Assembly: GCA_964016885.1 (NCBI GenBank)
Contig: OZ024742.1
Location: 113,088,001 to 113,152,000 of the forward strand
Length of the DNA: 64,000 bases
Source: Eledone cirrhosa
Lineage: Eukaryota
Reading direction: 5' to 3'
A program made the translations under genes and the position numbers. Positions 1 through 64,000 of this stretch are shown here, piece by piece. The notes beneath the pieces were generated by a model. It was not told where the DNA came from. It searched no databases and saw only the letters and a list, made by a program, of their open reading frames with translations. How positions within the stretch are numbered: the first letter of the stretch is position 1; each line of letters opens with the position of its first letter.

Positions 1-559
1 ATCATCTGAGTCTATCGTGAGGATTGCCCCGCCCTCCTCCTTTAGCCGGGAAGGGCAGGCAGTTTTTATCTGTCTGGTGGCCATGGCGAAAGAGATAGTA
101 TGGTGGACACGTTTGAAAGGGCTGAAGACGAGCACTTACCTCTTCGGTGATGCTCTGATTGACTTTTTCAAATTTCATTTGAAAAGGAAAATCAGAGTAG
201 AGAAGGAAGTGCTCTCTTCCCAGCATTTTGTTGAAAGATGGGTGAGAGAAGCAAGAATGGCCCGAGTGAATGGGCCGACTCTGAGTATATATCTGTAAAC
301 TAAAGGTGGAAAACTGGGAGAGGGCACTTGCCTTGGTGGTCAGGGTCATTGTGGCTTTTTACTGGGCTTTCTCCACAAATGTCCCTCCGAAGTCTCCCCC
401 CTATTGGGGAATTTTTCATTGTTATTTTCATTGTTATTTTTGTTACATCCTCTGTTTTTGTTTTTTTTACACGCAGAAATGCCCATTTGTACCGTCCTGC
501 ATTGTCCTGCACTGTCCTTAATGTCTACTTTATGTAAACCCTTGTGGTTAATAAAGAAA

Positions 560-609
<50 letters not shown>
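1..609 (+). mobile_element. 3' end of a Tx1/L1-clade non-LTR retrotransposon (copy A): ORF2 C-terminus, 3' UTR, (ATT)n tail
   Basis: 1-560 is a close match to 5971-6510 (protein RIAPPSSFS...RVNGPTLSIYL vs RIAPPPSFS...RMNGPSLSMCL). AATAAA at ~550 is followed by (ATT)n at 562-609. Confidence 0.93.
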
Positions 610-818
610 GGCGACCTACGTAGGAAATCGTATTATCGTGAGCTCCGCAAAGGTTTGTTATTTCCGTTTGTTTAAAAATTGCCATTTATGGAACATTTTA
701 TTGTAAACTGTTTATAAGCACACATACATTGTTTTCCGAAAAGGACACCCAAAAAGATTGGGGCCTTGTGCCCAAAATTTTAACTTTTATTATTATCCAA
801 AAATTTCTTTGAAAAAAA

Positions 819-2813
819 ATGGCTAATTCCCCTCTGCACGAAGCAGCTGAAAGCCTTCCTCACAAAATAACACCTCACACCGACACCACCATTGTAAATG
901 TTACTACGTTTGCCAACACAAAAAAAAATATAAGCAGTAGCAATATTTTAAATTTGTCTCAGGCAGACATTCATTTCCCGCCATTACCAATGACTGCAGG
1001 TGTTAAACCCTCCACCACCACCACCACCGCGACAACCACCACCACCACCACCACCACCACCACCGCGACAACAGAAACAAAAGAAGAAAAAAATAAATTA
1101 ACTCGTGACGTCGAAATGAAATCAAGCAAAATGGACTCTTCCCCACCAAAGACGACTGACGTCACAACCACCACAACTGAAAATAAAATTAATATTAACG
1201 ATAGCAACAACAACAACAATGACATTATAAAACCGACCCTCAGTTTCGCCATCGTAGCAAAACAATTCGAAGCGTTCACGGTAACCCAAGAAGATTTAGA
1301 AAATGCCAAACAAATGGTAAAGAAAGATGGGTACAGGGTCAGCCTCACCCCCCCACCTAATAAAATGGAGCATCGGCGCCTGTGCACCGTGTCGTATAGA
1401 ACAATAAATGTAAAATCGCGCCGAGTGGAACGGGCATCCGAGTCCCAAATCCAAAAAGCTTTGGGGCATGTGTGGGCAAGAAAAACCCACATCAGACGTG
1501 GGCAAAAGTATGGAACCGTGGATGTGTTCTTTGAAACACCAGAGGAGGCTAGAGAACGCTCCATGGCCCCATTAAAAAGTGACGACCTCACACTCGTCCC
1601 AAGCTATTGTGGCCAGAGACTCGTAAAGATCAGGGTGACCCACGTTCCACCGGCCATCGAAATTCCCTGGCTAATAGCGGCTGTCCTCACCGGCATCGAA
1701 GCCAACACGAAAATAATAGCAGTAGCAAAAGAAAAGCAGGAAAACTGGTCCGAATCTGGGATGGAGCTCCTGATCCAAGCGGACCAAAAAAGCATTGAGG
1801 AGATCCCAGAGATAATAGACCTCACTGACGGCAGCCACCTCACGGTAATTGTCGAGGGCAGAAGACCTAGGTGTGTCGTTTGTGGTGAAGGAACCCACCT
1901 AAGGGCTTTCTGCCCTCAGGCTAAAAGGTTGAGGCCACCTCTCCTACCCACCCCAGTGACAAAACCATCAACACCACCAGTAGCAGAGATGGCAGCAACA
2001 ACTGTAGCAGCAACAACAGAAGCAACTATAACAGCAACAACCCCAGCAACAGTAGCAAAACCAACACCACTACCACCACCAGCAAAACCAACACCACCAC
2101 CACCCAACGCTTCAGAACTAGCACCAGCGCCTACACCATCCACCACACCACAACCAAAACTAACGGCTGTGGAGGATTTTCCACTCCCCGGCCTATCACA
2201 ACTGGAGACAGATTGTGACGACGAGGAGTGGGAAACGATATCCGGAAAAAAAAAAAGAAACCAAAAAAGAAAAAATTCTCTTCCTTCCCCCTCCAAAAAC
2301 AAAATACAAAGGGAAACAAATAAACTAAGAAACAAAAAAGTTAGGACAGATATGCCACCATCCACACCAGCATCACCAACCCCATCAACCCAAACACCAA
2401 CACCATCACCATCATCATCCCCAGCACCACCATCACCTACACCACAAAAGTCACCAAAAAGCGAAACAGAAACAAACCCACAACAAACGCAAACAAAACA
2501 AAACAACCAAAACGATACACACTACACAGCATTAAATTTGAGCAACAAGCAATTATTACACTACATCCAACACAACACCAGCATCACAGAAAAATACTAC
2601 ACAACAACCCCAAAATTCACACCACCTCCACACATACAGATCACTCGCATCACACAGAAAACGTACATGACACTAAAACAAAAATTCCCCAAAGACATCG
2701 GAGACATCCGACAAGCACTCTCCAGGAGGATTTATAAGGACATCCTTCCTGAGGAGGCCACAAGCAGTGAAAAGGATGGAAAAGCCGTCCTTCCCCTACG
2801 AGAAGTAAGGTAA
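819..2813 (+). CDS. LINE ORF1 protein (gag-like, zinc knuckle, Thr/Pro-rich low-complexity arms)
   Basis: 664-aa open frame upstream of ORF2, with CX2CX4HX4C knuckle CVVCGEGTHLRAFC and a basic KKKRNQKRK segment. Confidence 0.88.
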   Translation: MANSPLHEAAESLPHKITPHTDTTIVNVTTFANTKKNISSSNILNLSQADIHFPPLPMTAGVKPSTTTTTATTTTTTTTTTTATTETKEEKNKLTRDVEMKSSKMDSSPPKTTDVTTTTTENKININDSNNNNNDIIKPTLSFAIVAKQFEAFTVTQEDLENAKQMVKKDGYRVSLTPPPNKMEHRRLCTVSYRTINVKSRRVERASESQIQKALGHVWARKTHIRRGQKYGTVDVFFETPEEARERSMAPLKSDDLTLVPSYCGQRLVKIRVTHVPPAIEIPWLIAAVLTGIEANTKIIAVAKEKQENWSESGMELLIQADQKSIEEIPEIIDLTDGSHLTVIVEGRRPRCVVCGEGTHLRAFCPQAKRLRPPLLPTPVTKPSTPPVAEMAATTVAATTEATITATTPATVAKPTPLPPPAKPTPPPPNASELAPAPTPSTTPQPKLTAVEDFPLPGLSQLETDCDDEEWETISGKKKRNQKRKNSLPSPSKNKIQRETNKLRNKKVRTDMPPSTPASPTPSTQTPTPSPSSSPAPPSPTPQKSPKSETETNPQQTQTKQNNQNDTHYTALNLSNKQLLHYIQHNTSITEKYYTTTPKFTPPPHIQITRITQKTYMTLKQKFPKDIGDIRQALSRRIYKDILPEEATSSEKDGKAVLPLREVR

Positions 2814-2847
2814 GTGGTCTTTCCCATCTTTTCCACTCCTTTTCAAC

Positions 2848-5800
2848 ATGACCTCACTCAGAATAGGCAGCATAAATGCGCGTGGCTTGGGGTCGTCATG
2901 GAAGCAGGGCCACCTGCTCAACGACCTCAGGTCACTAAACATAGATGTAGTGGCCATCAGCGAGACCAGAATCTCTGAAGCACAGGCTTTCGCACCGATC
3001 TTCGGCGGCTACGATGTGTACGCATCTCCCAGCCGTCCGGGATCGGGGGGGGGGGAGTTGCTGTGCTTTTTCGGAGAGGTTTGGATCTTGCCATACGGGC
3101 CATCTTCCTGGACCCAGAAGGTAAGTTGGTGGTGCTGGACGTGACCAGCGGAGACGAGCAAGCTTTCAGGTTAGTGGCCGTCTATGCCCCGACAGGAGCA
3201 GGGCGGCCTGATTTCTTCCGGCGTCTGGAGACCTTTCTTGGAACGTCCCGCTCTTTAGTGTAGTGGGCGACTGGAACGGGATCTTAGATGCACGCTGGGA
3301 TTGTGTGGGATTAGTGGATAGGGGTGGAGGTTGCAAGAGTCTCACCAACCTGCTCAGACGTTTTGAACTGTCTGACAGGTACCGAATGGATTTCCCGAAT
3401 GTACCAATGTGGACTTGGACAAATCGCATAGGGTCATCCAGATCATATCTAGATAGAGTATTTTGTATGGAAATAGATAGGTCTAGCATAGGCTGTCCAC
3501 AATTCAAGATAGTCAGCTACACGGACCACAAATTCGTGATCTGTGTGCTTGACTTAGATAGGCTTCATAGACGAGGACCCGGCTACTGGAAGCTAAACGC
3601 GTCCTTACCAGCGCGCAAGGCCTACAGAGACCGGATTAGCGAACTAGTTAAGCGGGCGTTGACGGGGGCCATCGTCAACAACAAGTGGTGGTTTGCTCTG
3701 AAAAGAGCAATTAGAATAGAGTCCATTAGGTTTAGTAAGACTTTAGCAATAGAGAAAAATAGAGCAGAGGGAGAATTAGTTAGAAAATTAGATGAGGCGC
3801 TTAGCAAAGGCATCGCGACCGACGTACTTGCGGCGAAATTGGCCCTTGACCAATTCTTCAATGCAAAGCACGAAGGCTGCGTTGTCAGAGCTAGGGTGCG
3901 TGCTCTCAGACACGAGGGGACGAAAGCCGTTGAATGGGCCCGAGTGGCGGAGGCGCGTCGTGGCAACAAAGCCACGATCCGGTCTTTGGTGGACCACGAC
4001 GGGCGCATGCTACTCGATCCCGGGCAAATGTGTGAAGCTTTTCAGCGACACTTCGCTCAACTGTTCGGGGGCAGTGGCGGGCCGGATCGAGGGATGGACT
4101 TTAGTGTCTACCTCGACGGACTGCCGCGGCTTTCGGCCACTGAGGCGGAGTGTTGCGAAAAGCCGATAACAACCGCTGAAGTACGGGATGCAATGACTAG
4201 TTGCACAAGGGGCAAATCGCCTGGTTTGGATGGTCTGCCCTATGAACTTTACGTACAAATGCCAAACTTGTTCGGAGGCCTCTTGGCGGACGTCTACTGC
4301 AACTGGCAACAGAACGGGAGAATTCCCAGCTCTGTGAGCCGAGGAGCGGTGGCGCTGCTGAGAAAGGATCCGGACAAGGGGGATAACATAGATAATTTTA
4401 GGCCCATAACTCTGCTAAACACAGAGTTCAAGATTTTGGCCAAGGTGCTAGCAAAGAGGTTGGCGCTTGTCGTTGGTGGTCTGGTGGGAGAGGCACAGAC
4501 ATGCGCCATTCCCGACAGATCCATCCACGACAACCTCCACCTCATGCGATACATCGTAGAGAGGGTAGCTAGGGAACCTGGCACGGGTGGGTCTTTGATC
4601 AATTTAGATCAGTCGAAAGCCTTCGATAGGGTCGACCATCGTTACCTAGCGGCAGTCCTGAGGGCGACTGGCTTTGGGCCCGTCTTCAGAGGCTGGATCG
4701 CTGCCATGCACAGCGACATCTGCTCTGTAGTGAGAGTGAACGGTCACCTTTCGGAACCGTTCAACATCATGCGCTCGGTCCGCCAAGGGTGTCCCCTCTC
4801 GTCCCTATTGTACGTATTGACTCTCGAGCCATTACTGCACAAACTGGAGACGTTTAGGGGGGTCCCGCGCGAACTAGGATGCGGAAGATCCGTGTCAGCA
4901 TATGCCGACGATGTCACCGTAGTGGTGTCGAACGCCAAACACATCGAGGCGATCGGCACTACACTAAGAGAATACGAAGCGGTGACAGGAGCAATGATCA
5001 ACCAGGAAAAGTCAGTGGGCCTGCAGCTCGGCACCTGGAGAGGCAGGTCCATGCCGTCCAACAGCGTCGTCGGGCGCTGGACGGACGGACCGGTTAAATT
5101 GCTAGGGGTCTGGTTCGGTCCAGACCTCCAGACGGACAAAAACTGGGACGAGGTGACGAGCAGGGTGGCTTCTCTCACCCAGAAATGGGCCGAGAGGAAG
5201 CTATCCCTAAAAGGTCGAGCGGAGGTGGCGAATGCGTACATCGCATCCGTCATCTACTACCGCCTGACCGTCGTACCTTGTCCTAAGCACCGCCTGACTG
5301 CGCTGGAGCGTTTGCTCTTTCCCTTCTTGTGGAAGGGACGCGCTCCGATGGTCAGGCGGTCCATCTGCTGTCAACACCCGCTACGTGGAGGGCTGGGCAT
5401 GCCGTGGCTGATGATGCGCAGACACGCGCTCAGGCTACGACATCTCCACCTCTTCCTCGACGGTGATCAGGTGTGGTCGCCGTTTGCAAGACACGTTTTT
5501 CCCCAGCTCGTCTCCTTGACGGAGCTGCAGTCCTGGGTCAAGCGAAGACCGAGAGGGAGCGCTTGGAGACTGGAATGTCTTCAGGCGCTCACAGCCCTCG
5601 ACCAATCGGGCAATGTGATCGGTGGAAACTCCACCTTGGCGTTCTATAGGGGATTAGTGGAGGGGAAGAGCGACGACGTACTTGGAGAAACTCTAGGCGT
5701 CGACGAAAATCAACTAGCCAATCTCTTCGGAAGGACTTTCGGGCCGGGGCCTATGGACAACTTCCAGAAATCCCTGGCCTGGCAGTGCTACCGAGGAGAT

Positions 5801-6268
5801 TTGCCAGTTCGGGATAGACTCTACAGGCATGGAGGTGCCGTCAGCCGGGCATGTCCGAGATGCGCGCAGGGCGACGAAACCGTCCTGCACGCACTCGTCC
5901 AGTGTCCGAGCATTGCTGACTTGTGGGTTTATGTCGAACACCTGCTGTCACGTGTAGGACGGATCCAGCTATCAGCTGAGTCCATCGTGAGGATTGCCCC
6001 ACCCCCTTCCTTTAGCCTGGAAGGGCAGGCAGTTTTTATCTGTCTGGTGGCCATGGCGAAAGAGATAGTATGGTGGACACGTTTGAAAGGGCTGAAGACG
6101 AGCACTTACCTCTTCGGTGATGCCCTGATTAACTTTTTCAAATTTCATTTGAAAAGGAAAATCAGGGTAGAGAGGGAAGTGCTCTCTTCCCAGCATTTTG
6201 TTGAAAGATGGGTGAGAGAAGCAAGTATGGCCCGAATGAATGGGCCTTCTCTGAGTATGTGTCTGTAA
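2848..6268 (+). pseudogene. LINE ORF2 (AP endonuclease + reverse transcriptase + C-terminal CCHC), split by two 1-bp frameshifts
   Basis: APE motifs SINARGL, ISET, VYAP, GDWN, YLDR, TDH. RT motifs KSPGLDG, FRPITLLN, DQSKAFD, VRQGCPLS, YADD. Zn finger CPRC..ETVLHALVQC. Frame changes at the G11 run (3045-3055) and at ~3260. Confidence 0.92.
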
Positions 6269-6510
6269 ATTAAAGGTGGAAAACTGGGAGAGGGCACTTG
6301 CCCTGGTGGTCAGGGCCACTGTGGTCTTTTAATGGGCTTTCTCCACAAATGTCCCTTGGAAGTCTCCCCCCTATTGGGGAATTTTTCTTTGTTATTTTAT
6401 TTCAACCTCTGTTTTTTTACACGCAGAAATGCCCATTTGTACCGTCCTGTATTGTCCTGTACTGTCCTTAATGTCTACTTTATGTGAACCCTTGTGGTTA
6501 ATAAAGAAAA

Positions 6511-6546
<36 letters not shown>

Positions 6547-6589
6547 CAATATCACTTTTATTATCATTATTTTTGTTATCTTTGTTATT

Positions 6590-9475
6590 TAGTATGTCAA
6601 GAAGTATGTATATCGCTCCGTAACTTTTGTTTATTTCTACGTGCATACATAATAATTGTTGTCTCAAACATTTAATAGAATGCCGCATATTGCCCTGTGT
6701 TACGGCGAACCAATAATAATTGGGCGCTGGTCCCCAAACGTTGATTTTTATTTGATTAAGGAAAATCTTCTCTGTCAATAATATGGACAGAATAGGCTAA
6801 CTCCCGTTAAGCAAGCTGCCATATGACAGCCGCTTAAACGTTGAGAGAAATGACAACGTACCACGACAACCTTCTACATAAACAGTTTCACTATTACCAC
6901 CACTAGATGGTGGAAAGCCAACAACAACAACTGCAGCAATAACAACAAAAACAAAACTAATGAGAGCAACAACGGAAATACGACAACACCGACAACAGGT
7001 GAAACAAAAACATCAACAACGAGAAGAACAGCACCATCAAGAGAAACTGTAGAAAAAGTGAGAGCAACGACTGCCACAATGAGCACAACACCAACAACTG
7101 CAATAATGGCAAATATACGAAACACAATAGCAGCAAAATAGAAGCATGACTACAACACGACCAACGACAACAGCATCTACATCACCAAGAGTGCATTTAC
7201 AGCTAGAACTGCAAAAGGACAACGTCTGTATATGATGGATGTAACAGAAAAAATAACGTTTAGCCAAGGAGTTAAGCTCATCACCAGAGAAAAAACTTGG
7301 CCAAATTATACGCCACGACATATATGATGGCAACGACAGAGAGAACTCTCACATAGCGGTGCATTTCAGTGCAACCCCAAAAAACAGCGATATCCACATA
7401 ATCACAAGTGGAGGCTGCAGTAAAATGCATCATAAACGTAATTGAACATAATGTAAGGGCTAAATAATTCGGGAGCACTTAGTTGTTCTTTAAAACCGAA
7501 CCCCTTAATATCAAGCATTCGGTTGTACCCTGCATGTCGGACCAAATCATTTTGCACCCTTCCCGGGTGGGAAGGCAACAACGATCAGCGTTCCCAGGTT
7601 CCCAATGGACCAGACTTATGGTGGCTCCTGGGATGCGTGGCTACGATGAGCCCTGGCGTTCAGCTCGTGTAACATTTACAAAGAGGGCGACATGATCGGA
7701 GACTTGTTTAGGGGTTCTTCTGAAAATCAAACCAGACGACATATCAAATATCTCGGACCATCTATAACCTACGAGACGGTAACGAGATCGATGTGGTTAC
7801 TGAAGATAACAGGTCACTCTGGCTAGTTTGCGATGTATCCACATATATGTGAGCCTTTGCCATCAGCTTAAAATTGCAGCGGGATGTCAAGCTTCACTAA
7901 TGCCAACACCAGTGTCGGGGGGAAAGGCTGCAGCAACGATATAATCAACATCATCATCAGCATCACCATCTAAACCAGCACTATAGACATAATGAGAAGA
8001 TGAGGAAAGCTTTATCAATATCTCTTCCCCTCCCAAACAACAAATACACACATAAAACCACACAAATACTAAATAAAAATATCTGAAACAGACACAGAAA
8101 CCTTGTTTTCTCCTAGCTAAGTCGGAGGACAATATCAGAGCCGAGAAAAAAGATAAAGAATAACAAAAGAAGAGTAAAACAACACCAAACATCACTCACA
8201 AACACGTCAGAAAACGCAGACACCTCCGCAACAACATCAACACCGCTTCCACATCCACCTAAACAAAAACAAGAACAACCTCATCAGAAAACACACCCAC
8301 GGAGAACTTCATGGTAGTAAGAAGGGCCAACGAAATGTTGGCTTTCAAACCACGAAACAAACACATCGAAACGGAGTGGAGAGGTTTTGGCACCAGCACA
8401 TTTTGAGTACCGGAAAAAAACATATGATGGTACGAATGTTTCTAGGCATCTATAAAGTAATTAGGGAAAGCTAAGCCTAAATCTAACCCTACCTCTGATG
8501 TAAAAGCCATAGCTGGCGTTTAAATTGGTTACCAAAATAAAACCTTCCAAACATGGGAGTAGAATAATCCAACCTTTTCGATACTGCGGGGGTAGGAAAA
8601 CCTTTATATTTCTTGATCAAGCCACCAATAAACATGACTACCAAAAATGAAGGTTGCATAAATGTTCACGGTCTGGCATCGTCCTAGAAGCAGGGTCACT
8701 TGCTGAACGACCAGCGTTCACGCATAGGGACATCTATATCGTATATAGATATGTTTTTCTTTGCATCAGCAGACAGAGTAAGTATAGGCTGACCTCATTT
8801 CTTAACGGTCTCCTATTTAGTTCACAAATTTGTGATCTGCATGGTCGACGCAGAGAGAACATGTCGACCAGTAACTGGTTTTCTGGATGGTTAACGCGTC
8901 ATTCAGAGTGCGCGAAGACTACAGTGACAAGGTCACCACTTTATTGGCGTTTAAGTTTATAGTTGGGTCATCAAAACCTGTGATTAGGTGTTATCAATAG
9001 GTTTTAGTAAAGTAGCGATAAAAAAAATAGAAAGGAGGAGAAGCTGTTGACTAAATTAAATGAGGCTATTAGAAGTGGCTTTGCAACTGACTTGGTACAG
9101 ACGAGAATGGGATTAGATTATTTCTTCAATGCGAAAACCTAAGACTTCATTGTAAGTGATGGTGTCTGTGCTCTATTTAATGAGCGAACGAATGCTGTTT
9201 GATTAGTCCGAGGGCAGAGAAGAAGCATGGTAACAGAACACACACTTTGTTTTTAACGGGCCGTGGCGAACGCATACTGATTGATTCCATACAAATGATT
9301 GCGGCCTTTTACTATCAATTTGTTCGACTGTTCGGGGCGTTGAAGACGTTGGTTGACTTCAGTTCCTAACTCGACGGCTTCCCGCAACTCTCCCCAGACG
9401 ACGCTGCGTGCAGCGAAAGGAGGTTAACATCTGTTGCATTCGGGATGTCCTGTTAGAGTGCATGAGGTGCAAGTC
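6590..9475 (+). mobile_element. Older, degenerate Tx1-like copy (copy C): 5' UTR, decayed ORF1, start of ORF2
   Basis: Recognisable similarity to copy B at the 5' UTR (gctccg..tttgtt, ttggg..cccaaa), at the ORF2 start (8634 atgact..gcataaatg..gaagcagggtcacttgctgaacgacc) and across 8940-9475 vs 3680-4215. Many stops and indels. Confidence 0.78.
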
Positions 9476-10899
9476 ACCCTGTTTGGCACAACAACTGAGT
9501 AGTATAAATCATTTTCTCTATATTCTTTGTCTTAAATTTTAGACAGGAAAATTCTCCGGAGTCGATAAAATGAAATAGTGTGGTTATTGTAATGGTTTCA
9601 TCTTTCCCTCGCAAATGTGTGGCTCTATTTTTATGTATGAAATAATTATTTTGCAACCGAAATTATATTTTAAAGTGCAAATCCAGCCAGAATTAAAGAT
9701 GACATTCGGAAATGTATGGTCAATAAACCAACTAAAACATAAATACTTACTTTCACTATATTATACTTTGCCCTGATTTAACATGTAATATCGAATTGTA
9801 ATATTTAATACCCTTCCAAATGTGAGCAAAACATAGCAGCTACCTGAAGCGTTAGTTATACAGGAAGCAGAATGATGAATGTTCCAAAAATAAATATATG
9901 AATTATAAATAAATATATGGAATATTTTTTAGATAGAACATATCACAGATTTAGTAAAGAAACATTTCCCCAGTTAATTGATGTGTTAATTTATCTGATA
10001 TTTTGAAATTTGAACTATCACAGGCTGACAAGTTTAGCTCTGGTGTTACTGAACAAAAAACAACTATGAAAGAATGTTACATTTATTATTAGAAATAATA
10101 GAATTATTATTAGAAGTAGAATTAATATAAATATATAACAATACCAGTACTAATAACAATGAAATTTAGAACGTATGTAAAACGTAGAATGAAACGGAAG
10201 TAGCTTATACTTAGGTATACATGATATCGTGAATATTTTTACATGCATACATAGTCTAATCATAGCATTTTGTGCACATACCACATTGTCGTTCTCCAGG
10301 GCTTTTTCTCTGTCTTTTGTTTCTAATTCTGTACCATTTATATTACGCTTGTGATATGTCGTGTTCCTTGTTTACTTAAGGATCATCTATATCCCTCCTC
10401 AAGTTTACTTTACTTTAATTTCGTTGTTATATGCCAACTCTAATTCTCGACTAATTCTACATAGCGGCTATTGCCATTACTACTACTATGGTCACTGGGC
10501 CCAGCTGCCATGCCTAAGTATCAAAAGTATCATCGGCCATTATTACTGCTGAATACAATTCCATCTGGCATAGCAACATATCTACCAGACCTATCCATGA
10601 CTGACATGATTCCTGAAAGAGTTGGAGGAAAATGTCAAAAATATTGTGCCACTAGGTAATTCAAAATGACTTGATAATGTTTTGGTGAATCTAACTCTGA
10701 CCACGAGATATTTGGACTCGTTCAGCTTCGTATCTGAAAAGTGGGTATTGGTCCTGAAATACCATGTTAAAATACATTGGTTAAAATATTACTGTGTCTT
10801 ATATTGTTTCATTTGTCCTCATTTGCCTTTCGTATTTTTCTACTGCATTGACCCGTTTAAAATAAAATATCGTTCTTTTACTACACACACTCAGACGCG

Positions 10900-11345
<446 letters not shown>

Positions 11346-11934
11346 ATACATGCATACATACTTAGTGTTTTGTGAATTCAGATTTTCGATGGTGATAAAC
11401 ACTTCTCAAAGTGGTAACATTTAATTTTATGTAAGACCTTATCTTTCAGCAGCCTAATATTTTCACAGTTTTATTATAGCTGTCAGACTTCAATTTAAGT
11501 TTATCACATTCCCATGAAATGAATACTATTAATTTTAAGTGAAACTACCTTTCGGCTATACTCTATCTTTATCAGTATGCCCCTATGTATAATATATACA
11601 TTTTTATTCTTCCTGAAATTTTGTCTTTTACTAAATTCGTAAAATATACATTATTCGACATGAAGCAAATGGGTGTTTCGTGTGGTAATCTCATGGCTAG
11701 TCCTGAAGCTTTAATATTCCGCTCAAAACAGATCAAAATATATAATTCACTCATGACAAATGCATTCCTTATCTTTATATTTTACCGTATATCTTGAGAA
11801 CGATATCACAAATATATTATATCAGCATATGTAATGATTGTTCTGATATTAATATTATTATTATTATCAAGGTTTGGCCTTGTACCGAAAGTAGAAACGC
11901 TGTGAATTTACAATATATTTAAAGCGCCATACAA

Positions 11935-12300
11935 CATGCATTCCGGCATACATTTACGGCTACTTACCTTCTGAGTTCAAATCCCTTCCAACCTTACGGG
12001 TCAGATAAAATAATTGTTTCTACTTTAGGCACAAGGCCAGCAATTACCCAGTGCATTACTGGTACTTTATTTTATCGACCCCGTAAGGATGAAAGGCAAA
12101 GTCAACCTCGGCGGGATTTGAACTCAGATCGTAAAGGGACGTAACTATGCTGGAAAGCATGGTGTCTGACCCTCTACCGATACTGCCAATCCACCGCCCC
12201 GGGTCAGATAAAATAATGTGGCATTAAAGCACTGGGAGCGTCTTAATATACTGATTCATTCGCTTCAAATTTCTAGCCTTGTGCCAAAGTAGAAACAATT
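11935..12300 (+). mobile_element. Older tRNA-derived SINE, split by a younger inverted SINE
   Basis: B box gagttcaaatcc at ~11973 and tail gccttgtgccaaagtagaaacaatt at ~12276-12300, on either side of the insertion. Confidence 0.65.
12015..12199 (-). mobile_element. Full-length tRNA-derived SINE with 18-bp TSD
   Basis: Minus strand reads A box tggcagtatcgg, B box gagttcaaatcc, core gcctttcatccttacggggtcgataaa, and tail gtagaaacaatt. TSD cgggtcagataaaataat at 11997-12014 and 12200-12217. Confidence 0.92.
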
Positions 12301-13329
12301 TTTAATAATAGTAGCAGTAGTAGTGTTAGTAGATGTTTTGTAAACATTTTTCTTATAAATGTAGATCTGTAAGAATAGCAATATCCTCTACTACATTTCC
12401 CAATTACATTAGTGTTATATTCATTATACGCATCTAGTTATTTATATTTTTCTTTATTTCTAAGATAAAACCAGTTGTGTCTCTTCAAACTATTTTATTA
12501 GTGATAGCTGTACATTCACTGTAACGTTAAATTGCTGACTAACATATCATGAGCAAAATAAACTCGTGTAACGCCATTTGCAATAAACTGGAATTAACTA
12601 AATAATGATTGCATTCTGTCACATGCTTCTCTGAGAAAAAGAAAATATATTAAGCATATCTTTACTAGAACTATAATGAAAACCGATACCCATGATGTTA
12701 TAATTTAGTAAATAATGAAGGATCTGAAAGGATTTAGTGATATATCTGATGCTGCAATTATTGTATTCGGGTATAGAACATAAGATACCAACTCTTTGTA
12801 CATAAAATGTTTAAGGACATTTTTTTTAGATGATGTTAAACATATTAAGATAATAGGATCTGCCTTGGATAGTCATGGACATTTTTCCCTAACGTAAATA
12901 TGGAATAATAGCGTTTACGAACATCGTGATAAACGTATTACTTGTTACATGCAGGATTTTGAGACATGTAATAAAAGACCGACAAATTTCAAAACGTTAG
13001 GAACGTGAGGCAGACGCTGTGTTTCAATATGGGATTTCAGGGCTAATACACTCTTTTCAAATGTGAAACAAAAACGGTTCCAAACGAAAACAAAAGATCG
13101 ATGTCTACTTACTTTACTGACCTGTATTTCAAAAATAAGCATGCGTGAGTTAATTATAGTAAACAATCTGCTTTGTGAATTTCCAAATCATTTTTTTTTC
13201 TTGAACAGTATGGGCAGCATCCAGGCGGTACAATCGATGTATACGGATCACAATATTTTAAACTTGACTATATAAACCCCATACGCTCTCATGCATACGT
13301 CTGTGTTGTTAATGGGATAATTAGGAAGT

Positions 13330-13900
13330 GTTTACATATCGTTGTAAGTCATTGTCTCAGGAGCAATCACCTCAGTGAGGGTTTCATGTGCGTCAGATCT
13401 ATATCAAGTGACTCCCTAAGGGTGGCCTGTCTGATGGCAACTGTCGTTTTCACATAGCATATGTTACTTCTAGAGATGCGTGTCCTCATTGTTCTTTTAT
13501 TTTTTTCTGCCTTGACATTTTGGTTCAGAACACATGGCAATGGTTCTCAGTGAGAACTCTCTGGAATTCCTCCATGTGTGTGTGTGTTTGCTACCCTTGC
13601 TGCATCTTTTGCGTATCTGGGATATGACATTCTAGGAATAACATAGGCTACATAAAGCTATCACATTCCCGTACGAATATGACAGCTGCCAACAGAAAGG
13701 ATATACGTAGAGAGGGCTTGAATATACAGCAAGCGGACTCAGGAAACACATTGGGGTGGCTGCCCCACAGAAACCAACCTACATACATCGATATGTGCAC
13801 AATTGCTAATTGCCCCATCAACAACGCATAAACGTGCACTAGGGCCACCCAATCTGCAATCTCACACGTAAAACATATAGCCCCTCATATATGAGAAGGA
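13330..13900 (-). mobile_element. Degenerate LINE relic, probably the RTE-clade 3' region
   Basis: GC-richer patch whose minus-strand translation (..PSLRISFLLAAV..) resembles the post-RT region of RTE elements. Heavily decayed. Confidence 0.4.
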
Positions 13901-16266
13901 CAGACAAGTTACTGTCTATAAGGGTTAAGATACACATACCGACGAGAGCTTGTAAGTAACATCTTCAAATTTGCCTTAGATGCGAGGGAAACGAATTTGG
14001 TCAATTTAAGAATGGAAGAGGATATTATCACCCACCCCCCCCAATACACACACCAACACCAACACCACCCCGTCCCCCCCAAAACAGCAACAAACAAAAT
14101 ATTAATAATAGATTCGGAAAGCATGGAGCCAATGGCCTACTATGACGTCTTTGCGTATGCGTATTTCAGACACCTAGGCCAGTTAAGAAAGATCTTATTG
14201 ATCGATTGTTTTTTATCTCAACCGTTTTTGCTTTACGTTTTGAAAGAAGTTAATATCTCTGAAATATCATCTTGAGCTATATTGGGTAAAACATTACTTT
14301 TTTTTAATTTGTCATCGTTTGCCCTTTATATATTTCTAACGCATTTTACCGGCTTCAAAGAAAATAAAAAAAAACTATTTGTCTTTTTGTGTGTATTCTA
14401 TCGTGTGTTTCATATTTAAAATCCAGAAGTAAACTAATTGTCTCGTAACATTTATGTTTATATTTCAACTTTCACATTAAAACCAAGTATATCTAGATTA
14501 TATTATATTTTCTATATCTAAACCTACAAATAACGTTGCATATTATTTAGAGACCTTCTAAACCAATAGTATACTAGTGAAAATGTGAGCTCCAGTGCAG
14601 ATTATCTTCAAATTTATAATTAACAAAGTTTACTTCTTCAATATTAGTTGTGTTGCATCAATTTTATCGTCATACCGTCCCATTTTCTGATACCCTCAAA
14701 GTGCATTAACCATACGTCAATATGTATGTTAATAATTTCATAATACGTAAGCAATCGGAGGAAGAAAGCTAGATATATCTTCCATTGAAATCATTAATGT
14801 CTGGAAAGTTTTCTGCAAGAGCTTTAACATTTGAATTGCCAAGTGTTATTTAATAGCATATATGCGGTATTTATAAAAAAAAACAAAAAAAACAAATATT
14901 AATTTTACATTCATCATCCTTATGTTTATTTTACTCACATAATGAATAAAAACATAAACGAAAAATGTAAATGTTTGGGCTAATGCCCAGTATTTTTGTT
15001 GTTCCCCTGACTTGTGTTTCCAGACTAATTTTATTGTTTGATCGGTACTTAATCACACAAAATGATTCTATATATTTTAGGTGTTATTTGCTTTGTTTTT
15101 CGCTGAAACTATGCTCACGAAAATATAAAATATAGGCAAATAAAATGTCCTTTTATATCAAGATTTAGTTATTCAAGGACCAGCTGCCAAACCATTTAAA
15201 CGACCCTCATAATCTAAGATCAACTGTTTGTTGTATAAAGAAAGTGGAGAATGGAAATACATCTTAAAACGTTGCACAACAATAATATATACGATAAGAT
15301 GTTAGGATGGTGACAGAACAAAAAATGTATTTTGTTATTTAATCAGAAAGATAGCATGACTTTCGATTCAATTCAGAAAGAACGTGATTGATACGAGAAC
15401 TTACAGCGTTTATTGAGTAGAGCCTGGCAAGGTTATCAGACTAGTAGCCGAAGCCGGCAACAGAAACACACCTCAACCAATAGCATCAGAAGATCAATGC
15501 TGAAATCGATAAAGTCAGTTGTTGGAAGGTAATTGATTATACACAATCTTGTCGCTCTCTACCTGGATGAAAGCCGATATCAAACCAGCGAAGCATGTTT
15601 ATCAAATAACATGCATTGTTAGGAGTGGTTTCTTTCAGTTTTTGTTTTATACTTTTATTTCTGTGAGAATATTTCTAAGCTCCAAAGTAAAAAAAAATAT
15701 ATGGATAAATGATTATACAAAACACACTTCAGTTCACATGACAAACGTCGGGAGTATTTTCTCAATACAACCTAAAAAGTGTTAGCTGCTAAATAAATTG
15801 GCTTCTCAATACCTATATTAAACTTCATGCTATACATTAATCAGCTGAACGCCGATCATATTGAAGGATTTCTCAGGAAAGTTGTATGAAGAATCGAAAA
15901 ATATAGGAAAGCAATTAAATATAAAACAAATATAAATAAACCATATAGTCAATGATTTCTTCAGATCAGTGTTTGTACCTAGAAATCTTTCCTCGTGATA
16001 TTATGGTCCGTATACTCATTCATATTGTTTTAAACATTCGCAGAAAATTATAATGTTAGAGCAATTGCATAAAATGTTTCTATACGTTTGAAAACCGTAT
16101 GTATACATATATATATGCAGGCATATTTTCAATCTCACACACACATACACACGCACGCACATACTCACACACACACGCACATGTATATACTATATATAGA
16201 GTTAAATTCACACACACACCCAAATGCACACAAACAAACACACACACAGAAAACCACACAAACACA

Positions 16267-16324
<58 letters not shown>

Positions 16325-18013
16325 CATTGTTAAATTTCTTCGAAAATCATCATAAATTTAATTTGAACAAGATGAATACTAATTTATTGGGGCACCATAA
16401 TTTATGTTAATCGTAATCAATTGTTGATGCGAGAAAAATATAAAAAAGTATAACTTTAATTTACTATCTGAAGCATACATTTCAAATACAACATTAGGTA
16501 GGTAAAATGATCGATTCTTGGAGCCGATTATAATACTCTCTGTGGCATACACTACTTTCTTTAGTTTCCAAGGCTATATAATCCTAGTTTAGATTTACAT
16601 ATTTAAACACTCCTGAATGAGTACGAAATTACCGTCTGATTGACAGGGTGATAATAACGCGCACTTTTGGCCATCAGCCTGTGCCGGTATTATTACGTGT
16701 TCAAGGAAATAAACATGATTGCCTTGCTGAAAGACAAAACGAACCAACACATATCGAAATGGAGCATAATACTTTAAGAATATGAGTCGAAGTCACTATC
16801 AACAAGCCCACTGTACACACATAGCTTTACATATGACGCAATATGAATTATTATATAGAAATGCAAGTATACTACCACACCGTTGATAACATTGACGATA
16901 ATCAGTTACAACATTTCAGAAATATTCAGATAGTTATTCTACTCAAGTGTTTCCCGAAAACGTTTCTAATTTCCCATGAGCTTACTTTCTTAAAGTACAT
17001 ATTGGTGTGGAAATATGTTTAAATGAAAACCGTGAAAAATATTAGTTCACATGTTCACTTTATTAATATTATTTTTTTGTGTTTTTTTAGAAAATTCTAT
17101 GAAATGGAATTAAATATATTTCACATATTGTACTCATCTTTATTTATTTATCATGACATTAGATATAACATTTCCGTAGAAAGTTTTAATTGCAATACAA
17201 ATGGAAAACAAAATAACTTCTCATAAATAGTGTGAAGACGATTTAGAAAATGTATACATCATTGCTATAACGTTGAATATATTGCCAGAAAATCCAGTCG
17301 GGTTCCGTCGGCCTCTAACAGTTTGTGTTTTACTCTAGCTTATAATAGAATCATTAAAGTTTCGAACAACATTCCATTTGTACTGCTTTATTAACCTCTG
17401 CCTTCCGTTCATAGGTATTGAGGACAAAGCGGTGACAAAGCAGGTGTTGATTTACTTCATTGCCCATTCTCGTAATATATTTTGCTTATATGAAATGTGT
17501 AATAAACGTTTCACGTTCCAGGGCAACAGAATACAATTGCAATAAATAAACTGTTATTTTCACACGATTGTGGACGGTTCCACTCAACAGAGACGAACTA
17601 TTCATTATACATTTAACAATGAATAAAGTTTAGTGCATATAATTTCAGTTGCACAGACATGGCCGCCAAGGATACATAAATATATGAAAGTGCGGGACGA
17701 ATAAGTTATTTCAGAGTGATAATATTATGGGAAATTGAAACTCGGTGAAAATAAATCAAGCGGTTGGTGTACGCGGCAGAATTGAGAAGTTCGGTTTAAA
17801 ACATGAGAATCTGGTTTCGGTCTTACTCTTAGGATTTGCGTCTACTTCTCTCTTAAAATAACGTAAGGACATCGCTGGTCTATTGATGTTCATTTTGTCA
17901 ACGAATATTATTTGTTTGCTCCTCAAGTGCAATACACACTCTGTCACGCAGTTTCTCATTGAACAAGTAAAATATTCAATCGCATCTAAATATTTCACAG
18001 AAGACTGTACAGT

Positions 18014-18058
<45 letters not shown>

Positions 18059-18598
18059 TATACAGTTGTTCCCGATATTCACGGGTGTTGCGTTCCTAGA
18101 GCACCCGAGAAAGGTGAAGAACATCGAATATTTGACGTGGTCAATAAAATGTCTATAAACGTCAAAACATAAAGTAAAATATAAGCCAGCCTATACGGTA
18201 TATTGTTAGTTACAATTTAGCATTAAAATCGTCAAAATTATATATTTCTAGGAAAAAAGGCATTGAAAAATCGCGGAGATATTTACGATTCTGACACTAT
18301 GCGCTGGTTCCACGAACATTTATTACTTATGCACTAACGAAAATTCTGGGAATGCCGGGAGTACACACACATATGCACACACACACACACACACATACCC
18401 ACGCACGCACACACACACACATACACGCACACGCATATATATATTTATTTATAGAACTGTCTATATTGTATTTTATAAAACTGTCTATATTGTATTTTGT
18501 CTGAAGAAGGCATAACATATTGTTAATATGATATCCCTGAAATATATATAATGAAATAAATATGGTTTTATAAATATAGTTTCCATTTATTTAATATC

Positions 18599-18648
<50 letters not shown>

Positions 18649-18844
18649 AATGAATAATAACAGGTAGACATCATAAAAAGGTACTTTATTCCGTGTGCTT
18701 ACAAGTGTTTCCACGGTGGTTCTGCAGCCTAGTTACGCTACGTGCAAATTCACAAGTATTTGCAGAACTCGAATATCCAATGCTGTACGTCAACCATATC
18801 CTGTGTAGCAATTAACCATCACTACATCTTGGATAATCCTATAC

Positions 18845-18922
<78 letters not shown>

Positions 18923-19120
18923 TCACGTAATAACTGGTAATAAATTAGTTAGGAGAGGATATTTAATTGCAAACAAATAATTTACAACTCCCTCTTATTA
19001 CCATCATAACGTTCGGGTAATTAGTATCTAAAATCTATACACTCGTTTCTTCACTCTACCACAATAACACTTGTAATGAAGCATGGTAATATCTTCGCCA
19101 CCGACTCCCTATTTCTTTGA

Positions 19121-19255
19121 AATAATTGTTTCTACTTTTGGCGCAAGGCCAGCAATTAATCCAGCGCATTTCCCGTACTCTATTATATCGACCCCGTTGG
19201 GATCAAATGCAAAGTTAACCCCTTCGGTATTTGAACTCAGACCGTAAAGGCTGTA
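19121..19255 (-). mobile_element. 5'-truncated SINE copy
   Basis: Tail, core and B box of the same SINE family. Confidence 0.85.
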
Positions 19256-19617
19256 GTACCGACTATAATCTTAGCAGTTAAAGACCATGAAGCTGTCAGA
19301 TGATTGATATACATTCAACTAAATAATTGTTGTTGTTGTGGATGTCGTCATTGAAGTCGTATAAACTACTAACTACTGCAGATACAACTAAAATTCTGTT
19401 TCCCTTTTATGTATTACTTTGTCTCCATCTTTTCCTCCATCTTTGCGGTACTTTATTGTCCTTTCTTTTTATTCTTTTCTTTTCTCTTTTTTCTCTTCGT
19501 ATCTTCTTTTTCTACTAGCTCCCCTTCTCCTCTTTCTCCTTTTTATGATCTATTCTTTCACACTTGCCATTTAAATATTCTTATTTGTGAAATACCTCTC
19601 ATGCCACTTTGAACATG

Positions 19618-19998
19618 TTGGATTGGCAGTATCGGTAGAGGGTCGGACGCCATGCTTTGCAGCAAAGAGTTACGGCCCTTTATGATCTGAGTTCAAATCC
19701 CGCCGAGGTTAACTTTGCCTTTCATCCTTACGGGGTCGATAAAATAAAGTACCAGTAATGCACTGAGTTATTGCTGGCCTTGTGCCCTAGGAAGAAACAA
19801 TTATTTAGTAGATGAATTGGCAGTATCAGTAAAGTGTCGGTCACCATACTTTCCAGCATAGTTCCGTCCCTTTACAGCCTGAGTTCAAATCGCGTCGAGG
19901 TTAACTTTGCCTTTCATCGTTACGGGGTCGATAAAATGAAGTAGAAGTAATGTACTGGGTAATTGCTGGTCGTGTGCCAAATGTAGAAACAATTATTT
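19618..19998 (+). mobile_element. Two SINE copies in tandem (about 19618-19806 and 19808-19998)
   Basis: Two successive A box / B box / core / agaaacaattatt units. Confidence 0.9.
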
Positions 19999-20140
19999 AA
20001 GTAGTTGCATGCCAGTTAATTTGATTAAAATAATCAAATAATAACTATACAAGACTTATATGAAATCCATCCCAACCATCTGGAATATTATGGTTTTAAT
20101 AATATTTGTGTAGTTCTCCCTCTGTCTCTCTCTCCGCACG

Positions 20141-20180
<40 letters not shown>

Positions 20181-21339
20181 CATACACACACACACACACA
20201 CGCACACACACACACACGCACACACACACACACATATATATATATATAAGAAGATTGAATGCCGTAATCCTTAAACAAAAAAACCCATAGCACACGCTAA
20301 ACCAATTATTGCCATGTTTCCCGCATCAACCATCAAATGAAGAAGATACACATTATCAAACCGCAGCTACCAGTTAAAATAGTTTCTGCATAGACTACAA
20401 TCACAGTATGTAAAAGACTGTGCTCCAGCTCGTCTTACCTATCTCAAATATAAACTCCCCAAACTATCCACTAAGAGAAAAAGAAGCCTTATAACAATTT
20501 GTCTAATGGCGTAATACCATGTTTTGAGAAGCCTTTATCAAAACAAATGCTTTGTCTTTATAAGGCAACCAGAAATAAATCTATTATTGAAAAAGAAAAG
20601 AACTGTTCAAATGATAAATACTACATAAATACGATATCCAAAACATTATATAATTAAGAACAGAATTCAAAACACATATAAACTTACACATACACGCACG
20701 CATGAAAATACCGAAATGAGATATATGGTGATTTGTAAAAGTTATTATCATGCGTATGTTCTAACTCATTGAATTTGACCTGCTGTATGGCAAGCGTAAA
20801 TAATAATTGATAATAAAAAAAAGAAAGTAACAATATAGCAGGAAGGAAAGTATAACAGAACATTCGTTCATACATTAACCCCCATCCTCTCACACATATA
20901 GTTGTTGCACACTTCAAAGAGTCAAATAATAAAGACAAAAAAAAAAGGAAAACAATATTGGTATTTCGTTGCTTAATTGATTTTTTTCGTTACTCTTTTC
21001 TTATTTCCCTCTCTTTTGCTAATTTTCTCCCATTGCTACAGCTTTTTACCACTAGATAATTTATATTGCAATACATTGCATATTGGTAACTGGTTTAGGC
21101 ATCGCCCACGCAAAGACACAAGCCTTCATTCCCCTCGAAAACACGGAAGGTGGCCAATCGAAAGCGACTAAACACATCAAAGCTAAATGGGCAACATTTT
21201 AAAAGCTTTCATAACTTCTCCCTCATCATGCAACGCCTACAACAAAATGAAATCTTATTTCATCAATGAAAAAAAAAAATGTTAAATGCTTAATCCTTTT
21301 TTAAGCATAGCCAATCACTTCCGAACTTTCTCAGAATGT

Positions 21340-22500
21340 CCTCTTTAGTACCAAGGCTACGACGAAAACGTCCTATCAGAATTTTGTTTCGTAACTCATT
21401 CGTACCAAATGTGTTAAAATGTTTCTAATGTATTCCTCGAAATCGTTTATCTGGCTGCATATCCTATCGTATCTTATAGTTTACGTTGAAAACATGCTGT
21501 ATCACATCAACAATGGTATATAGTTGGTTGCGGAGGGCATCCACCGACCTTAAAACTAAAATCGTTAGTCTCATTGTAATATGTTGTCACTATCAACATC
21601 ATTTCTCTCGATAGTGGCGTCTACATATTTTACCCCATTAAAGCTGCACAGATTCACCACCGTCGCTTCTAATCTCCAAAGATAGATTATGTGTAGCATA
21701 ATACCGATAAGTATGCTCAAATACATCATCTAAGTATCTACAATAACCAAACACCTTAATGAGCCCTATTCATATCTCTACAGGAAAGTAAACCTCACAG
21801 GTAAATAAATATACATCAGCCAGCAGCGGCCTATAGTTTTTGCACATTTGTATGCTTCTGACGAGCGTCAAAACACTGTCTTCAAACACAAATAACTATT
21901 ATTGACTATTAAACAGAGTTCCCGTTCGAGTTTATCACTTGTCCAATTAGAATACTTGATGAACCATCTTTATCCTTATCCATTTTCCCTAGATGTTATA
22001 AAGAAAGAATGCAGCCCTATCATTAAAATGTAGCGAGTACATTCAGCACATTAACAAAATCCAGGAAGTATCTCCTGTTTAGCCATAGGTCCTATTACCT
22101 CAAGCTGTTCAATGATATGTTCCACAACAGAAACCCAGTCCATTTCACTTAAAATATTAGTATATACATACAGATTTAGCCGAATACAAATTTTGTGTGT
22201 GACCATTGAGTCACTGAGGCAAGGACTGGGGTGTCTGCCCTATATATTGAAAACCTGACTTATACACTGAATAACGTATACGAGATATCATTGAGATTTG
22301 CAGGCAAGCCCTAGAAGGCTCACTACAATATAACCATTGCTCATTAGAAAGCGTTTGGAGGTTTCTTCACACATCACATTTCACTACCACATTGTTAATA
22401 TATCAATCGTCAATGTAATCATTATTCCGGCTGCAGAATTAAGCTTAGGGAAGCCACTAGCTGCCAGAGACACGAGCCCGGTCTAGAACCAGTGTAAATA
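21340..22500 (-). mobile_element. Degenerate Penelope-like RT/thumb relic
   Basis: Minus-strand translation gives YCRYLDDVF (~21720-21750), YYNETNDFSF and IRYDRICSQINDF, resembling the RYxDD, YDKRDDFxF and RYARICS..DF motifs of PLE RTs. Boundaries are approximate. Confidence 0.6.
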
Positions 22501-22963
22501 AGCCCTTTCAAATGCACGCGCAATGTTTTTCGGTTCAGTTCACAGCTCTTCCGAAATGTATGCATAGATTAGTGCCGTCGGCTACGTTGCTTATACTGGA
22601 TGTAGGCTCCGCCCTCATGGGACAAATACCATGTAAAAATAACAAATATCCGGCCCGGTTGCCGAGAGCAAACTGGCTCTAAATGGATTGAAATGGTCAG
22701 TCCCAGCCTGTGGGTAATCGTCAATATTATATATTTATTATAAACTTGAATGCTTTTTCTTATTGCCTGAGGTATCTTGACAAATTAAGAGGGAAAAATA
22801 AGTTTCCTCGTATTAAATTTTTAAATGAATAATATAAATATTTAAAAACTGTCCTGGAATATTTTCAATTGAAATCCATTATATGAAATAATGTGCATGT
22901 AATCGTACACACACATACAAACACACGCACTCACACACACGCACACACACACATACAAACACA

Positions 22964-22994
<31 letters not shown>

Positions 22995-23016
22995 GTATAT
23001 TATATTGTTATGAAGG

Positions 23017-23051
<35 letters not shown>

Positions 23052-23131
23052 ATAATAATAAATTTGAAGACTAAAATCCAAAGAGGGCTTGATAAAGAAA
23101 ACTATATATCAGATATATAAGAACCGTAGAG

Positions 23132-23185
<54 letters not shown>

Positions 23186-24895
23186 AATGAAATGCCTCAT
23201 AAAATGCATAAAGTTGAAGAATTGATGCAGAAAGAATCACGTTAAAGAAACCTATCAATTTCATATAAAATTAGCCATCCACTTCATAAAACGCTACTTA
23301 ATAATGTTAAATAAGTTCATAAAAAAACAATAACAATTATTTATCTTTGAAATAAAATTCCCCATATTATCTTATTATGAAGGATTAGCTTTCATCATTG
23401 AGACATTACTTTCATCTATATATCATACGTTGTGCCACTGTATGAAGAAAGGAATACAGGCATACACACACGCACCCCACACACCTGGGTCTCCTGCTGG
23501 TTGGCTTTGTCTATACAATCAGGCAAATGGTTATTTCCTTAGACATTCTGACACCACATCCATAGTATTGGAGATGTGATCTCTCAAATCGGAGTAGAAT
23601 CCCTTCCTGGAGCGACTCTGTACTCTGAGAGAGGCAGTCTATCACGTAACATTGTTTCGACCACTTGTGTTCATCATGATATTTAGTTATTCCAAAAGAT
23701 TCATGACCATTGATAAGCGTTATCACGAATATCGAATTGACTATATGGGTTTTGGCATTTACATCTAACACCTTCCCTTCTGATGACCGAATGCTGAAAC
23801 TTGCGCATTACTGCAAAATATCCTGCAATTCTTGCACTTAATTCAATCTCCTATATTCCATTACACGCGAACTGGCCCCGCGGTGGACGCCTCCGCTTGC
23901 TTCAATTAAAATCTACTTATACAATCTACTTACATGATGCAGAGTCCACTGAGCAGGCTGACGTGAGAAGTGGAGTATCTCAGTCTTCGCATTACTGATT
24001 ATCATTGCTGACGTGCATCATTCAGCAGCAAACCAACCATGTGCATATCAGATTTTATCTTCCAGCGAGATTAGTAGGAACATGTTATCGACAATTGCCT
24101 ATCTGTCTCATCCTACATACCGTTGTTTGATATCAGTTCTAGCCCAGCTACGCATTTCAATAGAGTTCATGAATATTATGAACAGAAGGATTAGAACTAC
24201 ACACACTTTGGGTATCGGAGACCGTAACCGAAATCAAATGGTTTCGTCTTATCGCCACTTATCTGAACACAAATACTAGAGCATTCGCCGTGAGAGCTGA
24301 GCGCACTCATAATGTCTCATACTCTCGCACAACTTTCCACAACATTTCTCGTGTAACTCAAATATTTCCGTTTTTGAGTTCTACGAAATGAGCAAACAAC
24401 AACTGATGAGAAATTCGTAATTTCTAGAAGACTTATTGCAGTATGAATATTTGGTTGTCTGTACCTCATCCAGAGTGAAAAACAACATTGTTTCTCAACT
24501 CGCTTGGATTATCCTTACATTACTTTGCTAGGAGATCAGCAATGTGTTATCTTCATGTGTGTTTGTGTGTGTATGTATGTATATATTGTTTCAGCAGAAA
24601 GCGCCCAAGTTAACAACACGAGGGGCCAATACATCGTTATAGCCTCAGCTATCTTGGCGGCAGTGTAATTTCTTGCATTAAGTTGCTACTACAATTTGAA
24701 AGCCAGATTGAGCATGCAGTCGCGTGTCGATGAATTGAGAAAATTCTGTGATTGTAAATGTGAAGCACAAGGTACAAGAAACAATAGACAAGTTGAATCA
24801 TGATATATACACTACTTATCTGTTTTACCGGCTGAAAAAGAAACTATAAGGCCTGAAGTTAAAACGTAAGTACCAGTAGTTGACAGGTGAGGAAT

Positions 24896-24908
24896 AGAGA
24901 GAGAGAGA

Positions 24909-25001
<93 letters not shown>
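24896..25001. repeat. (GA)n microsatellite
   Basis: Directly visible. Confidence 0.95.
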
Positions 25002-25005
<4 letters not shown>

Positions 25006-25931
25006 GATAGGTAGATAGATTGATAAAGAGAGAACATTAAAAGAACAAAGTTTATCGAAATATGTGCGTGTTGGCGTGGATGTATATAAAAAAAATAATA
25101 TCAAAAGAAAATGAACTTATTTATCTTGTGTTAATAGAATTATGTACATGTCGAAAACTGGAGCTATTTAATCAACTGTACTTTTATCCATAAATTTGCT
25201 GACGTTTTGATTAAAGGATAAATATATATAAACGATCCACGTGATTATTGTCAATAATTTTATTTTCTAATTGTATTCTTATTAACGAATCGCACTACTT
25301 AAAGTAATTTGTAACCAAAACCTTAATGTCTTCAGTAGGTGACTCCACGATTAGGCATATGTTCGATGAAAACATGATACTTAATGAATATACAGTCACA
25401 TATATATGAATATACATAATTACACAGACGTATACATAATGGAATCTATAAAATATATTGGGCTTTTAAATTAGTATATATTCATATAAAAGCCACTCCA
25501 TTATAATTACCAAGGATGTAAATCAACACAAGCAAGATAATTTAATTAAATATCAAGTTCCAATGAATTCTGATTATCATTGAATTCATATAGACTTTTA
25601 CGAGAATCCAGAAATCAAATGTGTAAAGATATGTAATATTGCTTCCGATGATGGTAAAATTACAATAGTTATCGGGCTAAAGATTAGAACATGATGTATA
25701 TTGAGACATGCGTAAAACAAATAAGGTATTATAAATTTCGTCTGGTACATTAACTGTTTCCTCGCTACAATTGAATTCGTACACACCATAGGATGAATGT
25801 ATTTAATGTGTAAATCCAAATACTGTACAGATTATTTATGTAATGTATTGATTGTCTTTTACATGCGGGGACGGCACGTAGAACTACATTGAGCTTGGTG
25901 TTTGTTTGGTTCCGATTAATTACTTAACATA

Positions 25932-26128
25932 AGGGCGGTAGATTGGCAGTATTGGTAGAGAGTCGGACGCCATGCTTTGACGCATAAAGTTACGGCCCTT
26001 GCTATTCTGAGTTCAAATCCCGACGAGGTTAACTTTGCCTTTCATCCTTACGGGGTCAATAAAATAAAGTACCAGTATTGGACTGGCTTAATTGCTGGCC
26101 TTGTGCCATAAGTAGAAACAATTATTAC
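25932..26128 (+). mobile_element. Full-length tRNA-derived SINE
   Basis: gggcggtagattggcagtattgg (A box), gagttcaaatcc (B box), core, and agaaacaattatta tail. Confidence 0.92.
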
Positions 26129-26679
26129 CTATTCCCGTTGGTAGAGATTTAGTAGATGTGGTAGAGCTAATTGTTCTGGATCTTTACTTTCAAAATCTAC
26201 TTATTTATCTTGTGTTAATAGAATTATGTACATGTCGAAAACTGGAGCTATTTAATAAGTAATACACTGGGTAATGGCTGGCCTTGTACCTTACGTAGAA
26301 ACAATTAATTACTTAACCTAATGTCAAAATATGTCGAGACGGTACTGACGCGTATGAGACGTAAACTAACAATTACAACCACAAAATGAATGACAACAAC
26401 GAAATATTGATCATTATGATGACAATTAATTTGTATAAAATTTCTCAAAGCAATCGGTTGAATGGTGCAGCGTGATAATTGGCCTCAACTCAATTACGGA
26501 TATCAAGGGCTCAATATATCGCTTAGGATTCGGGTAGAGATGGTGATGGTCGCAATTTGGGCACTTCTTATAAAGTCGGGTATCCCAACGCTTTTGATGA
26601 CAGACGTAAGACGGTTAGGTAGCGTGCTTAGCGCCATATTGAAGATTGACATGGATACTGTCTCTACTTGGATGATCAG

Positions 26680-27570
26680 ATCCAATAACGCCTACAAGGT
26701 CTGCATACTTATTGTTATTTTCAATTTCCTTTTCAGTCGCAGTGTGGTCTTGAGGTATAGAAAATATCAGAGACAATTTTTTAGGTATTGTTTGTTTTTT
26801 ACAACAGTATCAGGGTGGCTGTGTTGGACTTTGTTTTACTCTTGATCTCAAGGTCCCAAAACAATTCTAATTTCTTCTAAATAGGATATTCATACCTCTG
26901 ACTTTGGGTTTGTATGATGTAATTTTGGCACTACTGCCAATTGAACATGTTTGCTATAAAACCATGTAGGATTTTATAACATCTTCATTGGTCATATCCA
27001 CTAGCAATATGTGTTACAGATTCATCTGATTCATGGCATATTTTGAAGAGTGAAGATCAATGTTCTCTATCTATGCTAACTTTCTTCTCATTGCTTCAGA
27101 GTGCCTGCTTTGTAGGAGGTAATAAAAGTATCTATACTCATTGTAACCCAAACTGACCTAATCCAAAGCCAAGATCTAGGATCAGCTATGTCTTTACTTG
27201 CAGCTGGAATTTTGCCATGGAGAGCATTTTCTTTCCATGCCTTTTCTTGTTTCTCGCTAAAGGCTTTGTTTTATGCTTTCTTTAAATCGACATTATGGAA
27301 TTTGCTGTATCGCTAGAGGGAGGGACGCCATGCTTTCTAGCATAGTTACGTCCCTTTACAGTCTGAATTCAACTCCCGCCGAGGTTAACTTTGCCTTTCA
27401 TCCTTACGGGGTCGATAAAATAAAGTACCAGTGATGTACTGGTTAATTGCTGGTCGTGTGCCTAATGTAGAAACACTTATGTTAAAACGACTTCCTTCAT
27501 AACTTCTCTGAGCAGAGGTTCTTCCGTTAATATCATATCATCCCATAAGCTGTGGAACTACCTGACATTA
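26680..27570 (-). mobile_element. Degenerate R4/Dong-like REL-endonuclease LINE relic, interrupted by a SINE
   Basis: Minus-strand translation pieces QALRSN, ICHESDESVTHIASG, WDLEI, HPDTVV and KYADL match the CCHC + PD..D REL region. Confidence 0.65.
27295..27480 (+). mobile_element. tRNA-derived SINE
   Basis: Core gaggttaactttgcctttcatccttacggggtcgataaaataaagtacc and tail gtagaaac. Confidence 0.9.
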
Positions 27571-27749
27571 GCAAACTATTCGTACCCTCAAATGAAATGG
27601 CTTCGTTAACAAGTCTGATGAGCAGATTGCGGCTGCTGTCGGGGAATAACAAAATATAAAACTTAAGACATTCTCTTTAGAAAGGTCTTAACACGGTTTA
27701 TTTAATAAATCAATTATGTATATTCTTGTTTTGTCGAATGTAAAAGGGC

Positions 27750-28620
27750 ATATGATCGCCTACCTCGGGACATGCTGTTGAACGTTCAATGGATAGCTTC
27801 TTGCTGTCGTGATGTCTCTCTGCGAATGCCCAATATTTGTGTTCGGATACATGGTGAAACCATTCAATATGGCAGTCGGACTCAGCAAAGTGTTCGTACT
27901 GAAACCTCTCCTATTTCTTTTGTACATGAACAGGATTGACATATGCAGCCGGCTTGGAATTGGTATCACGACAGGCGCTTGTAAAATCAGGCGACATCGG
28001 TTTACTTAGCTCAACAGGTGGTGAACTCCGAAAGTCTCTTGATAGGTTAGATGCCGAGTGCTGCATGACTGGGATGGAAATCAGTGCTGCGAAACATAAG
28101 ACAGTCCTCTTTACAAGGAAGCTTTCTCAGTGTAATCTACATGTGAATGGAGTTCCAATGAAGCAATTATCTCGAGGTGGTGTGCACGAGTGATAGAAGG
28201 CAGACAGCAGATTTAAGTGCAACAATTGGTGCAACGGAGGTAGGTGTAAAAGCCAAACTCACTGTCATCAATTTCGATTTTGTGTCAACCCTTACCTATA
28301 GTCAACATTCTTAGAAGGAATACAAGTGCAATTACAAGCAACCGAAATGAGGTTCATCGGGATAGACTTTGGAGTAACATTACCGATAGACTGTATCTCT
28401 GAGACAGAAAGTCACCCCAGGTAGAGCCGCTACTTCTTAGAATTGTGAGATAACAGTTCCCAAACTAAGGGCATGCGGATAGTATGACTTGGGAATTAAT
28501 CGCACGAGAGATGTTACAGGCAAAACGTACCGACTGTAGACCCAGGTTTAGACTACGATCAAGATAGTTGGAGAACATCTATGAGCTCGGCTGGTTTCGT
28601 CCGATTGAAGGGGTGTTTGA
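27750..28620 (+). mobile_element. Degenerate RTE-clade RT relic
   Basis: KPFNMAVGL..PLLFLLYMNRID and LRKSLDRLDAECCMTGMEISAAK resemble RT domains 4-6, with multiple frameshifts. Confidence 0.7.
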
Positions 28621-29152
28621 GGACTCTGCTTCCACGATATTTTCATGAATAATTAGGAGAATAAGAGAATAAGAAACTTCCCTGTGGAAATGTGTCATAT
28701 TCTTCTTAATTTATACCCTCTGCTTTAGCATCCAATGCTAATATTATTATCACCTGCATTCAGCCACTGATCATTTTCCTGTTTACCTTCATCTGATTAC
28801 AGATTATATAAACATTATCATTTTTTAACATGTCGAAAACGAGAGATTGTTAAAATAAGTATCATATTTCTCCTGCACATACATTATGTCTGCATTGATA
28901 TTGTTTTAGTTCTTGTGTTTCTTGTTGCTCTTATCGAACTGTTTCGAACACTAGTCACATGCCTTTGTAGCAAGCTTCATATCCCATTATGAGTTTATAA
29001 TGTTAACTATATAAATCTTCCACACTGACATTCTGAGTTTTACAATTCAATGGCACTGATTTGCTTGTCTTTTATTTAACACAGAACCAATAATATCTGG
29101 ATGAGTTTGACTATTATGAGATTCGTGTAATGGGCCCTGTATGCCTACACTC

Positions 29153-29229
<77 letters not shown>

Positions 29230-29274
29230 TGTGTATATGTATACGTATATATATATATATATGTGTATATATAT

Positions 29275-30640
29275 CACCCTCGCCACGTAGGGCCTACATA
29301 GGGTTAACCACCAATAGATTCAAGCAACGTCTTTACATGCATACCCATTCTTTTCGTTACCCTCTAAGAAGGTATATGACGTCACTTTCAGCTTATATCT
29401 GGAGTCTAAAAGACAACCACACCCAATATAAGTTACACTGGGAGATCCTGGCTAGGGCTAAATCGTATAATGGAAATAAAATACCATGTGACCTCTGCGC
29501 CGTTGAGCCCCTGGAAATACTCTACGCCACAGACCACATCTTAAACAAAAAATCTGAGGCAATTTCAGCTTGTAAACATAAATTGCATAAAACTTTCCTG
29601 TATTACAGCCCCACGTTATACCCTAACGGAAAGTATGATCTATACGTGTATATTTTACGTCTTGATGTGGTAGCTAAGTATTTGTTTTGTTCATACCATT
29701 ACTTATTTGCATAGGTAAGTATATATTACCTGTATGTTTTCTTAAGGTACGTCTACTTTCTCGTACGTATATTTGATTCTATATGTTATGGCGTATAATT
29801 TTATGTTATATATTCTGTTACATATGGTTTGGTTATGTGTATACGGGAGTTTTGCGTCTGTGTGAGTATGCAGGTTCGTACGTATGTAGGGTTTGTGTAT
29901 ATCTGTACTTCATGATTTGGTTGACTTACGTCTCCGAATATTTGTGTATTTACATGTAGGTATGTGTGTGCGCTTGTTATATACGTATTTATTTATTTAT
30001 ATACGTTTATTTAATTATTTATTTATTTGTATACACGCACACAGACACACACATATTAATATGTGCGTGGTTTTGTATACCTATGGTAAGTGTTTTCGCG
30101 TATGCTTGTGTATGTACGTTGTTGTATGTGTGTATGTATTTATTTAAATACTATTACCTCTATATTGTATTTATTTACTTTACTCTTAACTCTGAAGCGG
30201 AGATACATTCGGTCTCATGGTTAGAATTTTAGTCTACGACATCTGCTATACCATTTGCGTGGTTTTGACTTTGCGTTCAATTGTTCTCCACGTTCCACAT
30301 ATGACGTATTATCTTCGTTTTTCTTCGTTCATTGCCAGAGAACGTCTCTATGAACCACCTAAGAGAACATTACTCTACGGCCTATTTTATACCATAAACG
30401 TCGTTCTGTCTTTGCGCGTAATTGTTTTTCACCGCTCCTATTAATGACGTATTATATTCCTTTTTTCCCGTTATTTGCCAGGGAACGTTTCCACGAACCA
30501 AAGTATCGTCTCCCTATCTTCCTCCGGTTGCAACGTTTTTTGAAATATCCACTTCTGTGTTTACAGCTTGATTTGTTATTTTCAGAAGATCCCGTTAAGG
30601 GTCAAATCAGCGACTAATTGCTCAAACTTTAATCTGTTAA
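29275..30640 (+). mobile_element. 5'-truncated Penelope-like element (Naiad-like): GIY-YIG C-terminus plus long 3' UTR
   Basis: YIGLTTNRFKQRLYMH..SF..TSLSAYIWSLK..W.I..CDLC..E..LNKKSE..CKH parallels the endonuclease at 62430-62786. The 3' UTR recurs at 48200-50760. Confidence 0.85.
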
Positions 30641-30650
30641 ATATATATAA

Positions 30651-30704
<54 letters not shown>

Positions 30705-32039
30705 AGACATAGAATATTCGAAAATATTCTGTATGTTTATAATAAACATTTTGAAGACCTAATCGCTATAGAATAGAATACGTCACGTATTACAATTAGA
30801 TTCTCGATAAAAGCAAGGGAAGTAATCTACGCGTTTCATTCTTGTTAGAATTCATCAGGACTACATATCCAGTGCTTTTATCGAGAATGACACAGCTAGA
30901 GACTTATAGAATACTTAGCTGTGTACTGGAACTGGTTTGAAAGAGCGGTTGCCGGTCCGGCAGAAATTAGAAATTGGAATAAATGCTCTGAAATAGCGAT
31001 ATATATGTGAGTATAGACATAGAATATTCGAAAATATTCTGTATGTTTATAATAAACATTTTGAAGACCTAATCGCTATAGAATAGAATACGTCACGTAT
31101 TACAATTAGATTCTCGATAAAAGCAAGGGAAGTAATCTACGCGTTTCATTCTTGTTAGAATTCATCAGGACTACATATCCAGTGCTTTTATCGAGAATGA
31201 CACAGCTAGAGACTTATAGAATACTTAGCTGTGTACTGGAACTGGTTTGAAAGAGCGGTTGCCGGTCCGGCAGAAATTAGAAATTGGAATAAATGCTCTG
31301 AAATAGCGATATATATGTGAGTATAGACATAGAATATTCGAAAATATTCTGTATGTTTATAATAAACATTTTGAAGACCTAATCGCTATAGAATAGAATA
31401 CGTCACGTATTACAATTAGATTCTCGATAAAAGCAAGGGAAGTAATCTACGCGTTTCATTCTTGTTAGAATTCATCAGGACTACATATCCAGTGCTTTTA
31501 TCGAGAATGACACAGCTAGAGACTTATAGAATACTTAGCTGTGTACTGGAACTGGTTTGAAAGAGCGGTTGCCGGTCCGGCAGAAATTAGAAATTGGAAT
31601 AAATGCTCTGAAATAGCGATATATATGTGAGTATAGACATAGAATATTCGAAAATATTCTGTATGTTTATAATAAACATTTTGAAGACCTAATCGCTATA
31701 GAATAGAATACGTCACGTATTACAATTAGATTCTCGATAAAAGCAAGGGAAGTAATCTACGCGTTTCATTCTTGTTAGAATTCATCAGGACTATATATCC
31801 AGTGCTTTTATCGAGAATGACACAGCTAGAGACTTATAGAATACTTAGCTGTGTACTGGAACTGGTTTGAAAGAGCGGTTGCCGGTCCGGCAGAAATTAG
31901 AAATTGGAATAAATGCTCTGAAATAGCGATATATATGTGAGTATAGACATAGAATATTCGAAAATATTCTGTATGTTTATAATAAACATTTTGAAGACCT
32001 AATCGCTATAGAATAGAATACGTCACGTATTACAATTAG

Positions 32040-32128
32040 ATTCTCGATAAAAGCAAGGGAAGTAATCTACGCGTTTCATTCTTGTTAGAATTCATCAGGA
32101 CTACATATCCAGTGCTTTTATCGAGAAT
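32040..32128 (-). ncRNA. Type I hammerhead ribozyme (representative of 5 minus-strand copies, every 310 bp leftward)
   Basis: Reverse complement of 32398-32486. Confidence 0.9.
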
Positions 32129-32397
32129 GACACAGCTAGAGACTTATAGAATACTTAGCTGTGTACTGGAACTGGTTTGAAAGAGCGGTTGCCGGTCCGG
32201 CAGAAATTAGAAATTGGAATAAATGCTCTGAAATAGCGATATATATGTGAGTATAGACATATTCTATGTCTATACTCACATATATATCGCTATTTCAGAG
32301 CATTTATTCCAATTTCTAATTTCTGCCGGACCGGCAACCGCTCTTTCAAACCAGTTCCAGTACACAGCTAAGTATTCTATAAGTCTCTAGCTGTGTC

Positions 32398-32486
32398 ATT
32401 CTCGATAAAAGCACTGGATATGTAGTCCTGATGAATTCTAACAAGAATGAAACGCGTAGATTACTTCCCTTGCTTTTATCGAGAAT
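32398..32486 (+). ncRNA. Type I hammerhead ribozyme (representative of 7 plus-strand copies, every 310 bp rightward)
   Basis: gtagtc-CTGATGA-attct(aaca)agaat-GAAAcgcGTA-gattac. Stem I gtagtc/gattac is extended past an internal loop by a perfect 16-bp helix attctcgataaaagca/tgcttttatcgagaat. Predicted cleavage is after A32458. Confidence 0.92.
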
Positions 32487-34481
32487 CTAATTGTAATACG
32501 TGACGTATTCTATTCTATAGCGATTAGGTCTTCAAAATGTTTATTATAAACATACAGAATATTTTCGAATATTCTATGTCTATACTCACATATATATCGC
32601 TATTTCAGAGCATTTATTCCAATTTCTAATTTCTGCCGGACCGGCAACCGCTCTTTCAAACCAGTTCCAGTACACAGCTAAGTATTCTATAAGTCTCTAG
32701 CTGTGTCATTCTCGATAAAAGCACTGGATATGTAGTCCTGATGAATTCTAACAAGAATGAAACGCGTAGATTACTTCCCTTGCTTTTATCGAGAATCTAA
32801 TTGTAATACGTGACGTATTCTATTCTATAGCGATTAGGTCTTCAAAATGTTTATTATAAACATACAGAATATTTTCGAATATTCTATGTCTATACTCACA
32901 TATATATCGCTATTTCAGAGCATTTATTCCAATTTCTAATTTCTGCCGGACCGGCAACCGCTCTTTCAAACCAGTTCCAGTACACAGCTAAGTATTCTAT
33001 AAGTCTCTAGCTGTGTCATTCTCGATAAAAGCACTGGATATGTAGTCCTGATGAATTCTAACAAGAATGAAACGCGTAGATTACTTCCCTTGCTTTTATC
33101 GAGAATCTAATTGTAATACGTGACGTATTCTATTCTATAGCGATTAGGTCTTCAAAATGTTTATTATAAACATACAGAATATTTTCGAATATTCTATGTC
33201 TATACTCACATATATATCGCTATTTCAGAGCATTTATTCCAATTTCTAATTTCTGCCGGACCGGCAACCGCTCTTTCAAACCAGTTCCAGTACACAGCTA
33301 AGTATTCTATAAGTCTCTAGCTGTGTCATTCTCGATAAAAGCACTGGATATGTAGTCCTGATGAATTCTAACAAGAATGAAACGCGTAGATTACTTCCCT
33401 TGCTTTTATCGAGAATCTAATTGTAATACGTGACGTATTCTATTCTATAGCGATTAGGTCTTCAAAATGTTTATTATAAACATACAGAATATTTTCGAAT
33501 ATTCTATGTCTATACTCACATATATATCGCTATTTCAGAGCATTTATTCCAATTTCTAATTTCTGCCGGACCGGCAACCGCTCTTTCAAACCAGTTCCAG
33601 TACACAGCTAAGTATTCTATAAGTCTCTAGCTGTGTCATTCTCGATAAAAGCACTGGATATGTAGTCCTGATGAATTCTAACAAGAATGAAACGCGTAGA
33701 TTACTTCCCTTGCTTTTATCGAGAATCTAATTGTAATACGTGACGTATTCTATTCTATAGCGATTAGGTCTTCAAAATGTTTATTATAAACATACAGAAT
33801 ATTTTCGAATATTCTATGTCTATACTCACATATATATCGCTATTTCAGAGCATTTATTCCAATTTCTAATTTCTGCCGGACCGGCAACCGCTCTTTCAAA
33901 CCAGTTCCAGTACACAGCTAAGTATTCTATAAGTCTCTAGCTGTGTCATTCTCGATAAAAGCACTGGATATGTAGTCCTGATGAATTCTAACAAGAATGA
34001 AACGCGTAGATTACTTCCCTTGCTTTTATCGAGAATCTAATTGTAATACGTGACGTATTCTATTCTATAGCGATTAGGTCTTCAAAATGTTTATTATAAA
34101 CATACAGAATATTTTCGAATATTCTATGTCTATACTCACATATATATCGCTATTTCAGAGCATTTATTCCAATTTCTAATTTCTGCCGGACCGGCAACCG
34201 CTCTTTCAAACCAGTTCCAGTACACAGCTAAGTATTCTATAAGTCTCTAGCTGTGTCATTCTCGATAAAAGCACTGGATATGTAGTCCTGATGAATTCTA
34301 ACAAGAATGAAACGCGTAGATTACTTCCCTTGCTTTTATCGAGAATCTAATTGTAATACGTGACGTATTCTATTCTATAGCGATTAGGTCTTCAAAATGT
34401 TTATTATAAACATACAGAATATTTTCGAATATTCTATGTCTATACTCACATATATATCGCTATTTCAGAGCATTTATTCCA

Positions 34482-34511
<30 letters not shown>

Positions 34512-34512
<1 letters not shown>

Positions 34513-34592
34513 ACATTAAATTTTGCTATGATACTTACATAGAGCACTCTTCACTTCTATGACCTCTTCTGTTTCTACGGAAATTCCAATAC
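34512..34592 (+). mobile_element. Fragment of the 5' leader of the Naiad-like PLE family
   Basis: tacattaaattttgct..gatacttacatagagcactcttca..tctatgacc.. closely matches 60455-60536. Confidence 0.85.
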
Positions 34593-34705
34593 ATATATAT
34601 ATATATATTTATATGTATTCAGTTTTGGTTTTAAGTAATACAGGTTGCGCATTTCTAAAGCTTTTCAAAAATAATTTTGAGATAGTGCGCCCGTGATGTT
34701 TGCTC

Positions 34706-34902
34706 TAATATATGTATATATGTATGTATATATGTATGTATATATATATGACGTTATAGTCGCATATATGTTATAGAATGCCGTTAGCTTCTTGCTAAAA
34801 CAATCTCCATACCTCTCATTTATATATATGTATATATGTATGTATGTATGTATATATATATATATATGTATGTATGTATGTATATGTATATATGTATGTA
34901 TG

Positions 34903-34933
<31 letters not shown>

Positions 34934-35597
34934 ATATATATGTATGTATGTATGTATATATATGTTTGTTTGTATGTATGTATGTATATATGTATATATG
35001 TATGTATATATGTATGTATGTATATATATATATGTATGTATGTATATGTGTATACGGGTGTATGTATATATATATATATGTATGTATGTATTGTATATGT
35101 ATGTACGTATGTATCTATGTATGTATGTGCATATATGTGTGTATGTATGTGTATGTATATATGTATGTATGTATATATCTATATGTATGTATGTATATAT
35201 ATGTATGTATGTATATATATATATATATATGTATGTATATATGTATGTATGTATATATGTATGTATATATATATATATATATGTATGTATATATATATAT
35301 ATATGTATGTATATATATATATGTATGTATGTATATATGTATGTATGTATGTATGCATGTATGTATGTATGTATGTATGTTTGTATGTATATATATATAT
35401 ATGTATATATGTATGTACATATATATGTATGTATATATGTATGTATATATGTATGTATGTATGCATATGTATATATGTATGTATGTATATGTATATATAT
35501 GTATGTATGTATGTATGTATATATATATGTATGTATATATATATATGTATGTATATATATATATATATATGTATGTATATATATGTATATGTATGTA

Positions 35598-35658
<61 letters not shown>

Positions 35659-35712
35659 ATACATATTTATGTATATATATATGTATGTATATGTGTATGT
35701 ATATATATATGT

Positions 35713-35743
<31 letters not shown>

Positions 35744-35970
35744 TATGTATGTATATGTATATATATATGTATGTATATGTTTATATATATGTATGTATAT
35801 GTATATATATATATGTATGTATATGTATATGTATATATGTATGTATGTATATGTATATGTATGTGTGTATATGTATATATGTATGTATGTATATGTATAT
35901 ATGTATGTATGTATATGTATATGTGTATATGTATGTATATGTATATATATATATATGTATATGTATATAT

Positions 35971-36002
<32 letters not shown>

Positions 36003-36095
36003 GTATATATATATGTATATGGATGTATATATATGTATGTATATATATATATGTATATGTATATATATGTATGTGTGTATGTATATATATGTATG

Positions 36096-36138
<43 letters not shown>

Positions 36139-36151
36139 ATATGTATATATG

Positions 36152-36194
<43 letters not shown>

Positions 36195-36204
36195 ATGTAT
36201 ATAT
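34706..36204. repeat. Long compound (TA)n/(TATG)n microsatellite
   Basis: Directly visible, ~1.4 kb. It is the source of the spurious 360-500 aa Y/I/M/V/C ORFs. Confidence 0.95.
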
Positions 36205-39200
36205 GTTTTCTCTTTCTCTTAATTTCGAGTATATTTTTTTGACCGGCCACCTTCCTGGTGGCAAGGTTGTAAAAGAAAAGAAATTGTCATCCCTTGAATC
36301 GCAAGAATGTTTTGCATATTTTGAAGGTGCCAGCCATCGCAGCCATTTGTAGACTATGAATTAGGGAGCTGCGCTTTTTGTCCGCAAATCCAAGTTCGGT
36401 CATACTTTGGTCCAAGCGGGTTGGTATATAATCCGTAGCACCAATAATGATGGGTATGAAGCTAAAGGTGTATCTTGGATACTGGATTTGTAAGCTCCTC
36501 ATCAATGGTCCGTAGATGTCCTCCTTCTCCTGTATTTTTCTGACAACGTTTACATCAAGTGGGCAGCTGATCTCCACAACAGAACACGTTTTCAATGTGT
36601 GGTCCCAAACTACAATATCAGGCCGGTTGTGCTTTAATTTGGTGGCAGTTTTTATTTTCAGGTTCCACCAGTATTCCTTAGTGCCATCTGTCTCAATATA
36701 TTCTTCCTCGTTTGTTGTTAATTTTGTTTTCCGAAGTGCGTTCCAGATAGTTCTAGCTATCCCATCGTGTCTCATGGGGAGGTAGTAGCGAGATGACATT
36801 CTTTCGCAGCTGGCAACAATGTGGCTTACATCCTCGATCTTTGTTTTACATAGCCTACATTTATTGTCAGCTGCTGGCCCTCCTCTTTTGTGCAGCAGAT
36901 ATTTGGTAGGGAGTTCTTGTTCCTGTATTGCATAGAGATATCCCTCAAGGTGTGATGTCATAAACTTGTCGGAACTCCATGCCAGGCTTTTTGAGTGGTT
37001 TATCCCCTCTATGGTCTGTGTTTTACGCCTCAAGTATCCATGCACAACTTTCTCTGTAAATTGGTCAATTTTTTTTTCTTGTTTGAACATTGAATAGGAT
37101 CTTCCGATTTCTCTGGGTGAGAGATTTATATCAGGCTTTATTCCATATCTCTCCTCCAGATCAGTCGCTATTCTAATGATATTTCTTTTTTCATGCTCAT
37201 AAACCTGAGCAAGATGGTCGCCAACCTTTTTCCTCTGTTGAAGGTGTTGCTTCAGTGTTACTATCCGGGTCTCATATGTTGTTAATATTGATTTTAGACC
37301 CCGGCCACCTTCCTTGCGTGAGAAGTATAGCCTATCCACATCACCATTGATGTTAAAGTTCCCAGTAACACTGAGAAGTTTACGAGTTCTAACATCCATC
37401 TCACTTAGTTCTTGCAATGACCAGTTCAGCAGGCCAAATGTTGGCGTTATAATTGGCACAGCATAGGTATTGTGGGCAATGTATTTGTTGTATGCTGACA
37501 GTTCTGATGACCATATTTTTTTTACTCTTCTGAGGTATTCAGTTCTGGTTCTCTCCTTATTTATGGGTCCATCATATCTGACATTCTCATCCTGTCCAAG
37601 ATATCTGTAGTTGTCACCTGACTGCAGAGGTTGTATTGTCAGGCCGTTCATATCTAGATTTCTAGAGGAGGGCACAGCTCTTCCACGTTTTACTGCCAAA
37701 TATGCACACTTGGACTCACCAAATTTCATTTTGATGTCGGTTGAAAATTGTGTAATGAGGTCCAATTGTTTCTTGATGTCATTGATATTTGGCCCATACA
37801 ACTTCAGGTCATCAACAAAGAAAAGATGGGAGATACTTCTGGGCCTACTTCTTTGTCCACCTTGTTTCCTGAGTAGGTAAGATAGTGGATTCAGTGAGAG
37901 AACGAAGAGTAGTACTGACAAGCTATCACCCTGAAAGATGCCCTTCTGGTAATGTATCCTATCAGTCTTAACCTGCTCCTTCTCACCTCTAAGGATCAAA
38001 TTGGTGTACCAGTTCTTGGTCAGGCGTTCAACAGCAGCTACTAATGGTTGTGGGACTTTAGCTAACTGTAAAGCCTTAATAATCCACCCATGAGGTACAC
38101 TATCAAATGCTTTTTGATAGTCCAGCCACACGACAGTCATGTTTCTGCGATTCTTTGTTGTTTTTTCCTGAATCATTTTGTTAGTTAGTAGGTGATCTAT
38201 GCAACCCCACACCTCCCTCTTTCCACCAGCTTGCTCAGGTGTTATGATGTTGTTGGTAGCACAGTGATCCTGTAAGAACAGGTTAAGGCACCCAGTATAT
38301 AATTTATACATGATGTTTTGGCAGGCAATTGGGCGGTAATTTTTAGCAAGGGTGGTTTGGCTATTTTTGGGAATGAGGAGAGTAGTGGCAGTTGATAACC
38401 ATCTGGGCAGTTCTTGTGTGCCCTTAATGGTTTCTGTAAACAGCCGTATGAGATCTTGCCGATAGAAAGTGAAATTCTTCAACCAGTATCCTGTAATGAG
38501 GTCTGGGCCTGGCGATTTCCTATTCGACATTTTCTGTAGAGCTGTTTCCAGTATTGACCCATCTATGTCATATTGTTTTGTCTGGACATGTTGGCAGTAG
38601 TCCTGTTCCAGTTGTTTTAGCCAATTAGCTTGTCTGTTGAATCCGTCATCCGTTTCCCATACAGATCTCCAGTAGTTCTCAACCTGTTCTTTTGAAGGGG
38701 TGTCGTTTACATGGATTGAGCTTTTGCCACCGAAGCTGCGATAAACTGATTTAGGATCTCTGGCAAACAATCTATTTAGCACTTGTCGTTTATGGGCTGT
38801 TGACTTATATTTTAGTCTTTCTGTTGTAGCTGTGAGTTGTTGTTTCAACTGGTGTAATTTGGAGTTCAAAGTTTTAAATTTGGTATCTCCAAATCGTCTC
38901 TCTAACTTTTTCTTTAGGTCTTCCTGGTGTCGTGTGAAGTTTCTCTCTATGTTGCATTTCATAACGACTGCGATGTGTGAGATACTTCGTCTCAGGGACA
39001 AAATTTTGGTTTTTAAATTTCGCATCCACGCTGGTTCAGGCTTTCTGTTTGTATCTTGATTGCGTGGTTTTAGATGTGTGTTATATGATAGCAATGTGAC
39101 AGCTGAAACATATAACAAAACATTGAGCGTTTCAAATGTCGTTTCTACACCTTTAGATCGTATAGCCTTCAGATAATTGCCAGCTATTTCGTTCACCGCT

Positions 39201-40428
39201 TCCAATTCCAATTTAGTGGGTTCTTTACTGACTCTAGTGTTGTACGGTCTGTCACTCACATTAAGGCTGTGTATCTCTTGAAACATATCGTTCCATATCA
39301 CTTGTAGGGTGCCCACAAGTTTTTGGTGCTCTGTTTGTTCAGTAGAGTCATGAATTGCAGCCTCGTTGTTGATGTGGTGACAATTACTACTAGAGTCAGC
39401 TGACCTTTCTCGCTGTTCTTCAGTGGAAGTGGGATGGATTTCAGCAAAATTGTTGGTGAGCTGTTCACTGTTAGATTTAGCCGGCCATTCTCTTTGTCTG
39501 TCAGTGGAGGTGGGGTGGTTGTCTACAAGGGCTGTATTTGTAGTATCACTCGATTCCGTTAGATGTATCAATTTACATCTAATGATACGTTTTGCCTGTT
39601 CATTTAGATGCTTTGGAGAAAAGTCTAATTCTGGGTGTTTGGAGTTCCATAAAGTTTTTAGCCTTTGCATAAAACCGAACTTTTGGGGTTCAGATTGTTT
39701 GTATGCTTCATATAATTCTTTGTTAAGCTCGTAGCTCCACTGTATACAACGGTTGTAATTGCGATTTGGTCGAAGGAGACTTGTACTTTTTGCCATGATG
39801 AGTTCGTCTATTCACTAATATTTTGTATTTATTTTTTTTAAATAGTCGATGATCTTCTTTAAAAGTTACGACAAAGTTCTGTCAGAATCAAATTTAAAGT
39901 TATTCACAGCTTGGGTAATATTTCTTTTCAGTTAGTTTTTAATTCTACAACTGTGTTTTAAACGTTGTTCTTGAATCGTTTGAATCGAGAACAAAAAGAA
40001 CCGTTACTTAGTATATTCCTTTACGAATGTAATATAATATAACAATGCTGTATTTATATGTTAAAGTTTATGTATCATTCATATAAATAGGTGTTCTACA
40101 ACATATTCACAACATTCACAGTTCAAACACTTATATTTTTGTTTCTGAATCGAAAACGTTACTTTTATATTTCTTTATAAATGTAATATAACAACGTTGC
40201 ATTTATATGTTAAAGTGTATGTATCGTTCATATATCATAAGTGTATGTATCGTTCATATAAATAGGTGTTTTACAACACACTTACAGTTCAAACACTTAT
40301 GTAGAATTATTGTATGTAATCTTACCGCGTAATGTAGCTCAACTTTTTCCAATATATGGTATGTTGCCTTCATGTAAGCCGTAATTACACACGTCCAATT
40401 ATCGGACACTGACCACAACGGTCGCCAT
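36205..40428 (-). mobile_element. Apparently full-length R4/Dong-like non-LTR retrotransposon
   Basis: Single long ORF with ~630-bp 5' UTR and ~80-bp 3' UTR, flanked on both sides by TA/TATG repeats. Confidence 0.88.
36287..39796 (-). CDS. RT + CCHC + restriction-like (REL) endonuclease polyprotein, 1169 aa, uninterrupted
   Basis: [46 protein letters not shown], then [26 protein letters not shown] and K..Y. Confidence 0.93.
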
Positions 40429-40438
40429 TGTATGTATG

Positions 40439-40472
<34 letters not shown>

Positions 40473-40480
40473 TGTATGTA

Positions 40481-40516
<36 letters not shown>

Positions 40517-40751
40517 TGTATGTATATATATGTATGTATATATGTATATATGTATGTATGTATATAAATATATATATATATATATGTATGTGTATATGTA
40601 TATATATATATATATATGTATTATATATTTATATGTATGTATATATATATATATATATATGTATGTGTATATATATATATGTATGTATGTATATATATAT
40701 GTATGTATGTATATATATATATGTATGTATATATGTATATATATATATATG
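40429..40751. repeat. (TATG)n/(TA)n microsatellite
   Basis: Directly visible. Confidence 0.95.
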
Positions 40752-41365
40752 TTATGTCAGGTCACCAGTTGGTGCTACTGGTAACATGTATCCCATTACA
40801 ACCTGTCCCATGGTCGGGTCGTTGGCGACTAAAGTGGCAACCCCACCAAGGTTTCTTGGTGAGGAGGGTGACTTTGGACATCCTGCAGGACTAAAAACAA
40901 AACCTGTCAAAGGGCAAAGGAACTCTTAAGAGTCAATGGCCATCCAAAATCACTGGGAGAGATGACCCCTTAGCCTTTGTCAAGGCAGAATTCTAAGAGA
41001 AGGAAAACTCTGATATAACACCTGCAACCCTCATGATATCCAATGATGTTGACTTGTTCTTCTTTTTGGTAAATATCATCTTGGTTAAGAGAGTGGGAAT
41101 GGCTTTGCGCAGTACCTTTGCTCAGTATAAAAGCTTCACGGCACAGGCATTGCTTTATATCTGGAGATCTCTCTGCACTTGTCGTCATATGGTACCATGG
41201 GCCCAGCACTATGTGTCAATAATTGTCACAAGTGTAGTGTTTGTACCAAAGTTTTCAAGTCGCAGGCCGGACTGAAAAGTCACACTCGTTCAGCGCATCG
41301 GTAGGGGTTCTCCTACATGGATATAAAGTAGTGGCCGTACTCGAAAACGAGTTGGCAGCCACCAT
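40752..41365 (+). mobile_element. Short RTE derivative: 5'-UTR-like part joined to a 3' end with a C2H2 finger
   Basis: agagaaggaaaactctgat motif typical of RTE leaders (~40997). [25 protein letters not shown] at ~41226-41303. The 3' motif tggccgtactcgaaaacgag matches tggccatactcgataacgag at 45610. Confidence 0.65.
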
Positions 41366-41486
41366 ATATGTATGTATATATATGTATGTATATGTGTGTA
41401 TGTGTGTATGTGTGTGTATGCATATGTGTGTGTATATGTATATATATATATATATATATGTGTGTATGTTTGTATGTATGTATATG

Positions 41487-41542
<56 letters not shown>

Positions 41543-41546
41543 GGTG

Positions 41547-41654
<108 letters not shown>

Positions 41655-41972
41655 GTGTGTGTACATGTGTGTGCGTGCGCGTGTTTGTGTGTGTGTGTTT
41701 GTGAATGTGTCTGTCGACACATGGAATATAGCTTAAGAGAAACTTAAAAATAAGGAGTGGCACCCCATTCTGAACTTGTTTATAGAATTATTTATGCCTT
41801 TGTTACTCTAAATATAAATTATAGCTTTAAAGACTTGGCTTTTAATGAATTCCCTTTTCTATCAACCAATGACCTCTACCCATCCCACTCCGCAACCTCT
41901 CCTACCACCCGAAGAGACCTATAAATAGAATATTTATTTTTTGAAACCCAGATTCCTGATAATTTCTAAAGA

Positions 41973-44900
41973 ATGAAACTCGCTCGTCATCGTGACATTG
42001 TAATAGAGCCAAACAGGGCATTTAGTCTTGGCTGCTGGAACGTACGGACGCTGCTTCACAGGGATTCCTTGGGGCATCCTGAACGAAGGACCGCTCTTGT
42101 TGCAAAGGAGCTTCGACGTTACGATCTTGAGATCGTGGCTTTATCTGAGACGAGGCTAGCTGGAGATGGTCATCTTACGGAATTTTGTGGAGAATATACA
42201 TTCTTCTGGAAAGGAAGAGATGAAGGAACCAGAACAGAGGCTGGGGTAGGATTTGCTGTTAAGCTGTGCCTGTGAACAAATTAGAAGAATTCCCAGTAGG
42301 GATTAGTGAGCGTCTTATGTCCATGAGAGTTCCGCTGGACAAGGGAAGATATGCTACTCTGGTGACTGTGTATGCACCAACTATGAGTTCTGTCGATGAG
42401 GAAAAGGTGTATTTTTACCATGCCTGGAAAGGTGTTTTAAGAAATATCCCTCAGGCAGACAAAGTCATCGTGCTTGCTGACTTTAATGCTAGACTGGTTA
42501 GGGATTTTAACACATGGAATGTAATAGGAAGGCATGGGGTGGGACAGTGTAACAGCAATGGTATGCTCCTGCTGCAGATGTGTGAGGAGCTGGATCTGTG
42601 TGTTACCAACACCATGTTCCAACAAAAGAGCAACTTCAAGACCACATGGATGCATCCTGCATCTAAGGAATGGCATCTTTTGAACTACGTCCTAGTCAGG
42701 ATGCGTGACAGACAGATGTGCAGTGTGTTCGTGTTCTTCGTGGAGCTGAGTGTTGGACGGACCACCGCCTGGTACGCGCAAATGTGAAACTAATCAATAA
42801 ACGTAAAGTCCGGGCTCCTGGTGTTGCCCTGCCCAAAAGATTGAATGCTGCTCGTCTTAAGGATAAAAATGTGAAGAGGCTGCAGATCTTGGTGAGGATT
42901 GGCCGACCCTTAAAAAGTCGGTTTATGATGTAGGCAGGCGTGTTCTGGGATTGGCGCAGAGGAAACATCAGGACTAGTTTGATGAGAATGATGTACATAT
43001 AGAAGACTTGTTGGCTGATAAGAGGCGTGCTCTGTCACGCTACTTGACGGCAACACCACAGGAGAGGAATACGCTGCATGAGGAACTCAGGGATGTAAAA
43101 TCACGTATTAGGCGGAGTCTTTCTCAGATGAAGGATCAGTGGTGGAGTGAGAAGGCTGGTGAGATACAAACTGCGTCTGATTCCAATAACACAAAGCGGT
43201 TGTACAGTCTCTTGCGTGAAGTTTATGGACTGTCTTCTTCTTTGGTGACACCGCTTCGCAGCAAGGATGGCAAAGAACTTATTCGTGACTCATAAGGAAT
43301 TCTACGAAGGTGGCGAGAGCACTTTGATGATCTTTTGAATCAGCCGTCTGTCGTCAGTGAAAATTTCCTCAATCTCATTCCAGAAAGTCCTGTGAAAGTA
43401 GCTCTCGCAGAACCTGCGACGCTTGTGGAGGTTGCAGTGGCTATTTCGAAACTGAACAGTGGAAGATCTCCAAGTATGGATGGCATACATGCTGAGCTCC
43501 TACAATATGGTGGTGAGAGACTCCTGCAGCATCTTCCCTCTTTGTTTGGCAGGATATGGGCTAATGAATCCGTACCTGAGGACTGGAGAGATGCAGTAAT
43601 GGTGGTCTTGTACAAGGGAAAGCGTAACAGGAACGATTGTGGGAACTACAGAGGTATATCATTGCTTTCTGTCGTAGGGAAAGTTTTATGTAGGGTGCTT
43701 CTGGACCGTCTGCTGACACACATTGCAGATTGTGTTCTTCCTGAAAGTCAATCTGGTTTTCGTGCTGGACGCGGCACTACTGATATGATCTTCTCAGCTA
43801 GACAGCTCCAGGAGAAGTGCATGGAACAGGGCTTGGGTCTGAATCAGGTTTTTGTCGATCTGACAAAAGCTTTCGATACTGTTAACAGAGTGGCATTATG
43901 GAAGGTTCTCCAGAAAGTTGGTTGCACTGATAAGTTCCTTGCTTTAGTTAGGTCTTTCCATGACGACATGAAGGCGTGGGTTAATGTCGGGGGTAACATG
44001 TCGGAGCCTATCTCAGTAAATAATGGAGTGAAACAGGGGGATATTCCAGCACCGACCCTGTTTGCCATATACTTTGCAATGGTTTTCTGTATTGCATTCA
44101 GGAATTGCGAGCATGGTGTTTACATCCGATATCGAACCTCAGGCAGCATATTTAACATCAGGCGCTTTGCTGCGAAGACAAAAGTATTTACATCAATCAT
44201 AAGAGACCTCTTGTATACAGATGATTGCGTTCTTGTAGCGCACACAGAAAGTGATATGCAGCACATTTTGAATGCATTTTCTGACGCTTGCACTGCCCTA
44301 GGTCTGACTGTCAGTCTCAAGACAACCGTCGTCATGTACCAACCTGCCCCTGGTAAGCAGTACACTGAACCAAACATCTATGTGCATGGAAAACGACTTG
44401 GAGTGGTTGATCAGTTTGTCTACCTGGGAAGAACTGTCAATCGATACAGCAACTTGACAGTGAAATCTCACTTACGATTAGGAAAGCATGTGATGCTTTC
44501 GGAAAGCTAGAAAGAAGACTCTGGGGTCGGCGAGACATATGCAGGAGGACAAAAGTAAAGGTGTACAGGGCATGTGTGCTCTCTTGTCTTATTTATGCCT
44601 GCGAGACATGGGTCACATATCGACACCACCTTAAGCAATTGGAGCGTTTCCATCAGATGTGTCTCAGACGGATCCATGGCATTCACTGGAGGGACCACAT
44701 CAGTGATGTCGATATTTTGGAAAGCTCGATGTGTGACAGTATAGAAGCTCTTGTGCTTAAGCAACGACTCCGTTGGAGTGGTCACCTTGCCAGGATGAAG
44801 GATTCTAGAATAGCCAAACAACTCTTTTATGGAGAGTTGGTTAAAGGAAAACGATCGCCGCATAAACCAAAACAGATGTATAAGGATTCCTGTGAAGCCT

Positions 44901-45394
44901 CTCTGAAAGACGCTAACATCTCTGCTGATACATGGGAGAATATTGCTGCTGATCGTAATAAATGGAGAAAGACTGTATATGAGGGAAAAGTTGCCTTTGA
45001 GGCATCTCGAATCCCATACGAGAAAGTAAAGCGGGATGTGAGGAAGGGCATTGCTGTTGCACTTCCAGACGGCGAGGGTCCTCCTATCGTGCTGACATGC
45101 AGCGTATGTGCGAGACACTGTCTAAGCAAAGCTGGACTCGAAAGTCATTTTCGCAGTCATAAAGTAAGACCAGTGGTTGACTACCAGGCTGCTGTTGGAG
45201 ATGCTACCCATCATGCCTGCCAAACATGTGGTAGAGAATGGAAATCAGCAGGAGGGCTCAAGCGACATGCAAAAGTACACGAACTCCAACCACAGCCGAC
45301 TATTCCCAGTAAATGTTTTGGTTGCCGACTCTGTGCAAGATACTTTAGATCATTGGCTGGGCTAAAAAGCCACATTCGATCGCAGCGCTGTTAG
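41973..45394 (+). pseudogene. RTE (BovB-like) LINE ORF: APE + RT + three C-terminal C2H2-like fingers, with several frameshifts and stops
   Basis: WNVRTL, ERRTALVAKEL..LSETR, VYAPT, DFNAR, WTDH, NYRGISLLS, FVDLTKAFD, GVKQGD, LLYTDD, QRLRWSGH. Breaks near 42270, 42715, 42885-43000, 43293 and 44450. Confidence 0.92.
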
Positions 45395-45633
<239 letters not shown>

Positions 45634-45652
45634 TATATATATACATATTTAT

Positions 45653-45826
<174 letters not shown>

Positions 45827-48706
45827 TATGTGTATGTGTGTGTATGTGTGTGTGTGCGTGAATACATACTCGAGCTGAAAAGCTCTGTCCGATATATATT
45901 ATACATACTTGTATGACATCATTTATTCTTTGAAATATGAAAGTGCGTTCTTGCTTCCTTCCTTGAATTACATTATATACAATGCACAACACATGTGAGT
46001 CTCTATCACCTGTTTTCTCTTGATATTTAATCATTAAATACAGAGCGTAATTACTAATTAGAAATAGCATGACACGCGATCATCTAACACAAGTTTTTTT
46101 GAATACATCATAATGAATATTGTTATACAGAATCGACCATGACTGGAATACGACTTAATCTAGATATTTAAATGATACTTTTCCATACTAAGATATTAAT
46201 TAGCTCGCCTTTTACAGATCTACTTCAAGAACTTCTTAACATTATTTGATAACATATTAGATTTCTATTTTTCTTAGACTTGCAATAATACTTCATTACA
46301 TTTATTCTTTAAATTGATCATGTTATATATATTATTTGTAACCTTTCTCCTAGAAACACACATGCAGCTAAATCAGATAAAGGCAGTTTTTGAAAGTCAT
46401 ATAATAACGATGTAATCGTATTGCTTGCCGGTAAGCCACGTTTCTGCATAATCCTCTCTACGCTAATTACCTTACACTAATAATAAAATTAGAGTAGTCT
46501 CCACGCAATTGATCACACATTTAAATTATATACATTTTGTAATAATGCTATACAATTCTCAGTCAAAATAAACACCTTGCTTAAGTGATATTAGAAAACA
46601 TATAGGTTTCAGGGAATCAGATATAACCACCTGTAAAAATGTGAAATCTAATTGGGTTTTGAAGCTGTTCAGATTACTAGATGTATCAGTCTAATAGTAT
46701 GGAAATAATAGTCCTCTAGTGTATTATTAAAATAATAAAGAACATATTGTAAGATAATGAATTCCAATAAATCATATTCTGAATTTATCGATATATAAAT
46801 ATAAACAAGGTTAGGATTTGAGATATCATAATATAGAAGAGGAGTTAAATATATTGTGTGTACAATAGGCAATTAAAAACAGCTTGTGTGTACAATAGGC
46901 AATTAAAAACAGTATAAATGTTAATGTAAAGTTCAACAAATCAAAGAAAATTAAACTCACATAGCATAATATTTTCATATACTCGTGAACCAAGCATAAA
47001 TGTGGGATAAATTAATTCATTTATTTTCCTCGGATTTACTTATTTGCAGGAATATATATGTAAATTAGATCATCATGAATAATCTACCATGCCATATTCT
47101 TTAATATAAGTTACACTAGATATCTTACAGACACAAATGGTACAGAGATATCTTAAAAAATGAAGACAAATATATTTACTATTGAATTGCTCTATCTCTC
47201 ATTCAATCTCTCTTGTTTTCTCTTCCTCTCTTTCTCTATGATTCTATATTTCCCTCTCCCTCACTGTCGTAAGGTTAGATAGAAAGAAGAAATCAGAGAG
47301 GGCAGATGGAAGCCAAATTTTGACGAAAACCACACGGTCTTTTAATGATTCCTTCCCCTGCAATGTTGCCACTAGCCCAGAGGAATATTAAGCGCATGGA
47401 GGGTTCACTGGACATAGTTAATGTCTCCCTATATTTACTTATTCTTAGAAGATTGTGAGTTTTATTTCTGTCGAGGTTGTATGCAAACACTGCAGATGTT
47501 TTAACAAAGTGAAATATGTGCATGAAAAATAACACCAAAACTACTTACATAGCTAGAGTTACGGTCAACATAAGAAGTGTAGAAGCATATAATATAAGAA
47601 AGCGCGTTTTTACCCTAACCTTTGGAGTGGCCTGGAAACATGGAAACATCTGCACACATACTCCAACACGTAAAGGATTTTGAAGCTATGAATAATTATA
47701 GAATAATATAAACTGATGCTAGATTATTATACGAAAGTGATGAATACTTAGCGAACAATAATAACTCAGAAACAAGACACGTAAAATGTAACCATATGAC
47801 GGCTCACGATAACCATACTGACACTAATCCTAATTCTAACAAACATCTTTCTACACCTCTAGCTTCGCTTCAACAAACAATAACATACACAACTTATACC
47901 GTTTTTAGCAGGTTTAATTCCGTTTATTGTATTCTATTATATTCTAGTTTCCCCCCTCTCATCCTCCTATAGCCTACGCAACTTACAATGTTCAGAGCCA
48001 CACGCATTACAGAAACAAATACAACACTCCATACATACTAATATATTTTTTGACATACACCAAAGCATTATATATATATATATTTATATGTGTGTGTTTG
48101 TGTGTGTGTGTGTGTGTGTATGTATGTGTGTGTATGTGTGTGTGTGTATGTGTGTGTGGGTATGTGTGTATGTTTGTGTGTGTGTGGTGTATATATATAT
48201 ACTTTGTGTTTTGGTTGACGTGCTTCCCGAACATATGAGTATTTACATATAGGTACGTGCGCTTGTTATATACGTATTTATTTATTTATATATATTGTTA
48301 TACTTTGGGAGGGTCATGTTGCTAATAAGAAACACACGCACCAGTTGCTTTCACTTCAATTTATTATATATTTACAAATTTACAAATTTATAAATTTATA
48401 AATTTCTGGTTGGTTGGTTGGTTCCACAACCAGATAGTTGTTTATATATAGTCATAGTCATTTCGTCACACACTCTGTGACCTCTTCAGTGACTGGGGAT
48501 TCCTTTCTTTGTTTCTGTGCCTCTCCTTTGTTCTGTCCTACGCCATTTTGTTTCTGTGTGTGTGTTGTGTGCTCAGTTTGCGCATGCGCCACATCCGGGT
48601 GTCTGTGTGTGTTTATGTTCATTTATCTATTTGTTTGTTTATTTATTTATTTACATGTTATTGGTTGGTTGTATGTTCTATGTGTGTGTGTGTTTTCATT
48701 TTGTCC

Positions 48707-49255
48707 TTAATTGTAAGTTGTGATGTTGCTGTTCCACTCATATTTTCTATTTAATTTTGGTTGTAATTCTTTTATGTTTATTGCCTCTGTAATTTGTCTA
48801 AACATTGCATCTTTTCTGTGTGTAGATTCTATTTTTATTTCTATGTTCTCTAATTTACCCTTGTGTTCTATCTTAGCATGTTGGTAGAGTACAGATGATT
48901 CTTTATTATCTTGAAGGTCTCGCCAGTGTTCATTTATCCGTTCCCCTATATTACGAGCTGTCTCACCTATGTACACTATATTTTTGTTTCTACATTGTCC
49001 TTCAGTACATCTTATGCTATACACTACATTTATAGTTTTACAGTTAATATGGGGGCTTATTTTACAGGTTATACATTTCTTATCTATACATGAGGGTCTT
49101 TGAAAAGTGTATGTCTTGCTAATATGTTTTTTTACGGAGGTACCTGGTCTTTCTACTATCTTAATATTGGGTTTATGTTTATTTAGGGCCCTTCTAAATG
49201 TGTAGGCTAGTTCGCCTCTAGGGGTTGTACCGATGAACATTACACTCTGGTATTT
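48707..49255 (-). pseudogene. PLE C-terminal fragment: Cys linker + GIY-YIG endonuclease
   Basis: CIDKKCITC..INCKTINVVYSIRC..IVYIGETARNIGERINEH..EA..I...P.LN. Confidence 0.9.
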
Positions 49256-49625
49256 ACAAGGGTAAATTAGAGAACATAGAAATAAAAATAGAATCTACAC
49301 ACAGAAAAGATGCAATGTTTAGACACATTACAGAGGCAATAAACATAAAAGAATTACAACCAAAATTAAATAGAAAATATGAGTGGAACAGCAACATCAC
49401 AACTTACAATTAAGGACAAAATGAAAACACACACACGCATAGAACAAAGAACCAGCCAATAACATGTAAATAAATAAATAAATAAACAAATAGATAAATG
49501 AACATAAACACACACAGACACCCGGATGTGGCGCATGCGCAAACTGAGCACACAACACACACACAGAAACAAAATGGCGTAGGACAGAACAAAGGAGAGG
49601 CACAGAAACAAAGAAAGGAATCCCC

Positions 49626-49670
49626 AGTCACTGAAGAGGTCACAGAGTGTGTGACGAAATGACTATGACT
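49626..49670 (+). ncRNA. Minimal hammerhead ribozyme in the PLE pseudo-LTR (mirror copy at ~48450-48494, minus strand)
   Basis: agtca-CTGAAGA-g-gtcac(agagtgt)gtgac-GAAA-tgac-TA-tgact. Stems I and II pair, and stem III is minimal. Confidence 0.72.
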
Positions 49671-49889
49671 ATATATAAACAACTATCTGGTTGTGGAACC
49701 AACCAACCAACCAGAAATTTATAAATTTATAAATTTGTAAATTTGTAAATATATAATAAATTGAAGTGAAAGCAACTGGTGCGTGTGTTTCTGATTGGCA
49801 ACATGACCCTCCCAAAGTATAACAATATCGGTTTCAACACACGATTTCAGATAAAGAATCTTGCCAAACAAATTCAGAAACGAAATATT

Positions 49890-50758
49890 TATATATATTT
49901 ATTTATATACGTCTATTTAATTATATATATACAAGCACACACACACACGCACATATATATATATATATTTTTTTTCTTTTTAAATAAATTTTTATGTGTA
50001 TTTGGGGTCTACATTCGTATGCGTGCGTGTACAGGCGTTGCGTGGGTTCTGTATGTGCGTGCGGGTTTTTTTTTGTTTTGTTTTTTGTCTACGTGCGTGT
50101 ATTTGTATATCTATGGCGAGTGTTTTCGCGTATGCTTGTGTATGTACGTATATGGATGCGTGTAAGTATTTATTTAATTTGAATTACCTCTGTATTTTAT
50201 TTACTTTATTCTCAACTCTGAAGCCGAGAATCATTCGGTGTCCTAGTTAGAATTTTAGTCTACGACTTCAGTTATACCATTTGCGTGGTTTTGTCTTTGC
50301 GTGCGATTGTTCTCCTCGCTCCACACATGACGTATTGTCTTCGTTTTTTCCGTTCATTGACCACCTAATAGAATATTAGACTACTACTTCTTTTATACCA
50401 TAAACGTGGTGTTGTCTTTGCGTGTAACTGTTTTTCACCGCTCCATATAATTGTTTCTACTTTAGGCACAAGGCCAGCAATTAACCAGTGCATTACTGGT
50501 ACTCTATTTTATCGACCCCGTAAGGATGAAAGGCCGAATCAACAGCTCCAAATAATGACGTATTATATTCGTTTTTTCCCGTTCTTTGCCATGGAGCTTT
50601 TCCACAAACCAAAGTATCGTCTTCCTCTCTTCGCCTCCGGTTGCAACGTCTTTTGAAATATTCATTTCTGCGTTCACATATTGACATTGTTAGTTTCAGA
50701 AGATCCCGTTAAGGGTGAAATCAGCTATTCTTTGCTTACACTTTAATCTGGTATTTTA

Positions 50759-50760
<2 letters not shown>
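49890..50760 (+). mobile_element. Second copy of the Naiad-like 3' UTR (its upstream part is at ~48200-48292)
   Basis: Colinear similarity with 29915-30640, interrupted by the fold-back PLE and by a SINE fragment. Confidence 0.82.
50449..50537 (-). mobile_element. 5'-truncated SINE with imperfect TSD
   Basis: Tail and core present. Flanks are gctccatataat / gctccaaataat. The empty site is seen at ~30434 (gctcctattaatgacg). Confidence 0.85.
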
Positions 50761-50825
<65 letters not shown>

Positions 50826-53800
50826 AATATAGGGATGTATTCATACATGTATATATGGATATATGTATGATTGTATGTATATATATGTAAGTTTGTATGT
50901 GTATGTATGTGCATCTGTGTGTGCGCATGTAGAAATTCCATCTAACAATTTCCGCTGGTAATCGATTGGATATTCCGGGACTAATTTAGAAGTTGCGTGC
51001 CCAAAGTCTAAGATTCGATTTGAATCCGTATCCACATAGTCGCTGACAAACTAACAAACTGCACAAAATGTCCAATATAGCTTAGGATAGTATGTATATT
51101 TAGCTTATGTTATACATTTAATCATATTTAGTTTGTTCATACAAATATTTGAGTAATCTAAGAAACATAAAAGTTCAGTGAAGGCAATAATTGAATAGCA
51201 ATCTAAAACCAAATAATATTTATAGATACAAATAAGTTCTGGATATTGTTCGACAGAGACAAGAATCTTATTCTGCAATCGGATCATTGATTCGTGTTAA
51301 TTGTGAAATCTCCGTAAACTGGTACTAAAAATATTGCAGCCATATTTATTCAATTCTTTCGGAAAAAAATCATAGAGGAAACTGTCTAAACAGAAAGCCC
51401 ATCTCTGATTCATCATTTGGCTCTTCAAATGAAACTATGCATATCATTTTCAACATGTTGTGTAAAATAAACTACAATTCAGTAATTTTAAGAAAGATGT
51501 CTAGCGGATACACTCTTATATCTATCACAATATAGCATAAATATTCACAGATCTTAAAATATTTGAGTGGAGTGTCTACTGATTATAATTCTGTGGATAG
51601 AACATTTAATCAGCTTGAAATTGATATAATGTATCATATCACATTTCTATTGCGCATTAGGGATAATTAAAAAAGACCGACGAAACCTGTCCACGACAAA
51701 CCCCAAAGAAGGTAGATATAATAAGAATGATTACTGTAGTTATAAACGGGTGAGTGTGTCTCTTAAAGATTTTGGTTTCGTTATTTTGTGTGGAAATGAT
51801 CGCGGTCATAATTGCAGAAGCAGCCTGATAAGCTCAAAATATTAAATAATTGTTTCGAATATATATATAAATGGTCGGCAGCGTGGAAATATAGTTTAGA
51901 AGAGAATACCAGAAATGAGTGCAATGACAGCTTTGAGGGTTACGGGACATTTGGCTGGAGATAAATAATTTTACTGCTAAGAATAAATATACTCTAGGTG
52001 TCTATGTGGAATTATAGTGCGTTCACCCAGCTCAAATAGAGAGAAAAAGAAAAGGAAAGACTGAAAGAGTTTAAGTGGTAACTCAGTGAAACAGAACCTA
52101 AACCAAATTTTGATTGACGTCACTCAGATCAGTCGGTTGTTCACACCATCAATGCTGCAAAGGAATTAAGTTTGTAACTTTAAACTGCTGTTTGTCAACA
52201 ATTAAGGCTGATTTACTTATATTTCTTTGTTAGTAATCAATAATACTAATCTATGAAAATAGATTTACATCAACGTGTTTTCAATAAATCCATTACAAAC
52301 TTTGTTGTTCAGTCACCCTGTTCGGGGATTTGACTACGTAGTATCAAGTTAGAGATGAATAATTACTTAGGGGTATCTCTTGATAAATGTAGATTATTCA
52401 GATACCGTAAACTTTGAAGGATTTCCGTTCTTTTTGCATCATTCTTTGGTCGCATAACTCAAGTTTCTGTTGACAGATGTTGCTAATATAGAAATAATTC
52501 AAATTTTGTCCAAAAAATTGCAAAAATATCTAAATTCGTTATATAGTTATTGACAGTGGTGTTTAGTATTCAAAGTAGCCCCTATGCGGGGCTAATTTGA
52601 ATACTAAACATATTTTGGTTGGAAAATGGAGTAATTCGACAGGGTTATTGGATGTTCTACCATACAATAATAAAAATAATAGGCAGTATACAAAAAGACA
52701 ATACGAACAACGCGGTATATTTTCATACATTCAATTTAGAACGGATTTTGGCGTGATTGATAACATTTCTGAATTACACGGATTTCGTAGCCGAATCATA
52801 CATCCAATTGATCAGACTAAAAGTTGATAAATTCAATACTTAAGCATTTCTGTGACGCCTTGATAATTTTCATATTTTTACGGAGTTTAAAAACTTAAAC
52901 GAAATGATTTAAAAGAAAATTTAAATGATAATGAAGGTTTCGGTTTATCAAGACATCTTTTCCACAATAATAATATACGGGAAACTATGATGCCATAACT
53001 GTCTTCATTGGTTTTTTTTTCAAAATAACCCGGCTTTACCGTACGCTTTGTATTATTTTTACTATGTGCATCAGCTGCAAAAACAGTACATTATCTACGC
53101 AATAAAATAGGAGCGATTATATAATTACTAGATTGAAATAGTTACTACACCTGGCATGGTCAACGAAATCTCTCACAGCCCCAAGCCAAACACACAGAAA
53201 TTGTTATAAACACTCATAATGCATTGTGAGAGATATACAGTGAGAGAGAGAGTGTGTGAATGGGAATACATGTTTCTTTATCAAATATAAAACATTAATT
53301 TATTGTATTTGTTCATGAATACCTCGGCGTTGATAACATATAGAAATATCAGACAGAAAAAAGAATGAGATAGATATAAATGTGTATTAGACATGGAAGG
53401 TAATGACCCTATTCCAATGAATAAATTATTATAGTATGCATAAAAAAATATAAAATCTCATACAAATGATTTTCATAGACATGTTCTTTCAGGTTTGTAA
53501 TTCAGCCCATTGACAATAACAAACGTTACACGCTTTAATACAAACGTCACTGAATTCTATTAAATATATATCACTTGATTAGAAATCACCGAAAGTGTTG
53601 CCATATATTTTACGGTGTAAATGATTATTTCAAGTCATTTTTTCTAATATCGCAATTTCCCAAACCACGTTTAAAAATAAATTTCAGGGATAATGGCAAT
53701 CGACAAATACAGGGAAATATATCAACATAAAATGCTTTATTTAATGTAAATTGTAATTATTGTAAAATATGTTCTATGCATATTAAATTAATATTAAATA

Positions 53801-54576
53801 TTAGTATTATAATAATATATATTCCTGTAAATAAATAATATGTATTCATATATCGTATTACACATTTGAATTATATATTTATGCCTTTGCTTTTGTTTAA
53901 CAATTGTAATATTTCATTCCTTTCTCAATTACATCAAGGAATATGATGTAGGAAATTATATTTTATGGAAAAAAAATCTATAAATACGTTAATCTTTAAC
54001 AACTCTCTGACAATAAAGTTAATATTTCCCAAATATTACACGTTATCCATATATTTTGGATAAGATATAGATAACACAGGGGATGCCATGGTATGGTTTT
54101 CATCTTCATATACAATCGTTTACTGACGAGTTCCCTGTATATGGCATCGCACGTTACCGTATCTCCCAAAGGAGTGGTAGGGGCCCCCACATTGGTAAGG
54201 GTCATTTCTATGACGTTTTCTTACCTGGTGGAGCCCAATCATCTCCAGGTCTAAGTATAGAAGATTTTCTCCAAAGGAGGATAGGAAGTGAGAGAAGGAC
54301 AGTTACAAAGAAATATGGGGGAAGTATCGACGCCAGTACTCGATTGGAAATGATGAAATGCAAAGTCCACATCAGAGAGCAGAGAACGGAAACGAATACC
54401 ATGGAGCATTCTATCCGACATTCTCTGTCAATTCACCGCCTGACACACACACAAACCTACGAACATATGTATATATACATGTGTTCGTGTGTGTATGTAT
54501 GTGTGTGTGTGCATGTGTGTGTGTGAGTGCGCGTGTGTGTGTGTGTGTGTGTGCGTTTATGAGTTTGAGTGTAATA

Positions 54577-54765
54577 ATTGTTTCTACTTATGGTACGCGG
54601 CCAGCAATTACCCAGCGCATTACATGTACCTTATTTTATCGACCCCGTAAGGATGAAAGGCAAAGTTAACCTCGGCGGGATTTGAACTCAGATCATACAG
54701 GGAGGTAACTCTATGCTTCAAAGCATGGCCTGTGACCCTCCACCGATACTGCCATTCCACCGCCT
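54577..54765 (-). mobile_element. Full-length SINE with 17-bp TSD
   Basis: TSD tgagtttgagtgtaata (54560-54576) / tgaatttgagtgtaata (54766-54782). A box, B box and core are present. Confidence 0.92.
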
Positions 54766-55441
54766 TGAATTTGAGTGTAATACTGTTGATACTTTTGAAG
54801 GATATAATTGTTTTGATAATTGCATGTTGATTCAAATGTTTTAGATATATATTCAGAATCATTAAAAAAAACTGTGACAGGTGTTACTTGTTTAAAGTAA
54901 ATGATCGGCAAGTATATACGGACATTAATATAATTGTTGTTTAATGTGAAATTAATGATTTATTTTAATTTGTATATGAAATATTATAAATCAGACAGGC
55001 AAATATGTCTTTTTAATGTCTGTGCACATTACCTAGATCAATAATCTTCGCAAACATATATAACTTTACCCTTTATGTGAGGTCTTTTCGTCTTGAAGTT
55101 CTGCGGAGATTAGAAGTTGCCTAATGTAGAAACTATTTCATGAAATAAATATATTCAGTGTCATTTTCTATGTCAAATGTACAAAAGATCAAAATGAAAT
55201 TTTGTAATGTTATGATAACATAAAACTTTGTATTTTTCTCATTCCTCGATGAATATTTTATGGATATTTTGTTTCATGTAAAAATCAATGAATACCTTTT
55301 TAGAGAAGGTGTTTCCATCAGTAGGTCACTTCATTGCTTAAATCATTATATATATATTTAGGTTCACTTTTTCTACAATCACACATACATAGAATTGTAA
55401 ACACGCACGCAAACATTTATTTACACCGAAATACACACGCA

Positions 55442-55670
<229 letters not shown>

Positions 55671-57350
55671 TACACGCATGCATTTACAATTCATGCATAC
55701 TTATTATACGCATGGGTACAATTTCCACGACTACATGCATTGTTTCTTCGATAAATAGGGTGTATTTTGTAACTGAAAAGAATGATTGTCTGTGATATCA
55801 GAAATGTGAAGCAATAAATATCACTACTCAGATATATGAAATGAAATATACTAAAACAACATCAGTTTATTTGTTGGAATATTTTAATATAAAATTCAAG
55901 CAAATGCGTATGTTAAAATAAATATAATCCTTTGTTCTATAAATATAATCCTTTGTTGAAACGGTATAACTATTAAAATATGATAATCTGTATGAATGTC
56001 TTGAATCGTCGTCGTTGATAAAAACCATTTTGGAGATATTAAACTGACATGTAAAACATCAGAAAACTGACTAATGTCTACTTCACTTACTCTCTCCGGT
56101 GCAGGCGATGATAATTTGAATATATATATTTTTATGTTATATATTTAGTACATATAATATTCAACACAACTTGATTGAAAGATAAATCTCACATCTAGTT
56201 CAACTAATATCTGATATGCATAAAGTAGTGTCAGGTATTCTTATCAATGTTATGCTACTAACGTTGAATGAAAACACACACACGCATGCACACACACACA
56301 TACGCACACACACATACACAGACACACACACACCCACACACACACATATATATATATATATATGTCGGTTCCTTCACCTCCTATTCGCTACGATATCTCT
56401 CGTCTAAACCATAATGCAACCATGACACTGCATGTATAATTACACATCTGGAATTTCTTTCATGACGTAGATGTTAAATCAGCTTGTATACGGGGGTTAA
56501 ACCCTCTCGACACCCAGTAAAAGCTCATATTAATCTAACTTTTCTAGAAAAGATGTCAACCATTTACAAATATTAAATATATATAGATATATAAGGAATT
56601 ATTGATATAAAGCTAGTGTGTTTAAAAACAAACAGTAATACACAAGTTTTATTTTATCTCCTCCAGCAATTAGTAATCAGACATGTATATCCAATCAAAC
56701 AAAAGAAAATATACTTGGAGATCTATATACACGTCTTATGACGAGGATCCAATTTGATCCTAATATCGATTTAGACGTCAAATGCAGATATTTGGATTGT
56801 ACTCTTACATGGTTTATGATGGTTCTTGAAATGTACGACGTATGTCATATATACTGGCATAATGCGCATGTATTAAAACAATTACAGCATATTTTTTATG
56901 ATTTCCTTAAAAAGGTTTGACATGCTTCATTATTTGTATTTATTACTTTATGATACGTATTTCACATAGAAATTAATTTATTTAAACTGGAGTCGTGTGT
57001 AAGTGGAAAATATTCATTTATAGGAAACGCTCCTCAACAAGTTTTGCCCGGAACGGATTACATACTTTTATGTAACACAATGGAAGTACAATAAATATAA
57101 GATGATCTGTGTAATGTTCAAATATTTTACGAAATTGTTTGCACCTGGAATCTAAAGTGTATTTGTATTACCTTAAATTCGAGTTTTCTTTAAAATGTCA
57201 AGTTCCCATTTGCTAAATTGTATTTAGAATAAATAAGGTCTATATGGAATGGAAGACGGTTGAATATATGCAGACGCACAGACATGCACATACATACACA
57301 CAAAACACACACTCACACAAACACACACACACGCACATACACACACACAA

Positions 57351-57455
<105 letters not shown>

Positions 57456-58666
57456 TATATATTTAATTATAAGTTTGAAGAACAGACATACAATTTACAT
57501 AATCTTTCTTCTTAGTCCGGAGAAATTAGCTAAATAAATAATCAATTAAACGGAGCTAAGGTTGGAATTTAAATTTGAAGAAATAATAGATAACTATTTA
57601 GATATTCCCCTAGCCCTGACAGCCGGCATTTTGCATGCGCACATACCCCCCCCCCCCCCCTCACCACATACACACAACGTAATAAGAGGGAGAAATTACT
57701 CTTATACATATTCTTCTTTTTTTATTTCCTGTGGCAGAGAGGCTGAACCCGCCACACACACGCCACATTAACACATACACACACATGTGTGCATCTTTTT
57801 ATATATACACTCTCACACGTTCACAGTCACACCCTCTAAAACTGCGACAGACAGACTGAAGGCACCACACACAAACACACACCGTAAAACAACACACACA
57901 CACACTCGCATGTGTGTATCGTTTCATATATACACTCTCACACTCCCTAAAATCATATCCGACCCAATTTTCCTCTACAACCCTACTGTTGCCAATCCAC
58001 TAGAATTTGCTTGTAGCTTACAATTCCCCACTTTGCCATTCCCATCCGAACACAATTGAGATATTGTATGTGAAGGAATATAGCTACCAACACTGCTGCT
58101 GCTACTACCATTTCTCAATCTGTACGTAAGAGTTCATTTTCCAGTCTCCTTCTCAATAAGGAGATGCAAAAACTTACCTCAACACTTGATTTTAAATCTT
58201 AAATTTAACTTTTTAATATTTTTTAATTATTTTTGATTGTAATAATCAACATTTCATAATACATAATACTTCAACATTTCAAATATTTATGTATGTATGT
58301 ATTTATTTATTTTATTTTATTCTTTTATTTGTCTTGCCTCTCCTCATATCCACCCACCTCCTTATATCCCTATCTCGTTCCACGTCCTCTTCTTTAAATT
58401 TAAGTTTATCATGTTATTATTTGTGGTATATAAATGTTGAGATTTGTTGTAATAAATCACTGCCAATAATGGAATTGAACTATCAAGACCGTTGAGTTAT
58501 TTAATACATCAATACGTGTATTTTATCTGACGATGACGTATTGAAAAAACAACACAGTACCTTCGAAATATATATATTACAACATATATTTTGATTATGT
58601 GAATGTCTTCATTATTAATATTCTGAATAATATATATATGATAATATATATATACATATATATATA

Positions 58667-58715
<49 letters not shown>

Positions 58716-58716
58716 A

Positions 58717-58762
<46 letters not shown>

Positions 58763-59547
58763 ATATATATATATATAATGTATAAAAATCAATACAATAT
58801 AATTACCTCATTACCAGAGGTTTCCCGAATGAGGCGAATACGAAATAAACGACTTCATTCGTACGTCAGACGAGGCAATATAAAACATGGGCAAATACTT
58901 AGAAAAACACATCAAGGAAATCAAAAAAAGATATAGATAAATGAAATAGAAATTGAAATATATAAAAATCTATCAAGAAGTATAGTTAGGTGTGTGTATA
59001 TGTATGTATATACGCTCACAGATGTGCATATATGTATATGTGCACATGTAAATGAATAGTGAGAAAGTGTGCGTAATTCTAAAATATGTATCTATATGTC
59101 TGTATTATACAGACAGAAATGGTTACATCGTAAATATATGAATATGAAAGCACGCGCATAAAACGCTTGGACACTCGTACACTTAGAGGCAGAAAGAAAG
59201 GAGGTAAAGGGAGTGTAATAATTAAAAGAAAAGTATCAGTCTCAATATATTTATAAAAATATAATAACGATAAATTAGAAAGAAAAGATATTAGAAAGAA
59301 AAAAATGTTTACTTCCCCTTCTTTTACTTCCCTTTTTCCTCCACTAACTGATTATACTTGTCTTTTGTGTTTTTCATCCAGATATTTTTTTCATTTTTAT
59401 TTTTATTTTATTTTTGCGCAGCCTATCTTACAATTTTATATTTGTACTTATTTATCCACATTTCAATATGGCTGAACGCCTTAATGTCTGTATACTTTTT
59501 ATATATGTACATGAGTGACTACGTATGTGCGCGCGCGTGCGTGTATG

Positions 59548-59588
<41 letters not shown>

Positions 59589-60357
59589 ATATATATGTGT
59601 GTGTACAGGTGTTTGTGTGTGTGTGTATGTATATATTATGCGTATGTGTACGTGTCTTTATATCCGTGTTTTTGACATCTCGGTTTTATGTTTTGTTCCT
59701 TTTTTCTTCCCCCCCCCCCTTCCCTCTTTTTTTACTTACTCAGTTTCATACGTGGGCATGCAAACAGGTTTATATGCGTGAGTATAAGTATGTGTGTGTG
59801 TGTGTATGTACGTATCGAACGTATGGAAGTGTAAGTGCGCGTGTGTATATAAGCATAATTATTTTTATATTTCTTTTGTGAGACACGCGTGTCTGTGTAT
59901 GTATGTACCCCCCTTTTTTTGTTTTCTTTAATTTTTTTCTTTCTAATATCTTTTCTTTCTAATTTATCGTTATTATATTTTTATAAATATATCGAGACTG
60001 ATACTTTTCATTTAATTATTACACTCCCTTTACCTCCTTTTTTTCCGCATCTAAGTGTACGAGTGTCCAAGCGTTTTATGCGCGCGCTTTCATATACATA
60101 TATTTACGATGTAACCATTTCTGTCTGTATAATACAGACATATAGATACATATTTTAGAATTACGCACACTTTCTCACTATACATTTACATGTGCATATA
60201 TACATATATGCACATCTGTGAGCGTATATACATACATATACACACACCTAACTATACTTCTTGATAGATTTTTATATATTTCAATTTCTATTTCATTTAT
60301 CTATATCTTTTTTTGATTTGCTTGATGTGTTTTTCTAAGTATTTTCCCATGTTTTAT

Positions 60358-60435
60358 ATTGCCTCGTCTGACGAACGAATGAAGTCGTTTATTTCGTATT
60401 CGCCTCATTCGGGAAACCTCTGGTAATGAGGTAAT
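60358..60435 (+). ncRNA. Type I hammerhead ribozyme in the PLE pseudo-LTR
   Basis: attgcctcgt-CTGACGA-a-cgaatga...tcattcg-g-GAAAcc(tct)gGTA-atgaggtaat, with 10-bp stem I (2 G.U), 7-bp stem II and 3-bp stem III. Predicted cleavage is after A60425. Confidence 0.85.
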
Positions 60436-60654
60436 TATATTGTATTGATTTTTATACATTAAATTTTGCTCTGATACTTACATAGAGCACTCTTCATTTC
60501 TATGACCTTTTCTGTTTCCAACGGAAATTTCAATACTTATAAAGCTCCCAAGGGAATGATCGCAGCATATTCTACATCGTTATGAGATTGGCACCTTCCA
60601 GCCCTTTTTAAGTCGAGCACTCTTCAGTCATAGGATTTTAAACCAATACCGAAT

Positions 60655-62786
60655 ATGGACAAATACCCTTTGGACTACTCTGTAAAGAATATCCCAACAC
60701 CTTCTAACACTCTCTAGACGAAAATACTAATAGACAAAGTAGAGAAGGTTGTTAAAAGAATGAGATGGAAAGCTTTGATTCTCGATAGTCAATTTAACAC
60801 GGATTCTACGGAATATTTTGACATCAAAACTCACAAATACCCGCAAAGAGTAAAAGATATTACCGCCTTTGAATTAGACCTAGTTAACTTTATCAACAAC
60901 ATCAATTTTCGTAAGTACTCTAACCCCTTTCAATCTAAATTATCTAATGATATTTCTACTTTCAAATCTTCTAATAATAAGTTCATCTTCTCAGATAAAA
61001 CTAAAAACCTATATGAAGTTAATAATAATTTACACGACCAACTATTAATAGATAATATCACCTCTAAATACCAAATAGCTAATATAAATACGTACCATAA
61101 TATAAATAAGGAAGCTAAATAATTAGCTGTTTCTTTAAAAATAGATAATAGGACAGAAAAACTTGCTAAACGTTCTACGTATATCACCCTTAAAGATCAT
61201 AAACCCGACTTTATAAATCGCCCTAGTTGTAGATTAATCAAACCTGCTAAGACTGATATTGGTCTTGCCAGCAAAAATATTTTAAATAAATTAAATACAC
61301 ACATTAGAAGTAAGTCTAAATTACTCCAATGGATAAATAGCTCTTCCGCAGTACATTGGTTTAATAATATTAAAAACAAAATCAGTTCTAGATTCACCCA
61401 ATTTGACATCGTAGACTTCTACCCATCTATTACTGAGACCCTTTTAGTGAAAGCTTTAAATTTCGCTAGAGGGTTCACTAATATCTCCGATATTGAAGAG
61501 GATGTCATCTTGCATGCAAGGAACACTCTACTTTTTAATGATAATGACACTTGGGTAAAAATATCTAACCCAGAGAACCCATACGATGTCTCAATGGGCT
61601 CTTATGACAGTGCCGAGGTTTGTGATCTGGTCGGCCTATTCCTCTTACATACACTTAAAGAAAAATTTCCTAACCATATTTTTGGGCTTTATCGCGATGA
61701 TGGTCTAATACTTTCCCAAACCACCATAGGCCATAACTTAGATAGATTAAGGAAAGACTTAATAAAAACCTTCGCTAGTTTTAATCTTAAAATTACTATT
61801 GACACTAACCTTTCCAACGTAGATTTCCTAGATATAAACCTAGATGTGCCTACTGCTTCTTATAAACCATACCATAAACCTAATGAAAACTTAAAATATA
61901 TAAATAAAGGATCTTGCCATCCACCTATAGTTTTTAAAAACCTTATCCCTAATATTAGCCGTAGGATCTCCACCCTCTCTTCATCAGAAGCTATTTTTAA
62001 TAAGGCATCCCCCTACTATAATAAAGCCCTCCAAAATAGCGGCTTTAGCGAACCGATTAAATACATACCTAACTACACTAACTCTATTAAACATAAAAAT
62101 AGGAAAAGAAAAATAATCTGGTTCACACCCCCCTACTCTCTAGCAGTTAAAACTAATGTAGGCAAAACATTCCTAGAACTCCTAGATAAACATTTCCCTA
62201 GAACACTTAGATACTATAAGATCTTTAACAGAAACTGTGTTAAAATTAGCTATTCCTGCGGTCCCCCTATTAAGTCCTATATCCTCAACAAAATATCACC
62301 TAGAGAAAATCAAACTTGCTCCTGTAGAATCAAAAGTGAATGCCCATTACAAGGTAAATGCAACACCAAAGCCATTGTATATGCGGCTAAAGTGATAACC
62401 ATCAGCAACAACCATCCAGCCACCAGTGAACGATATGTGGGTATGACGCAAGACGGATTCAAAACGCGTTATTACTCACATGTCGCATCTTTTCGACATC
62501 CAGAAAAAAGATTTACAACAGCTCTGGCTAGCAGAATTTGGGATTTGAAAGACCAAGGCATCCAATATAATGGTCAATTTTGAACCAATCTAAAAAATAT
62601 GCTAGAGGAACAAGAAAATGCACGCTCTGCATAAATGAAAAATTTTGGATATTGCAAAATCTTAAATCACCAAAGACCTGCCTGAACACAAAGACGGAAA
62701 TTTTCACCAGTTGCCCACACATGAAATCACACCTGCTTTCCAGCTCATATAAACTTAACACACTTTCAGAATCTTATCCTCCATAA
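60655..62786 (+). pseudogene. PLE RT + GIY-YIG endonuclease ORF with two in-frame stops and one frameshift
   Basis: YSVKNIP, KRMRWKA, TLKDHK, FDIVDFYPSI, MGSYDSAEVCDLVG, GLYRDDGL, WFTPPYS, CSCR..CPL.G.C, AIVY..YVG, CTLC..EK, CPH. TAG at 60715, TAA at 61120, frameshift at ~62570. Confidence 0.92.
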
Positions 62787-63169
62787 ACTCTTATTATTCT
62801 CTTTTTAATTACCCTTTCTGACTTACTTTCATTTTTATCCTTGTCAATAATTTCATTTATTTTCACTTTTATTTATTTTTACTTCACACCCCGTCCCCCC
62901 CTTTATTCTCCGATCCACTTCCTATTTTCTATTTTTTACTTCCCCTTCTTTTACTTCCCTTTTTGCCCCACTAACTGATTACACTTGTCTTTTGTGTTTT
63001 TCAATACAGATATATTTTTCATTTTTATTTTATTTTTGCGCAGCCTATCTTGCAATTTTATATTTGTACTTATTTATCCACATTTCAATATGGCTGAACG
63101 CCTTAATGTGTGTATACTTTTTATATATGTACATGAGTGACTACGTATGTGCGCGCGGGTGCGTGTATG

Positions 63170-63208
<39 letters not shown>

Positions 63209-64000
63209 ATATATATGTGTGTGTACAGGTGTTTGTGTGTGTGTGTATGTATATATTATGCGTATGTGTACGTGTCTTTATATCCGTGTTTTTGACATCT
63301 CGGTTTTATGTTTTGTACCTTTTTTCTCCCCCCCCCCCTTCCCTCTTTTTTTACTTACTCAGTTTCATATGTGGGCATGCAAACAGGTTATATGCGTGAG
63401 TATAAGTATGTGTGTGTGTGTATGTGTGTATGTACGTATCGAACGTATGGAAGTGTAAGTGCGCGTGTGTATATAAGCATAATTATTTTTATATTTCTTT
63501 TGTGAGACACGCGTGTCTGTGTATGTATGTACCCCCCTTTTTTTGTTTTCTTTAATTTTTTCTTTCTAATATCTTTTCTTTCTAATTTATCGTTATTATA
63601 TTTTTATAAATATATCGAGACTGATACTTTTCATTTAATTATTACACTCCCTTTACCTCCTTTTTTTCCGCATCTAAGTGTACGAGTGTCCAAGCGTTTT
63701 ATGCGCGCGCTTTCATATTCATATATTTACGATGTAACCATTTCTGTCTGTATAATACAGACATATAGATACATATTTTAGAATTACGCACACTTTCTCA
63801 CTATACATGTTGTTTCTATTTAGCTGCTATTTTTAGTAACGAGATAGACAACACGTCTATGTTTTTCCCGATTTCACCTCGGGTAGTTCACGTACAGGTC
63901 ATTTTTCGGCCTTTTTGATCTGTGCTAGCTGGCAGATAACAATATATTTTATCGTTCCTGGGTCTTTAGCCCTAGGAAAGGAAAATGCTTCTCTGATGAG

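What the first reader, a model, noticed from the sequence alone, without database searches (positions are those of the whole stretch)
30701..34485. Twelve-copy hammerhead ribozyme array: candidate retrozyme / circular-RNA replicon family
Seen: what looks like a plain 310-bp satellite carries one intact type I hammerhead per unit (CUGAUGA, 5-bp stem II, GAAA, GUA cleavage triplet, stem I with internal loop and 16-bp extension). No ORF of 60 aa or more appears in the track. Units are nearly identical; I noticed only one variant (C>T at 31794). The rest of the unit is also hairpin-rich (acacagcta/tagctgtgt, atgtttat/ataaacat, gaatatt/aatattc). Established: animal non-LTR retrozymes are tandem units of a few hundred bp with type I hammerheads that self-cleave to monomers and accumulate as circular RNA. 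Inference: this is a young insertion made by rolling-circle reverse transcription of a 310-nt circRNA. Whether the family is undescribed needs a database search.
Basis: partly seen in the sequence, partly recalled or inferred. Interest (0 to 1): 0.9.

Follow-up and report, generated by a model that had tools for sequence, protein, structure and literature searches.

The report
Two-armed ribozyme retrozyme with Penelope footprint
A 310-base non-coding repeat carrying a hammerhead self-cutting RNA motif sits at well over a thousand places in this animal genome as back-to-back arrays with two fixed ends, the footprint of Penelope-type jumping genes, so it is likely a small parasitic RNA circle copied round and round into DNA by a Penelope enzyme, a route proposed before but not shown at insertion level in the papers searched.

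Summary
The hammerhead is real (12 copies), but this is not one head-to-tail track. It is two divergent arms, 5.0 units on minus and 7.2 on plus, set in a (TA)n tract. The family has about 19,800 units in this 3.0-Gb genome. Of 100 two-armed insertions scored, 98 end at site A (126-139 nt after the cleavage site) on one side and site B (about 165 nt) on the other; the other two are parser splits, and none is A+A or B+B. This is the Penelope-like element (PLE) signature: inverted 5' copy, 30-40-bp tail, microsatellite target. A young autonomous RT+GIY-YIG PLE here follows the same rule (18 of 18) with similar offsets but no sequence likeness, so it is a candidate helper only. Both arms share one haplotype (51 of 55), variants are fixed through whole insertions at about the per-unit error rate, and arms cross the cleavage site freely. 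This favours rolling-circle copying of a monomer circle; 3 insertions show multimer templates. Stem III is predicted to form only in dimers. No RNA, cleavage or helper was tested. Verdict: new member of the non-LTR retrozymes, with unusually direct mechanistic evidence.

The parts
30641..30700 (.). Left (TA)n target tract; it lies at the end of an older PLE-like remnant (about 29094-30640)
   Evidence: GIY-YIG-end similarity at 29292-29615
30701..32261 (-). Arm 1: 5.0 units, hammerhead sense on minus; outer end at site A (127 nt after the cleavage site), inner end at 117
32259..32261 (.). Inversion junction, 3-nt overlap shared by both arms; not a perfect palindrome centre
32259..34485 (+). 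Arm 2: 7.2 identical units; inner end at 111, outer end at site B (167 nt after the cleavage site)
32398..32486 (+). One type I hammerhead with extended stem I (core 32428-32458, predicted cut after A32458); repeated every 310 bp, 7 copies on +, 5 on -
32453..32457 (+). Minimal palindromic stem III (within ACGCGU, 32452-32457), predicted to pair only between two copies
   Evidence: PMC4209133 passages
34448..34485 (+). 'Tail': the stretch between site A and site B, present at the outer end of arm 2 only
31794..31794 (+). The one private variant (C>T; G274A in the sense strand, breaks a distal stem I pair in one unit)
34485..34511 (.). Right (TA)n target tract

Best explanation
This is one insertion of a young, high-copy non-coding hammerhead repeat (a non-LTR retrozyme) whose insertions carry the Penelope-like element footprint, and it was likely made when a borrowed Penelope RT/GIY-YIG enzyme cut a (TA)n tract and used both DNA ends to copy a predicted 310-nt RNA circle many times round. 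Steps. (1) Shown: two divergent multimer arms, outer ends one at A and one at B, in (TA)n. (2) Inferred: arrays are transcribed, pairs of hammerheads cut multimers to monomers, and a host ligase closes them; a lone circle would not cut itself because stem III needs a partner. (3) Inferred from the anatomy and the Poseidon in vitro data: both nicked strands prime reverse transcription, one at site A and one at site B about 35 nt downstream, on the same RNA or on RNAs from one donor. (4) Inferred: each RT rolls through the ribozyme until it falls off (median 3.3 units, up to about 46), and the two cDNA ends are joined by microhomology or fill-in. (5) Shown for 3 insertions: some templates are multimers. 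(6) Candidate only (about 45%): the helper is the young 784-aa RT+GIY-YIG family found here.
For: 98 of 100 two-armed insertions are A+B, 0 are A+A or B+B, and the 2 others are parser splits read as A+B; 20 of 20 in the set not chosen by its ends. All are divergent. 138 of 140 ends lie in (TA)n (one end of 52 loci was chosen that way). The autonomous PLE (RVT_1 + GIY-YIG) gives 18 of 18 A'+B', with ends at +124-131 and +164. Arms share a haplotype in 51 of 55 insertions against a shuffled mean of 8.5, max 17. 17 of 74 insertions have a variant fixed in every unit of both arms and in no other such insertion (up to 24 units), close to the 0.17 minor variants per unit that a monomer bottleneck would fix. 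Only 8 of 75 minor variants are shared in register, against the one third expected from in-register linear templates (p = 5e-6). Inner ends are not enriched at the cleavage site (3 of 146, 4.7 expected); 149 of 157 arms cross it. Inherited stem changes keep pairing in 5 of 6 with none in the core; private ones keep it in 2 of 21 (p = 0.0014). Literature: PMC8557442, PMC11167929, PMC4209133, PMC7229834.
Against: No RNA, circle or cleavage was observed. L083, L101 and L198 share unit-specific variants in register between arms, and L064 and L074 are mosaic, so multimer templates or DNA-level exchange occur. The long arm L087/L172 is an irregular mosaic, suggesting DNA-level expansion after insertion. 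'Private' is relative to 119 of more than 1,300 loci; 2 of the 17 recur in loci outside that count (L090, L212). One dominant donor at a time would also give arm concordance. No PLE with a homologous pLTR was found, and the candidate helper shows no sequence likeness (score 28, null mean 28.8); its A site is 6-8 nt off. In vitro, Poseidon showed no strand difference in start site, and uncut RNA was the main substrate (PMC11167929). The July 2026 preprint saw cleavage in only 1 of 9 frog retrozyme dimers.
Confidence: 0.7

Rival explanations
1. Same Penelope machinery and twin priming, but the template is mostly a long uncut linear transcript of a donor array. Uniform arrays come from young donors plus DNA-level expansion, and the circle, if made, is a side product.
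For: Three in-register and two off-register mosaics; weak stem III would leave multimers uncut; uncut RNA was the main Poseidon substrate in vitro (PMC11167929); irregular mosaic in the longest arm.
Against: It cannot fix a new variant across up to 24 units of both arms in one step, seen in 15-17 of 74 insertions; donor errors should be shared in register far more often than 8 of 75; arrays would shrink each generation. Two RTs starting in different units of the template would weaken the in-register test.
Confidence: 0.22
2. A satellite spread by DNA routes (unequal exchange, extrachromosomal DNA circles) or by LINE twin priming, with a hammerhead that is a passive relic.
For: Several LINE-type RT ORFs lie in the window; some long arrays show DNA-level mosaics; the Rfam score is below threshold.
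Against: Two fixed ends with a strict A+B rule, shared with an autonomous PLE; no poly(A) at either end; LINE twin priming starts the second arm at variable sites (recalled); inherited variants spare the ribozyme.
Confidence: 0.05
3. The inversion is a sequencing or assembly fold-back artefact.
For: Near-identical units are hard to assemble; L072 and L186 repeat one junction across a gap.
Against: Arms differ in length and end, the flanks differ, there is no palindrome centre (longest match 2 nt), the junctions differ among 73 loci, and autonomous PLE copies show the same plan.
Confidence: 0.02

Closest known systems
Metazoan non-LTR retrozymes (Cervera and de la Pena 2020, PMC7229834; passages and Discussion read)
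   Same: 170-400-nt non-coding, low-GC tandem units with one type I hammerhead each; weak palindromic stem III like axolotl HHR_Amex1; the majority haplotype has a U.U at the base of stem II like HHR_Amex2.
   Different: That paper has 0 occurrences of 'inverted' in its main text and only suggests PLEs as helpers; here the insertions are two-armed with fixed A and B ends in (TA)n. Their circles were shown by northern blot; here no RNA was seen.
[quoted passage not shown]
   Same: Conclusion that retrozymes ride on PLE machinery.
   Different: Their evidence is co-occurrence and pLTR homology in frogs; the text read does not analyse insertion ends, and it invokes local tandem amplification by unequal crossover. 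Here no homologous pLTR was found, and multimers appear to be made at insertion.
Canonical EN+ Penelope-like elements: Poseidon PAc (PMC11167929, parts 1-2 of 4 read); Neptune/Naiad anatomy (PMC8557442, passages)
   Same: Inverted 5'-truncated copy, 30-40-bp tail at one end only, two adjacent internal RT start sites, both strands cut and extended, AT-rich or (TA)n targets, hammerhead upstream of the start sites.
   Different: No ORF; both arms are long multimers of one 310-nt unit. Papers say the tail is 'often' at one end only, whereas here the A+B pairing is without exception in the insertions scored.
Non-autonomous Chlamys elements such as MRC1 of Chlamydomonas (PMC8557442, passage)
   Same: Non-coding PLE dependants that form multicopy head-to-tail insertions.
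   Different: They generally resemble their helper's 3' end, and most Chlamys lack hammerheads; this family has a hammerhead and no detected likeness to a helper.

Membership tests
Non-LTR retrozyme | Tandem non-coding units of about 150-450 bp, GC under 45-50% | tested here: met
   310 bp, GC 0.34-0.36, longest frame 59 aa
Non-LTR retrozyme | Type I hammerhead in every unit, with conserved core and stems | tested here: met
   12 of 12 cores; HH9 E = 0.003, below gathering score; selection on stems and core
Non-LTR retrozyme | Dispersed, mobile copies | tested here: met
   19,768 unit marks; 1,313 A and 1,046 B exact junctions; controls 0
Non-LTR retrozyme | Self-cleavage of monomer or dimer RNA | not testable with these tools
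   Energies predict dimer-only stem III
Non-LTR retrozyme | Expressed as linear and circular monomer RNA | not testable with these tools
   Needs northern blot or RNase R RT-PCR
Non-autonomous Penelope-like element | Inverted 5'-truncated copy framing the insertion | tested here: met
   100 two-armed divergent insertions in 119 stretches; a minority are one-armed
Non-autonomous Penelope-like element | 30-40-bp tail at one end only (two RT start sites) | tested here: met
   A 126-139, B mostly 165-172; 98 of 100 A+B, 0 A+A or B+B
Non-autonomous Penelope-like element | Microsatellite (TA)n target | tested here: met
   138 of 140 ends; partly by selection in the anchored sets
Non-autonomous Penelope-like element | Sequence homology to the pLTR of an autonomous PLE in the same genome | tested here: inconclusive
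   None in 60 pattern-derived loci or 29 sampled PLE 3' ends or with the 784-aa family; the genome could not be searched exhaustively
Non-autonomous Penelope-like element | An active EN+ PLE is present | tested here: met
   Many identical copies with open 784-aa RT+GIY-YIG frames, 0.5% mean difference among the top 29 hits, 4,830 A' junctions
Plant-type LTR retrozyme | Type III hammerheads in paired LTRs | tested here: not met
   Type I topology in tandem units
Viroid-like RNA replicon | RNA-to-RNA replication, ribozymes in both polarities, no DNA phase | tested here: not met
   Genome-encoded at about 19,800 units; hammerhead match only in the unit's sense strand; RNA-to-RNA copying itself was not testable

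The most novel reading that the evidence does not exclude
A Penelope enzyme dimer loads one RNA circle with two reverse transcriptases at fixed, non-interchangeable sites 35 nt apart, each primed by one strand of the cut (TA)n target, and they chase each other round the circle to spool both arms. The retrozyme recruits that enzyme by shape and spacing, with no sequence homology to the helper. The same unit (2-4 changes) in runs labelled as 17 other organisms marks recent horizontal spread.
Probability: 0.2. Interest if true: 0.85.

Novelty: new member of a known kind. Interest (0 to 1): 0.58.

Why it matters
Which enzyme moves animal retrozymes, whether circles are the real template, and how Penelope elements get their inverted copy and one-sided tail are open questions in the papers read. 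Here a very young family leaves more than a thousand near-identical records of single insertion events, and an active Penelope family in the same genome obeys the same end rule. That turns those questions into countable genome tests and gives a ready substrate and candidate enzyme for an in vitro assay. If right, it is natural rolling-circle reverse transcription from both ends of one cut.

Tried and rejected
Rfam at gathering threshold: 0 matches in the window. RNA evidence: no RNA holder listed, which is no evidence either way; Hi-C run X22 laid 0 reads in about 2% of the run, not a test. Helper search: two exclusion patterns gave 45 and 87 matches, of which 30 each were read, all this family or an older sister family, with no ORF attached. 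Local alignment of the unit to 29 sampled PLE 3' regions gave 2 scores above their shuffle maxima: L127, which contains a sister-family insertion, and L110 (44 against 39, not examined further). The 784-aa family gave 167 of 300 shuffles at or above the observed score. The idea that the second arm is copied from the first arm's DNA was rejected, because neither arm is consistently the longer (Wilcoxon p = 0.16). The idea that cut linear monomers are the template was rejected (3 of 146 inner ends at the cut site). A 24-mer scan of metagenome and viral contigs found 0. Earlier findings by place and by sequence: none. Supplement search of PMC11167929 for tail, inverted, circular: 0. Dfam and Repbase could not be searched, so the family may already be catalogued there.

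Full report
Observation. The 310-bp unit and its hammerhead are as described: CUGAUGA, a 5-bp stem II, GAAA, GUA at 32456-32458, stem I with an internal loop and a 16-bp extension. There are 12 cores, one variant at 31794 and no frame over 59 aa. Rfam finds Hammerhead_HH9 at E = 0.0032, below its gathering score. The unit folds better than shuffles (z -4.4 linear, -4.2 circular). Stem III is one A-U pair closing CGCG: forming it in a monomer costs 5.4 kcal/mol, while the ACGCGU duplex between two copies gives -7.5. PMC4209133 (passages) describes this design as allowing cleavage in multimers but not in monomer circles.

Family size. The genome is 3.0 Gb. A unit search gave 304 matches from 40 of 145 candidates scored. 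Exact patterns give 19,768 copies of a unit 24-mer, 3,923 of the window's hammerhead version, 1,313 A-type and 1,046 B-type junctions with (TA)n, with 0 in each reversed control. So there are at least 1,313 insertions.

Anatomy across loci. Positions count from the first base after the cleavage triplet. I parsed the window, 20 loci chosen by unit identity, 60 anchored at a B junction and 40 anchored at an A junction. In one search, 72 of 72 complete two-armed insertions had one outer end at A (126-139) and the other at B (mostly 165-172): 20 of 20 in the unanchored set and 52 of 52 in the B-anchored set. Four loci cut by the fetch edge closed as A+B when extended, one with an arm of about 46 units. 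The combined run (119 stretches; L068 replaced by L174, L186 dropped as a repeat of L072, L180 dropped as cut) scored 100: 98 A+B, two parser splits that reads as A+B, none A+A or B+B. In anchored loci only the partner end is informative. All are divergent; the one convergent adjacency is a small internal duplication in L051. A minority are one-armed (10 of the 40 A-anchored loci by my count). Inner junctions vary: 32 with microhomology, 10 blunt and 31 with small inserts, of 73. 138 of 140 ends abut (TA)n, partly by selection.

What this matches. PMC8557442 (passages) gives the Penelope-like plan: an inverted 5'-truncated copy, a 30-40-bp tail often at one end only, and microsatellite targets, with the CX2-5CxxC linker proposed to mediate that bias in Neptune. 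PMC11167929 (parts 1-2 of 4) shows that Poseidon cuts and extends both strands and starts reverse transcription at two adjacent internal sites that bound the tail. Each arm here has its antisense strand continuous with a target 3' end, as expected if both ends primed cDNA (inference).

Candidate helper. The genome holds several PLE families. One is very young: many copies with identical scores and open 784-aa frames, RVT_1 plus GIY-YIG, a CX4CX2C linker (Neptune or Nematis type), 0.5% mean difference among the top 29 hits, which were chosen by similarity, and 4,830 exact junctions of one end type. Of 27 stretches, 18 show both ends and all 18 are A'+B'; one more is probably so and 8 show one end. 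Its ends lie at +124-131 and +164, against +126-139 and +165 here. Four other hammerhead families sampled have other offsets, on few copies each. There is no sequence likeness, and searches for a homologous pLTR found only an older sister retrozyme. I put this helper at about 45%.

Template. Arms cross the cleavage site 727 times (149 of 157 arms), and inner ends are not enriched there (3 of 146, 4.7 expected), so cut linear monomers are not the template. Both arms carry the same haplotype in 51 of 55 insertions (shuffled mean 8.5, max 17); 27 haplotypes occur in 74 insertions. In 17 of those 74, a variant is fixed in every unit of both arms and in no other such insertion, over up to 24 units; two recur in loci outside the count, leaving 15. 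Minor variants run at 0.17 per unit, about the rate at which a monomer circle cut from a donor unit would hand a new variant to a whole daughter. If both arms copied one linear multimer in register, about a third of the minor variants in the shared stretch should be common to both; 8 of 75 are (p = 5e-6), all in L083, L101 and L198. Those three, and the mosaics L064, L074 and L087/L172, show that multimer templates or later DNA exchange also occur. Arm concordance does not separate 'same molecule' from 'same donor'.

Selection. Among variants fixed in whole arms, 5 of 6 stem substitutions keep the pair, the sixth gives a U.U at the base of stem II as in axolotl HHR_Amex2 (PMC7229834), and the only core change is at the free position 7. 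Among single-unit variants, 2 of 21 keep the pair, 16 break it and 3 hit the core (Fisher p = 0.0014). The sister family keeps the +60 to +235 region at 71-81% identity with a different hammerhead, whose stem II and palindromic stem III vary by paired changes (read by eye, not counted).

Other organisms. 20 runs from 17 studies and 18 organism labels hold 54-93% of the words; none is on record as RNA. Three that I laid each give one 340-nt contig (310 + 30, a closed cycle) with 2-4 changes at depth 26-49; both haplotypes also occur in this genome. Two sibling runs of organism F hold none. Close relatives, horizontal transfer, diet and cross-contamination are all open.

Comparison and verdict. 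It meets the testable marks of a non-LTR retrozyme and the insertion marks of a non-autonomous PLE; cleavage, circles and the helper are untested. The link between retrozymes and PLEs is in print as a suggestion (PMC7229834 Discussion; PMC4209133) and as co-occurrence plus pLTR homology (preprint 10.64898/2026.07.22.740005, parts 1-3 of 5, supplements not seen). Eight searches listed no paper on insertion ends of retrozymes; most subscription journals, Dfam and Repbase were not searched. Verdict: new member of a known kind, interest 0.58, earned by the mechanistic record rather than by the ribozyme itself.

Noticed in passing
L056, L089, L109, L111-L170: Older sister retrozyme family with the same two-ended plan, 71-81% alike over +60 to +235 but with a different hammerhead (UUUGAUAA-type core, longer palindromic stem III). 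This suggests the shared region is the enzyme-binding part and the ribozyme is a swappable module.
   Followed up: partly
G000:C1:276670000-276678500 (L252) and L217-L275: Very young autonomous PLE (784-aa RT+GIY-YIG frame, about 4,800 junctions) whose hammerhead-like motif has GCAA in place of GAAA; about 1.4 kb between the pLTR and the long frame was not analysed.
   Followed up: partly
window 48190-49830: Truncated PLE with a GIY-YIG ORF (48707-49294, minus) and an inverted pLTR copy; tail of about 65 nt, a different family.
   Followed up: partly
window 29094-30640 and 34600-34715: PLE remnants on both sides of the array: a GIY-YIG end with a long 3' region on the left, and a short pLTR piece like the 784-aa family's on the right. 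PLEs nest in each other's (TA)n tails.
   Followed up: partly
window 3212-6268 (+), 36287-39811 (-), 43296-45394 (+), 60592-62720 (+): Three LINE-type RT ORFs (1018 aa, 1174 aa, and a split one) and another PLE-like remnant.
   Followed up: no
L097, L100: Another tandem hammerhead repeat family (period about 460 bp, copies on both strands in L097), unrelated in sequence.
   Followed up: no
runs X4, X5, X20: The unit appears as a single closed 310-nt cycle in runs labelled as other organisms; the source is unexplained.
   Followed up: partly
L160: A homeobox exon (Pitx-like by recall) lies near a sister-family copy.
   Followed up: no
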